Source: Hyphochytrium catenoides | Taxonomy: Eukaryota > Protista > Hyphochytriomycota | Direction: 5' to 3' | Length of the DNA: 64,000 nt | NCBI GenBank assembly: GCA_900088475.1 | Contig: FLMG01004277.1 | Coordinates: 49,141-113,140 of the forward strand | Shown: piece after piece, positions 1-64,000 of the stretch | Layout of the letters: each line of letters opens with the position of its first letter | How positions within the stretch are numbered: the first letter of the stretch is position 1 | The notes under the pieces: model-generated | What the model saw: the letters and a program-made list of their open reading frames with translations, nothing else | What the model was told of the DNA's origin: nothing | Database searches by the model: none | Translations under genes and position numbers: made by a program

Positions 1-475
1 GCATATTCATGTTTCTAGGGCAATCCTCTGGGGCTTTCAGCAGGCTAAAAGCGCTATTGGAGCCTTATGAGGGGCCTTCAGGTGCCGCTGTGCAAAACAC
101 ACAAAAGAGGCAAGAAAGCTGAGAAATAATTGCGTTTGGACTGCTCTGGCTGCGATAAGAATCGCCGTTTTTTGGGAGAAAAGCTCCAACTTGACAGCAG
201 GGCTCAGCTCCCTTCCTATATATGTAGGTTTGCATAGAAGTAGTCAGTGAACCTGGGGCCAACTGAAGGTATTGCTGCGCGAGAAGAGTGCTGTGCTCTC
301 TACCGAGTAGGTGCTTGTCCTTTATTGGTAAGGACGCTAAAGCTTGAGGAGACGTCCATGTGCCGATCTTGAACTCTTATCTGGGTGAGTCAGCGACGCT
401 GGACGCGGGTCTGAATTGCCATGGGGCCGCAGCACAGCTCTTGACATAATTGCAATGCGACCACTGAGAAGTAGG

Positions 476-3400
476 ATGTATGCCGCAGTCTGGCTGGCAG
501 TCCTGGGCTTGCCTTGCCTACTGCAAAGCGTATATGGCCTATGTGAGACCTGCCAGGACCCGAAGCAGTGCTGGCATGAAGCGTCCAAGAGCTGCAAACC
601 TTTTTTGACGGAGCCTGCCTGCCCTGCATCATTCCGTCCATGCAGTAAGTGTTCTCTCATCTCCACCTACTTCTTTTTGGTCAAGCTCTAACTTCATTTT
701 GACAAAGCCTGGGGTAAGAGGTGCTTCGGGAACGATGGACCTTGCATTGACCCCGGAACAGGGGTTTGCTACCCCTATCAAACTCATGCCATGTGTGGGC
801 CAAACCTCGTAGAGGGTGAGCTGCTATTTCTCTTCCTTCTTCTAATTGTATGCTCGTCACACTTAAGCGCTAGAAGTCCATGTCCCGCGGTCAACCTTAG
901 AACCTTCTCTTACTGCATATGTCAAGGACTCAGGTGTCCTTCCTATCATCCTCGGGCAGCCATTCTGTCCCCTCTTCCTGCTGCTTTCTCCTCTCGTTAC
1001 TAATCGGTCCTGTATACGTAGCGGTCTGCGAGAGCTGCACAGGTGGAACGACAGGGCGATGTCAACACCCCTTGACAAATGCGTGTCAAGACTTTTCTGA
1101 ACAAGTTTGTCCAGACAACACAGTCAGCTGTGGTAGGCCCAACTCTACTCCTTGCCCCGCCTTGTGCCCTCTACGGCTATACCTTCCTAGCGCTTACATC
1201 TTTCGCGATGTTTTAATGTCTGGGTATTTCTCTAGTTCCGACAGCGGTGGCCTGCGTTGGTGGCCATGAGAGCTGTAGGAATCCCGCAAACGTATGCCAG
1301 TTTGGCGATGGAACCTGCGTTGCAAAGTCTGGCACAAGATGCCCCGAGGGTAGTGGGATCTGCGGTATGAGCTCTATCAGTTGGGCCGTATCTTGTCTTG
1401 GATACTGAGAGAGTCGCCTTGCAGACAAGCTTTCTTATCGCTGTAATACCAAGACTTTCCAGTGTGAAATAGCGCCCAGAAGGCCATCACAGAACGAGGC
1501 ACTCTTTGGGACGTTCGCCGATTGCGAAAATAACTGCTGTATGTACTCTTCTACGTTGTCCAGGCGTGTTTGGCACTTCTCCTCTTGTTTCCTGGCTCGT
1601 TAAAAAGTGGGTTATTTGGCATTCCTATTCGCGTCAGGTTCAAGTTCTTTCTGCCCGAGCTGCCTCTTCATTTGCTCCTAGGGGATTGGCAATCTCCTAC
1701 ATCTTTGGTCTTGGATCACCTATCTTGGTCCTCGGCTGCGTTTGCCTTCGTCACTTCTACCCGTTTCTGAGGACTAAGAGGTATCGAGCACAACCGATGG
1801 TACTGACCACTCTCTAGTTTACTACCGATGCATAGGCGGTCAGTGCGTTCCAAACGGGGATATGCAAAGTCGTGACGGGCAGACTCTTTCGAATTGTAGG
1901 AAAAGCTGCGGCTGTGGACCGCGTAATTCCTGTAAAGGGAGCACCTTCGGACCCTTCCAAATCACCGCTGGAGAATTTTCTAAAGAGTGCTCGCCTGTGG
2001 AGGTTCCAGGCGTACAAATGGAGAAGTGCAATGCAGCAGACAGTAAGACTTCTTTATGCTAGACGAGGAGCATCGTTGACATGAGCAATCTAGTTGGCAC
2101 CTATCTCTTCTCGTTCTTGACCAAACGACGAAATGCCGCAGTCTAATGGCTTCTTGATAGATGTGGACGCGGTGTACAAGAGCAGGCCATTATTCCTATT
2201 GTCAGACATCCAGGGGGCCAACGACATTCGTAAGTTAAAAGTGGCAAATGCAGCAGCTTGTGTTCGGTGTCCTCTTCCTTGACAGTTCGTTCGTTGCTGA
2301 CATTCTTTGCCTTGAATTAGGATTTCGGTCTTTTGGACTTCTTCCGCCCTTTGAATCTTGACCATCCGTCCTGCCTTGCAGCCGCTTCCGGGGGGTGTCT
2401 TTTTGGTTGACATTTTGTCCTTTGCTGACAGTGTTTGCTTTAAGTTAAGATGCCTGTGATTCTGACACTTCTTCCGCCCGTTGTACCTCTACTATCCGAC
2501 CTCCCTTGCAGCCGCTTGTCGGGGATGTGGAAACGGAGGTGATTTTGGCGATACTTCCCCATGGCAGCTTTATTGTGAAAGCAGTCCCTCCTCTAACTCT
2601 TCAACCCTAACGTGCACTCGCCTGAATACTGGGGTGACGTCTCCAATCTGCCCAAGTAGCTTTCGTCTCTGCCAAGGTGAGACACATTGTAGAGAGAGCC
2701 ATAGACGGTTGCAGAAACGTATGTTAGTGAAAGCGAGACCTATCCGCCAAAACTGGACTCATTCGTGAGACATGTAGCAGACTGTAACAGATGAGGAAGC
2801 AAGACAAATCGCACTGAGCTTGGGATACCTCGTATCTCACCATTCTTGCGCCTTTTGCAGTGAATCCCAACAAATACTCCCTCCTTCCGTTCTCGGCAAA
2901 TCCTGGGGCAGTGACAGACGTTTCGTTCACTTATACCGTCGGTGACTTGACGAAGACCTATGTCGGAGGAACTTCTTGTCTATCTTTGGCCTTGCCCGAA
3001 GGCTGGTATGTCTCAGAGGCAGACCCTCTTGCATGCAAGGCGAGAAGTATAGAAGGGTCTGCACCGTCATGCGTTGTCCCTTGTCGTCTCTCTTCCCCAT
3101 CGACCATTGAGGTCAGGGTCGGAGGAGACACTTGCGTGAGGGGAGTTCCGGAGGGCGGAAGCGTCACTGTCACTATCTCAAAGCTCGGGCTTCCAAGAAC
3201 GAACACTAGTAAAGAACAGACCCTACTTAAGGTTGGCGAGTGTGGTGGAAGGAGGCTTTCATCCACACTTATAAGCTTCTGGGATGGCCCTGATGTACGG
3301 AGGTATGCCCATCTTCCCCTCTACTCCCAACCCGACACTTCCTGCGATCTCCGGTCATTCATGATGTCTCTTGAGATAATGGTGTGATTATGTGCCTACC

Positions 3401-6400
3401 ATCTTGGATGGTTTGGCATCAAGTCCTAACTCACTCCTTATGTCTCATATCAACCCTAGACGACTGGCAGACGGTCCTGGCGTGTTGTCCTACCTACAAG
3501 TCCCATCGTTGAAGGCTCCCGGGTCAATTTCGGGAGGCGTCGCACTAGAGAAACCTTTAGAAAGGATTTCTGGTGAAATGTACATCAATGTATTTCTGGC
3601 TTCATCAGTTCCAGCCGGAACCTTCTTCTGTGTGGACTTCTGTGTGGACGAAACTTGTAGGAGGGAGCTTCTGACAGGTCAGTACTGAGCTCAAAGGAAC
3701 GCTATTTAGAACGATGAAAGAAGATAATTGGGACGTTGCTTGGAGGAGGTGATGATACCGCCGTGACTAGTGGATACAAATGTGAACATGTTTACAGGGA
3801 TCGATGTAGTAGCGGCATATTGTCTTGCTTTTGCTTCCGACGTGAGCACTGCGCTACGTAGCTGTTCTGAGGCGTATACTTCTAACCAATGCCGCGTTAA
3901 AACTTGTAGACCAACTCGCTTTCTCTTGGCGAAAGTCCAGTGAAACAAAGGGGTATGTGTCTGTTAGAGGGCAGACAACACCGAGCCTCCAGGCACCTAC
4001 TGCGCGGCCTAATGAAACTTTTGGGTGCTGGACCGTTCCGGTTAATATTCCGGCCGCTCCATTTTCTATGGTGACGTTTACGCTCACTAATGTGACCAAC
4101 CCGAAGAGCTTAGGGCAGGATCCTCTCCGCACGAGTATCTTGAGGTCTATAGCCTTCAGTATACAGGGCAACTCAATGGCGGTATGCATCTGCGTAGTCA
4201 CAGTCTTTCTCTTTGCGTCGCTCTTTTTCTTCGTCTATACAGCCTTTGTAATCAACACTGATAATATTTCTTATTGCAGCTGGAAGGTGCTTATCTGGCC
4301 GGGCCAGCTTTCCTGACGGTGCAGCCTATCTTTGCTGCAGGACCGAATACCGACAATGTTTATAACGTTGTATCGGTTATCCTTTACTGCCTAGCACTCG
4401 CCCTATGTATATTCATCGCAAGGGTCAATGGTATGTCTCGTCTTGGAACCTCCTTCTGTCGGACCTTTTCGCCAGTACTTTTCCCATTGTAAAAGTACTT
4501 TTTTGGCCTTTGAGGTGTGTGTATAGAGAGTTCTTTCAAATGTTAACCCTGGGCTTCGTTCACAGGCATATCATTCTCAACGAAGACGCTATGGACCGAT
4601 CTGACATCCACATGCGTACTTATCCACTTTTGCATCCTGGTATGATGAACCCTGAATGGAATAACAGCAGACACGCGTGTACATTGTCTCTCGCCTTCTC
4701 TGACTTCTCGCCCCCTCTAATTTCTCGCCCTGCTTCCATGAGGAGATGGAGCCCTACAGCGGTTCTCTACTCTTTCTGTGTTTCACATTTTTTTGAAGCC
4801 GTGGTTTTCTATGCTAAGAGGAGTGTGTCCGGATGGCTCTCATTCTTGGTTGTCTTGTCCTCCATTGGGCTCCTTTCAGGTGGCGAACAACGCTACCTGG
4901 ATCCAGGTAGCTGGGTCGTACTACTATTACCTACAGGTTTTGGACTACTGCATCCAGTGGACTATGCTACTCTCAGTCTGCTACCATTGGGCTAGCATTC
5001 TTACCCTTAGGCTGAGAAAAGTACCCACTCCTGTCCAGGTAACAATGGTTGTTCTCTTGCTTCTTGACTAGCTTAGGGATTCGAGGCTATCAAATCCCCG
5101 TCCTTCTATTTTTCTGGCGCTTGAAGGCTGACTCATCATCTTAGGCGGCAATCTTTGTGGTGCTCAACCTTGCTTTTTATGGCATTGCTATCTGGGCATT
5201 AGTCTCGACAAAGAACATTATCAACTGCGTGTACAATGAAGCCAAGCCTCTGTACTCCGATCTTCAGCCATCTTATTGGAGAGATCTGTCTAATAGCTTG
5301 GTAAGTAATTTGCTAAGCCTTTATGCCTTCTCTAGACCATAATAGGTGCCGACCTGGCGAACCCTTGCATTAGTGACATTTGATTTTACCTGGTCTAGTT
5401 ACGTGCTTAGCTTGCACTTATGAGATCACACAGGGTTGATAAGACGGTCGAGTCTTCAATCCTGTCATCCACAGCGTCGACGGTGCTGACTCTTTCTTTT
5501 CTCAGTCCTGTCAGCAATATCAGTCAAAAGGAAACTTCGCTCTGTACTACCATTTTAGCCTAACAGTGATCTTTGCGGTGAATACGCTAATCCTGAGCGC
5601 TTTGGGCATAATGGTGATGCTAAGGGGAAGAAGACTCTTGAAAAAGGTATGGACTCCAGAGACTAGGGAGTACACTGAGTTTATTGGGAGTCTGACGGTG
5701 CTGCTTGTTCAACGTCTTCGTCCTACAGGATCGTCAAAAGGAAGGAATGAACACAAATGAGAGGAAGCACGACGTTATCAAACAAGCCATTACTCGCTGG
5801 GTTCTTGTTATCTTCGTTGTTACCTCTATTTACCTCGTCTCTTGGGTGCTGGACATCTATAACTTTGCAAAAAATAACAACGCCTTGATGGAGTACACAG
5901 TATGGTATGTCTTCGTCATCTGGCTGCCAAACGTGATACCGGCATGTGCTTTCGTGTTCCTCCAGGTAAGCGGCTCCATATACTCCCATGTACCTCCTCG
6001 GTCTCACCGTCCAGGTTCCTCCCTATTACGGTATGACCTCACCCTGCCGCCAATCTAATGTATTTACCTCTTCTCCATAGTCGGACAGCGGTGTACGCGA
6101 CCTCTCGCAGCCCATAAAACGGCCGGAGCGTTACTCAGTACCTCAGAATGGCAACCCTTACCTATCGGACGACATGGACTTGGATAAGGAGACACTGACC
6201 GATCTAGCCAGTGGCAATGATGCGAGCAGCAGGAGTATCAAGGCGCAGACTTCTTTCAAGTCGGGCAATTCCGGTAATACATTTTCATAATCATACCTTG
6301 CCCAGTCATTCGTATAGTAATGACTAACCTTACGTGCCAGAGATACTATCTGTTCTCCAGATGCACATTACTATATCAGCTAGCATCTCTCTCTTTCTCG

Positions 6401-9400
6401 CCATGTTCATCGAGCCCGGCGTGGCGAGGGTTTCTGATTCTGTTATTTAGCTGTAGGGCTGTTCTTGTCCGTAAACGCCCTTCACTTATCTTTTCACTAA
6501 CATGCACCTCTATGTCGTAGTACTAAGCCTGGCAGTGCATCTGCGAATGTGCCCAAAGAAAGAGATGCTGACGCCTGGAGCGAAGTATAGGATCACTGCT
6601 TACGCGACTGACGTTTCTGCAATGACGGTAAGACCATGCGGGGTGAGATGTGACGGAAATGGGAAAGCCGACTGTGGAGCAAGAGGAAAAGGTTTCTTTG
6701 GAAGAACTATGAAGTTCGGGAAAGAAAGTCGAGTGTGTTGTTTCTTACTGCATTGGGTCACATCGTGTGTGTTCACTGCCGTACAGATGAACGCGGCCCC
6801 TGTAGGAAACCCTCTAGAAGGGCTTCTGAGCCGCCAGGACAAGGATAAAGGGGGGCTGACCCGTTCTTGGCATAAGATCTCGTCCACAGAAGCCTCGTAT
6901 GCCACACCTGTTGATTTTTCTGACTCTTCCCAGCATACTGAAGTGGCTGATGAGGTAAAAAGCCAAATTGAGCCCTTCTGTCTAGAGCACATCGTCATCC
7001 TTTCCTAACATCTGGATATATTTGCTCTTAAACTCATGGATATGCCCTGCTCTCTCATGGATGCGCTTTCGCCACCCAGACGGAGATTTCTTTCATTGTC
7101 ACACTTAGAATCCCAACCAGCATCCGCAACCCCGAGCAGAGCATCCGCTTTGTTGTCTATGAGGTAGGAAAAAATTGACCCTGGTGCCTAGCGTTTGCTG
7201 CTCTTAGCGGTTTGCAAAGTTTCGATAAAATGCATTCCTTAGGACTTTTCTTCACTGTGCCTTTGACAGGAATGCCTAGAGGCTCAGCTTAATGAAAAAT
7301 CCTTTTCAACCTCGTCGTCCCGTTCCACGTTGGTGCGAGAGGGACCCAGCAGGAGATCCATCACGGACCGTCCTTCTCTGTCTATTACCAGGCCTAGAAG
7401 CTCTTCAGCACCCTCTACCTCGGAGCTCTACGGCGGCACGAAAAAATGCCTGTTTGAGTTTCAAGCCACCTGCAAAGAGCTGCTAGATGGCATTGACTTT
7501 TCTGGTACCTGCCAGTCAATATTTCCTATCTTGCCTTATCCACCTCTTTTGAGTACAGGGCTCCATCTGAATGGTACATGTTATGTCTCGCTGTTTATCT
7601 TACTTGTTTTTTCCTGCCAGGCTCTCTGCAGCTCGTAAATATCTCTAACCGCAAAGAGACGTCTGTCCGCTCTACATGGACTCAGTATATGAGTGGCAGA
7701 GGACTCCTTTTTCAGAGAGCGCCTTCTCTCAGCTCAGCGGAGTTGACTCTATCTCTTGTTCACTCAGAGGACCCTGACATAGGAGGTACGTATCCAAGAG
7801 AAAGAATCGCTTTCCTAGGCTGGCTGCTTTTAGGGTGGTGGCTCAAAATATCCTTCATCAGCCTGCTACCTGTCATATCGGCCCCAGCCTTTCCATTCGC
7901 AACGCTTATCTTTCGCTGACTTTTGCCTCTGTTGCCATATTTAGTTGACAAGCAGGAGCCGACGATAGTCAGAAGCTTTGTCCTACCTTCTCATTCCCCT
8001 GCGCCAGAGGTGATAGAAATGTTCGAGACCTCCCTTTATACCAATGAAGTGCCCAGACAAATGATTGTTCTCCTAATGAAAAAGAGAGGCGAAGCTGTGG
8101 AAAGGTTCGCAATGCTCTTGTGCCTCTAACCTCTATATCTCCTTCAATTTGGCCACAAGGCATAAGGATCATTGTTAGCTCGCCAGCAGGCTAATCTATA
8201 TACTCCGTTCCTGCTTGATGGGTCCGCTGTCCCGACTTTCGAGCTCGATAGTTTCACGTCTCTCACTCTTTGTGACTGTGGATGGCCGTAGCCGATAACC
8301 CTTTTCGCAATAGTTTGTTGATGATAAGAAGCTAACTGCTTTACATAGTGCGGCAAGAGATTTGAAGCTCTTTTATGAAACTGAGTCCACAGCAGAAGGA
8401 GAGGGAGCAGGTCGCTCTTCAGACTCATTCAAGGTCTCAAGGAGAGTTAGTCAGCCGTTGATCACTCGGGAGTGGCTGGAACAGGTATGTACCGCTAAAC
8501 GAATGATGACATAGGAATGAGGAATTACACGTGACACTTATGCGGAGATAGAGAAACCACCAGACGCCTAGTCTGATAGTTCAACGAGAGGTGTTGATTC
8601 TGGGATTAAAAACAAGTAGTAGACACACGCTGACATGTACACTTTAGCGTGTGAACCGCCGCCGCGAGTACCTGGCTTCTCTCAAGGAGAGCATGAAGGC
8701 TTGTTCAGAAAGAGAACGATTGGGGCGTTTGCTTAAACCTCTACAGGACAGGAAGGTGCCAGAGCTACGGTTTATCCCTACAAATTTACACGTCCATGTA
8801 AGCATCTCTGGTGGATCTCTACTATCTTGTCATATTCCTAACAACAGATCGTCCGTGAATGCTTTATCCTTCGTGTTCCTCTCTGCAGCGCCTTCTAGTA
8901 CACCGAAAAGGTGCTGCCGTTGCTGCTCCTTTGGCTCTACGAACTCTCTTAGAGCCCCACCAGCGTGCTATTTATGACTACGGGACCATTACAGTTGGGG
9001 CTTTTGCCGCTGCCTCGATGAAGTTTAAGAAAGGAGGTAATTTTTATGCCTTACTACTTCTTATTAGGTTGGAGCTGACGTGTCTCCTGACAGGAGTACT
9101 ATCATACCGAGATCGCATTAGGCGCTTGCGGCAGAAGATGGTGAGAAGAGAATCCGTCACAGAGAGAACAACCGAGGGAAGGGCTTCTGATATACGCGCA
9201 TCTCTTCTCGGCGACAATTCTGAGGTTTGTGACACAGCTTTTTATTACGCGCAGAAGTCACTATAGCTGGCGTTTGGCTTGAGATTTCTGCGAAACTCTC
9301 CTTCCTTCTGATTGTGAGTTTTTTCCCCCTAATTACCGGCATCTAACAATCTTACCGTTACCTAGTCAAGGTCGTCAACTGTGGAACGGAAAGTCTGGAC

Positions 9401-11177
9401 AGACGACGCGATGCGGATGGATGACTTAGAATGGGATATGGCGGTAGGTTTGCTGTTCCGTTTTCCTCTAAAACCTATCAGAGCGGCTCGGTTAATACTG
9501 TCTGCACCTATTTCTCTTCATCACTTCTAGTGGCTCTCTATGTAACTCTTCCTTTCCCTGCTTCTTTCCAAGGAAACTTCCCGTGTCCGGTGTAGCTTGC
9601 CTACATTGATTCATTCTGATGCCTGACCTTTTCAATCTCGACAGTGCCGATTGGATGTTTGCTTAACCCAGGCGATGACGGCCTTGGTAACGGCATTTAC
9701 TCACAGCATCCGGGTGGCCTTGACCAGTACCGATATCAATAAGGGGAAACAGTACCTTGAGATCATCATGAAGCTAGGATATCTGTTTCAGGTGCCTCTG
9801 TGCCCAGACGTGTACCGCCGCTCACTTTGTCATGGGTGATAGCTTTCTCTAGTTGGTCCTGTAATGTGGATGATGCGCATAGAGCAACCGATCCCTTGTA
9901 ACGTCTTGCCGTCTCGCCACTTTTCCGATTTTTCCTCTTTTGCTTGCTACTAGTAGATGTCGGCCTTAAAGTCTATCCATCTTGCGCCAACTTAGTAACC
10001 ACCCCTTTCTGCTTTATTCTAGGTCGAATCACTACTTTCCACGGATGGCAAGGAGCTTGGCATGCTGCAGGACGTCGCTGCTGCCGTTGCGAAACTACAG
10101 AGCGTAAAGTTCATGTTAGAGGACATCGGAGACATTGTTCCAAGAGACAGGAGAGGTCCAGGGGTCGTTGGAGTGAGCCTGCAGCCAGGGAATGACGACA
10201 GGGAGGATTCGTACCTAGTAAGAGTGCAGATAAGGTGCCACTCAGATGCTCTGCCGGAAGACTTGAGGTGAGAAGAAGCGTCATTAGCTGGTCATCCTAA
10301 GTCCCCCCTGCTCTTGGCAGCACTCGCCTCTGCCGAATCTTGCTTCAAGAGTCCTTCCTTCTCTGGCCTGAACGCAAGACAATTGACTCGCCCTTCTTTC
10401 TTCTCATCCGCTGGATTGTAGGAATGGTCGTTTGGTTTCAGTCGTCGCTCTGCTGTTCACACAGAACCTCTATCCAAAGCCCAATCCCGTCAAATCTTCA
10501 GCTCCAACTAAAAGGACACGCCTGGAGGAGCTCATCAACGTGAACAACGCAAATGTGTTGGCAGAGTACTGTTCAGGGTATCAGAAGATACTTCCGACGG
10601 CTGCCTCTCTTTTACCTAGAGTGCAGAGATTGAAGGCTGCCATTGACGAGGCTGCCGCTGTGGCAGATGCGCAAGTGCCTGTTCTACCACTTGCCGCTGA
10701 TATCTGTCGAGAGATGAACGCCGGCAGGGTAACGATGTGCAAATCTGCAAAGGACAAAACGTACTTGAGTAGTACATTTGAAGAAGTAAGCCTTTTGCTG
10801 TCTTTCCTTCTGCTTCGTCCACTAGTTCTTCATCACTTAGTTTATCAAGACTTGTCCGCCTACCTGTTGGAATCAAATCCTGATTTATTTTACATATGGT
10901 GTTTGCTATGGGCTACGGAAGTAACGCTGTTGCCATGTCTCGCTTATTCTTATGATAGGCACGGATTCTTCGGGAACACCACAGCTTGGAGGAGAAAGAC
11001 TTTGCTAATGTCCTGTTGGTGTTACGGTATCATGGCGTCTGTCTTCAGCAGCTGGTACGCCAGTCGGGCCGTACTCCTATCACGTTTATGGAGAACGAGG
11101 ACGATGCCCCTCGGTGGCCATCATTTGACGAAGCAGAGGATGGCAAGCGAGCCCTGGGGCCTTATGAATATCTATGA
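476..11177 (+). CDS. Multi-exon receptor-enzyme fusion: signal peptide, 5 Cys-rich modules, beta-rich ectodomain, 7TM (GPCR-like) domain, C2-like region, inositol polyphosphate 4-phosphatase (INPP4)-like domain; probable pseudophosphatase
   Basis: ATG 476 gives the signal peptide MYAAVWLAVLGLPCLLQSVYG (an in-frame ATG at 455 is an alternative). Cys-rich exons run to 2676 and beta-rich exons lie at 2861-4190. Seven hydrophobic helices are encoded at ~4360-5965 (VVSVILYCLALALCIFIA; LTSTCVLIHFCILVA; VLDYCIQWTMLLSVCYHWASIL; AAIFVVLNLAFYGIAIWALV; LTVIFAVNTLILSALGIMVML; WVLVIFVVTSIYLVSWVL; VWYVFVIWLPNVIPACAFVFLQ). INPP4 motifs follow in the expected order: FIPTNLHVH, TITVGAFAA..KFKKGG, DVCLTQAMTALVTAF, GYLFQ/VESLLSTDGKELGMLQD, RVTMCKSAKDKT. 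Stop TGA at 11175-11177. A few junctions (e.g. ~3680-3950) were not resolved. Confidence 0.8.
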
Positions 11178-11425
11178 CCGTGCTTTAGGCAGCAGAAGTG
11201 ATTCTTACGTCCCCGTCTCTACGGCTATAATCAATGAATATTTATTCGCGGGCCGAAGTTCCCTCTTCTACTTCTACGTGGCCTCCGAGTTTCACTTGAT
11301 GTCGTGAAGGGTGAGTTAGCAGCAGGAGTCAGTGCCCTGGCCCTGTTCTCAACACTCATACGCAGTTCCTCAGGTGGAGGACCAAGGGAGGTCTGAAAGC
11401 ATGTCTCAGTTTAAGCTTTATTAGG

Positions 11426-14400
11426 TTACATCTTGGCCTTACAGCTGCTGCAATACCAGTCATCTTCAGGGACTTTTTTCAAACCCACACAGTTCTAGAG
11501 TGGGACCGGCAAAAATAGAGAGAGGAAACCCAGAGCAGTGAAGAGGCAAACGTTAGAAGGGATGTAGCTCCGCGACAAGAGAGTAGACGACTACGCAGTC
11601 AAGCAGAAGATGTAGAGGCTGATTGACTATCTAGTCGATGGTGGCCAAGGAAGGGAGTAAGACCATGCTATACGGAGAACGGAACGATAGAAGCTTAGAG
11701 TAGCATTAGGTGCCATATAACGTGAAGAGAGCGCCAACAAAAGCTGGAGAGAGTTCTCTTTCGTACCAAATGGAAGACGCGGTCGCAGCCTTTGCTACCA
11801 TCCTCAGAGCCACAAATGACATGCGAATCCAATCGAAGCTTCCCTTTCTTGCAGGCGCCACATGTCTGGGACTCACATTCCGTGCAGAACCATTCCGCTT
11901 GCGGCGTTTTCTAGCATAAATTTGGAGCAACTGTGAGCTAGACGCCGCAAAACATGCAAGCAAAACGGTAGATAGCGTTCCACCAGACACCCAGATGGGC
12001 TGAGTTCTAATAGACAGTATGTCCTTGGAAGGACACATCCGCGAAAGGCAGAGGATGAAGCCGTGACCATCCGAAACATTTACCTTGAGTCCAAGGCACT
12101 GCAAATGGAACGAATGCGGACAGCCATCACAGCAGAGAAGCTTGCCCTCCTTCTTGCATATGAAACACTCTGTATCCCAGCCATCCGGGGACTCTTCCGC
12201 TTTCTCCTCCTCCTTCTTCTTTGATTTGTCCTTCTTCCCCGACGAGGAGTCCTTTCGGGGATTTGGGGGAGGAGTCTTTGTTGTGACTGAGCCACGAGAA
12301 GATCTTCGTCCTCCTTCTGTGTCTCTAGGCTGCTTGCCCTTGCAGCTTGGGCAGAAGGTCTTCCCCCGAGGAGTCCGAGTAAGACCCACGCAGGCGAGAT
12401 GAAAGACCTTTGTGCACCCATCGCTGAACATTTTTCACGGTACCCACGGCAGAGCGGAGTCAGTGCACTTTCGACAACAAGGACCATGAGGGGCACTCAT
12501 GAGACTGCGTAAGTCCGAAGAGGTGGCAAGAGAAAAGTAGGTGACGTCACAGATGAAGGCTCAGGCCGACCAAGGAGATTGCCAGGGGTAGGGGAGCTGA
12601 ATCTACTTTAGAGGCCAGAACTAGTGTGCGAAATCATACCAGCATATGAGGTCACCGCCTTCTTTGCAGACGCAGCAGTTCTCTTCCCAGGTGTCTTCAT
12701 CTTCTCCGGACTCTTCATCCTGTACTACTTCTTCTTCCTCCTCTTCCTCTTCTATAACCAACTCCTTTGCCTTCGCCTTCGCAGACCTAGAGGGACGTTC
12801 TGGAGCTAGCCAAACAGATAGTTGATAAGTGGTTGGCCAAGAAATAAAATATAACATGATCCACAATCACAGAAGTACATAAGGCTAGGGGACAGGCGAT
12901 TCTCGCTGATGCGACTGTCCCGCTTAGCTACTTACTTTTTTCCTGAACTGCAGGAGGAGAGCTATGTTTGTCCATTGCCAGCACTAGGCGAAGTAATGTG
13001 CGGGCGGCACTTCCGATGGCGGCAAGGGTCATTGCCTCTTTTACGGACTAGTGGGCGGTGGGGTTAGACGAAGGATGTAGGTTCAATAGAATGTGCGGCC
13101 ACGAGATAGATGAAAAGAGTAGTAGAGATCTCACTGACTGCGACATCGCGTCACCACTCGCCTAGGTCCCAAGTCTTACATTAATCCAAAGATTGCGCTT
13201 GCTCTTTGTGGTCCAGATGGATATGGGTTGGAGGTTTTCGTCCTCATCGTCTTCCTCTTCTTCTTCTTCCTCTTCATCTTCGTCAGTCTTCCCTTCTCCT
13301 CTGTTCCCTTCTTTCTTCACCGAGTTGGTCACCTGCCGTCGCGAAGATGTAAATGAACTTGTGTGAGAAAGATGGACTCTTGAGGACTAATCACCTCCGC
13401 CTTCCTACCTTATCGTCGCTTTTTTCCGAGCCCTGCGGGCTCTCATCAGACGACTCCCCTTGGCCTGGATGAAAGGCTCCAGTAATGGCAGCCTCGATGT
13501 CTAGTAAGACCTGCCTTAGGTGCTCCTCATTCCCATCGCTCGAAAGGAGAGCCAACTGTGAAGACACAAATACGGCCAAAGTCAGGGAAGTCAGTTCCGC
13601 TTTACTTCATAGTCCTTTATAAAAACAAGGGTATGAAAGCCACTTGGCAACGTATTTTAACAGAGCCATCAGACACAAAGGAAAGTCTCATTCTTTCGAA
13701 GCAGCCTCCCGCTCTGCCATGGCGATGAGGAGTAGTACTTTCTACGCACCGCTGTGGCCCGACGAGGATGATCTTTATAATCACTGCCATACTTGGTCAT
13801 AATGTTAAGGACATCGCCCTCTGTCTTCTCTAGCGCCGCCTTCACCTCCTTCACATCAAACTCAATCTTCGTGTCGCGCTTGACGACTCGACCTTTGAAC
13901 TTGTTTGTGTATGATAGAAAAGTGTCCTATAACACGATTAAATTTTCAGAGGAAAACTAGGCGCTCGTGTAAAGGTAAGAAAAGCAAAAGGGAAAGCTCA
14001 CCGGATCTGTAGAGTCAACATGAGGAGACAGAATTAGCTGATCATCCTCCGGTTTTGACTGCGCTTCGTTCACTTCCGTCTTCTGTCTTTTGGGCATCTA
14101 GTATGCCCAAGGTAGGGATTCATCTCAGACAGAGTTGATGTTTCGATATTGTATCCTTTTACCTTTTGCAAGTTTGGCAGGGTATCTTCCAAAGCTCTCT
14201 TTAGATGGCGCTCCCGTATTCCCCTCTCGTCTAAAGCACGAATAAGCTCTTCTACGTCCTCCTAGAGCATACGACATCAGTCAGAGTCCGCCGAGAAAGC
14301 AAGGAGTCATTTTGTTATAGGCCCCTCAACTTCGATCAGAGATACATCCCATGCTGTACTTCTCTTCTCCATGCCTGTCACTCCTTACTTTATGGCAGAA

Positions 14401-17400
14401 GCAAGACCACTTGGACTGTAGCGTCTCCGGATCATTGTGCTTGAGGTTGTCTGCTGCATCCTTAGCAAAGTGCTCGGGCTCTTTCTTTACAGACGTGGGA
14501 TGAAGCGCATCTCCTTTCTGATTCGATTTAGGCGTCCCTTCCGGGATAATCTCTTCCACATAAAGCCTTGTCGGGTCAGCAGAGAAGAGCCATACATGCA
14601 TGTCATCTTTATCGCTGCCCAGCATTTGCGTCCGTATAAAGTGGATGGACATCTCCCTTTCGAACGCCTATGACAAAAGACCATTAAGGCCTATTCCGCT
14701 GCGATAGCCAACGTCATAGAAAATGAATGAGTTACCTCTTCCCTCTTTCTCTTCTTCTCCTCTTCTTCAACTTCCTTCTCGAGTCTGGGAAGTGCATCTA
14801 TGGCCTCCTGCAGCTCCTTTGCTCGGCCCACTTTGGAACCCCTAGTTGGGCCATCAAGACCAAGTTCCTTGGCTTTCTCTATGGTGATCTAGAGAGAATG
14901 TCCATGTTAATCATTGCTACTAAGGCAGAAAGACAGACATGATCATCTCGTAATTCTATCATACAGTCCAACCCACCTTCAAAGCCGGCAGGTCTTTGTC
15001 TTCCATCGCCTGCTTCAGCTCTGCTATCACATTCTCTTTTCGCCTTTCCATCGCTTGCTTAAGCTGCTCAAACAATTGTTCACCAGTTAAATGATAGAAG
15101 CAAATGACCCATAAAGGCTTCGACCGCGGCTAACCTTCTTGATCTTCTCCGCCTCAAGCCGTTTTTGCCTCTTGGCCTCTCTTCTCTCTTCCTTCAGTTG
15201 CTTTAGTCGTTGCTTTTCCTGTCTGCGTTTTAAAAGCTCTTGCCTAAAGAAAGGAAGGTGGCAGGAAAGAGGAGTTGTTGCAACCTCAAGAAGCAGAGTC
15301 GCAGAAAGCTGAGACGTCATTTGACTGCAAGTATACCTTGTCAGGCTAGATTCATCTTCTGGCCCTTCCTCCTCACTTTCTGTCTCTGTCTCTGTCATTT
15401 CGTCACTCTCAGATGATGGCTCTTCTATGTTGCCGTTTTCGGCTGGCCCAAGAGAAGCCAAGACGCGTTAGAAAGTGGGCTTAGTTTAAGAGCTGGCTCA
15501 TCGAACCCACTTACCTTCCACATTCTCTGTCGGCTCTTTGGCCTTTTCCTGTGAAGCTTTCATCTTCTCCTTCTCCTTTTCTACCTTCCTCTGCTCTTTC
15601 AGCTTGCGATCCTCTTCCAACCTCTGCTTTTTCTCTTCCTGTTCAAGCTTTGCACGTTCTTTCATCTTAGAGATACGAATGTCCATATTTGTGGCCAGTA
15701 ATCTACGGACTTGTTCCTGAAGATTAACAAAGTCTTCATGAGGAATGAACACGATGGGCTCCGCGACAAGTGATTTCACGTTGTGCCAGGTCTACTGATC
15801 AGATTCGCAAAACGCAACGCTAAAGCTAGACAGAATGGCAAACTAGGTTACAAGTGTCCTCACCGTTTCATAAGCTGCGGAGCAGAGAAATCGCAGAAGA
15901 GCTACTTTGCTGACAACACTAATTTCTGGATACTCCTTCGCCCTTAACTCCTCTACGGCAGTTTTCACTTCTACCTTTGAATCCCGGAGGTACCTAAATC
16001 GACGGCAATGCAAGCATTAACTGAAGCTCTCTTAAACGTTGAGCGGAAAGAGACTATCCTTGACAGAGAAGCGTCTGACCCGAACCACGAATAACCACAG
16101 GATGGACACAAGGTCGGCACATACCGTGGCACTGAATAGATGAGGCCGAAAAGAACATGAGGCCAAGTAAGTGGCGTAAGGTCCTCCAGGGCGGGAAGCC
16201 CGTGCGTGAGAGGAGAAGCCCTCCAGGCATATCTTTCTCGATCGTCGGCGTCCATTCCACCCTCCTCTTCGTCACTAAATGGATCCTCCTCTCTATCGCT
16301 CAGCTGCAAGCAGTGATGTGTAGTCGAAACATCAGAGTCCAAAGGTCAGAAGTAGTAGAGTGAGCCATAGCACGGGACACATGCTAGTGGGTGCCAGCTC
16401 TACCTGTAACTGCAGCAACTTCATATGCAACTCCGTGACTAATACCGAGTGCTGGCGACTGTTAAGAGCTTTCACGAGGTCTCCCAGCGAAAAGGGGGTC
16501 AATTCGAGAGTCTTCGAGAATGTGTGGACAAAATCCCAGACCTATAGATCAAAGTGTAAGGGTGGCGTGGCAAGGAGCAAGAAGGGTAACTAAAACAATT
16601 GCAGAACTTGTGGCAACCTCTTCGAAGGCAAGAGACCTTACCATCAGAACGTCCCCAACGATACCGCCCGGCATATTTCCCACGAAGAGTGACTGAGGCC
16701 TGAATTGTTCACCCGGGATCAAATGTCAGACGGAACCCAAGCAGAGAAGTGAGGGTGCCTACCTTGGTCGCGCTCCTAAGGGCGTCTGGGGTTCAGGTTC
16801 TTCGGTTAGAAGCGAATCTTCAATAGGGTACTTTTTCCTCATGAACGCCTCTTCCTGCAAAACCAATCTAAGGTCTCTGCCCGATCATTCGAGCCTATTC
16901 GACGTCCTTATGTTACCTTTCTCTTCAGCTCTCTTTCCTCCTTCTCGAGGGCCTCAAGGTTCTCCCTGATCTTGGCAACGTGGTCCTTCATCTTCGCTAG
17001 AACTCGGCGTTCTGCCTCCTTTCTAGGGAGTTAGGATTTAGACGAAAGCTGACATTAAAAAGGATGCTGCCAGCGGTCTCCAAAGCCATGATAACAGACC
17101 GAATGACGACTGCTTCTTTTTCCTTCATTTGCTCTTCTTTCTTGAGCCTGGCAAGCTCCTTCTCTTCTAGTCTCTTTCTTCGCTGTGCCTCTTTCTCTTC
17201 CTGTGTAACAGCGTCAATCCTGTTTCTGTCGGCCTATCAGCGACTAAATAGGCATACATTTCTTTTTCTAAGAAGCTCATCTTTCTCTTTGAGCTTCTTT
17301 TCCCTCTCCAAGCGCTTAGCATTCAGGACATCCTCTCTGGCCTTTCGTTTGGCTTCCGCTTCTGCATTTCGTTTGTTTCGTCGTTCCAGAATAACACTAT

Positions 17401-18484
17401 GTTCGACATTGAACCATGAGCTGAAATTCAGAGTACCTAAGTGTCCAAAGTAATAAGCTCATTGACTTACACGCAGTGAGGGCAGTACCAGTCGTCTTCG
17501 GGTAGATCCTCAGCAGTAATGCCCAGGCTGTGAGACGCGTTAGCTATGGTTCCATGCAGGCCATCAAGAACATACGGGAAACAACAAAACAGAGCCCCGG
17601 ATACAGAGAAGCATTAGAAAGGCCAGAACCCCTTACCATGAAAGATGGTAAGCGCGTGGACATCGGTCGCAGCAAACCAGTTCGCCAATGTCCTAAACAA
17701 ATAGAGAGCCTCATTAGTGCAGAGCATGATGACCCATCAGCGGTATGTTAACTGTTTATATGCCAGCATCCCCGAAACGAGTTCGTGGCACTGCGGAAGC
17801 GATAGTTGTGTGAGCCTGACCTTGCACTTGTTGCACCACCAACGATTATGATCAGAATTATCAGGTCTCGGCGCCCCCTCGGGAGGTGCATCCTCATCGC
17901 TAGATACAAGAGAGTCGTCATCCCTGTCCAGCGCTATGCCATTGGGGCTCATGGAAGGTCTCGAGCTGGCTCTGCTGCTGCTGGATTTTCTAGATTTGGA
18001 CTTAGATTTGGTTGTGGAGCTGGTCTTCCTCTTCTTCTTCTTTGATGAGGACTTTTTGGTGCTACTCTTTCTCTTAGCTTTTTTTGGTTTGGGCGTTCTG
18101 GGTGCCAATTCCTCTTCTTCTGCGCTCTCTGGCTGTTCTTCCTCTTCAAACTCATTCTTGCCACTCATACCATCACGGTGATCTACATGAGCGTACCGTC
18201 AAAGTACCGTCCCAGGGTTCTTAGAAGTGTAGGATATGCAGGAGGGCTTACCGTGAGCTTGGTGATCATTCGATTCGGATGCCGTGGCATCGTTATCTTC
18301 AGGAGAGCTACCAACCAAGGAGAAAGAAAAGAAAGATCTCAGAAGAGGTCCAATGGCATGATGACTAGCGACCAAGGGAAGACGAATACTGTTACGCCTT
18401 AATAGAGGCAGCATCTCACCTGCGATTATCCTCTGGCTCCTCATCCGATGGTATGGGTGGGTTTAGAGCTTTCCTGAGGTCCAT
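11426..18484 (-). CDS. BAZ/ACF1-like chromatin protein: PHD + coiled coil + DDT + WHIM motifs + three C-terminal PHD fingers (multi-exon)
   Basis: Start MDLRKALNPP (ATG 18484). PHD1 is WWCNKCK/DIGELVCCDRCPRAYHL..DDWYCPHC. DDT is VGDVLM/VWDFVHTFSKTLELTPFSLGDLVKAL. WHIM-like motifs are EYPEISVVSKVALLRFLC and LGSDKD..W..ALDERGIRERHL. The C-terminal PHDs are [48 protein letters not shown] and CGACKK..CDRVFHL/NCVGLKKVPEDDWYCSSCKAKM*, with TAA at 11426-11428. Confidence 0.85.
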
Positions 18485-19400
18485 TCTAGAATAGTGTGAA
18501 GGCGTGTACCGCTCCGACCTCCGTCACCCTACAATTGTAGAGCCTTTGGTTATCCGCCTTGAAGGGAGAGCTGACTAATAAAGGTATACCAGCCCCGCCG
18601 CCGAGAGTGGATCTGCAATGGAACTCTCCGTTCAAAAGGATGGCCACAGACCGGCCTGCTTACTCCTCATGGGCTAGATAAGTCTATGCAGAGGAGTTGG
18701 AATAATCTGGTCAGCCATAGTAGAAGGTCTGCTAAAAAATACGAGGCTGGAGAGTGAGGTAGAAGGAGTTCATTCGCCACAATGCAGGAGCAAAGTATCA
18801 AGGATGCACAGCGACAGAGCAATGGGGGCGAGGAAACCGACGTCCACTTTCCCCCTTGGGAGTGGGTAAATCTATGAAGTCATTGCGAACTATTGCTTCC
18901 GGAACAGGAAACGACATATCTTTAGAACACTATGGGCTTCTCACCAAAAGTTCGGTCGTGGTGATTTTAGATCTCGCCAATCGTTCGTTCTTCAAAACAG
19001 AACTGCCACCTTCTTCGTCGAGTTGAAGTCTCCTCTATGCCTAGGCAACTGCATAGATGTACAATATCTGTCAGCTTCAATACTGACGAAAGCTCCAGCC
19101 GAACATGTGAAGCCTTGTCTCTCCCCAATGTTCTAATCTTGAAAACCAAGGGCGGGGCTCTGCGCCGACGAAGGCGTCTGCTAACTGCTAACCTGCCGCT
19201 GCCGCGCGCCGATGATGCAAGGCCTTTATTGTAGGGAAGACAGGGCGGAAGGAGGGGAGGGGAGGGAAAGGGAGAAAAGGAGGGAAGGGAAGAGGAAGGT
19301 GGAGATTGAAAACAAATCCTCAAAAGGAATTTAGGATCCCCATTTCCGTGGGAATCCTTGATTCTGCAGCTGGGGGAGTTTGAACATAGGGCAAAGACAA

Positions 19401-19490
19401 TTGTTGTACCGCCGTACCGCCTGTACGGTACGTGTACAACGATAAGAGCGTACGCCGTACAATCTGTACGGTGGGGCCGTTGTACGTTAG
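19401..19490. repeat. Cluster of nine GTAC tetramers with short direct and inverted repeats
   Basis: ttgttGTACcgccGTACcgcctGTACgGTACgtGTACaacgataagagcGTACgccGTACaatctGTACggtggggccgttGTACgttag; gtacaacg and cgttgtac are reverse complements. Function unknown. Confidence 0.7.
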
Positions 19491-20764
19491 CAGTCCAATG
19501 ATCTTCAGCTTTCGCTGTAGAAAGAGTTTATTGCGTTTTTATCCGAGGCCATACTACGAAGCTCAAAATCGCCTTGCTGCCAAGCTTCATCAGCCATCAT
19601 CATAGGTGACAGAGCCTCATCGAAAGGAGCCCGATATCTCTCGCGCGCGGTCTTTGCCAAGCTTCATCCTAATGAAGAGGAAGTTGAATAAAATGGATTT
19701 AGCGGATTTTTTATTGGGCTTCCTGGGTATGTACCACAAAGGGACTCAGTTGCTTCCAGCTAAGCTTCGAAGTAGACGAGAAAGCCCATCAAAGGGTTTA
19801 TAGCAGGATCGTTTCCTGTCACCCTTGTTATAGATTAGAGAGATCGCTCGCCCACTGCTGGCCAAAGAACGGAGCTCGCAGTTCAGTGTCCAAGCTGATC
19901 AAGCGATGTCTGGCAGCCTCGTAAAAGCGAAACCTCATGGAGAGATGTAAAGCGAGCACCCTCCGTTGATGGTGCTTCATAGCTAACAATAAGACATCCA
20001 TGACAGAGCGAGATCTTTCTTGCCTGGGTACACAAGCCTCAATCATACCTCTGTTTCTGAACTCTCAACTCTTGCTCGTAATCAGGCAAAGCTTTATTCA
20101 CGAAATCTCCTTCGCAGTAGAAAGAAGCGTCTACGAGGCCCAGTGGCCGAGCAGCATCTACTGCCTCATCTTCCATGACGACTCTCCCTTTCCTTTGCAG
20201 ATCGACCTCCCTGAAAACTCAGACTCTTTCCACAAATACATGGTGGTCAGACCGACGCAGAGTTACCTCTGCAGCTAATTTAGGGTGCGTCCTCGGTTGG
20301 CCCATTTCCACCTTACCCGAAACTGGGCTTCCCCACCAAATGAGCAGTCCAGAGAGACGGACATGCACCAAGGGCATAACTGATGGTCCTGGTCTAGGAG
20401 TCTGGCGCTTTGCCTGCCCGCGAAGCCGGGAAGATGTATTATAAAAGCTGCACCTTGACCGGCTGTAATGCTTCGCACATCAGTTAGAAATGAGGCAGTA
20501 GAGTTGCGCCTGTTATCCGTAGCCCACTGCGTACTGAGTAAACTTCTGCGGCCTTTCCAACCAACAAACGAGGATGTTGTGCCTGGACCTACCCAGGTGG
20601 AGGTATAAATTGGCTACCAGGAGCAACGGCCCACCATACATAGAAAGCTCAAGGGCGTCTTGAGCTGCCAAGAGTTCTTGGCCTCAATCTTCGCTCGGTC
20701 AGGGTTAATGGGCATCCTTATCTGCTTCATCAGAACAACCTCCTTTTCCGGCACTTCATTCTTT

Positions 20765-21791
20765 CTATCTATTTGCAAAGGCGGGCCGGTAATCCCATCC
20801 GTGTCGCGTAGCATGTTCCTGAATAGCTCTGTGCTGATCTTTGGAAACAATCCGCTCTATAATCTCGCCACTGTGCGGCCAGGGAAAGAAGATAATGTTT
20901 CTTTAAGCTCCGTCGTTGTCTGTTCATCAATCTACCGTTCTTACCTTCCCCTAACTAAGCGCATCCGTCCTGATCAATCAGATAGACGATTAGCTTAGCT
21001 TTTGCAGGCGTTCGACAAACCTACACCTAATCCAGACAGCCCTTCTTCTGACCAGTGGCACCTTCTCTTGCCTTCAGAGACTTACCAGTGACAGGATCAT
21101 ATTCCTCGCGAACCTTGGACTGCTCCCGTTCATATTCCTAAGAGAAAGAGAAGAGTCAGCATTGGAAGGTCGCATACCAAGCAAGGACTGCGCTTGCCTC
21201 TTTTGTCATCGGCACGAAGCTTCTCCTTGCAGGCTGGACCTCTCCCTTAGGCTTGTCCTCAGTAAGAGGCTATATAAACGTTTAAATGGTTTAGAGAGAA
21301 AGTTAACCCAGATGGCTACGACGCAGAGTTACCTCCTTCTCTTCAACGTCTATCTGATGTACCGGGTCCAATCTCCTTGACGGGGCCGTCGGGATCAATG
21401 TGTCGTCGGGTAGATTTGGTCGTGTACCTTGTTCTTCGTGCTTTCTACTCTTTTCCTTCTCCAGATGCTTCTTCTCCTTCTTCTTCTTCTTCTTTTTCTT
21501 GTTGGTTCCTTTCTCTTTCTTTCTCTTTTTGCTTTTCTTTCGTCCTCGAGTCGCTTCAGAATGCGAACTGTAAAGTTTGCACCTTGTTAGTTCGACTTTA
21601 GAGTTAGACGGGAACAGACAAATCTCTCCCTACCTAGAGCGTGAGGAATGTCCTCTCTTTCTCCCACTTCTTCTTGAAGAATCCGTCGAGGTTGAAGATG
21701 ATGAATGAGACGGAGAGGCCGATCTGGATCTGGATCGCGAGGGGCTGCTAGAGGTCGACCTGGAGCGCTTTCGATAGCCTCTTGGAGACAT
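20765..21791 (-). CDS. ARL6IP4: ARL6IP4-like (SR-25 family) Ser/Arg-rich nuclear protein, 6 exons
   Basis: Splicing gives MSPRGYRKRSRSTSSSPSRSRSRSASPS..., a poly-Lys stretch, then RRSFVPMTKE|EYEREQSKVREEYDPVTG|RMRLVRGS|GEIIERIVSKDQHRAIQEHATRHG..ANR*. This matches the remembered ARL6IP4 signature [34 protein letters not shown]. It does not appear as such in the ORF track. Confidence 0.88.
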
Positions 21792-21919
21792 CGAAGAAAA
21801 AGATTTACCTTATTAACAGGTGGATGGCCACGCACCTAAGCTTATTAGGTAGGCAGACAAGAGCTGCAAGTCACTCTTGGTGTCCATCAGGACGACGGAG
21901 AAACAAGGACCAATCTAAG

Positions 21920-22076
21920 GTGAGAGAGAGAGAGAATAGGGAGGGGAGAAAGGGACAAAATGAGGGAGAGAAAGAGCGAGAAGGGGAGAAAGAGAAAGAG
22001 AGAGAGACAGACAGACAGGCAGACAGACAGGACAGAGACACAGAGAGACAGAGAAAGAGAGAAAGGAAGAGAGTGA

Positions 22077-22119
<43 letters not shown>

Positions 22120-22550
22120 GAAGAGAGAAATGGAAAGGGAAGAGGAAGCCAAGTGCCGAGGAAAGAAGAGGTTTCTGATGCGGGGGCAGCGTTTATGGAT
22201 CACTTTGTTCGGCTGCGCTGCCACACTCTACAAGACGCTTTCCCCTTAGGTGAGATCCCTTCGAGCAATCAATCTAGTTAGATAAAACACTGTATTTGGG
22301 GGTGTCTCCCTCAAGTAGGTGTTTGGGGGGTGGCTTCTTGTAACGCCGAAACGACATATGGAGATGCTCGTCGTTAGATTCCTCTGCTCTCTCTCTCTCC
22401 CTACTGTTTGTCACTGCTCTATCATGCCCACTTCTGTCTCTCTCTCTCTCTCNNNNNNNNNNNNNNNNNNNNNNNNNNNNNNNNNNNNNNNNNNNNNNNN
22501 NNNNCTCTCTCACTCTCTCTCTCTCTTCTGCTTCCTGTCTCCCTCTCTCC
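21920..22550. repeat. (GA)n then (CT)n microsatellite tracts in the divergent intergenic region between ARL6IP4 and the IP3R, including an assembly gap (N 22453-22504)
   Basis: Directly visible: GA-rich 21920-22140 and CT-rich 22380-22550 flanking the N run. Confidence 0.9.
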
Positions 22551-22986
22551 CACTTTCTGGCTCTCTGGCCCTACTTCTGCGGCTTTACAGTTTCTGGCGT
22601 GACGAGGGAATGCTAGCTGCGATGGGTGCTTTGCCTGGAATGTTTCTTCTTGCCGTACTTGCTCAGCCCTTGCCTATATTATCGCTCTTTCGAGCATCCG
22701 CTAGTGATCTATCACGCCACATTCTACGATCACCGATCGACATCACACTTTCGTGGGATCAGTATGCATGAACTTCTTTAGGTCCAGGCTGTCTGTTCGG
22801 CACCTTGCTGCACCAAATACGTCTTGTCTACGCCCTCGCACCTTAAGCTGCCTCTTCGTCCAATATCTGAAAAGTGATGAAGAGTCTGCACGAATTACCT
22901 CTGTAGTCTGAGGTCCGGAAGAGAGTCTGAGTCGGCCAGAGAAGAAACACAGGGTTAGCTCCCACAGCCTCACCTGCTCCTCGCCC

Positions 22987-25900
22987 ATGGCAAGAGTCAG
23001 GACTCACACACGTCACTCCATTACCGGAGCTGAGAAGCTCTCGGACATGACAGGAACGGAGGGAGACTTTCCTCCTCAGCAGTTCTTGAAGTATGGCATG
23101 GTCATCTGCCTCTTCAATGAAGACATTGGGGGATTCCTCTCCTCCGAAGGCTTCTCAGACCAGTCCTTGCTTATTCAGGCCGCAGAAGACAGAGGTGGGG
23201 TGCTAGTCCCTCATCGATATGTCAGAGACTGTCTTTTTGAGGTGGTGCCGCGAAGGGCCCACGAGGCTGAGACTGCCCTTAGGGCGGCAATGGACAGGTA
23301 AGTCGCGAGCAACGGAAAAAGATAAAAGAGTTAGTGAGAAAGGCCCGAAGTGGAGTAAGAAAGTATAATCCGATGACAGGGTCGACGAGCCTCATAGGTA
23401 GAGGAGGTTCTGAACAAGTATGTGATATGCGGGGAGAGAGTAAGGGAGAAGAGTGGACGGACAGCTCACAAGAGAGCGAAAACGAGCAGCCGATAAAAGA
23501 CAAGCATTTGCAGCTCTTTGGATGGGGGCGAGTAGATTGAAGTGATCGAAGTGAGACGATGCAGCCATACACAGCGAGAACACATCCTCGTACATCTGAA
23601 GCCTCGTCGCAGCTTGCTACAATATGTCCGCATTTTCTTAGAGCGCCTAACATTCTTCCCTTTCTATCTTCTGATCATGTAGAAAGCCCGGCCGGGGCCC
23701 GCAAAGTGCTTCTGTTATTGAAGAAGTCTATGGAGAGAACTTCGAAGAAATATCGGATCTGAAGTGGAAGGCTGACAACGAGAAAAAAGTGAATGAACTC
23801 TCCCAGAAGAAGTTCATGGGCACGACTGTGAAGTACGGTGCATATATACAGCTGCGACACGTCAAGACCAATCGGTATATCAGTGTTAATGCCAAGAGAA
23901 CGGGAGACAGGGATAAAGGTAAGAAGATAGGGAAGCGGAAGTTGTGAGCTGAGCAAGCTTGAGGCTTAAGAGAAGGCGGAAGTTAGCGTAGCAATAGCAA
24001 CCATTTTTCCGGAAGGAAGAGGCCAGTATGAAGGGCTGTGTGATTTTGGTTCACTAACGCATGCCTTAACTCATAAGTTCATGAGGGGCTTTCTCGGCCT
24101 TTCTACTGCTTGCACATTTTCTGTTTGTCTCACCTTCCTCTTCTCATCTCACGTTTCGTTCTATTTCATCACTAATGCGTCTAATCACTCAGGCATCTAC
24201 CAAGCAGAGGTAGCGGAGAGCTCAGATGGAGCGCACTTTACCATTCTTCCTCGCTTTAAACTTCGAGAACAGGGCGAGCCGGCACAGCTTTGTGACCACC
24301 TTATTTTTGTCCACCATCTTCAGAAGCTCAAGCTCTATCTCAACGTAGCAGAACAGGAGGGTGCAGCCACCTCCTCGTCATCTTGGGTGGTCAACTCCTC
24401 CACACGCTCCGTCGCAAAGTGGAGGATCCACCTGTTCAATGATATTCATGAAGCGGATAGGCTTCGGACGACTGTTCTAAAGGCCGGAGATTGCATTCGC
24501 CTTCTGCATGTCGAGTCAGACTCCTTACTCACCTATGAAGGATCAGATATACCTCGAACCGCCATACAAGGTATTCAGCGCCGCGTAGAGCCCCTCTCTG
24601 CAATTGGCTTTTGGCCCCTGGCTGAAGTTATCCTTCATAACTAACAGCTTTTCTTTTTTGGTTCACTTACAAGGGACGACAACTCAAAACGTCTTTGTCA
24701 AGGCGATCCACATTTTCCTCCAGTTCCGTTGCCTAGTCTAATCTTGCTTTCAACGCTGGACCGGCATAATCGCTTATTTGTTGTTACTCTGCCCCCAGAC
24801 ATCCAAGATTCAGGGAGGAGGAAGCCTCTTCTGGCGCCTGCGGTTGCGGAAGATAGTGACCTGTCTTCTTCCTACGGTTATTCCGGCTCCGACTCTAACT
24901 CCTTATGGGAGATAGAGTTTGCTTCTTCTTGTGAGGGAGGGCCTGTGGATTGGTCTTCTCTGTGCAGATTACGGCATCTATGTACTGGAAAGTACCTCAG
25001 CATGAAGCTGCTACCTTTGGCCCTGTCATCGCAAGAGCAGAAACAGGCTGATAGAGAATCGCCTGAAAGGGGTAAGTTCTGAAGTCAATATAGGAGTGAA
25101 TGAATCTATCATCTCCTGGAGAGCAGGCCAGAAGGCTTGCTGCGCAAGTATGGCTTTGACGGTGGGAGAAAATGATATAGCAATCGGATGAAGACTGAGA
25201 CAAGGGCCCTGATAGAGAAGCAGAAGGTTGACGGAGACAAGAGAATAAGATCGTAGACTGACAACCGCCTTTCCGCACTCATCTGCTTTGTAGTCTCCAC
25301 ATCGGTTGACGAGGAATCAGGTCCTCCGCTCCCCGAGGGTAAGTGGGCGCCTAATAATTGGGAAGAAAGCTGTGTTATACCCCTTCAACGCTTGCTAGTC
25401 AGTCTCGACTCACTACCATTCTCGGGTTTGCCCTTACTCTTCCTTTTATCTTTGTCTTTATGTGGCCTCTTGATCCAAGGAATCTCGTTGCTCTTGGTAG
25501 CAAGAGGAGAGGCCGTCGCTTCTCTCATTTTAGCTAACAAGTGCTTGATAGTCCCTTCAGTACAATATGCCATTGATGTCCTTGAGAACCCCCTCCCAGA
25601 AATGAGCAGTGTCTTTACGTTTAAAAGTCTCTCCTTAGCAACTCCAAGGTAAGCTCTCCAGGCCCACTTGTTGATACTCTACTTCCTATGTCCCTGCCTT
25701 CTTCTGTCGCAGCTAGTGAGAGAGAGAAAGTTCGCAGATGGAGGGATGAAGCTTCGTATGGAGATTTGGTAGTGCAACAGCGCTTGACCTTGTCATATTA
25801 ACTTGCTGCTTTGCCTCAGTTCGGAAATAGAGCATGGGTCGGTCGTGAGAGTAGTAAACAATGACTATGGAGCTTGCCTCCATTCAGGAGCAAGCAATGA

Positions 25901-28900
25901 GGATGAAGGAGGAGGGTACGCCTCCTCCAGTCGTCGTTCACCTCGGAAAGGTCTCCGCAATTGGCCCCTCGCCGCAACGCAGGGGGGAAATAGGCCTGAA
26001 GATGCCTTCAAGATGATTCCTGTGTCTCAGGAAGAAATGAATGACACCTTGCAACTTCTGTCTATGAAGCCGTCCCTGCAAGAGGTAAACCACTTTCTTC
26101 ACGCATACGACCCTTCAGCCTTTGCCAACCTCTAGCAGGCTTTGAAATACCTGCTTATCATGTTGTCTCGCAGCACATTCAATACCTGCGGCAGCATAAA
26201 GCACTGCCGCCCATTGACCCTCTACGAAAGATCGAAAGAATTCTTGGAAACCTCATATTCTTTTGCATTGATTCCCTTGACCCAGATCCATTAATGGCAA
26301 ACGGTAAGCTAGTAAAACCTTGAAATGGGTCCTTCATTGTCGACGTCTTTTTGCCCAAGTGCTCCGGTACTGTTTCTTTGATATGTCCTTACTCTCTTCT
26401 GTGCACTGTCCATATGGTAGCCGTATCTTGTCACTCTCACCCCTGACCTTCGCCTTGTGGTCTAAGGCGAGTCGATCCGCCAACGACAGCGTCTCTTCCG
26501 GTTCCAGCAGTACATTGAGCTCTTGACAGACTTCATCAAGTGTCACTTCTCAGTTTGGGGAGGACCACTTGACATCAAGTTTCTCGTTGCTTCGGCAGCA
26601 AATACTGCCGCTTCAAGCTCAGACGGCATTAGCAATGAGCTAAAATCCCCAAGGAGAAGGACTCAACCTCTTCTGACCGGATTGACAAGCTGGACCGAGG
26701 TACGGAAGGCCAACTCTCAGAGGATAATGGACGCTTTACGAAGCCGAGAAAAGATGTCAGTGCTGAGGCGAGTACTAAGACTGGCCAACCGCTTGCTATA
26801 TCACATATTCAAGGTAGGGAGAAGAGCATAGCACATTGGAGAGTACAGAGGCGAGTCAGGGTGTGATGGCGGAGCTCACCACAATTGACTAGCGAAAGAA
26901 AAAGAAAAAGTAAGGAGAAATGGAGGTGAAAAGCCTTCTCACACAATCCTCGTCCTGTGTCCTCTCAGGATGACCATAAGAACCAACTGCTGGCGTCACG
27001 ATGTGTGTTTCCTGCTTTTCTGCATCTCATTGGTGGCGGCTTTGGCGTTAGCGAGCCTCTTGCTCGGCTCCTGCAGGAGAATCGGGCTCTCATTGAGCAA
27101 TTGGACGTTGAGATCGTGGGACAATTCTTTGACATCATGACGCGGAGCGAAAGAAACTTGAGATTTCTTTTCTTTCTCAAGACTCTTTGCTCTGCTGGGG
27201 GAAGAGGTGTACCTCGAATGCAGGTGAGAATGGGATACCTGGGCAGCATTGATAGAGAAATGAGGCAAAGCCACAACACACATTGCGCCCCTTCCATAGC
27301 AATGTTCTCAGCTTGCTTTCTTCTATCTATTCCGCCGTAACCCTAACCTCACACTCCATTGCACTTCATCGATGACCACTAGGAAAATATTGGAGACTAT
27401 ATCCTACAAAGTGAATTACTTCCCGGCTATGTCACTCTAATGCAGTCGGACCCCACGGAACCCAATAGAATGGTCGTTAAGAGCCCGACTGCCTCTTCGT
27501 GGTGCCCTTTGGAAGTCTTTGTAGTTCGAACCAACATGCTGAGAGACAAAGAAGGACAATTCTTTCTAGCCTCTCTCTCTCTCTATTCTCATCTTTGCTT
27601 GGATAGGAACTATGCGAGTATAGAAAAGGTGGGCTGTCCAATGGTTCCTTGAAAAATTTCGTACGTCTCTATGGTCTTACACCACTAAGCCAGCACTTTC
27701 CCTTTCTTAGGTGACACGAATACTGCCCCGCAGCACTATCTTTGAAAACCTTCGAGACCAGCGGCTGCCGCTCACTGCCAGGGCGGAACTTTGCCAGATC
27801 CTCATCCACTGTCACATTGATAAAGACCCACAGCGGCCCATCTCTCTCCCCAAGCTGACCCGAGTCTGGTCAAAGCTTGACCTCTCTCTTCCCAAGCACA
27901 ACTTCGCTAAAGAAGAAAAGAGTGTGAAGGAAATTGAAGATGATCAACAGTTTTTCCATGATGTTAAGCGATGGGCTTTATCGTATCTCTCACAAACAGA
28001 AGGAGTCATCGTCATCGCAGAAATAGAGAGAAATCGACTGACCTATCTCGTACTGAAGCTGATTCTAAAGCTTGTTGAGTGCGGATTTTTCTTTACCTAT
28101 GAGGAGATCAAGACTCTGACTCGCCTGCTTGTCCTTCTGCTTGATGGGAGAAATGACTTGGTCACACGTTCCCCATCTTCTCCTCCTGTGGATTACACTC
28201 TGAATGGAAAGAACCATGGGAAGGCGAACATTCTAGCGGAACTCTCGCGGTCCTCCTTTCTGGCAGCACCTCCTTCCTCAGCAGCAGTGGACATTGACAA
28301 CAGAAGTACAAGCAGTATCAACAGCTTTTCCCAGTTTACCGGCGGAAATGAACAGCAGCTTCAGAAAGTTCTTAATGCTGCCTCCAACAAGGGTGTCTCT
28401 ACCTTGACTCGAATTGAGAGTGTAGGCGACGATGGAAAGGAACTTGGGGAGGATAGGGCTCAGCATAATAACGTCGTCGCTTCTCGGGGGGACGCGGTAG
28501 AGGATGACAGAGATATGGAAGGCAAGCATTGGAGCTCAGGATTTGCAGGTAAGCTGCAATGTAGGAATGGAGACTGCTCCTTGCCTCCAAATGCGGCGCC
28601 CAATAAGGAAGAAAAGAGGTGGTTAACCAGGCGAAAGTAGAGGTATTTGCAAAAGGATATGGCTTAACGCATCATTGCGCCTACTCTAGGTCGTTGGATG
28701 GGCCAGAGCCCAAAACCTCAGAGCACAGTGCGACAAGGAGGACTGGAGTCTTTAGACTTCTCTGAAGCTGCTAACAAGAAGCAAAGAATCGCCGAGGTCC
28801 GCTATGAGAAGAACGACCTTAACCTGGCAGTTATGAAGATAAAGGAAGAAATATGTTCCATTCTTCTCATTATTGACAACATTCATCAAGACTACCAGCT

Positions 28901-31900
28901 GTCAAGAATGTTGACTGAGATAAAGAGCAAGGAAGCAGAGAAGAGCTACCACTTCGACGTGCATAAGCTAATTTCGTCCCTCTCCGCGGATGTGCTAGGT
29001 GAGAGTCCCCTCTGGCACGAGTGTATCCTCAATTTCCCCCCATTGGATGAGCGTGGTAGCTCTGTCGCCGCCCATCCCCGACACGTAGTCTCACAGACAC
29101 GCTCTCTCTTTTCAGCCAAGCAGGGGCACGAGAATGACTATTCTCTCCAACAGCTGGCCGGCATGGACTTGGTGCCAATTTGCTTGGATCTCCTACTCTA
29201 TGAATCACCGTCTCTCGTCTCAAAAGTAGTTCCACTCATCCATCGAATGTACAGCAAGGTATACCCTGTTCGCTTTGGCTTTTCTGTCGCTTGAAGGAGA
29301 CTCAGCTTCGGTTCCTTGCCTCCATGGACCTATAAACATTCACGTCTGTTTATCTTTTTGTCAAAGTTACCCAGACTTGGCGATGCGTCGGTCAACCCTT
29401 ATCTCCTTCCGCTGTTCTCCCCGTTGTTCGCCCTCTTTTCAGCCAACTCCAATTCTCCTTATGCCGCTTTTGCTGTGTACCGTTTCTCCTCTCTACCGGT
29501 GATGGCGTTGTGTCTAATAATATGTCCTTGTTAGACGGAGTACTTGGTTGCCAACCTCAAGAAGACACAGATCTTGGTTGAAGAGGACACAATCAAAATC
29601 TATAGCGACCTTCAACAGTGCGTACCACCCGTTGTCCTTTTGCCTCTCACGTTCTTCAATCTTTTTTCAGAAGTTATAGAGGTTGTGGTAGCCGTGTATA
29701 TTCAACCTTATTGGATTGCACATAGCGTTTTATAATGCATATGATCTGTCTGTTATGTCACACTGGGGCTCTGCTTTGACCCTGCCATCAATCTGTTTCC
29801 TTTGTGTGCTGTAACAGATCTGTGGACAAGCTCAGGAGTCTCAGCGAGATGACTGAAGTATGGCTAGACATGAAGGATGATGAAGATGTTTTTAAGGCTC
29901 GGGACGTCGGTCGGCTGCTTCGCAAGCTCATAAACACCATGATGGTAAGATGCAGATTTTCCTTTTAGTCTTCATCCCCAGTCCTGCGTAGTGGCTGTCG
30001 AACAACGCTTAAACCTATACTTTCCTCCTCAGACGCGCCAGAGCTCTCAGACGCTGTCGAGTTCTAGGTATGTGTACCCTGTTCAATTCAAAGTTGAACA
30101 AGCTTACTGAGGTGCTTTTCAGATCTTTAGAGGAGGACGTTGCTCCAGCGACCACCGCCACGCCACACAGTGTAAGCGAAAGGATAGGGCTAAGAAAAGC
30201 AGATAATGATATGGGTTTCTGACGTATAATGACAGGAGATCTAATTATCTTCTTGTCTACCTCTTTAGGAGCAAGCAGTGGCCTTAGAGCTGTCGGAAGG
30301 CCTGCTTTCGCTTTCTGGCGTACCGCTATTCCCAGCAGATAAGAATGGTCATGAAGCTAGGCGTCTCTTGAGAAACTTGGAGGCCCACAGACATACAGTC
30401 AATCTCATAGCTGACGGTTCGCATCTATTTTCAACTGCGCAGGTCGGCCGCTACTCTCTGTCCCAATCTTATCATATCTCTTCCCGACAAGAGGATAATG
30501 AGCCTTTTTTTATTTTGGCATTCGCGTCTGCGGTTGGAACGCTAGTTGTCTCTCTTGATTGTCCTACGGGCCTAAAGCAAGGGAGCGTAGTAAGGTTCCA
30601 AAGGCTTTCCCATGGTGGTCGCTCCTTATTCTCTTTTCGACCCAACTCGTTGTCCACAGGAGCAGGGCAGTCGACCCCTCACTCCTCGCTCGAGCAGAGC
30701 AGTCAGCGCGGTGGAGCCTGTAGCTCTTCATTCTAGGGATGAGGGCCCGGCTGTCATGTAAGAACACATCCTCAATGGTTTCCAAAGCGTTAAAGTTTCT
30801 GGCCTGACGCTCTTCGGCTTTTAACGATTCTCTCATAGTCCTTTGTGCCCTTGCCTCCGCCTTCCTCATACGCTTACCTCACTTCTTCGTCCTCTCATTA
30901 CTACGTAGATCTTCTGAGCGGCGTCACCTGGTGCGGGATATATATCGCTACTGCTACCTTTTTCTACGGGTTTTCTGCGCGGGGAATTCATCGAACCAGA
31001 GTGTCCTGATCGAGCACGTCCCGATCTTTATTGACCATATAGGGACACTCAGCGAACCCCTCGACTTGCTGCGGTAAGCCCGGGGCCGGCTCTGTGAGAT
31101 TACATAGGAGCGAGCGAGAGGTGGACACTTCAGCATAGGTGAAAGGGAGATCATTTTGGTGTATGGCATTGTAAAGCAGCCCGCTGGCCGACACGATATC
31201 GTATAGGACACTCCTAGTTAACGACGTCAGGCCACCATTGCCCTACCTCCACAATAGCAGTATGAAGGGAGGTTCAATACGAAGAGGGAAAGGAAAAGGC
31301 AGATAGTGAGAGACAGATAGCGGGACAGAGGTTAGAGGGACTGGTGTGCCTGAGGTACATGCTTAGCAACCCAAATGTCGCCTACGCTGTCTGATTGCCA
31401 CAGGGAAATATATCGAAACAATGCGACCTTATCTCTCACTATCACAGAGGAAAGCATCCAGTCCCTCTTCCGCGTCACGTTGGAGCAGAACGTGCTGCAT
31501 CCTCAGCTCTTTGATCTGCTAGAGAACCTAGTGATCGTTCAGGGCATCCCGCTGCAGAAGACTCAAAACGTCGTCTTAAGCGCCATTTTGGATCATGAGA
31601 ACTCCGCGTTGATCTTGAGGTTTATGGATGACTCCGATGAATTTCTGGAGAGCATCATGAGCCTATGTGATGCCCCTGGTAAGGACAGACAGATCGCAGA
31701 GATCTTAGTCAGTTCAGCTGTCGTTCACTTGTGAGTGCTGCCTTTACCTGCGCTTGACATCATTCAGTGTACATGGCAAATTGTGTTCTTTGTTACTTCA
31801 CTTGTGCGCGTCTCCATTGACCGCTTCAGCAGCTTCATTGTTATACACTCTACCCTCTGCCTCTTTGGCCATTGCTCACAATAATTCTTATTCCCTAACG

Positions 31901-34900
31901 CTCTGGATACGTCGGTTCTCCATGTATCGGCAGGGGGCGAGTGTGATGAGGACATTATGTACTACGTCCGTCTTATTCAGCTGCTGGCTGCATGCTGCGA
32001 GAATAACAACGTGCAGACCAAATCCCGCTGTCAGGGTGTCTTCAGCTTGAAGACCATCATCGCGCTTCTTAGTGAGGACTCGTGCGATATGCGACTGAAA
32101 AGGGCGCTGGTGAACTTCATGAAGAACGTCTACATAGAGAGCGATAGACTCTTCTCCAACGACAATGGGGAACAATTCCAAGTTCTCCGATGCCTGAGAA
32201 CGCTCTCTCAAGACATGATCCTAAGTTTCATGAGTTCAATCCTGGAGATCGAGAACCGCCTAGGTAAACTGATTTGAAGCAGAAAAAGGCATGCCGATGC
32301 CATCGGGATCCCTCCTTCCCTGTTACCTCTATCGCCTATGGCCCAGTGTTCGTCTTGTTTTGCCAGACTTTAGAGTGACAATGTGGGCCGCTTCTTGGGC
32401 TTCTGGCCCTCCACCTTCTCTCGCTAAGCCTCTGACCTACCCAGATTTGACGGATGCTTCCAACGTGACCGTCCGAGACGACTGTCTGCCAAAGGCGCTG
32501 CTCTTCCATGGAATCCTCCCCTGCTGCAAGCTCATCTTCACAAAGATATTCGACCTGAAGCTCGTGCAGAATATGCACAAGGACGCTGCAGAGGGTTTCG
32601 CGAAGGGTCAGTGTGTTCTATAGACGAACATACCGTCTGATTGGCTAACAAATCCTTTTGTAACTCGTCAAACTCCCCAATCTCTCATGAAATCTCCTCT
32701 CCTGCGGTTACCACTGTTGAATCCACTCACCTCTTTTAGACCTGGAGCTCACAATTTCCGTCTGTGGAGTGGAGCACTGGCTTTCTGGACGGGATGAAGC
32801 GGAGCTTCGAGAGGCGGCTCGCTCTTTCGATGCAATCATTGGACGTGTCACTTGTAGTGAGCTAGCTGAGAAGTCAGCTAGGAAATGGCGGCCCACAGTG
32901 ATGAGACATACACGTGTTAATCCATCCGAACTGCGGCAGATGTGCGTATAGTAGAGCTACTTCCCTCAGTCCCAAATTAGCCTAGATATCTCTATCTGCC
33001 TACCACCGCTGTTTCCCTCGTGTCTGATCCACCCATTGCAATTGTAGCTTTCACCCTCAGGATCAGTTCTCGAGCTCCAGGCTGACAATCAGCTCCACCG
33101 GCAGCTCCTCACCTCGCAAGCGCACTCGCTTCTCTGAGATTTTTGCATCCCCAAGTCAGGTGGAGATAACCATGGAGCACATAGCGGTGGCCTCCCAGAA
33201 AACCTCGACCCCTTCTCTGCCTCTTACTATTCGACCTGTGGAAAGCCCCGGACACGCTAGGAGCAGGTCGAGCTTGCTAGGAAGGAGAAGGATCAGTGGG
33301 ACAGCGAAGGTGCTGCGAAGTCTACACTTTACTCTTGTTGTTCTTTATCTCTGTTGTTCCCTTTCTTGCTCCCCTTGCATGCATGTAAGGTGTATTAGAG
33401 GTATCGCCAGACGTTGTTTGACTTCATCACCTCTTGCCCCTCCTCTGCCATGTTCCCTTCGTCAACCGCCAAATCAGATGAAAATGGCAACGATATCCGC
33501 TTTTGGAAGCCCTGGAAAGTCTGGGAAGGGAGGAGAACGATCGTGGGATGAGCAGCTAGTCTACCGTCTCATACGCCAGATTACCTCAGATAGCGGCATC
33601 GCGCTCAGGATCAGGGCAGACTATAGGAAAATGGTAGGTAACCTGACAGGCTAACACTTCGAAGGAGAGAGTTTACATATGTCAAGTGCTCAAATGTCCT
33701 GAGTCGCCTTGTTGAGCCTTTAGTCAGCATCTTTCCACACCGTTGGTGACCTTAACTCCCTTTGCCCTTAGCTGTCGGACCTGGTGCTATACACCCGATC
33801 AGAGCATCGTCCTCTTGCTGATGGTGTCAACGGTGCTTACAAGCCTGACCTCTCGGTGCTCCTTGGAAAACTCATCAAGCAAGTACAGCTGTCGCAGGTA
33901 AAATATGTTGCTTAATGAAGAGCTTCGTTAAGGGCTTGGTCCCTTTCTTCAAGTCAAGTTTTCTCGTACCTGGAGGAGCTCCAACGTGTAGTTCTATCTG
34001 TAGCGCGCCTGGTCCCGAGCTTCATTGTGGATACCAGCTTGCCAAGAGCGTCTGGGTCATTCACTTCCCTCTTCTTTCCATCTGACGCCTGCTCGTCGAG
34101 TGTAGGCCCCACAGAGAGAAGCGTCCTCCCATATCCTTCGCCTTCTTTGTACTCTACTAGAAGGGGAGACCCCTGGATCAGAGGCCCGATATATTCTACA
34201 ATGCTCGGTAGCCCAAGCAGGCGGGATAGCCCTAGTTGTGACTCGGGTGATGGAGCAGCAGGATGACACAGAGACTTTCAACTTCTGCATCAGGCTAGGT
34301 ATTGCATTACTAGATGGCTGGAACGAGAAAAACCAGGTTCGTTTATATACCAACGTTCCTCGGGCTTCGGGGCTTCTGTCAACCTGCCCATAGACTGTCC
34401 TCAGGTTATCTATTTAGCTGTCCTAAATGGTTGGTGGGCCTTTGATATCTTCAGTTTAGCTTTCCCTACCTGCGTAAGACTAAAACTAATACCTGCTGCC
34501 CTCGCACATCTGCATGTTTAATGGGTGACTGCAACTTTAGGAGCTTTTCTTTGAGACAATTTCGTCTCCGAAGAGCTTCAACTTCTTTCCAAAGATTCAC
34601 AAAGCGATGCAGAATCTTCTTCAAGAAGTTCAGCTGAAGACTCAGCAGGAGCTCAATGCTCCTCAACTTCAATGTCAGTCGTACATCTTTTCGGGGAGTT
34701 AACCTTTGGCTTTCGGCGTTGAAAGCGGTCAGTCATCGGGAACTTAATCTTACTTTCATCTCTATATGCTGTTGCTACCCTTACGATACAGCAGGGAAGA
34801 GGGAAAGTCGGGGGCTGAGCATCTCTGCAACGCCTTATACTGTGGATACCCAGAAGTTAGCAGAAGCAGGTAAGCCACTCTTCATCTTGCATCTGCCGCT

Positions 34901-37900
34901 TGTTTTACTCTTGAAGCATGGATGAACTAGCGCGCTCTTCTCTCAAAATGCGTGATATTGAAGCGCTGTCTTTATCCTTACCTCCTCTTTCTGACGTGAC
35001 TACTTGCTGGACTTAGGTCTGAGAATTCTATCGTCCTATCCCTTGCCACTTCTCTCTCAAACCATCCCTTTGCAGGAGGGTCACTAGGAGATAACCTCGA
35101 AGAGATGACACGGATAGCGCGATTCTTACAGCTTTTGACTGAGAATCATTATCGTCCCACACAGCGACTGCTCCTTAATCAGGCTGCCTCACAGCTCAGT
35201 GTGAACATGGGAGAGTTAGTTGTTAACTGTCTTGTCGGCATGCATCACTTGCTTTCCGTGAGAAATTTATCGGTAGGTCGAACAGTAGATGAAGAAGAAA
35301 GATATTGGTCCTTTAACGGGCTATCAGCCAGCAGGTTCTTGTCGTTGAAAAGGATTAAGCCTAACAGTACCACTTTTCCTCTCTCTCTCACAGATGATTG
35401 AGCAGCTAGTGGACACCATAACAGAGTTCTGTCAGGGGCCGTGTTATGAGGCCCAGGAGTGCGTGGCAAACTTCAGATTCATTACCGCTGTGAATACTCT
35501 GATGATTGGGAGAAATGTTAATGATCTGGCCCTTGCGGTAAGATGGCTGAAGCTGTAGCACACCTGGCATGAGAACACAGGGAGGCGTTGAGTATGTCAG
35601 TGTTAGACCGAGCAATACGCTTGGTAGGGGCTGTAAAGGGCTGTAAGGGCCTGTAGAGTCTCTTTTACAGACGCCGCCACCTACAAAGGATTCCTCTTTA
35701 TGATCCTGGCCGATAGCTTCTTCCCCTCCATTGCATTGTTTGCTTTCTGGGCGGGCGGTGCAATTTGGAGCTGACTTCTCTTCATTTCTTTGCTCTCCCT
35801 TGTATCCCCAGAGAACGCGCACTCTTCGAGCCAAGCTGGTGAAGACCCTCCTTTCACTGTTCGAGGGTCGTACTGATAAAACAATCCATGAGCGTTTGAG
35901 GATGGAGCTATCAACAACTCAACTCAAGGAAAACCTCAGGGAGGTCTATGCCTACTTTATGAACAAATACCGAGTGTACGTGGCGGGCCCTTCGTCCCAG
36001 AACACTTCTCAGATGTTCGCGCGCCTCCCTTCTGTTGACTCTCGTATATCCTCGCCGCCCTGACCCTCTTTATCCTATGTGCAGATATGAACGCAATGAA
36101 GCATGTGCATCCGACCCAATCATAGAGATGGGGTTCAACATCTACATTCTAATGCACCAGGTGAGCACTCTTAGTTAGTGGCTCTGTCATAACCCTTCTT
36201 TCTCTCTTTGCTTTCTAACCAACCTCCATGAGTGGAATCTTTTGGTGCTTCCAAGTTGTCTTTCCTCTTTCCAACCGTTCTAAGCGACCCACTTCGAAGA
36301 AATTGACTGAGGACTTCTCTCTTCTTTGAAGCTGATGGACTATGATCCAGATCTCCGTTCAGAATTTCAGCCAAAACCGCGAAGCCAACAAAGTCAAGCT
36401 GACGACTGGACAGAGCCCTTTCATCTCTTTGGGTCCGCTGTTGGAGCGGCGGGCGAGACCATTGATGCCGTCGGCGAAGCCTTCTTCTCTATTCATAAGC
36501 GAATCAAACAGGGACTAGGGTAAGCGGCGGAGGGGAATAGCGTCATTGAGAGACTCCGGAGAAGGGTAGTTGAAGACCGCCGATCTAACGACACCTCATC
36601 AGGATGAGCCCAAGGCCGAATCGCTTCAGTTATAGCGCCGCGTATGCCTTCTTTGAGAGAAACTGTGCTAGAGTGGAGGTAAGAAGAGAGCTTATCATTT
36701 CGAACCCACGGGGGCCCGTTCCCAACTGCATTGTTTAGAAGTTATCTTGTCTCTAAGCGTGCGTACCGGGTCCTTTGTAGGTGCTCTGGTATGAAGAGAG
36801 TAAAGGGAACATGCTCCTTCCTTGCTATTTTCCCATCCATCCTGTCTGCTTCTGCCTGTCGATGGAAGCCAGAGAAAAGATAGTCTGGGAGGTGGAGAGA
36901 GGAAGCGAGCGCCTGACGGGCTTTTCCCGAAGGGCTATGGACCTTGTGGTTGAGATGCGGGTGAGGCAAAGAAACTGTAACCTCACAGAGGAACAATACC
37001 GACTCTCCTTCTAAATATGGATCGGTTGGCTAGGGACACTTGGCATCATTTCTCTGACATAGCTTTCGCTTATGATTCTTAAGCCGCTGGCTCTCGGGTG
37101 CATTAAAAGTTAATCGCCGCGACTGGCCCCTAATATTCTTGTTCCTTTAGCACCAAAGTTACCTCCTCAGGCATCGCAAGCTCCTTCTTCCAATCTCAAG
37201 AAACGGGAACCGCTTCAAGTTCTTAGCATTCGTTCTGGCAGTGGTCATCAACCTCCTTGTCTTCTTCTTCTACAGAGCTCCAGGCATCACTGGCACGCCC
37301 CTGCTTGATTTAGAGAGAGGAGGAGATCTATCGTTCTCCGTACCTCTGCTTGGGAAACAGATTAACACGGCTATTCTCATTCTTTGTTGGTGTCAGGTGA
37401 GAATCTTTGGAGAGGAGAGAGGAAGAACGAACCCGTCCAGAGGCCCAACCCTGAAGCGCGGTTGACGAGCCTAAACGCCACTGTTGTCCAGTTGGCTTCT
37501 TAATTTTGATTATGGCTTTGAACCCTCTCTGTACTTTCGTCTTTGAACTGTCCTTTTATCCCTGTCGCTGTGCCGGCTATCGCACCTCATCATGGACTCT
37601 TCCTTCGTGGTTCTTGTCATTCTTTCTCTTCACTAGCTCTTCTCTAACTCGTACTTGATGCAGGTGGTGGCCTCGGTTCTCGTCGTCCTAAGCTTCATGG
37701 TGAACGAGGCGCCCCCTATCCTAGAAAAGCGATGGAAGCGATGGAAAGAAGATCTCTTCCATCAGACCTCGGATGGGAGACTGCAAGGAAAGGAGATAGA
37801 CAGACGTCTTCGGCATATGAAAGAGCCGATCATCTTTCCACTCTTCGGTGAGCTTCCTAGCCTTTGACTCCCTCTCCCTTCTGACTTGTCAGTTCAGAGC

Positions 37901-40276
37901 ATTCGCCTTGCCTAACAATCAGATTGCGTTCGCTTACCTTCGTGTCGTTTATCCTGCGACCACTCGCAGTTCGGCGTCATGCATGTCTGTCTCTTTGCTT
38001 AACGGTTAAAGCCCGGGGTCCATACCCTACCGCAGAATTTCTAGCTTGGCAGATGTAACTCCTCTTCTGACGTTTTGCTCTCTTATGCACTCTATCATGT
38101 CACTCGTAGACAAGAGTTTGCAGTGGCGCGATCGAAGTTTACGCTCGTTGATACTTTTTGGACTGCTATTAAGGGAACCTGTCGTGCTCTACTACCTCGC
38201 GTACATCTGTCTATCTATCTTAGGACAGAGGATCAGCCCAGTCTTCTTCGCCTATCACTTACTGGACATTGTCTTCCAGTTTCCTGTAAGGGCGTGGGCT
38301 AGCTATCCTTTTCCTGTTGTCTTCCCTTCTTTCTCTCCTTCTCTGCAAATGGCTCTTCTATCGTCTCTTCCTCAGTGCTTTCCTGAACGGCAATCAGTTC
38401 TTATTGGAAACATTGGTCAGCAGCTGTCCACCCCGGATAGAGCCATCGATAGCTCATTCACCTATAAAGTGTGCTCGCGCCCACCTGTTGCTTAACTGGC
38501 TTGCCCTTATCGCTCAAACTAATCACTCTTCTCAATTTTCCTCAGATCCTACGCAACGTCATCCGAGCATTCACCACTCCATGGAAGACCCTTGCGGTCA
38601 CGGGCATTCTCTATCTCATCATCTCCTACATCTTCACTCTCTTCGGCTTTCTATTTTTCCGCGCCGACTACACGCGCGACCAAGATAGGGCAAACGACCC
38701 AAGCTTCTGGCGCTGTCAGACGCTCTCGGAATGTTTCTTTATTACCATCGATCAGGGACTCAAGAATGACGGTGAGAGGCAATAATTTGACTCGGGAAAA
38801 TAGAGATATCAACCGTCGAGAGAGTGAGGATGAAGGCATTGCTACAGGCTCTCTCAAAGATTGCTCTGTCTATCCTTTGCCGTCCTACGTTGATTGTGCG
38901 CAGCTCTTTCTGCTGTCTGGCTTTGAGTGGCAATGACTCTCATCGTAGCCTTAATAATCGTCCTCTCCTCTTACCCCAGGTGGTATCGGCTCATTTCTGG
39001 AGTCCCATGAGCCTACGTCCCTCTACTACTATTATCGCGTCTTTTTTGATAATGCGTACAACTTAGTCCTGATAGTTATCCTGTTGAACATTGTGCTGGG
39101 TATCATCATCGACACATTTGCAGGTAAGCAGTAAGCCCGAGACACAAAAAAGATTGAATCGTTAGAGCGGGAGCGGGAAGAGAAAGAGAGATGGAAGAGG
39201 AATGAAAAGAACCTGAGCTTCAGCTAAAGAGTGAGATAAGAGAAAGAGAGAATAGGAGGAGCCAGGACAGGAGACGGCGGTTGGAAACGTTGACCTCAGC
39301 ATTGCTTTTCCATGCCAGAGCTGCGACAAGAACATAAAGAGAAAGAGGATGACATCCAGAATTCCTGCTTCATCTGCTCGATTGGTCGCTATCAGTTCGA
39401 ACGGATGAGCCCCGGAGGTACATAGAGACAAAGAGATATATATTGTCTACTCCTCTTATCTCTCTCCCTCTATCTTCCCTGTCCCTTTCAGTTCAAAATT
39501 CTCAGCTTCGTTGTCTCTAAAAAGCTATTCCGTTCACATATTTCTCTAACCTTCTCTGCCCGCACTTAAACATGTCACAGCCTTCCGCACACACCGCCTG
39601 AAGGAGCACCACGTCTTCTCCTATGTATGCCTGTTTGCACACATTGTGTTTAAGGACCTGGTTGACTACTCGGGGCTCGAAAAGTTCCTTGCCATCAAGA
39701 TGGCGCTGGGCGATGTATCTTTTTTCCCTGTGAGGAGAGCGGCAGTGCTGGAAAACTTTGACTCTTCGGTGAGCGGAAGGATACGCCTTTCCCTCTCTTC
39801 TTGGACCTGAAGTGTGGCCCTAACTGATTGCGCGTTCTTCTATAGACCGGGAAGTCGTCCCTCCATACTTCAGACTACGAAGCTACTGCGCCGGCAACAG
39901 GAGATAAGGAGGGGAAAAAGACCGCCGATGAATTTCAAGACATTCGAGCGTCGCTAGCCAGCATCACTACGGCTATAGAAGGATTGAACAAGTGCGATAT
40001 GCCCCTTCCTCTTTCATGCTTGATGTGGTCTCTCTGTCATCACTCTTTCTGCTTGCCCCTTTCATGAAGCTTGGTTTGGCATCTAGGCTCCACAGAAACA
40101 ACCCTCTCTGCCACCGTGGCCATTTCTTGAGCATCAGTTCATCCGAATATCTTCGTTCGCTTGCTCAGCACTTCTAACCAGTCTCTTCTAGAACTAAGGC
40201 CACACTCTTGAGAGAGCAAGCTCTTCTGGCACGCCACCAGCACCAGATATTGGAACTGCTGAGCAAAAAGAAGTGA
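22987..40276 (+). CDS. ITPR: Inositol 1,4,5-trisphosphate receptor (IP3R/RyR superfamily) Ca2+ release channel, multi-exon
   Basis: Suppressor domain FLKYGMVICLF..GGFLSSEGF..RDCLFEV and VKYGAYIQLRHVKTNRYI. MIR repeats LKAGDCIRLLHVESD and SNSLWEIE..GGPVDWSSLCRLRHLCTGKYL. RIH segments RQRQRLFR, KNQ, FLKTLCSAGGRGV and LCLDRNY. RIH-associated region RFLQLLTENH..Q and TITEFCQGPCYEAQ. TM region FFAYHLLDI. Pore DQGLKNDGGIGS, then S6 LLNIVLGIIIDTFAELR and the zinc finger CFIC..HRLKEH. Stop TGA at 40274-40276. Confidence 0.93.
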
Positions 40277-40646
40277 AGACCAAGTAAAATATGGCTTTTA
40301 CTCCCGACAAAGCTTGCATTAAACGGGCGGGCTATATGATTGATCCCATGATCCCATTAGCTGACTGCCAATCGTGAGCCCACAGTAACTCAATCATGAA
40401 CTGATTTACTATCATCAGCAATGTAAAAGGTAACGCAATGACCTCTAGAGCAGCAGATGTTGCCCTTCCTAGCACATGAACTCTCAAAGGAGGGCAAACC
40501 AAAAAGAAAGCAGCACTATAACTTAGAGGAGTAGGCATTTTTGAATGGTGATAGCTCAGGCCAAACGCAGCAGCAGGGACAAAGGAGGGAGAGAGGCCTG
40601 TTTACCTAGGAGGTGTAAAGAGACCTCAATACTATTGCTAGTGAGG

Positions 40647-43600
40647 TTAAAGCTGCACAAAGTTGTCACCATAGTCCTCAAGGTATAACCCACACAGCAT
40701 CTCATCCCAAAAGGTAGGCAGAGCTTTCACTGCAAGGTCACAATCAGGGGCCCACTGAACTTCTAGGACAGTAGGAGAATATCTCTCTCTCCCACTACCT
40801 TTCCGTAAGAGGATGTCAACCCCAAACATTCCCCTTGCTGGACAAATATTCGGTTCTTGGAGAGACCAGCCTACCATTGAAGCTCTTTAGAACACATTCT
40901 AACGTGAGATGAAGGAAAGCAGGAAAGAGAGATGAAGAGTGTAAGGGCAAGACTTTCCGGGCCTCTTACCACCATTGAGATGTAGCTTCTTTCCTGAAGG
41001 ATGTGGAGGTTGAAGTTCTATCGTTAGAGGGACAGCTAAGAAGACGCTCTTTATCACTTTATCAATCAAAGGCTGCACATCGCTTTCCCTGTGGACACGG
41101 CAGAACGTGTAAGAGGGGTTTAGGCATCAGGGAGCAGAGAGAGAGCGACAGCAACGGGAGCCTAGCTAACGATAAGAGCACATGAAACGCGTAGGAAAAT
41201 TTCGGCAAGAGGTCATAGACGTCTCTCGCAACCTCGTTACGCGATTTAGAGTCAGAAGGAAGGGAGAGCATCACACGTTTCTCATTGAGCGCAAAAAGAT
41301 GGAATCGGAGCCTGAGAAAGAGGAGACAATCGGAGCCTGAGAAAGAGGAGACAATCAGGGGGTCGAAGTCCTCAGAATAATAGGGCCTCGCACCAGGATG
41401 TCCCTGGATTATCTCCTTCAAAGACTCGGATAAACTCATCCATCAACGGATCTTCCCTTGTCCCTTCTCCCCGAATCTCCTTTAGCCCTTGCTCGTCCAG
41501 ATAATTCATCACGGTAAAGTGAGTCTGATAACACTCCAGGTCACTGCGAATGAGCAAAGCGAACGCTTAAGCATAAGGAAAGAATAGCTCTTGGGCCCGC
41601 ATCTATGTGTGTGTCTCCGCCTCCTAATTCTGAGGTTTATCCGCATCAATCTACCTGGTAGTGTAAGCTTGGTTGGCGGCCCTGATGTTAAACAATCGAT
41701 GGCGATAAACTTTTACTGGCTGAAGGGAGTGCACCTGTCCAAAGGAGTGAGTGAGGTTTAGCCGGGGGTACAAGGAACTTCACCTCATAATCGGGTTAGA
41801 CAAAGGAGATAGAAGTTCCTCTGTTAACCGAGATAAAGACGGAAACCCTCTACTCCTCCTTCTTTCTCTTTTTCCCGAGCTTACCGCTATGTAATAACGT
41901 AAGTCAAACTTTCTCCCTTCGTAAAGTGCAGGCTGGGTGATATACCGACAAGCTAGGCGGGGACACGTTTCCAAGTGACGAAGGATGCAGGAGAGCGATG
42001 ACGTAACTGGGTAATCTATTGACTGCTGCCCTCTAAAGCGCTTGAGAATCCAGATATTTTCCTCGCCGGGTTTAGTCTCTGACCTCCGACCTTCGCTCTC
42101 TCCCTCGGAAGGGAAACCGAAGTAATCTATGAGGAATGCAACCAGCTGGGAGTGTTGGCTAAGGTTATAAGAAGGTGGAAGCCAGTCGCCTAAGTGTAGG
42201 AACATCTGAGCGATCTCCCTCTGCTCCTCCTCTGACAGGCCGAGTTGAGGAGGGAAGAGCGACGACGACAAAGGTCCCTGCCTTTGGACTTCTCTCTTTG
42301 CCGTCTGTAAGGTCGCGGCAAGATGCTCCTTAGATACAAGCATCCCATCCCAAGAGAACTGGTTCAAAATTTTGCCATTCTTATCTTCTTCCTGATCCTG
42401 GCCAAACGTGTGATTGATGAGAAAGAGGATGTCAGCCTCCGCTGCGCTCTCTACCCAGTGGAAGCGGGGCGACGAGAGAACTAAGCTATTAATATGCCGA
42501 TGATCATCGCAATACAGCTTGAGTGTAATACTGCCTGCATTAGAGAATATGGGAAATACGGCGTGGAAGGGCGTCAACGAAACGAAGTGGGTATATATAT
42601 ATGTATATATATACACTGATGCGTAGAAGCGCATGAGGAAGTAAAGGATGACAGAGAGAAAGACGACCGTACGGTAGCGTGGAGAAGGACCATTCGTCTG
42701 GATATCATGGAGGCAGGAAGATTGTTGAGAAGACGAGGCTGAAACTATAGGAAAGTGCATGAAGACTGATCCCAATGCACGGCCCGAGGGCTCAACCTTG
42801 CTTAGCCGATTCCAGGCGCCGGAGAGCTTCGGACCATCCCTCTAAAGTGTCCGCATTCCCCGAAGGATGTCCTGTCAGAGGCTGTCCTACATAGTCATCC
42901 GCGTGCTGAGGCAGAGGATGTGATCAGGCTTAACAGATAACCGAAGTGCACGCTACGAAGTGAGAGGCCGAGAAAGGAGATGAAATGCTTGCGTGGCTCC
43001 TACTTGCGAGCGCTTCTCGGTTTACCTGGATTCTAAGGGATATTTCTTGAAGGTGGTGATACGCATGCGTCCTGTTGACATCATCTTTGGACATGAAGCC
43101 TAACATTCTCAGCTCTCTCCTTGGGCCAACCTCCACCGAAGGAAGATAGTCTCGTGTCACCTCTTCTCCCTCAGCAATGTCCTTCACCGGCCAGAGGAGA
43201 GAAAGAGTGAAGGGACGGACATTCTCGCCCTCTTCCGGGAAGATGAGAAGAGGATAGCAGACGCAGTTTGGCTCCCAGGAATGTGACACAGCTGTGCCTA
43301 CTTCGTCCATGAGGTACCACTTAGGATAGTCCTCTCCGGGCACTAGATAGCAGTTAAGATGCGGCCACATTCTTTCCCACACCCTGTCCACCAAAGTCTG
43401 AGGATCTTCTTCTCCTTCGCTCTCCTTTCCTTCCTTTCTAGCCTCAGATCCTAGCATGCAGTCTTTGCCATACCACGATAGGAGGCCGAGAAAAAGTTAG
43501 AGCCGTGGTTGATTAGCGAACAGGTCAAGAGAACAAGAAGAAGAGAGAGAGAGAGAGAGAGCTGGTTGTCAGAGATAGAGTCAGGAAGAGAGTGGGAACC

Positions 43601-44830
43601 AGGCCATAACTCGCCGATGTAAGAACCAATAAGGAGAAGCTGCCTCCGGTAGAGGCGCAGCAGATCCTTTCAAAGAAAGAGAGAGGAGCAAGCGCTGCCA
43701 TCAGGCATAACCACCAAGAGCTGCGAGAAGTTCAAAGGCAGCTGAAGGACATGCTGCAGCAACGTGAGAGCAGGTAGAAGCAATGGAAACGCGCTCCATC
43801 GCCCTTCATAGAGAGGAGAGAGAGAGGGAGGAAGAAAGAGAGAGAAGTGAAGAGAGAGAGGACACAAAGGAAGCTTTCGTGGAGTGAGGATCTACCTATT
43901 CGCTCTGCTAATCCTTCGATCTCTCTCAGATGACGCCGGGATTGGGGAAAGGTGGTTGTCCTGGTCAGAAAACAAGTGAGACGACAATTGACTAATATAT
44001 GGAGACATTAGACCCAGAAAAGAGAAAGAGCTGGAAGAAGGGAGAGAAAGAAAGAAAAGCTGGCAGGCGAGGAGACAGAGAAGGGCGGGCGGGTAGGTGG
44101 AGAGAGAGAGGGAAAGAGAGAGAGATTGAGAGTGTTCGAGGGAGGAGATAGGTGTGCAGCGAGAGAATGCAACGATATAGTTATAGAAAGGTGTAATAGC
44201 AGAAGTTATGAGGAAACAAGCTAAGAAGGATAGCAAAGGAAAGAGAAGAGAGAGTGCAAAAGAAGAAAGAGAGAGACAGAGAGAGACAGCAGCGGGGGTG
44301 TTATAGCAGGAGAGAGAGAGTAGTATGACTGACCACATGTGATCAATGAGGAAGGCGTCACCGTGTGCCTTTATGTCTTCTTTGGCGAGGAGAGAGTACT
44401 TTCGAGAGGGAGGGACGAATCTTTCTTCGTCAGACAACTCTACTTCCTGCTCCTCCTGCTTTTCCTCTTCCTTCTCGTCACTCTCCATGTCTTTCTCGTC
44501 CTTGTCACTCTCTTCCTCCTCTTCCTCGTCGCTCTCTAGCTCCTTAAAGACAAAGGAAGCCCCTGCGTCAAAGATTTGGCTCAAGATCTTCATACAGACC
44601 AGTCCATGCAGAGCCTGAGGCAGTCCGATGGCTTGGAACTGAGCAAAATGACGGGCATAGAAGGCATTAAGGCGCTCTTGTTGCTGTCTTCTCCTTCTCT
44701 CTCTCTCTTCCTCCTCTTGCTGTGCTGAGGGAGGAGGAGGTGGAGGAGGAGGAAGGGGAGGTTCTGTGCTCTCTGCTTCGCCTCTTAACGAGCCTGCTGA
44801 GGGAGGATGGTACTTGTCATCCGGCGGCAT
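40647..44830 (-). CDS. TTLL12: Tubulin-tyrosine ligase-like protein 12 (SET-like + TTL domain), multi-exon
   Basis: Motifs KILSQIFDAG.SF, FLIDHMW|TT, WYLMDEVGTAVSHSWEPN, SLLWPVKDIAEGEEVTRDY, LVSKEHLA, WLPPSYNL, WILK, YITQPALYEGRKFDLRY, HFTVMNY, MFGVDIL and LEVQWAPDC. First ATG at 44830; stop TAA at 40647. Confidence 0.9.
41303..41356. repeat. Perfect 25-bp tandem duplication in a TTLL12 intron
   Basis: aatcggagcctgagaaagaggagac occurs twice (41303-41327, 41328-41352), followed by aatc. Confidence 0.9.
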
Positions 44831-44879
44831 TTTCTGAGAGGAAGACGCGCACCAGGAAAGTCCCTGCAATGCAGCTGTG

Positions 44880-45194
44880 AACCAAGAGAGAGCGAAGTGA
44901 GAGTGAGCGAGAGCGAGAGAGAGAGTTCGAAGCTCAATCTCGGGAGAGAGCTAACTCTGGAAGGGGAAGAAGTGCTGCCGTCACACGCCGGCAGCTATGG
45001 CCTACGGGGGTTACGAGGGATAGAGAGAGAGAAAGAGAAGAAAGGAAAGACAGAACAGACGACTTGTTGCAGAGATGAGAGAGACAAAGATTTGCTGAAG
45101 GCTTTCGCTGCGGAATGAGGAGCAGAGAGACCTCAGGCAGAAAGAGAGAGGGTGGCAAACAGGAAAACGAGAGAGAGAGAGAAAAGGAGTGAGA

Positions 45195-45248
<54 letters not shown>

Positions 45249-45526
45249 CCAAGTAGTATGCCTCTTCCCCAAGCCCTCTCTTCTAAAGGATGTGGGGCAG
45301 CAATCAGAATCGGTTCCTAAAGGAGTGGTGGCGTGATGAGGAAGGCGGAATATGTTGAGGTCTTGCTTGCAAAATAGGCGCTATTAGAGTCCATAAGGGA
45401 GCTTCTGAGGCGGAGTAATATCAGGAACACAGGATATGGTTGAGAGGACAAGGGAAACGAGTAATGCGCAGAGGAGAGACAGAGAGAGAGGGATGAGAAT
45501 GCGAGAGAAAGAGAGGAAGAAGAGAA

Positions 45527-45567
<41 letters not shown>

Positions 45568-45610
45568 AAGAGGGCGAGAGAGACATTCCAAGAGTGAAGA
45601 GACAGCAGAA
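44880..45610. repeat. (GA)n microsatellite-rich divergent intergenic region between TTLL12 and the methyltransferase
   Basis: Long (GA)n run at ~45170-45242 and GA-rich sequence at 45475-45600. Confidence 0.85.
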
Positions 45611-45747
45611 AGCTAAACTGCTTCCTGACAGATGCGTGGAAGCTGAGAAAGCAACCAAGGAGAAGAGGGAAACAGAAACGAAGAGAGAGTGATCACTGGT
45701 CCATCGCTTCTCAAAGCACATTCCCCTTTATTCACTGAGATAACACG

Positions 45748-47554
45748 ATGAGCCTTCCTGCCGCTCTCAGCACACGAGGCGGCCTTCTCTCTCTCTCTGC
45801 AGCTACAGCCGTCGTCGGCGCTGCGGCGGGCTATCTGGCCCGAGGGAGAAGATGGAGCAGCTCCAAGAGCAGCGCTGAGAATGTCCGCAGTACGACGGCC
45901 TCTGGGTCCGTTGTCTATGAGTCAGGGAGAGCGGTTGAAGAATATCTTCAGTTCCACTTTGGTGAGGAGAAGTGGCGTGGCAGGCAGAGAAAGCAAGTAA
46001 ACGTGACTCTTCATCCACTATAAAGAGAGACAGAAGGGGAGCGAGGATGGGAAGAGACAAAGAGTGAGCTCGATCATCCTTCTCCCTTGCGCCAGAGAGT
46101 GAGAGAGACAGACAGAGAAAAAGAGGCAGAAAGGAGAGCGAGAGAGAGAGAGAGAACGAGGGAGAAATAGAGACAGAGAAAGGGAGAGCGGCTAGAGAGA
46201 GAAAGCGAGCAGTGAGCCATGTTGAAGGTTTTCGGAAGACAGTCCCATGCCCTGACAGTACAAGTGTCGTGAAGGCCAGGAGAGAGCTTCCTAACGTTCT
46301 AGTCCCTAGGCACTCCCCAAGAGATCTTTCCCTTCGGAGCTGCGCCACAAGAAGCGTTGCACTTTCTAGATCGCTGCGTGGCGGAGTGTGAGGCGGGCCT
46401 GAGCTCTGAGAGGCGGCGGAGAGCACTGGATGTTGGATGTGCAGTTGGAGGAGCAACTTTCCGCCTTACCAGAAGCTTCGAAGAGGTTGGACGTGCCCCT
46501 ATGTTCACCCAAACGCCCTCTCATTTCTCTCTCTCTCTCTTTTCTCTCGTCTCACTATCTCTCTGTCTCTGTCTCCCACCCTCTCTCTCTCTCTCTCCTT
46601 CCCTCTCCACCTTCTTTCTCCCTCTTTCTCTCTTCCATTAGTCTCCTCGTCCCCCTAGTTTCGCTTTCCTCTGTGTCTCTCTCTGATTCTTCACTTCGGT
46701 TCTCTCTCTCTCTCTCTCCCGTGGGCAGTATCTCTGCCCATCAGCATCCCATCTCACACAGACATCCTGACTCTCCCTCTCTTTCATTTGCCTGGTCTAA
46801 CCTCTACCATGACAGGTGGTAGGGCTAGATTTCTCTCAGGCCTTCGTTGATGCTGCTGACTCAATGAGGCGGGAAGGCGCTCTCCCGTACCGCTCCACCA
46901 TCATAGGAGACGTTCGACAGCCGCGAACGGCAAAGCTGCCATCTGGAGCGAACCCTGACCGCGCTCATTTTGAACAAGGAGACGCGTGCAACATTAGAGA
47001 AGACATAGGTGGGAAGATCGAGACAGCTGAGCTCTTCCTTGTTCCTTTGATTTTATCATCTGCTTTCTCTATGAGATACCGTCAATGGTAAGGCAGAGTG
47101 CGAAGCAAAGATGCTGAGACATCCTTCGTTCGCTATTGCCATATTCTGACTCTGCTCCGGAGAGACCCGACGGCCTGCTGTTTGCACTGAAGGTTGTGCC
47201 TTCTCTCTTTGTCCAGGGACTTTTGATGCGGTGCTGGCGTCCAACCTTCTCTGCCGTTTGCCGAAGCCTAAGAGCTTCTTGCGGCGATTACCCTCACTGG
47301 TACGCCCAGGCGGCGTCCTCGTGCTAGTTAGCCCCTATTCCTGGCTGGAAGAGTACACGCCAAAGCAAGAATGGCTGGGTGGATATGAAGAAGAAGGGGA
47401 AGTGAAAGAGAGCTTTGCGAACGTGAGCTCTCTCCTGGCGGAGGCCTTCGTGCTTGAAAAGAGAGAGGATCTTCCCTTTCTGATACGAGAGCACGAGAGA
47501 AAGTATCAATATGGGGTTTCGGACTGCAGTGTATGGCGGAGGAATGAAGAGTAA
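45748..47554 (+). CDS. Stand-alone SAM-dependent methyltransferase of the OvoA C-terminal (mercaptohistidine N-methyltransferase-like) type, 4 exons
   Basis: Motifs YESGRAVEEYLQFHFG, RALDVGCAVGGATF.L...FEEVVGLDFSQAFVDAA, FEQGDACN, FDAVLASNLLCRLP.P..FL, GGVLVLVSPYSWLEEYTPK.EWLGG and PFLIREHERKYQ..VS..SVWRR. The N-terminus has a hydrophobic segment followed by RGRR. Confidence 0.82.
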
Positions 47555-47836
47555 TTTCCCAGCACGCCGGACCTCAAATCGGCCAATGTTTAGCACAAGC
47601 GGACCAATTGCTCGCCGTGACGGTCTCTCTTACGTTCGTTCTTCTCTAGGTGTTCTCAGAATGGTGAGCTACACCTCATCGGTCTAGAGCATCTCTCTAT
47701 AAGGACAACATGACGTGCTGAAAACATAAAGCGGACTAAAGTTCAAAGAGAGAGTTTAAGGGAACGAGAGAGGGTACTGCTAAGTAAAAAGGAAGAGTGA
47801 CGGCTGGATAATGCTGACAACCCTATTTTATCTCCT

Positions 47837-49656
47837 TCACTGAAATAGCCGAAGATCATTCGCCGCCTGCATTGCCCCTTTTCTATAGTCGCGAAACAGA
47901 GCCTTGAGCTCCTCACTATAGTCCTTGCGGCTCCTGGCCGCCTCAACAAGACGTAGCCAAGAGCGGCCTTCTTCCAAAAGGGGTTCAGAGACATCTACCT
48001 CGCCTCCCCTGTCTCTTCGTAGTTCCAAGTCCTCTACGCTTTTCTGCAGATCGGCGTACTGCAAATTGAGATAGAGCTCGAACCACGTAAGACGAAGCAA
48101 CTTCCCCGTGATGGTTGAACGAATGAGAGGAGATGAGGAGGAGGAAGCATCTAATGACGAAAGAGAGCGAGAATAGTCCTCTTTGGCGGCCTGCAAATCC
48201 TCCTGAAGCGCATAGTAGTCGCCTAATTGAACATTAATGGAAGTTACTTCATGGGAGCGTTGCTCGGTGTGGTTGGAGCTTTGGGATCGAATAGGAGACG
48301 GATATAAGGAAGGTACAAAGGAAGTCTTCGCATACCTCTCCGCGCCAGAGCAAAGGGCTCTGTGTCATTGGTAGCATACTGCACAGCAGCATTGCAAGCC
48401 TCCGTGGCTTGGGTGCGGAGCTCCTCCTCACCCCTTCTCAACACCATGACCTTAACGCGTTGATTGCAAAGGTCCAGTAAGGACTCCGCCTTGTCTACCT
48501 CAGGATGTAGCAACACCGAAGCCAGCTCATTATCGTGTCCGAAATCGCCTGAAGTTGGGAAGGTAGTGCGGCGAGCCCGAGTAAGGATCAATGTTACAGT
48601 CGTGCGAAAGAAGGAGAGGCCGCTGTTAAAAGGCCAACCACCACGGGTCGCTGAAAGCCGTTCTAGGACATTTGTTGCAAGTAGAAGTAGACTAACCGTT
48701 GAAGACGAGAAGACGAGACGTGGGAAACGATGGTCATTCTAGGAGACAGAGAATAATGGTCTCGCTCTACCAACGGCGCCAGGCCTTACCGTGGAAGATG
48801 CTCTTCACTCTATGAAAGCTCGGATAGTCCGCTGCCAGAAACACCGCCAAGAGTAGGACAGCAGCCCCCAAGATTGACTGTGGGGAAACAAGAGAAGATC
48901 GGCGACGAGGGATAACCTCATCATCGATAGGACGCTTATTCTGCTGTTGAAACTTCTTCTTTTGCTCTTCATAGGCTCGCTCCCAGGCCTTGCGCTCCCC
49001 ATCCGTCTCCCATAGACGTCGGGGCGGCAATCGCTGCCCAGATATTGGGCCCTCCTCAGCCTCGCTAAACGAAAAAGGAGTAAGAAGTGGCGCGTAGAAG
49101 AGAAGCAGAAAAAGAATGGCATCCCGAGAGTAATTCGGCAGCTCAAAGACAGATATAATCATCGCACTTGGAGAAGTTGGGGAGAGCTAAGAAGAAAGTA
49201 TTGACACCAAGAGACGAGTATCATGGTCGTTTACCTCTCCGCCTCGCTCTCTGCGGCCTGCTTGAGGTCTATATCACTGCTCGAATCCTCTTCTTCAAAA
49301 TCAGGAATCTCCTTCCACGTGAAACCTGTCTCTTCTTCCTCGCTGCTCTGCTCACTACTACTTTCCTCCTCACTCTCTTCGCTAGAGTCCTCCTCTTCTT
49401 CTTCCACTTTGTCCTGCCGTCTGTCACCAAATAAAGTCGGGCTGCGCACTGTCTGTGTGGTCCGTCTCTCAAGCGAAGCGGCGGGTGCTGGTGCTCCCAT
49501 TGGGAGATTTTGAGACTCAGAGCCAGGTTCAGGAGAGTTCTTAGAGTTCCCTCCCTTTCTGTCTTTGACCTTAGCGTCCTCTCTCCGTACGGTAGAGTGC
49601 TCCCGGCGCAGTAGTGAGCTCGACCTTGGTGGGACGTTACTCTGCGCTGCCGTCAT
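47837..49656 (-). CDS. Hypothetical single-pass membrane protein (acidic disordered N-terminus, one TM helix, helical C-terminal domain), at least 4 exons
   Basis: Three phase-consistent GT-AG introns (~49065-49234, ~48663-48789, ~48223-48335) join ORFs 49231-49671, 48767-49162, 48244-48591 and 47837-48196. TM segment is SILGAAVLLLAVFLAA. No recognisable family. Confidence 0.65.
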
Positions 49657-50491
49657 TTTGGGAGTCTGCAATGATGCTACTTATTCCGGACGCTAGATGA
49701 AGGCGATCTTTGGTGAGAGGATACCCTTCTTTCCCCTTGCTCAGTACTCTGTAGTGGGGCTGTTGTCTCAGCCAGAACCTGATACAGGGCTATGTAAATC
49801 TGAACGCTTTATCAGCCTGACCTAATAAAGGTTGCAGACAGAGTTTTCTTGAAGATTCTCTCTGCAATGAAGCTCGGCGGCGGCTGCTCTGAAGTGCGGA
49901 AAGCCGTTGACGAGATCTCTCAAACAACAAACTGGAGGGCGCGAAAGAGCAAGACAAAGGTCTTTCACCGCTCCTGGGGGACGACTAGGAAAACGTTTGA
50001 ATGGTCCTTGATTATCACTATAAGACAGACGTAGGTGATAAAGATCTAGTTATCAGAGAGCCAGCTGGTTTGATACCAAACAAATCAACTTGTTGACCCA
50101 TGGCATGTTATCCGAAATAGCAAGAGATAAGGTCTGGGATTTAATTCATGTTGAAGTGAGGGTCAGGAATGCAGCATATCTGGCGATCTGGCGTGTCCTA
50201 GAGGATACAAGGCTGTTTGTTACTGTGCCACAGGACTGAATCCAGCAAGTTCCAGCCTTTGGCAGAAAGAATCAAGGTCGCTGCCGATGACAGAGCCACC
50301 AGAGAGCAACAAGCGGCGCAGGCAGAGGAAGTGATGATGAGTGATGAGCGATGAGCGATGACGGTGTGCGGCGCGTAAGAATGCAGACATGGCGGCAGAT
50401 CAGAGGCAGCAAACGGCAGCGAGCAAGTAAACACACACTACCAGATAGCAGTCATCAGGTATAGAAAACACGTCTCTCTACGACTTTCAGC

Positions 50492-51061
50492 ATGGCAACT
50501 CAATCCGACATCGGTGGGGCCCCCACGCAGCGGGCGGCCAGAAGTGGTCAACAGTATGAAGTGCTGCCTGAAGATTATGTGCATTCAATGCCTTGGACAG
50601 GCATCCTCGCACTTAGTCTGGCTTGGGGTCTGACGGGTTTTCTAGGAACTGCTATCAACCTTTCTTCAATGGAAACGACAATCTGGGTCGCCAACTATGT
50701 TTGTCTGGCAGTAGTCCTCCTATCTGATGAAAGAATCGCAAGAAACATCATCAGCGTCGCCATCTTGGGTGCGGTATGGATAGCGCTGGTGCAAACAGTT
50801 CTGAGGAGCGGCTACTTCGAGAGTAATCCTACCGCTCGCTCACTGTGGAAGCAAATGAAAGGCCAGTCCAATGTCTACATATTTCTGAGATTTCTCGCCT
50901 ATGCGCTCATGAAGCATGCCAAGTATAGCACTATCGCGGCTCTGGGAGGGAGCGCACTGCGCAGCTGGTTTTTCAAAGGCAAGCCTCGCTTTCCAGAGGA
51001 GGAGCTACCTGAGGGGGCCATGCTATCCAACGAGGCTGACGGAAAGCCAAAGACCGATTAG
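50492..51061 (+). CDS. Hypothetical 189-aa multi-pass membrane protein, intronless
   Basis: Clean ATG-to-TAG ORF with 3-4 hydrophobic segments and hydrophilic termini; no family recognised. Confidence 0.65.
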   Translation: MATQSDIGGAPTQRAARSGQQYEVLPEDYVHSMPWTGILALSLAWGLTGFLGTAINLSSMETTIWVANYVCLAVVLLSDERIARNIISVAILGAVWIALVQTVLRSGYFESNPTARSLWKQMKGQSNVYIFLRFLAYALMKHAKYSTIAALGGSALRSWFFKGKPRFPEEELPEGAMLSNEADGKPKTD

Positions 51062-51497
51062 GAGCCACCCTATGACTCACTCTCTCATATATGCTGCGAA
51101 TGCTGAAGATCATAATGGTAAATGGTCTTTGGCCCGTCCCAAGGGAGACACAATGATCAAAGCTGAGTTCCAGGACGCCACGTGCAGCGAAGCTGCCTCA
51201 GAACAGTAGAAAGCTGCAGAAAAGGATTAAGGAAATGAGAACAGGAATATAAGGGATGGCTTGGCCCTCAGCGAACATGGTCTAGGGAATGGCTGCGGGC
51301 ATCCTGGAAGCTTGAGAAAGACAGTGTCTAGCTCTTTAATGCAAACTGTACGACTGTTAATAGAGGATTTCAAACTGGGAAAGGAGAAAGTGCTAAAAGT
51401 GCATGAGGTCAAAATTTTCTCTCTATCCCTCTATCTGCCTCCTTTAATTTCCTACTCCTCTCACAAGCGCCTGTCGCCCACTCCAAAACCACTCCAG

Positions 51498-53780
51498 CTA
51501 TGCAGCTTGTTGCTCTATCAGGGCGAGCCTCTCCCGTAGCTGTGATGACCGCGTTAAGAGATCACCGTCGCTAAGTAACGTGGTGCTTGTCCTTGCAGGA
51601 GTTTGCAGTGTGGCCTGGGTGAAGAGCTGCCGCCCGATCTCTCCTTCTGAAGGTTGGTCAAACTGCGGCCTCGTGTCTTCCGTGACAATGGAGTTCGTAG
51701 CCCGCAACACTGCGAGATTACTTCGCGTTCGGAAGGCAGACCGCCTCTTCTCCTTCTTTTTGCTTGCTGTCTGTGTAACTGGGTCCTCAGAGGGACAGGG
51801 AGTCACTGAAGGAGGATTATTGGTCGCGTAAGAGAACAGCTGCTTTCCTACATCCCCAAACATCAATGCAGATTTTTCCCGGAAGAGAGGACGCGCGTCT
51901 ACATCGTGCCGATCCTCGGCATCTGCATCAGATCCTTTCTTCGTCGTCCAGTCCTTCCTTTCGTGGTTGCTGTCACATGTGTATCGAGGGTCTTTATAGG
52001 AGAAATAAGGAGGATGGACGACTGACGGGCGCAGCCTCTGTTTGATCCGACCATCTTCTCCAGGGACATAGCTGAGAGAGCTCTTATTCTTCTTCTTAGG
52101 CTTGGAGGGAGAGACGGAGGGGCGAGAAGAAGGTATGCTGTATCTGTTAGTGTCGCGATGCACTGGGGACGGAGAGCATGAGAGGGACGCTGTCGAAGCT
52201 TGGGAAGACGGGGACGGGCCAGTGTTGGGCGCTCCTCCTGTATCCTCATCGCACATTGAGGTTCGCACTGCCTTGACTGCAGAGGGAGCAACTGGATCCT
52301 CTGGCACAAGAGCATCGCTGATGCGCTGAGCCTCTCTCAGAGAGTTGGCAGAGTCTCTTTTCGCACGTCTTTCAGCGCTGTTCCCCTCCTGCCTCTTTCC
52401 AAGAGCGCCTGCGTTCTCTATTCCGCTGAGTTCTATTGATATAGCAGGAACGCCGTCCTTACGCCTAAAGGAGCTCGACGAAGCTTTTCTATGAAGAGAG
52501 GTAGAATGCAATGGGAGAGAAGATATCGTACTCTCGAAACCATTCGAGTTTTTCCTCCCCATGGGCTTGCTCACGTCAATTCCCTCCTGCTGCTTCACTT
52601 GGCCATTCTTTGAGAGCTGCCTGTTGGTGCTGAGTGATTGAGATGACAGCTTTCTTTGGACAAGAAGGCGCCATGAGGAAGATTCGAGAGAGACACCAGC
52701 CTCTTCCTGTCCTCTGCAGTCCTTTCGCCAGGAGCTTGTAGGTCGTAGAGCAGGGTTGGAAGTAGGCGTTTTGAAGGATCCGTGATATGAGGCAGTTCTC
52801 CTAACCGAGGGAGCACTAGTTCTGAAGCTCTGCTTTTTCCTAAGGGCTCCTCCCAATCCTTCGCTAAGTAGAGTCATATCTCTGGGGTCATATGCCTTCA
52901 AGAAACTTGCTCTAAAGCTCTTCACTTTCCGAAGCCCGTCTTCCGCTTCTCCTCCAAGCTTCCTTGCCGCCAGCTCTGCCAGCGTTTGCGCTCCTGCCAT
53001 GGAGATCCCCACTTCTCTTATATCTTTCACTGGCTTCTTTAGGTCCTTTTCCACTCTGTCTCGTGATCTCAGGCGGGGCAGAGGAGCAATGGCCTTCTTC
53101 CGATTAGTGAACGAGAGTTTAGTCTGCAGAGTCAAACTCTTCATGTCTCTTGCAAGGCTCTCCTTGATGCTTGCAGGGTAGAACCTTTCATCTTCAACCT
53201 CCTCTTCTTCAGAGTCATAGACTGACTCTGAAAATACCGCGTCGCTGTCCGTACAATACTCGGCCGACAACAGCCTTTCCAATCTCCCCAGGGTGGCTTT
53301 AACGTCAAAGTTATCCCTCGGTTGTCTTAGGGCCATGGAAAGATAAGTGTTTACCAAGTTGTCGGAGTCTGAATCCTCTGCTTCGTCCTCTGTGGGTTCG
53401 TCAAAATAGCTCTGTCTGTAGCTCTGTGCCTCTGTTTCCATCGGGGAGAGGACGATGCTGTCGATGTCAAAGTACTCAAGTTTGGAGTTCATCCGGGTAC
53501 GGCCGTCTTCTTCCTCTTGCCAAGAAGAAGGGCGACTTTGACTGATCGCCCTTGTGCTTGACGACGTGGCGTAGAGCTTTCTCCTACTATTGCTCACGTA
53601 GTCCTTGAGATAGTCTTCTTCCTCTTCTTCTTCCTCCTCAAACTCACTGGACGTGAGTCGGGAGAAAAATCGGAGATGGGGAAGCTTCTCTCCGGGTGCC
53701 GGTAAGGCAGGCATTGGCCCTCGCAGATTCACAACGTCGCTAAGGTCTACGCGATCACCACGAGGCTGCAGTACTGCTCC
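51498..53780 (-). CDS. Hypothetical low-complexity/disordered protein (>740 aa in one exon); true start uncertain
   Basis: A 744-codon ORF whose frame stays open to ~53780, bounded by a possible TAG acceptor. First ATG at 53714. Rich in S/E/R/K with no domain recognised. Confidence 0.7.
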   Translation of the reverse strand, partial: GAVLQPRGDRVDLSDVVNLRGPMPALPAPGEKLPHLRFFSRLTSSEFEEEEEEEEDYLKDYVSNSRRKLYATSSSTRAISQSRPSSWQEEEDGRTRMNSKLEYFDIDSIVLSPMETEAQSYRQSYFDEPTEDEAEDSDSDNLVNTYLSMALRQPRDNFDVKATLGRLERLLSAEYCTDSDAVFSESVYDSEEEEVEDERFYPASIKESLARDMKSLTLQTKLSFTNRKKAIAPLPRLRSRDRVEKDLKKPVKDIREVGISMAGAQTLAELAARKLGGEAEDGLRKVKSFRASFLKAYDPRDMTLLSEGLGGALRKKQSFRTSAPSVRRTASYHGSFKTPTSNPALRPTSSWRKDCRGQEEAGVSLESSSWRLLVQRKLSSQSLSTNRQLSKNGQVKQQEGIDVSKPMGRKNSNGFESTISSLPLHSTSLHRKASSSSFRRKDGVPAISIELSGIENAGALGKRQEGNSAERRAKRDSANSLREAQRISDALVPEDPVAPSAVKAVRTSMCDEDTGGAPNTGPSPSSQASTASLSCSPSPVHRDTNRYSIPSSRPSVSPSKPKKKNKSSLSYVPGEDGRIKQRLRPSVVHPPYFSYKDPRYTCDSNHERKDWTTKKGSDADAEDRHDVDARPLFREKSALMFGDVGKQLFSYATNNPPSVTPCPSEDPVTQTASKKKEKRRSAFRTRSNLAVLRATNSIVTEDTRPQFDQPSEGEIGRQLFTQATLQTPARTSTTLLSDGDLLTRSSQLRERLALIEQQAA

Positions 53781-54043
53781 CTAACTAGGATCTTTAACTT
53801 TGACTGGCTCTGCGGGGACGAATAGTGTTATGTGGGCGAATAAGGGGATATCGAGAAGATGGTTGCCCTGGTGCCTCTAGCGCTGGCAGGAACCTTTTGT
53901 CACTCTCTTTGTGGAAGAGCCATGAGCTCGCAGTGTAAAGCTTTACTGCCTCCTCCCGCTCTTGTCCTCTCTCGGTGGTTGTTACATTCCCTGGGCCAGG
54001 GGGCTCGCAGAGATTTGGCTCTGTCTTTCCTAATTTCCATAGC

Positions 54044-54120
54044 GCTCTCTCTCTCTCTCTCTCTCTCTCTNNNNNNNNNNNNNNNNNNNNNNCTCTCTCT
54101 CTCTCTTCTCTCTCTCTCCT
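54044..54120. repeat. (CT)n microsatellite spanning an assembly gap (N 54071-54092)
   Basis: Directly visible. Confidence 0.9.
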
Positions 54121-57100
54121 GTGTCGCCACAGGCATGAATGAGTGAGTGAGCTTCGTGATGCCAGCGCCAAAAGATCTTCTACCAAAAGATCCAACCAAC
54201 CCCTACCTCTCCTCTCCTCTTGCTTCCTGTCTTCATCTCCTCTTGTCATTCTCTTCCTGTTCTCTCTCTCTCGCGCACTCACTTCGTCCCTCTCTCTTTC
54301 GTTCTCTGTTACGGGGTATTAATAGTGTCTTCAGCTCCACTCTGTCTGTCACTCTGTCTCGAGTGTACATACGGAAGAGTGTGAAGCTGCAGGGACTGGA
54401 CCTTTACCATCGTCGCTGAACCTCACCCCTATCAGGAATAACACCGACGTTTGTTTCAGTTCTATTCATGAAAGAAAGAAACCTTCCTTTATCCTGCAAT
54501 TGCAGAGGCTGAAGATTCCCAGTCAATTGAACAGGTTTCAAACCACATTACATTTACGATAATATCGCTACCTATTCTGTACAGAGGCAGTAACATCTGT
54601 CAAGGTGCCATCACTCTGTTTGGCCAATCAAAAGACAGCGATCTATCGAAAAAGGGACAAACTGCCGTCTTTTGTATGGTGGACCCATTATGACAGAACG
54701 CTCCTCTTCGTCCTGGTATTACTACGAATCAAAGGGGAGGTTGAAGGCATTGTGAGCCACAAGCTGGCGGGCCATATTACTAGAGGAAGCAGCCATCATC
54801 ACCAACCGCACGAAAGAGCGAAGAGTCACACTTCCTGTCTGATAATTCCCTAGTGCATTTCTTTTAGGAAACTAATGCCAGGCCGTATGTATCATGAGGT
54901 TATGCCTCCTGCATCTTCAGGCACTAGCTCTTCGGCCTTCCGTCGTCCGGCTCCTCCTTTATTTATTAGTTCTCCGAGTAAGAGGTGAAGAGTGACATGA
55001 TTCTTCTTTGCCCTCAATAGTAGTTCTAGATCTATCGCTGGCTTGGCAGGATCTTCTTTGTGTCTCTTCGTTATCAAGGGCTCTTTCTCCCGCCAGAAGC
55101 ATCAGCAAGCAGAGTGGAAAGAGGAACTGATAGTTAGACCACCTCCTCCTGGGCTTCTAGATTCCCTGCTGCTGGTGCTGCTTCTTGCCCTTGCTTCTCG
55201 TCTCTTTTGCCAATCATTTCATTGCAAGTTACTACGAGGAGGATAAGGGCTAAAAAGTCTGTTAAAGATGGAGGCGCGAAGCCGCCATGAAGTCTGGCGG
55301 ACATGGTGGAGCCCAGACGGAGAAGTAGTGATACATGGAAGTAAAGACCATCAAGAAGACCAACAAAGAAAGAGGAGAACTGCTTACTGTTGGTGGCAAC
55401 AACCTTTGCTTTCGCAGTGGAAAGACTGATCCGGAATCCAATGCTGGATAATGAGAAGCAACATCTCTGTCTGGCGCAGGCAGCAGCAGCCTTGGGGCCC
55501 GCCGTTTTTGTTGTTGGTGGACCTCTTCCAACAAGAGAGCATTGAGGAAGCTAGTCGCATTTATCCAGCCCACCAGTCTATATATTAATACAAGGAAATG
55601 ATGAAGACTTAGCTCGACGAGAGAGGCATCAATCATGGAAAGAGCAGTGATGGATGTAACCCATGAACCTTCTGGTAGGGCCTTATAATACAAAGCACAG
55701 GTTAATATATCCTTTGTTAAGTTTCCCATTCTGCTTCTACTAGCGATCACCTTCGCTCCTAACCATCTGCTGCCAGTCATAAGCACTGAACTACCGCATT
55801 ATTCTTGATGAAAAAGGACGACATGCCGTCCAGCCCAACTACTTTAGAGGTGTAAGCCGGACTTTGTAAATGGATGAGCTGCTCATGGAGGCGGGGAAAC
55901 TCTTCTTCGTTCTTGACATCAGACCTCTTCAGCTGTGGAGATCTTATATACCGCCGACGGACGTTAGGAAATGAACTGGGAATAAGAAAGCAAGTCACGT
56001 TGTTCGAGGTGCTGAAACCTCTTGTTGCAGTGGCAATAGGTTGTTGAAAAGCTGCAGGAATTCTTCACATCGCTCAGGCACTTCTTCGCAACCGAGTTGC
56101 TACTATACTGGTGGTAGGTGAAGAGATACTCGTGGGACATTATTAGCCACGCCTTACCGATCACCTTCACCATCATCGCGAGTGCTTCAAATTGACCTCT
56201 TGGGAAGAGTTCCTCTATGACCTGGTACTACCCTACTACTAAGCAGGTTCAAGGTAGGGAAAGAGAGCTAGGGAGACCTCATAAAACTTGAAACTCCTAC
56301 TAAGACAAAAATAAAAGGTGTGGAAGGGCAAGGGGAACAATAGAGACTACGAGCTAGCAGCAGGCTGGCACAGCATACTACGGGCAATAACCAGGGCTGG
56401 GAGGCCAACACGTCGGCTGTTCTTTCGCTGCCGCAGATGAAGAGAGAGGAGTTTTTACGGAGACTGTCGCATGAACATCAAGAAGGACTCCGGCTTAGAA
56501 GAGAAGTACTCGATGTTCAAGCTCCCAATTGGTTGCATTCCTGGACGACTTGGTCCTCCATAATTAATAAGCTGGATGCTGAGGGGCTCCAAAGAACCTT
56601 GTACGGGTAACCTCTATGGCGATGGCCCATCAGTGCCTTTCTGATACTCCAGCATGCACCAACCGGCGATGATCAAGAGGGTCTGATGATGCCAGATCCC
56701 ACCAAAAGCGAACCATTCACACACATCAACTCCAAGAGAGATTTCTATGGCTTCAGGGACACAGATAGTTGTAGAAGACCATACCCGAAGCTTTACCGGC
56801 CACCAGCACATATCCTCATCTTTTGAAGATGATAGGCTTCTCGGGCGGCTAACAAAGCCTTCTCGAGGATACTTCCTCGCGAATATGCAAATTTCCTGGA
56901 AGACATCTTGGCTGAGGCTAAAGTATACCGTTTACTAGCATTACTGCTGAGAGCTTGTTGTTGCCGGATGCGCTGGCTGCACAACATCCCGAATGTTTTG
57001 GACCCTACTACTCTTGATAGTTAGGAGGAACGAAAGCTCAAAGCGCTCATAAAGAGGCTCAAGAGCCTCACCCGGTGGCTGTAGAAGCATTGAAGGACGA

Positions 57101-58709
57101 ATGAGTCCTGCCTTCAGCCACGATCAGCCATCATCTCAGCCACCATTACAGATACTTTCTTCCGACCACTTTGGCTGGGGTGATCGCAGGACTTTGAATC
57201 ATCAAACAACTCTTTCCCTGATGTTGATGCACCTGTGCCCCTGTCGATAATAATTAAAAAATACTGTCGCCGGAGGATAGAGAAACTGGACGTAAATATC
57301 TCTGACATCCAATGGCTCTCCAGAGTTTAGGGTTCCTAGTTCTAATTCGGCGTCTTCAAGTACCTCGAGCGGATAATAAGGCCTGCCTTACTACCACAAG
57401 TAGAACAAGGACCTATAAAAACGGTGAGGTGGCCAGTGTGGACACCAGGCATTGGGTAGACGAAGGTTGGAGACCCTGCAAAGATGACAATCAGCTGCCC
57501 TGACAGTAATAATATCTAGAGTTGGCTCCACTAATCCTATTTCTCATCAGCGGTAATACTTTATAATTAAAGGCCTTATTTACTGTGATCTAGTCGTCTT
57601 TAGACCGACTGCGCCTCAAAGGACCCCCCAAGGACAGTGTAACTCTGGTTCTGGAACAAACCAGTGCAGCTCCCCCTCAGCCCTAAGAATTAGCCCTGGC
57701 ATGCGCCTCATACGTAAAAGCCCTATAGACGAATATGCGGTGGTCTGACATTAGCCTTTAGCATTAGTAAAGACTATCTTGAACGAGAGAAATGACTCTT
57801 AGCTATTCATCAAGAGGAAGGCTCTGTCTGTACAAGCCCCGCATATTCACAGTGACGCAGGCCAGGTGCAGGCAGGGACTCAACAAGACACAGAAGGGAC
57901 GTCAAAAAAAAGAACTTATTTGGCCCTCCCTCAAATGGAGACTAGAGAAAGAGAATCCTCGCATCTTGATGGTAATGGACCCATCAGAGAAAATATCTCT
58001 TGGCATCCTTCTGTATGGCATTCGGTATGGCTGTCTTCCTCCTCACTTGCTACCGGATGCGCCAACGATCCTGCAACCATGGTACGGAAGCTTAACAAAA
58101 GTAAGCTTGGGGCAGTCATCGCCGATGATTGGGACAGTTGCACAGGATTGAAAATGATGAAAACGCTTCCCACGTTTGACCAAGGAACAGCTTGTAGCTC
58201 TTTGTATATAGGACTCGAGAGGAGGAGAGATTTACCATGACCGCCACCTGGACCACCATTTTGCAGCTGCTATCGTGTGCGATCTTCCGCACTTCTTTGA
58301 TGCAAAATGACACCAGATGGTACCCTAATGGCAAAACGGGGCTTGCCTACTGACGTTCAGCAAAGATGATGAGAAGACGAGTGAACGGTAACAAGCGGCA
58401 GGCGAGTACTGACGCACCCTACACCATGCCCTAACTTCCTCTTCTCCTTCCTTCTGTCAATGGGTACCAGACCTTCTTGATGACGGCTAGTGACTCCGCC
58501 AGCCTGCTCACGTTAATAAACTACCACGTAAAGCTAACGATGCTAAATTCAGAAGTTGACTGCTGGTATCTTAGTGTGGCTCGTCTTTCTCTTTCCCAGC
58601 TGGATGTGTCTGTCACTTTCCTATTTCCAACACGAGGGTCAAGCGTGAGATACAGCAGCGATACGCCACAGCATCCTGTAGCCAGACACTGAAGTGCACC
58701 ACTGACACA

Positions 58710-59573
58710 ATGGCCGACGAAGAGGTAGATTTCCAACGTGTAGTTGAGGAGCGCGACGTGGAGATTGGAGGACTCAAAGAAGCAGACTCTTCCAGCGGAA
58801 AGAAGCATGGCCTCGTATTTGGTTATCGGTTGACGGAAAAGCTAAACGGGGACTTTTACAGAGCTGTGGCTGGCGAGTTCTTCGGGACCCTGATGTTCTT
58901 GTGGTATACCATTACGGCAGTGGTCTTCTTCAGAGTGCCCACGTTTGATGTGGAGTCCTTGCCAGCAAATTCGAACCCTTCCTTCTCGGAGGGAGACTCT
59001 GCCACCCAACTTATGATCGCCTTCTCCTTTGGTATTTCTATTGCAGTGCTCGTCTACTGGTTCGCTGGCGTCTCTGGTGGACATATCAACCCTGCCGTAT
59101 CTCTTGGACTCTTTATCTGCAAGAGAGTTTCATTTCTTCGTGCGGCAGCCTACACTGCCGCCCAAATGGTTGGTGCTATCGTCGGTACTGCAATCGCTAA
59201 AGGCGTAAACCCCAGCCTCTTTGATGCTGCCAATGGAGGGGCCAACGTAGTATCTCCTATCCTGACTGATGGGGAGGCGTTTCTCGGTGAGCTCATGGGC
59301 ACTGCAGGCCTTGTTTTTACGGTCTGCATGGCTTGCGACAAGCGAAGTGCCGGCAATTTCGTTTCAGCATTAACCATTGGTTTATCAGTCTTCATTGCCC
59401 ACATCGCTCTCATCCCTATCACTGGCACCTCTGTCAACCCTGCTAGGTCTTTCGGACCAGCAGTAGTTGCTGATGCCTGGGAAGACCAGTGGATCTTCTG
59501 GATTGCCCCTTACACTGGTGCTATTGTTGCTGCCCTTGTCTATCAACTCCTTTTCCGGTCTAAGGACGATTAG
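58710..59573 (+). CDS. Aquaporin (MIP family), PIP/AQP1-like, intronless
   Basis: FYRAVAGEFFGTLMF, SGGHINPAVS, GTSVNPARSFGPAV and WEDQWIFWIAP; two NPA boxes and six TM helices; ar/R filter read as F-H-T-R. Confidence 0.96.
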   Translation: MADEEVDFQRVVEERDVEIGGLKEADSSSGKKHGLVFGYRLTEKLNGDFYRAVAGEFFGTLMFLWYTITAVVFFRVPTFDVESLPANSNPSFSEGDSATQLMIAFSFGISIAVLVYWFAGVSGGHINPAVSLGLFICKRVSFLRAAAYTAAQMVGAIVGTAIAKGVNPSLFDAANGGANVVSPILTDGEAFLGELMGTAGLVFTVCMACDKRSAGNFVSALTIGLSVFIAHIALIPITGTSVNPARSFGPAVVADAWEDQWIFWIAPYTGAIVAALVYQLLFRSKDD

Positions 59574-61190
59574 GCTTATAGATGTGTCATCATACCACGG
59601 ACAAACATCATTGTAGTAGCTACCGCCACAACAACATGACTGTTGGTTTACATAACTCTTCCATATGTCTATGCATAAGACTACATTCTGTCTTTATTAC
59701 TGGCTGTCTAGTCTTCAGAGTGGTCGGATCACCGAACCCTGGGCGATGAAAGGACTAGACCTTATAGTGATAAACAAAGAAGCACCGAGGTAGTATCACA
59801 CACAACATAACTCTCGTTAGGTTGGGTATCGGACAAACTTATTATATCCACAGCCAAGGGAAGGAACTAGGACTCTTCTCTTGGCGAAACTAGCTTTGAT
59901 GCACCCGCTGTATAGCCCTGCTCCCCTCGCCTCTGCTTGTCAGCACCGTCAACCACAAAGAAGCTACTGATAAACTGTTGAACACGTTGTCGGGCATGAT
60001 GTGTCGTCAGGGTGGTGATGATGCGTCTGAACTCCTGCCTTCAGTCTGGCGCCAGCCAGATCACTATCTCTTCTTTTGCAATTTTACACACTTCATCGAG
60101 GACGTACATGTGCAAGGTGTGTGAACTCGAACAGGTCGTTGTAGGATAGTTGGTACCGGCTACATTTCCAAACCTTCTATAAAGATTTGTCATAAACTCC
60201 TTTTGAATGGAGGTTATTCCTAACAAGATACCCAGGTCTCAAAAAGGGTGTCCCCTTAACAAAATTGGGTTTAGGAGCTCGACATAGACCGGTGATTCTG
60301 AAAACTAGTTAACTGAGTTTGATAAATGGTTTAGGAGCCTCTTCCTCCACTTTCTTCGTCCTTTTTGGTCGATGGTTGGCAGCGGAGGAAGGAAGCGGAG
60401 GACATCTGGAAACGAATCTCTCTCGCTCTCTGTCTCCCCATTGTCCCTCTCTGTCTCCCCGTTCCCTAGCCATTTTCTAACTTTCGCGCTCTCTCTATAG
60501 ACTCTGTCTCCCTCTCTTTCTCTCTGTCGTCCTCTCTGTCTCACTTCTCTTCCTCCTCCATTCTCTTTGAACTCCTCGTCGTGAACTTTTTACACTTCGT
60601 TACCTTCTCATTTCTCTCCTTTATCGCCTTTTCTCTATGTCTCTTTTCTCTTTATCCACAGCCAGCGAACGAGCCTTGCTCGCGTCTTCGTGGTCGCTCT
60701 ACCTCGAGACGAGAACTCCATTTATAAGCGTCCGAATCTCCATTTATCGGCATTTTCAAAGCATCTCCTTGGAGGAATGTCCTGCATGGGTCTTCAGGCT
60801 TCTCTAAGTCTCTGAGCCAGAAAGAAAGGAAAGAAGATAAGCCCGTGCACAGTTAGAGAACGCTTGTGCCCTTCTTTGGTGTCTCCTTGCCTGTGAGAAT
60901 CATGGCTCTACTATGGGCGGAGATTTGTGATTAGATAGATGCCGCGACCAGATAGGGCTAAGGTGCCTCTTCACACTATGGAAACGTGCAGCTTGTGGGG
61001 CCTACAGTGCCTGTGAAGGCCGTTGTAAGATGTGGTAGATTAGCTGGATGGCTGTCTAGCCTCTTACTCAGAAGAGCAAGCGCTTACTTACAGACCTCTT
61101 AGGTCTTACAAAGCTATCTGGTGTGCTTCATTTGGGCCATAAGCTCGTTGAAGCGCAAAAAGTTGGCCAGACGGAAACTAGTCTACGCCA

Positions 61191-63096
61191 ATGGATGCAG
61201 CCATAGCGCAGGATGGCGCGAGAGCTAAGTCAGTGGTGCAAGTGCTGGCCTGTGTGCTGGAGCGGCTTGTCAGCGCGAACAATAAGGTATTTGACAGCGA
61301 GTGAATCATGCGTGAAGCTTCTTCCCTCTACTCTTCCCAGGCGTGGCCTTACTCCTCGCCCTCCTCAGCCTCTCGTCTCGTTTGCCTCTCCATCACTTCT
61401 TTGTCCTTTTCTGTACTTCGCTGTCCCTTCCTACCCCCTCGGTGCCTGGGCGTGGCGCGGAAGTCTTACTCTTGTCCTTACTTCTTCCATTCTAGCTTCA
61501 AGACACGGGAATGATCACGAAGTTCCACGCGTTAAGGCCCCCCGGAATATCCATTCATAGTTACCTTGACAGGTAGGGCGACTTCGTTGTGCAGTGTGTG
61601 ACCTTTGTCTTGCTCGCCCGCCCGCTTTTGAAGTTGTTCTCAGTTCAATCACTTGGCCGTCATCCCCTTTCTTCCCGACAGCACCTCTCTTTAAATCGAC
61701 GCACAGGCCCTTATTAACTGCTTACCTGTGTGCCATCATTAACCTTCCGTCTGACTGGCTCCTTTGTTCGCCCTCACCTTCTGCCTTCTTAACTTCTGCA
61801 CCAACTGCAAGCGGGCTCCTCTCTCCCTCTCTCTCTTTCTCTTGGTATGCAGCTGTTGCTGCCTCGGACTGTTGTCCACCGAGCTCACCGATAACCTTCG
61901 TCTTTTCACCCCTGTTTGCAGGATACATAAGTATGCATCATGCAGCACTGAATGCTTTGTTCTCTCACTCGTCTACATCGACCGTCTTATTCAAAGGAAC
62001 AACTTCATTCTGAACTCTCTTAACGTGCACAGGATCATCATTACGAGGTAAGCGTCTGTCGGCGAGGCCAAAGGCGGGAAGCAACAAACAGCTGGAGAGT
62101 AATTGGGAATGTGAGAGAGAGAGAGAGAGAAAAGAGGTGGGAACGAGAGACAGATGACGCGTGAGAGACAGTATGCATTGGAAAATTCCCATTTGTATGG
62201 GCCACAGTCAATGTCGGAGGGCCAGCCAATGGAGAATGACCCTCTTCAGTTCACTTCGTCTAAAGGGCGACGAAGACAAATAGAAGAGGGCTTCAGCAAA
62301 GATCGATAGAAAGGGGAAGGAATAGCTAGGTATAGGGAGGTTCGGAAAGGAGGCCGCGGCCTCGAAAGCGGCCAAGAAAGCTGTCTAAACCCCTCTTCCC
62401 CTAGCGTGATGCTCGCAGCCAAGTTTTTCGATGACCAATACTTCAACAACGCCTACTACGCTAAAGTTGGTGGCGTACCCTGTGGGGAAATGAACTCTCT
62501 AGAGCTAGAGTTTCTTTTCCTCATCAACTTCACGCTGCACGTCACGCACGACGCATATCAGAAGTATTATCGCGAGCTAGTGAGCCATTGCAACTATAGC
62601 AGCCCTCTCAAGATATGTCCCTGCGGTGCGTCAATGCGGATCTCTTGGTGTGGTTCCGTCACTTTCCATCCTCTGCTTCTGATACAGAGCGTTGCCTTTC
62701 ATGCGTCCGGTCCCGCTCCCTTAATCTCTTGCCGGCGTAGATCGCTTCTTCTATTCGACGTCTCTTGCCTTATGGGATGTTACTGGCGCTTTCAAGCCGC
62801 ACCTCTTGCCCCTGATACAAGCCTCACACATTGCTGTCTCATTTTCCTCTGGTTCAGGCTCGGACGCCATTAGGAACAGCATTGAGTGCCCTCCTTATAT
62901 TCCTGGATACGTACCCAGCAGCTTCACAGCTCTCACCTTGAAATATACTCAGGAGGGGCCTTTCCTTAGCGACCCAAATAATGGGCGACATAGCACTAGT
63001 GAGACAGAGCAGGAAGCAGGACAGGATGTTGGTGGGCCCACTGACCACCAACAACATGGGGACCAAGCTCGAATGCCCTTAGGCGTTAGTGCCTAA
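61191..63096 (+). CDS. Cyclin U / PHO80-like (P-type) cyclin, 5 exons
   Basis: Spliced: [22 protein letters not shown]|..[19 protein letters not shown]|[32 protein letters not shown]|[41 protein letters not shown]..; stop TAA at 63094-63096. Confidence 0.92.
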
Positions 63097-64000
63097 TAGA
63101 GGCACTGGAAATGTATCAATCGTCCTGCTATAACGCCAGGTCTTCTAGCGTACATTAGGGGTAACATAATTTATATCAGTATTTTATCGCAGAAGGCAAC
63201 AGCCTATCTTCATCGCTGGCTGTACGGAAGGACACCTATCTACACTTAGCTCTATCGCCGTTCGGATTATTTGGCTTCAGACCCAAAACGCGGCAGTTGC
63301 TGGATTTTGCTATGGTGTTGTACGCTAACAGAGTTGGCAGGCTGGCGCTTACCATATCAGGCGGTGAATGACGGTGGAAGTGTGCACAGGTAGCGGCCAG
63401 AATACGCTGTCCCGTCGTCCCATGAAATTGGGATAGGAGGTCTCTATCGATAGAGACACCATTGCCCCAAAGTAGGACAGTCTACGGGGATCATCTACTA
63501 TGACGGTTTAGGAGTGACTATGTGCCATGTTCAAGCTTCTAGAAACAGAAGTGGTGCACCAGGCACTGAACTTTAAGCCCTTATGCGCTGGCAATGGGAT
63601 ATCAGGTCAGATCTCTTTACTGCACCGCAGAGCAGAAGGAAGGACGTTGTCCTCACTAGCAGAGGGAAGGCTTCTTCTAGCTCACTTTCTATAGATAACG
63701 TAATAGACTCATTATCTACCCCTAACGGCATCTGTGCAAGAAATTAACCCCTCAGTGCTTGACAGCACTTTAGCAATCCCTTAAGGAAGAAATTTTAGAG
63801 TTTGCTGGTGAACATCATGCCTGTTATAGGGTCATTGTCTAGACCGCAGGGTGCCGCGCTGTTGTTGCTAAGTCTGTCTTTCCCACTCTCCCTGAAGGCC
63901 TCTTCATCAGCCAAGCGGCATGGCTGTATAAGGGCCAGTGTTCTCTCTGCTAGAACAGGACCGGTGACATCCCTACTGTAACCACGGCCACCAACCCGCC

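What the first reader, a model, noticed from the sequence alone, without database searches (positions are those of the whole stretch)
476..11177. One-polypeptide receptor: modular ectodomain + 7TM + C2-like region + INPP4 inositol-phosphatase domain
Seen: exons on the + strand lead from a signal peptide through Cys-rich and beta-rich extracellular regions and seven TM helices into a cytosolic INPP4-like domain, with no second start or intergenic gap evident. Known: 7TM-INPP 'GPCR-bigram' fusions occur in oomycetes. Inference: the added ectodomain of several hundred residues, reminiscent of adhesion receptors, makes this an architecture I do not recognise as described. It could couple a surface ligand directly to phosphoinositide signalling without a G protein.
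Basis: partly seen in the sequence, partly recalled or inferred. Interest (0 to 1): 0.85.

Follow-up and report, generated by a model that had tools for sequence, protein, structure and literature searches.

The report
Receptor fused to degenerate INPP4 phosphatase
This is very probably one 32-exon gene for a surface receptor (large outside part, seven membrane helices) joined to an INPP4-type lipid phosphatase, a design already catalogued but never tested in water moulds as "GPCR-INPP", outside part included; this copy is unusual only in four extra cysteine-rich modules and a damaged-looking active site.

Summary
A continuous + strand reading frame can be built from ATG 455 to TGA 11177: 32 exons, all GT-AG, 1872 aa. 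It encodes a signal peptide, about 670 aa of ectodomain, seven TM helices, a weakly C2-like region and an INPP4-like domain. No transcript data could be obtained.

A profile of the nearest relatives hits the window 16 times in strict order from the first TM helix to the C-terminus. One intron-less relative encodes ectodomain, 7TM and INPP4 in a single ORF.

The claim of a new architecture does not hold. The nearest relatives (about 31-33% identity) are the oomycete "inositol-3,4-bisphosphate 4-phosphatases", which are the published GPCR-INPPs. By hydropathy they have about 280-570 residues ahead of the helices, and many begin with a signal-peptide-like stretch. A confident AlphaFold model of one such ectodomain is tandem Ig-like beta-sandwiches; no GAIN/GPS domain was detected, so the family does not test as an adhesion GPCR.

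Two things are particular to this copy. It has four N-terminal 6-Cys modules with no counterpart in the 141 relatives retrieved. Its catalytic domain is degenerate: CKSAKDKT instead of the CKSAKDRT found in all 90 homologues compared, the GINE motif is lost, and 14 of 39 near-invariant positions differ.

The scan already reported two intact GPCR-INPP genes elsewhere in this genome.

The parts
455..11177 (+). Whole gene: curated 32-exon GT-AG model, 5619 nt CDS, 1872 aa. Exons: 455-644, 708-815, 1022-1132, 1245-1364, 1425-1538, 1818-2042, 2512-2676, 2861-3302, 3460-3677, 3862-4181, 4280-4430, 4566-4639, 4880-5038, 5145-5300, 5506-5646, 5729-5965, 6081-6273, 6521-6642, 6787-6954, 7080-7163, 7270-7504, 7621-7785, 7945-8096, 8314-8484, 8648-8797, 8889-9036, 9094-9140, 9366-9443, 9645-9791, 10023-10267, 10422-10785, 10959-11177
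   Evidence: Junction enumeration; assembly with no internal stop; family HMM hits colinear along the window
455..538 (+). Signal peptide, aa 1-28
   Evidence: Sequence and hydropathy; in-frame stop upstream at 386-388
539..1364 (+). Four tandem 6-Cys modules of about 36 aa, one per exon (E1-E4), with phase-1 introns. They are lineage-specific: no counterpart in the 141 relatives retrieved
   Evidence: Cys spacing 2/5-7/7/7-8/6 and no phmmer hit; no Pfam family
1425..2042 (+). Two Y-x-C...C...C-x3-C modules (E5, E6), resembling the N-terminal module of oomycete GPCR-INPPs
   Evidence: HMM hit E 0.065; hhalign E 0.011. Marginal
2512..2676 (+). CxxC-containing module (E7). It contains no Met, so it cannot be a first exon
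2861..4181 (+). Beta-rich ectodomain region (E8-E10, aa 345-671). Its size and motif order match the tandem Ig-like domains of the relatives
   Evidence: Only motif-level or marginal sequence similarity. Alignments to relatives start at aa 612-642, but most of their score comes from the 7TM
4355..5965 (+). Seven TM helices (aa 697-977; exons E11-E16)
   Evidence: Hydropathy; phmmer and blastp to relatives; the 7TM of a relative models as a GPCR fold
6521..7163 (+). Weakly C2-like region (aa 1042-1166)
   Evidence: hhalign to the C2 region of soluble INPP4-like proteins, E 0.0025, probability 12%; no Pfam hit
7785..11090 (+). INPP4-homologous region: helical linker plus phosphatase domain (aa 1300-1844)
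10738..10761 (+). P-loop CKSAKDKT. The Lys codon AAA at 10756-10758 replaces the invariant Arg
   Evidence: DNA read directly; all 90 homologues aligned carry the Arg, and the long homologues listed with the motif read CKSAKDRT
10465..10476 (+). NLYP in place of the near-invariant GINE motif after LFTQ
   Evidence: P-Rex2, which carries a related IP4P domain, also lacks the motif

Best explanation
This is one intron-rich gene encoding a divergent member of the stramenopile GPCR-INPP class. The protein has an N-out, C-in topology. The outside part is a signal peptide followed by about 670 aa of ectodomain: four lineage-specific 6-Cys modules, two Y-x-C 4-Cys modules, a CxxC module, and about 330 aa of beta-rich sequence. 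The beta-rich part is inferred to be Ig-like by analogy with a modelled relative. A GPCR-fold 7TM bundle follows. The cytosolic part is a full INPP4-like unit: a weakly C2-like region, a helical linker and a CX5R-type phosphatase domain. Proposed mechanism (inferred, not shown): a ligand or surface contact at the ectodomain changes the 7TM conformation, and this acts on the tethered INPP4 module at the inner membrane leaflet. In this copy the P-loop Arg is Lys, GINE is lost, and 14 of 39 near-invariant catalytic-domain positions differ. The module is therefore more likely to bind or sense PI(3,4)P2, or to act as a scaffold (as the INPP4-like IP4P domain of P-Rex is thought to), than to turn substrate over efficiently. 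It may work alongside the intact paralogues that other agents noted in this genome. Shown: gene continuity by frame and homology, family membership, and the sequence degeneracy. Inferred: the splicing, the fold of this copy's ectodomain, all coupling steps, and loss of activity.
For: A complete in-frame 32-exon GT-AG model runs from 455 to 11177. Sixteen colinear family-HMM hits lie between 4346 and 11075, E down to 3e-19. phmmer of the model against relatives gives E 5e-133 (P0038) and about 1e-100 to 1e-113 for oomycete proteins, covering both the 7TM and INPP4 parts, at 31-33% identity. P0038 is encoded as one uninterrupted 4167-nt ORF holding ectodomain, 7TM and INPP4. E5, E7, E8 and the TM1 exon carry no usable ATG, so each must be spliced to upstream exons. 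The relatives are the published GPCR-INPPs. Models of relatives: ectodomain pLDDT 87, matching tandem Ig-like adhesin and pilin domains at E 1e-8; 7TM pLDDT 81, with the listed PDB matches all GPCRs at TM-score about 0.55. Degeneracy. The INPP4-domain profile matches the P-Rex1/2 IP4P domain at E 2e-47.
Against: No transcript evidence exists: no RNA run was listed. The bulk of the ectodomain is not significantly similar to that of the relatives (HMM scores are within the shuffle range; segment E-values 0.02-3), so its Ig-like fold is only inferred. No model of this copy itself was made. Arg to Lys is a single-base difference (AAA versus AGA) and could be a sequencing error. Lys can retain residual activity in some CX5R enzymes (general knowledge, not tested here). 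No member of this class has been characterised biochemically.
Confidence: 0.8

Rival explanations
1. Two genes. A secreted Cys-rich protein of about 295 aa (455 to the stop at 2060-2062) is followed by a separate GPCR-INPP that starts at ATG 2248 (MQQLVFGVLFLD...) and is spliced to the exon at 2512.
For: The E6 reading frame reaches a stop at 2060 if the donor at 2042 is not used. ATG 2248 opens a short hydrophobic peptide that can join E7 in phase 1. The E1-E4 modules have no counterpart in any relative. There are no transcript data.
Against: The donor at 2284 is poor (gttcgt, score 6.2), whereas the 2042 donor is strong (gtaaga, score 10.0) and already in phase with the same acceptor. A 12-aa leader is short for a signal peptide. 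The relatives place the Y-x-C module, which here lies in E5/E6 upstream of 2248, directly before the C-x-x-C motif. The unbroken run of phase-1 module exons E1-E7 is what one modular gene would look like.
Confidence: 0.12
2. The phosphatase is catalytically competent, giving an ordinary ligand-gated lipid 4-phosphatase. The Lys is either tolerated or a base-calling error.
For: The catalytic Cys and the rest of the P-loop (CKSAKD) are intact. The difference is one base. The whole 5.6-kb CDS is intact.
Against: The Arg is invariant in all 90 homologues aligned. The change is not isolated: 13 further near-invariant positions differ, including GINE, more than in any other homologue in the set. P-Rex2's IP4P domain, reported as non-catalytic (my knowledge), has also lost GINE.
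Confidence: 0.3
3. A decaying pseudogene copy of a GPCR-INPP paralogue.
For: The catalytic motifs are degenerate. Other agents noted intact paralogues in the same genome (not tested by me).
Against: There are no frameshifts or internal stops across 32 exons and 1872 codons. All 31 introns keep GT-AG. The signal peptide, the 50 ectodomain Cys, the TM helices and most INPP4 core motifs are preserved.
Confidence: 0.06

Closest known systems
Oomycete GPCR-INPPs (van den Hoogen et al. 2018, PMC5784254), e.g. P. infestans PITG_12266/D0NJF9 and PITG_02728/D0MX26; database relatives P0118 (P. infestans, 1855 aa), P0002 (Pythium oligandrum, 1521 aa), P0036 (Aphanomyces astaci)
   Same: The order of parts is the same: signal-peptide-like start, ectodomain, 7TM, post-TM7 region, INPP4 domain. 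Homology over the 7TM and INPP4 parts is significant (E about 1e-100, 31-33% identity). The Y-x-C module and the motifs just before TM1 appear in the same positions.
   Different: This gene has 31 introns, whereas the one relative whose locus was inspected (P0038) is a single ORF. It carries four extra N-terminal 6-Cys modules. Its ectodomain is about 670 aa against 280-570. Most of the ectodomain is not alignable. The P-loop is CX5K and the GINE motif is lost.
Animal INPP4A/INPP4B (soluble PI(3,4)P2 4-phosphatases)
   Same: The phosphatase domain is homologous and has a CKSAKD P-loop core. A C2-type region lies upstream (weak evidence).
   Different: The animal enzymes have no signal peptide, ectodomain or 7TM. 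Here the P-loop Arg is Lys.
IP4P domain of P-Rex1/P-Rex2 (PDB 6PCV, 8TUA, 7SYF, 9ZQ7)
   Same: These are the only solved structures that the INPP4-domain profile matches (E 2e-47 to 6e-39). The P-Rex2 domain likewise lacks the GINE motif. It is a precedent for an INPP4-like domain used as a regulatory scaffold; its lack of activity and its G-beta-gamma binding are from my knowledge, not tested here.
   Different: P-Rex keeps CX5R but has a different P-loop sequence. It is a cytosolic Rac-GEF, not a membrane receptor.
Adhesion GPCRs
   Same: A large modular ectodomain sits ahead of a GPCR-fold 7TM. ADGRF1 appears among the fold matches of the relatives' 7TM.
   Different: No GAIN/GPS domain was detected by Pfam, among the listed fold matches, or by the Cys/HL-T motif before TM1. 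The 7TM cannot be assigned to any GPCR class.
GPCR-PIPKs (Dictyostelium RpkA, Phytophthora GK proteins)
   Same: They follow the same design logic: a 7TM fused to a phosphoinositide-metabolising enzyme.
   Different: The fused enzyme is a kinase, not a phosphatase. No homology to them was tested here.

Membership tests
GPCR-INPP (stramenopile GPCR-bigram class) | N-terminal 7TM domain with the C-terminus in the cytosol | tested here: met
   Seven hydrophobic helices at aa 697-977, positive-inside loop charges, and alignment to the 7TM of relatives. The 7TM of a relative models as a GPCR fold.
GPCR-INPP (stramenopile GPCR-bigram class) | INPP (INPP4-type) domain C-terminal on the same polypeptide | tested here: met
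   There is an in-frame exon chain and colinear HMM hits. A relative encodes both parts in one ORF. No transcript evidence.
GPCR-INPP (stramenopile GPCR-bigram class) | Sequence homology to the published P. infestans GPCR-INPPs | tested here: met
   E about 1e-100 to Phytophthora proteins named inositol-3,4-bisphosphate 4-phosphatase. Table S3 lists such proteins as GPCR-INPP.
INPP4 phosphatases (active enzymes) | CX5R P-loop (CKSAKDR) | tested here: not met
   The window reads CKSAKDKT, with AAA at 10756-10758. The Arg is invariant in 90 homologues.
INPP4 phosphatases (active enzymes) | Homologous phosphatase-domain core | tested here: met
   One exon alone finds 65 INPP4-type proteins. The domain profile hits P-Rex IP4P at E 2e-47. 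However, 14 of 39 near-invariant positions differ.
INPP4 phosphatases (active enzymes) | C2 domain N-terminal to the catalytic part | tested here: inconclusive
   hhalign E 0.0025, probability 12%, onto the Pfam-C2 stretch of P0039. No Pfam C2 hit in this gene or in the relatives.
INPP4 phosphatases (active enzymes) | PI(3,4)P2 4-phosphatase activity | not testable with these tools
   This needs a biochemical assay.
Adhesion GPCRs | GAIN domain with a GPS cleavage motif directly before TM1 | tested here: not met
   No Pfam GPS or GAIN hit in the window exons or the relatives. There is no Cys pair or HL-T/S motif in the 60 aa before TM1. The ectodomain model of a relative matches Ig-like sandwiches.
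Class C (family 3) GPCRs | 7tm_3 transmembrane domain with Venus-flytrap and Cys-rich domain | tested here: not met
   No Pfam 7tm_3 or ANF_receptor hit. Only a UniRef name on one orthologue (P0095) cites a family-3 profile. mGlu ranks 41st among the fold hits.

The most novel reading that the evidence does not exclude
This copy is a receptor-pseudophosphatase. An ectodomain-gated 7TM receptor carries a tethered INPP4 module that has lost catalysis (CX5K, GINE lost). The module would act as a PI(3,4)P2 sensor or as a docking scaffold, in the way the IP4P domain of P-Rex is thought to, and might regulate the intact GPCR-INPP paralogues of the same genome. The lineage-specific array of four 6-Cys modules would give it a different ligand. 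A second point: the tandem Ig-like, adhesin-like ectodomain of the whole GPCR-INPP class is not described in the papers read here.
Probability: 0.4. Interest if true: 0.55.

Novelty: new member of a known kind. Interest (0 to 1): 0.33.

Why it matters
GPCR-INPPs are catalogued but untested receptors that could link an outside signal directly to phosphoinositide turnover. This gene adds an intron-rich member whose nearest retrieved relatives are oomycete proteins at only about 31-33% identity. The published 'bare 7TM plus enzyme' picture of the class leaves out an ectodomain that models as Ig-like in one relative. The gene also gives a natural contrast to the two intact paralogues that other agents reported in the same genome: a copy with a degenerate active site, useful for asking whether catalysis or lipid binding is the output. 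It is not a new kind of system.

Tried and rejected
- **RNA evidence:** The look-up of sequencing runs listed no run.
- **Pfam:** nothing reached a family's curated threshold, on window exons or on full-length relatives.
- **PDB by sequence:** the catalytic exon alone gave nothing, and the 7TM profile gave nothing.
- **Ab initio exon-chain DP:** with codon usage trained on about 1170 codons it over-split (54 exons) or under-split (12-22 exons) depending on the intron penalty. I dropped it in favour of homology-guided manual curation.
- **Ectodomain homology:** two HMMs of relatives' ectodomains scored the window's ectodomain within the range of shuffled controls. hhalign gave only E 0.011 for the Y-x-C module, and E 2.8e-5 for a stretch that includes TM1. 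Segment-wise phmmer gave E 0.02-3. Homology of the bulk ectodomain is therefore not shown.
- **ESM Atlas on two ectodomain exons:** only unnamed clusters, with low recognition values.
- **Readings rejected:** adhesion-GPCR and class-C GPCR (see the membership tests), and pseudogene (the ORF is intact).
- **Not done:** a fold prediction of the window's own ectodomain (both prediction jobs went to relatives with usable alignments), identification of the organism, and any comparison with the two paralogues in other windows, whose sequences I could not reach.
Full report
**Observation.** The region is eukaryotic, about 49% G+C, and coding sequence is broken into many short + strand reading-frame pieces. 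I enumerated every GT/AG pair that keeps frame between neighbouring pieces. I chose among them using splice consensus and alignment to relatives. The result is a 32-exon model from ATG 455 to TGA 11177: 5619 nt of CDS, 1872 aa, no internal stop, all 31 introns GT-AG and 57-469 nt long.

The N-terminus (MRPLRSRMYAAVWLAVLGLPCLLQSVYG) is a canonical signal peptide, with an in-frame stop upstream at 386-388. Exons E1-E7 all have phase-1 boundaries and each carries a Cys-rich module. E8-E10 (2861-4181) are beta-rich. Seven hydrophobic helices lie at aa 697-977 (window 4355-5965). The basic loops (RLRK, RGRRLLKK) fall on the side predicted to be cytosolic, and an N-A-T sequon falls in the first outside loop. 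The C-terminal 570 aa are INPP4-like. No RNA-seq run was listed, so splicing is inferred.

Three places in the model are unresolved:
- the E2 start (708 or 762);
- a possible cassette exon at 2161/2206-2229;
- the E23/E24 join.

**One gene or several.** An exhaustive search with the catalytic exon returned 65 INPP4-type proteins. Many of the long ones also carry several hydrophobic helices upstream of the INPP4 motif. An HMM built from 15 of these hits the window's + strand pieces 16 times in strict order. The hits run from the first TM helix (4346) to the C-terminus (11075), with E down to 3e-19. Two further marginal hits fall on the Y-x-C modules at 1418-1576 and 1814-1921.

phmmer of my model against the retrieved proteins gives E 5e-133 for P0038 and 1e-100 to 1e-113 for oomycete proteins. 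Each match has separate aligned blocks over the 7TM and over INPP4, at 31-33% identity. P0038 is encoded on its contig as a single uninterrupted 4167-nt ORF. In that relative the fusion is therefore a single reading frame and does not depend on a gene model.

Upstream, E5, E7, E8 and the TM1 exon have no ATG that could start translation, so each must be spliced to something 5' of it. The only credible way to split the gene is to end it at the stop at 2060 and restart at ATG 2248. That needs a poor donor (gttcgt), while a strong in-phase donor (gtaaga at 2042) is available. I put the two-gene reading at about 12%.

**What the relatives are.** Cluster look-ups name the relatives as 'inositol-3,4-bisphosphate 4-phosphatase' of Albugo, Pythium, Phytophthora, Plasmopara, Peronospora, Aphanomyces, Thraustotheca and others. 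Table S3 of van den Hoogen et al. (PMC5784254) lists P. infestans proteins with that product name, such as PITG_12266 (1541 aa), under GPCR-INPP. The main text says GPCR-INPPs were found in oomycetes and Nannochloropsis only. The window's gene is therefore a divergent member of a published class.

Other agents in this scan concluded that the genome is an oomycete-related stramenopile. They have already reported two intact GPCR-INPP genes on other pieces of it. I did not test either claim.

**The ectodomain is not an addition.** By hydropathy, the 7TM-bearing relatives have about 280-570 residues ahead of TM1, and many start with a signal-peptide-like hydrophobic stretch. The PITG_12266 sequence in Table S3 begins MPPGAFARLAGLLLALAGLKTANAAFPESFAYKCESNKC..., which is a signal-peptide-like start followed by the Y-x-C module.

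An AlphaFold model of the Pythium oligandrum ectodomain, made with a 19-sequence alignment, is confident (pLDDT 87, pTM 0.80) and mostly beta. Its best PDB matches are tandem Ig-like domains of bacterial adhesins and pilins and integrin alpha legs, with E down to 1e-8. The papers I read do not discuss this ectodomain.

For the window's own ectodomain, homology to these relatives is not statistically established:
- Profile scores lie within the range of shuffled controls.
- Segment searches give E 0.02-3.
- Only the Y-x-C module (hhalign E 0.011) and a stretch that runs into TM1 (E 2.8e-5) stand out. Pairwise alignments begin at aa 612-642, but most of their score comes from the 7TM.

Motif order and domain lengths do run in parallel: the Y-x-C module, then C-x-x-C, then 'L-x-L-x-x-P-x-x-W', then '...T-N-V-x-N-P...', then TM1. 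I therefore regard it as a fast-evolved version of the same ectodomain, but this is inference.

What is particular to this copy is the block of four 6-Cys modules at aa 29-176. No relative matches them, and neither does any Pfam family.

**The 7TM.** Neither Pfam nor a PDB sequence search recognises the 7TM. A model of the P. infestans 7TM (pLDDT 81, pTM 0.83) has only GPCRs among its 50 listed PDB fold matches: beta-adrenergic receptors, PTH1R, ADGRF1 and mGlu, at TM-score about 0.5-0.56 and E about 3e-3. This gives a GPCR fold with no assignable class. No GAIN/GPS domain was detected, so adhesion-GPCR membership fails, and class C membership is also unsupported.

**The cytosolic part.** The stretch after TM7 aligns weakly to the C2 region of soluble INPP4-like proteins (hhalign E 0.0025, probability 12%), and Pfam gives nothing. 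'C2-like' therefore remains a lead. A profile of the catalytic region matches the IP4P domain of P-Rex2 and P-Rex1 in the PDB at E 2e-47 and 6e-39.

The window's P-loop reads CKSAKDKT, with AAA at 10756-10758. All 90 homologues aligned have Arg at that position. Among the 39 positions that are at least 95% conserved in those homologues, the window differs at 14, more than any other sequence in the set. These include G-I-N of the LFTQGINE motif, a Lys, a Met and an Arg after the P-loop. In the P-Rex2 alignment the same GINE motif is replaced.

That P-Rex IP4P lacks phosphatase activity and binds G-beta-gamma is my own knowledge, not something tested here. Together with the sequence changes, it favours an impaired or non-catalytic module, at about 55-60%. 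A one-base sequencing error cannot be excluded for the Lys alone.

**Mechanism.** Shown here: the topology-compatible arrangement, class membership and the catalytic-site degeneracy. Inferred: a ligand or contact at the Cys-rich and Ig-like ectodomain acts through the 7TM on the tethered INPP4 unit at the inner leaflet. In this copy the output is more likely lipid binding or scaffolding than hydrolysis. Whether G proteins take part is unknown for the whole class.

**Verdict.** It is a new member of a known, functionally untested kind, with two copy-specific features worth noting: the extra 6-Cys array and the degenerate active site. Interest is modest.

Noticed in passing
window 645-707, 1365-1424, 9037-9093: Mini-introns of 57-63 nt sit beside ordinary 100-470-nt introns. 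The 57-nt one is needed to restore the conserved KGG(I/V)LS motif, so very short introns appear to be real in this genome.
   Followed up: partly
window 2161-2229 (or 2206-2229): A possible phase-1/phase-1 cassette exon lies inside the 469-nt intron between E6 and E7. It has a strong gtaagt donor at 2230 and usable acceptors. It is not in my model.
   Followed up: partly
window 11706-12870, - strand: The next gene lies tail-to-tail about 530 nt downstream. Its ORFs carry PHD-finger-like C4HC3 patterns (e.g. [24 protein letters not shown]) and acidic or Lys-rich tracts.
   Followed up: no
window 58710-59573, + strand: A single-exon 287-aa ORF has two NPA motifs (HINPAVS, SVNPARS), so it looks like an aquaporin/MIP channel.
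   Followed up: no
P0066 versus P0001 (Albugo candida): Two annotations of the same Albugo GPCR-INPP differ by 526 N-terminal residues (1843 versus 1317 aa). One of the gene models is probably merged or truncated.
   Followed up: no
P0052 (Cantina marsupialis), P0140/P0096 (MMETSP1103, labelled 'Paraph...', probably Paraphysomonas), P0058, P0029 (EukProt): INPP4 proteins with N-terminal TM helices also occur in non-oomycete stramenopile transcriptomes. The class may therefore be wider than the 'oomycetes plus Nannochloropsis' stated in 2018.
   Followed up: partly
model m4e8024c0f0f6 (P0002:1-382): The ectodomain of an oomycete GPCR-INPP models confidently as tandem Ig-like sandwiches resembling bacterial adhesins and pilins. 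I found no mention of this in the papers read.
   Followed up: partly
window 22453-22504 and 54071-54092: Two runs of N (assembly gaps) lie outside the gene studied.
   Followed up: no

What the first reader, a model, noticed from the sequence alone, without database searches (positions are those of the whole stretch)
10420..11177. INPP4 active site degenerate: CX5R is CX5K (CKSAKDKT), likely a pseudophosphatase or lipid sensor
Seen: TGC AAA TCT GCA AAG GAC AAA ACG (10738-10761) has Lys (AAA, 10756-10758) where INPP4/SopB-type enzymes have the invariant Arg of CKSAKDRT. Other remembered INPP4 motifs are altered too: GINEQQ appears as QNLYPK, and the C-terminal KN.G..YAFN..YRPP is missing. The scaffold motifs and reading frame are intact. 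Inference: several independent losses argue against one sequencing error and suggest a catalytically dead or re-specified domain that binds phosphoinositides or scaffolds partners.
Basis: partly seen in the sequence, partly recalled or inferred. Interest (0 to 1): 0.75.

Follow-up and report, generated by a model that had tools for sequence, protein, structure and literature searches.

The report
Receptor-fused INPP4 domain with degenerate active site
The last exons of an intron-rich receptor gene from a soil protist encode an INPP4-type lipid-phosphatase domain that keeps its scaffold but has lost the catalytic arginine and two other family-invariant active-site motifs, so it is most likely a non-catalytic pseudophosphatase paralogue.

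Summary
Codons 10738-10761 read CKSAKDKT, with Lys (AAA, 10756-10758) where 169 of 169 relatives with this loop have Arg in CKS[AG]KDRT.

The stretch is the last two exons (10422-10785 and 10959-11177) of a multi-exon + strand gene. That gene is colinear with oomycete "GPCR-INPP" proteins: a 7TM receptor followed by an INPP4 domain.

The Lys is not an isolated change:
- Of 54 columns that are at least 90% conserved in 144 family domains, the window substitutes 19 and cannot be aligned at 8 more. The family median is 0.
- The losses fall in three blocks: GINE becomes NLYP, the P loop and its helix are changed, and the C-terminal R..N..KN.G..AFN block is degenerate.
- Scaffold exons diverge no more than is usual for the family.

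The gene looks alive. Spliced RNA contigs support both terminal introns. Six of seven exonic differences from a second sample are synonymous, while the introns vary freely.

Animal P-Rex, whose INPP4-like domain has no detectable activity, shows similar decay. One Albugo paralogue has lost the catalytic Cys.

Best reading: a pseudophosphatase paralogue kept for a non-catalytic role. Activity was not tested, and the codon could not be read directly from the reads table. This scan had already noted the same stretch in an overlapping window (s1-354464).

The parts
4880..5965 (+). Exons of the seven-helix receptor part of the same gene (approximate span, with introns inside)
   Evidence: tblastn of oomycete GPCR-INPP proteins gives colinear hits at 4880-5029 and 5548-5965 that match their transmembrane regions, upstream of the phosphatase hits.
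7950..9443 (+). N-terminal exons of the INPP4-like domain. My reading of the splice sites: 7950-8097, 8314-8484, 8648-8797, 8889-9036, 9094-9140, 9366-9443.
   Evidence: GT..AG sites and open frames read. tblastn hits at 7950-8105 and 8648-8812. Family motifs P-T-N-L-H and T-V-G-A-x-A-A are present. There is no RNA support, so the boundaries are provisional.
9645..9791 (+). Scaffold exon (R-x-D...Q-A...L-G-Y-L-F-Q)
   Evidence: 34.5 bits against the HMM of 144 family domains. Identity to the family is 0.36, equal to the family's own median.
10023..10267 (+). Scaffold exon that starts with V-E-S-L-L-S-T-D-G-K-E-L-G-M-L
   Evidence: 52 bits against the family HMM. The 3' end is fixed by a spliced RNA contig from run X5 that joins 10267 to 10422. 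A second X5 contig lies at 10035-10185 with no differences.
10268..10421 (+). Intron, 154 bases, GT..AG
   Evidence: Skipped in a soil-metatranscriptome contig (X5) that differs from the window at one letter.
10422..10785 (+). Catalytic-core exon. It holds the GINE-equivalent loop and the P loop.
   Evidence: 88 bits against the family HMM. phmmer gave 62 relatives, the best an Albugo candida protein at 41% identity.
10465..10476 (+). N-L-Y-P where the family has the near-invariant G-I-N-E
   Evidence: HMM columns 213-216 are all substituted. G-I-N-E or G-V-N-E was found in 156 of the 169 relatives that carry the P loop. Five of the other 13 were inspected: three have G-I-N-Q and two have G-I-N-E in a variant context. 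Eight are fragments that were not inspected.
10738..10761 (+). P loop C-K-S-A-K-D-K-T. Cys, both Lys and Asp are kept; the Arg is replaced by Lys (AAA, 10756-10758).
   Evidence: All 169 relatives with the loop have Arg at this position.
10762..10785 (+). Start of the helix after the P loop: Y-L-S-S-T-F-E-E against the family's A-M-S-V-T-L-E-Q
   Evidence: Substitutions M320L, V322S and L324F at columns that are at least 90% conserved.
10786..10958 (+). Last intron, 173 bases, GT..AG
   Evidence: A contig from run X6 (a relative about 95% alike) joins 10783 to 10959 with two letters in between, which fits an exon end at 10785. Homology resumes in another frame at 10959.
10959..11177 (+). Last exon, with the stop codon at 11175-11177. 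Its "TI-loop" block is degenerate and it carries an acidic insert.
   Evidence: Only 16 bits, and only its first 39 residues align to the family HMM. No homologue detects it by tblastn at E<=0.01. Identity to the family is 0.31, against 0.64 among members.
11022..11075 (+). L-R-Y-H-G-V-C-L-Q-Q-L-V-R-Q-S-G-R-T in place of the family's M-R-x-x-G-x-R-x-x-N-x-x-K-N-x-G-x-x
   Evidence: Substitutions M348L, R354C, N357Q, K360R and N361Q.

Best explanation
The stretch is the C-terminal catalytic core of a real, expressed paralogue of the GPCR-INPP class, which joins a 7TM receptor to an INPP4-type CX5R phosphoinositide phosphatase in one protein. In this copy all three elements that line a PTEN/INPP4-type active site have decayed:
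- The P-loop Arg is Lys.
- The G-I-N-E loop is gone. By its place in the fold I take it for the WPD-equivalent loop.
- The conserved block about 40-50 residues after the Cys, the TI-loop region, is scrambled.

The rest of the fold is kept. So the domain most likely no longer turns over phosphoinositides at a useful rate. It is probably retained as a non-catalytic module on the receptor's cytoplasmic tail.

The loop C-K-S-A-K-D-K stays basic, so the most plausible role is binding without hydrolysis: of a phosphoinositide head group, or of a partner protein. That could modulate the catalytically intact GPCR-INPP paralogues that earlier notes report in the same genome.

Shown here: homology, the substitutions, their concentration in the catalytic exons, splicing, and coding conservation. 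Inferred: loss of activity, the mapping of the motifs to the WPD and TI loops, and the non-catalytic role.
For: - The codons read CKSAKDKT.
- Arg is present in 169 of 169 relatives that have the loop (60 of 60 in the first set).
- An alignment of 16 diverse family domains has 30 invariant columns, which include G-I-N-E, C-K-S-x-K-D-R-T-x-M, R..N, K-N and F-N..Q.
- At 54 columns that are at least 90% conserved in 144 domains, the window keeps 27, substitutes 19 and has no aligned residue at 8. The family median is 0. The highest counts among complete members are 10-11. Two members with 18-19 are truncated gene models.
- Identity to the family is normal in the scaffold exons (0.36 and 0.39, against the family's own 0.36 and 0.35). 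It drops in the catalytic exons (0.32 and 0.31, against 0.50 and 0.64).
- The window has the longest terminal branch of 145 sequences in a tree of the core exon.
- A family profile hits the P-Rex2 and P-Rex1 IP4P domains at E 5e-46 and 3e-38. These also lack G-I-N-E, lack the Lys before the P-loop strand, and have Leu for the Met after the loop.
- P-Rex1 has no detectable phosphatase activity, and its vestigial site serves G-beta-gamma binding (PMC6795519).
- The gene looks alive. Spliced RNA contigs cross both terminal introns. Of seven exonic differences from sample X2, six are synonymous and one is Ile to Val, while at least 16 substitutions lie in introns between 7950 and 10022 (codons worked out).
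- From my own knowledge, not checked here: Arg-to-Lys in the CX5R loop of Yersinia PTP lowers kcat by three to four orders of magnitude (Zhang et al. 1994, Biochemistry).
Against: - There are no activity data.
- Lys keeps the positive charge, and the nucleophile Cys, the P-loop Asp and both P-loop Lys are retained. Residual or altered catalysis therefore cannot be excluded.
- No orthologue was found (best relative 41% identical), so neither the age nor the conservation of the Lys could be tested. The long branch may partly reflect sparse sampling.
- The AAA codon was not read directly in independent reads, because the table was cut off.
- The one A>G change in the related transcript contig (X6) was not located.
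- RNA contigs from the same organism do not cover the codon.
- Only two of the synonymous differences lie inside the phosphatase domain.
Confidence: 0.7

Rival explanations
1. The domain is still an active phosphatase, or phosphotransferase, with changed substrate preference or kinetics. Lys partly stands in for Arg, and the remodelled loops re-shape the pocket.
For: Cys, Asp and both Lys of the P loop, and the Arg and Thr of the strand before it, are all retained. The coding sequence is under purifying selection. The P-Rex1 authors also leave open activity on unknown substrates.
Against: Arg is invariant in 169 of 169 relatives. Three separate active-site elements are altered at once, with 19 conserved columns substituted. 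From my own knowledge, Arg-to-Lys in CX5R enzymes costs about 10^3-10^4 in kcat.
Confidence: 0.13
2. The gene, or its phosphatase tail, is decaying after duplication and has no function. The changes are neutral drift.
For: It has the longest branch in the family. The last exon is barely recognisable. Earlier notes say intact paralogues exist in the genome, so redundancy is plausible.
Against: No frameshift or stop occurs in any of the exons read. The splice sites are canonical and used in RNA contigs. Six of seven exonic differences between samples are synonymous, while the introns carry many substitutions and indels. Scaffold motifs are conserved at the family's normal level.
Confidence: 0.08
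3. The Lys codon is a sequencing or assembly error, or a rare allele, or an RNA-level A-to-G change restores Arg.
For: AAA and AGA differ by one transition. The X2 contig over the site has one unlisted difference, and the X6 transcript contig has one unplaced A>G.
Against: The chance that a single difference in 348 bases falls in this codon is about 1%. The only typed differences for X4 are C>A and T>C. Even with Arg restored, the GINE and TI-block losses would remain.
Confidence: 0.03

Closest known systems
Oomycete GPCR-INPP "bigrams" (van den Hoogen et al. 2018, PMC5784254; for example Albugo candida CCI46295.1 and Pythium oligandrum TMW66408.1)
   Same: These are the best sequence relatives, at 41% identity over the core exon. 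The order of a 7TM region followed by an INPP4 domain is colinear. The scaffold motifs are shared.
   Different: All but one of the oomycete members examined keep the Cys, the Arg, G-I-N-E and the C-terminal block, with at most a single conserved-column change elsewhere. The window has lost the last three. The window's gene is intron-rich, whereas several relatives lie on contigs that fit an intronless gene. The class was reported only from oomycetes and Nannochloropsis, and the source organism here is unidentified.
IP4P domain of animal P-Rex1 and P-Rex2 (PDB 6PCV, 7SYF, 8TUA, 9ZQ7)
   Same: It is an INPP4-homologous domain, with family-profile E values of 3e-38 to 5e-46, and it has a decayed active site. 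It also lacks G-I-N-E, lacks the conserved Lys before the P-loop strand, and has Leu for the Met after the loop. No phosphatase activity is detectable, and it serves as a scaffold in GPCR signalling by binding G-beta-gamma.
   Different: P-Rex keeps Cys and Arg but lost both P-loop Lys, the Asp and the Thr, and it keeps the R..N..K-N.G block. The window shows the reverse pattern. P-Rex is a soluble Rac-GEF, not a receptor fusion. The decay is clearly independent.
INPP4A and INPP4B (animal type I and II inositol polyphosphate 4-phosphatases)
   Same: They are homologous across the whole C-terminal domain and share the scaffold motifs. They appear among the hits.
   Different: They are active enzymes with C-K-S-A-K-D-R-T, G-I-N-E or G-I-N-Q, and the full C-terminal block. 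They have C2 and PH domains at the N-terminus and no 7TM region.
Albugo laibachii paralogue P0160 (UniProt F0WIP8, 1517 aa)
   Same: It is a second member of the oomycete family with a broken P loop (S-K-N-A-T-D-R-A, catalytic Cys replaced by Ser) and G-I-S-E. Inactive paralogues therefore seem to arise repeatedly in this class.
   Different: It loses the Cys, not the Arg. Only 7 conserved columns are changed, and its C-terminal block is intact.
Myotubularin-related pseudophosphatases (MTMR5, MTMR9, MTMR13 and others), recalled from the literature and not tested here
   Same: They are CX5R lipid-phosphatase paralogues with substituted catalytic residues. They persist as regulators and partners of the active paralogues.
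   Different: They belong to an unrelated subfamily of the fold and are soluble. There is no evidence here for heteromer formation.

Membership tests
INPP4-type phosphatase domain (homology) | Significant sequence similarity along the domain to INPP4 and GPCR-INPP proteins | tested here: met
   phmmer with the core exon gave 62 hits, the best at E 1.8e-12. Four exons score 88, 52, 34.5 and 16 bits against an HMM of 144 family domains. tblastn hits are colinear.
INPP4-type phosphatase (active enzyme) | P loop C-K-S-[AG]-K-D-R-T with the invariant Arg | tested here: not met
   The window has C-K-S-A-K-D-K-T. Arg is present in 169 of 169 relatives.
INPP4-type phosphatase (active enzyme) | G-I-N-E motif about 95 residues before the Cys | tested here: not met
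   N-L-Y-P at 10465-10476. The motif is invariant in alignment A1.
INPP4-type phosphatase (active enzyme) | C-terminal block R-x-x-N-x-x-K-N-x-G...A-F-N-x-x-Q...P-x-x-Y-[RK]-x-P | tested here: not met
   Substitutions R354C, N357Q, K360R and N361Q. The rest does not align apart from a possible F and L-G-P-Y-E-Y.
INPP4-type phosphatase (active enzyme) | Hydrolysis of the 4-phosphate of PI(3,4)P2, Ins(1,3,4)P3 or Ins(3,4)P2 | not testable with these tools
   This needs a biochemical assay.
GPCR-INPP bigram | A seven-helix receptor region and an INPP domain in one polypeptide | tested here: inconclusive
   Same strand and colinear tblastn hits to the TM regions and the INPP4 domains of oomycete GPCR-INPPs. 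RNA junctions were seen only for the last two introns, so continuity of the whole transcript is inferred.
Pseudophosphatase | Phosphatase fold retained with catalytic residues substituted | tested here: met
   Scaffold conservation is normal while the catalytic columns are lost. The fold itself was not modelled, because the joined protein was not submitted.
Pseudophosphatase | No catalytic activity | not testable with these tools
   This needs an assay.
Pseudophosphatase | Expressed and under purifying selection, so not a dead gene | tested here: inconclusive
   Spliced RNA contigs exist, and the ratio of synonymous to non-synonymous exonic differences is 6 to 1. The counts are small, and only two of the differences lie in the phosphatase domain.

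The most novel reading that the evidence does not exclude
A receptor-tethered INPP4 domain has been converted, independently of animal P-Rex, into a non-catalytic module. It keeps a basic Cys-Lys-Lys-Asp-Lys pocket. It works as a PI(3,4)P2 sensor or trap, or as a dock for G-beta-gamma or another partner, and so tunes the catalytically intact GPCR-INPP paralogues of the same organism. This would be a second, convergent link between GPCR signalling and a dead INPP4 fold.
Probability: 0.2. Interest if true: 0.65.

Novelty: new variant of a known kind. Interest (0 to 1): 0.4.

Why it matters
GPCR-INPP proteins are catalogued, but the 2018 papers read here report no experimental test of them. The usual assumption is that ligand binding switches a lipid phosphatase on or off.

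A paralogue that keeps the receptor and the fold but has lost three active-site elements shows that the family also makes non-enzymatic members. Myotubularins and P-Rex do the same. Any functional study or gene count of the class should therefore separate active from inactive copies.

It also offers a natural contrast pair within one genome, an intact copy and a degenerate one. That pair could be used to ask what the INPP4 tail does beyond catalysis.

The interest is moderate. Pseudoenzymes are common, and nothing here points to a new mechanism.

Tried and rejected
**Searches that found nothing**
- Pfam on the exons gave no hit. Full-length oomycete relatives also gave none, so Pfam has no model of this catalytic domain and the blank means nothing.
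- phmmer of the core exon against PDB sequences found nothing. Only a family profile reached P-Rex and the SopB P loop.
- phmmer of exon 10023-10265 against PDB gave weak hits to designed ankyrin repeats. I rejected these as chance similarity in an A/L/D/G-rich stretch.
- The word-index search with the 121-aa exon found nothing, as expected from its length window.
- The search for related loci in metagenome contigs gave 599 pattern matches, none confirmed.
- The look-up of encoding contigs with the ATG-started ORF over the site found nothing on record.
- Literature searches for the GINE motif and for Arg-to-Lys kinetics returned nothing usable.

**Weak or incomplete results**
- The ESM Atlas look-up gave only weak leads: oomycete hypothetical proteins, INPP4A and IpgD, all at 0.86 or below.

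**Checked and excluded**
- I looked for a canonical last exon further downstream. None exists between 11177 and the neighbouring minus-strand PHD gene.

**Not done**
- All exon pieces were handled separately.

Full report
**What is at the coordinates**

The window is eukaryotic DNA: 49% G+C, no tRNA genes, and many short exons with GT..AG introns.
- Codons 10738-10761 on the + strand read C-K-S-A-K-D-K-T. AAA at 10756-10758 encodes the final Lys of the CX5 loop.
It is the last two exons of a gene: 10422-10785 and 10959-11177, with the stop at 11175-11177.
- The intron before it (10268-10421) is skipped in a soil-metatranscriptome contig from run X5 that differs from the window at one letter.
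- The intron inside it (10786-10958) is skipped in a contig from run X6, a relative about 95% alike.
- Frame 1 happens to stay open through that intron.

**What the gene is**

Pfam has no model for this catalytic domain. Neither the exons nor full-length relatives score.
- An exhaustive phmmer search with the 121-residue core exon found 62 relatives.
- The best is only 41% identical. The top named ones are long oomycete proteins from Albugo candida, Pythium oligandrum and Pythium insidiosum, annotated as inositol-3,4-bisphosphate 4-phosphatases.
- A second search seeded with the Albugo domain returned 3076 family members, of which the best 120 were listed. They include one named "GPCR-INPP 3", animal INPP4A-like proteins and a Physarum transcript.
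- tblastn of twelve relatives against the window gives colinear hits. The first fall on their transmembrane regions (4880-5029, 5548-5965). The rest fall on the phosphatase exons at 7950, 8648, 9645, 10023 and 10422.

The finding therefore sits in the tail of a GPCR-INPP type gene. That architecture was described in oomycetes and Nannochloropsis, and the 2018 papers report no experimental test of it (PMC5784254, PMC6033456). The source organism is not identified. Runs that hold near-identical DNA are labelled with one organism, and small shares occur in rhizosphere and soil samples.

**Is the Lys unusual?**

Yes.
- Of 174 family proteins fetched, 169 have C-K-S-[AG]-K-D-R-T.
- The other five are two unrelated or partial hits, one protein truncated before the loop, one with C-K-S-A-N-D-R-T, and one Albugo laibachii paralogue with S-K-N-A-T-D-R-A.
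- No relative has anything but Arg at that position.

**Is it an isolated change?**

No.
- An alignment of 16 diverse domains has 30 invariant columns. They fall into the V-E-S-L-L-S-T scaffold, F-x-x-G-I-N-E, Q-x-x-x-N, a Lys before the P-loop strand, the P loop with its following Met, Thr and Glu, and a C-terminal R..G.R..N...F-N..Q...P..Y..P block.
- I built an HMM from 144 family domains and aligned each window exon to it separately.
- At the 54 columns where at least 90% of members share one residue, the window keeps 27 and substitutes 19. Eight more, in the tail, have no aligned residue.
- The 19 substitutions are P207A, G213N, I214L, N215Y, E216P, Q218P, A221V, Q232E, K288A, I292V, R317K, M320L, V322S, L324F, M348L, R354C, N357Q, K360R and N361Q.
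- Family members have a median of 0 mismatches. The worst complete ones have 10-11. Two with 18-19 are gene models truncated at the C terminus.

**Where the divergence lies**

| Exon | Role | Window vs family (median identity) | Family members vs each other |
|---|---|---|---|
| 9645-9791 | scaffold | 0.36 | 0.36 |
| 10023-10267 | scaffold | 0.39 | 0.35 |
| 10422-10785 | catalytic | 0.32 | 0.50 |
| 10959-11177 | catalytic | 0.31 | 0.64 |

The part that is most constrained in the family is the part that has drifted here.
- No homologue detects the last exon by tblastn at all.
- In a tree of the core-exon columns the window has the longest terminal branch of 145 sequences: 2.14 against a 95th percentile of 0.94. 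This partly reflects the lack of sampled close relatives.

**Relation to the active site**

A profile of the family hits the IP4P domains of P-Rex2 and P-Rex1 at E 5e-46 and 3e-38. It hits SopB only over the P loop.
- The P-Rex1 cryo-EM paper describes this domain as a PTEN/SidF-like fold whose site is formed by the WPD, P and TI loops, with a Cys-Arg-Asp triad.
- It reports no detectable phosphatase activity, and re-use of the vestigial site region for G-beta-gamma binding (PMC6795519).
- In the family, G-I-N-E follows a strand that precedes the helices leading into the P-loop strand. The R..N..K-N.G block lies 43-50 residues after the Cys. From this order I infer that they are the WPD-like and TI loops. 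I did not verify this in three dimensions.
- P-Rex has also lost G-I-N-E (V-L-E-N in P-Rex1, A-L-E-S in P-Rex2), lost Lys288, and has Leu for the Met after the loop. It keeps Cys, Arg and the TI block, and lost the two P-loop Lys and the Asp.
- The window shows the complementary pattern: Cys, both Lys and Asp are kept, while Arg, G-I-N-E and the TI block are lost.
- By knowledge recalled and not checked here, Arg-to-Lys in a CX5R loop alone costs three to four orders of magnitude in kcat.

**Is the gene alive?**

- No exon I read carries a stop or frameshift, and the splice sites are canonical.
- Contigs of a second sample of the same organism (X2) differ from the window at seven exonic places that the table lists.
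- Six of these are third-position synonymous changes (6236, 6855, 6924, 7380, 8710, 9026). One is Ile to Val (7122).
- At least 16 substitutions and several indels lie in introns between 7950 and 10022 (codons read).
- With about 72% of random changes expected to be non-synonymous, one or fewer in seven has a probability of about 0.003.
- Over 9496-10663 the X2 contig has at most one difference in 634 exonic bases. It has at least three substitutions and two indels in 534 intronic bases.

This argues for purifying selection on the coding sequence. The numbers within the catalytic exons are too small to speak for them alone.

**The codon itself**

The reads table was cut off at 9864, so I could not see the site.
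- The X2 contig over 10709-11056 has one unlisted difference.
- The X4 contig covers 10699-10849. The only typed differences for X4 are C>A and T>C.
- The X6 contig has one unplaced A>G.

An error or an allele at this one base is therefore unlikely but not excluded. It would not change the conclusion, because the other two motifs are lost as well.

**Conclusion**

This is a divergent paralogue of a known class with a degenerate active site, most likely a pseudophosphatase kept for a non-catalytic role.
- Earlier notes of this scan report two other receptor-INPP4 genes with intact sites in the same genome (s1-367363, s1-354400). I could not check them.
- If they hold, this is a paralogue-specific loss with active partners available.
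- The Albugo laibachii copy with Ser for the catalytic Cys suggests that such losses recur in the class.
- The specific role, whether lipid sensor, partner dock or regulator of active paralogues, is inference.

**Left out**

So there is no structural model of this copy.

Noticed in passing
P0160 (Albugo laibachii, UniProt F0WIP8, 1517 aa), residues about 1430-1445: This oomycete GPCR-INPP paralogue has S-K-N-A-T-D-R-A in place of C-K-S-A-K-D-R-T, so the catalytic Cys is Ser, and G-I-S-E for G-I-N-E. The rest of its domain is canonical. It is a second, independent candidate pseudophosphatase in this class.
   Followed up: partly
window 11706-12866, minus strand: The neighbouring gene runs convergent to the receptor gene and encodes PHD-type zinc fingers (Pfam PHD and NSD-like PHD, E 4e-12 and 3.5e-10) with a Glu-rich linker.
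   Followed up: no
window 58710-59573, plus strand: A single-exon 287-aa ORF is a full-length MIP/aquaporin (Pfam PF00230, E 7e-60). An intronless gene is unusual in this otherwise intron-rich window.
   Followed up: no
window 41780-44869, minus strand: These exons belong to a tubulin-tyrosine-ligase family gene (Pfam TTL, E 2.6e-12), with long Glu-rich and Ser/Leu-rich low-complexity stretches nearby.
   Followed up: no
window 22453-22504 and 54071-54092: Two runs of N mark assembly gaps.
   Followed up: no
window 10387-11304, frame 1: This frame stays open for 306 codons, straight through the last intron and past the true stop. An ORF-based reading therefore gives a false 291-aa protein whose tail is not the real C terminus.
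   Followed up: yes
window 7802-7815: Seven substitutions between the window and sample X2 cluster within 14 bases of an intron. This may be a small replaced or hypervariable patch.
   Followed up: no
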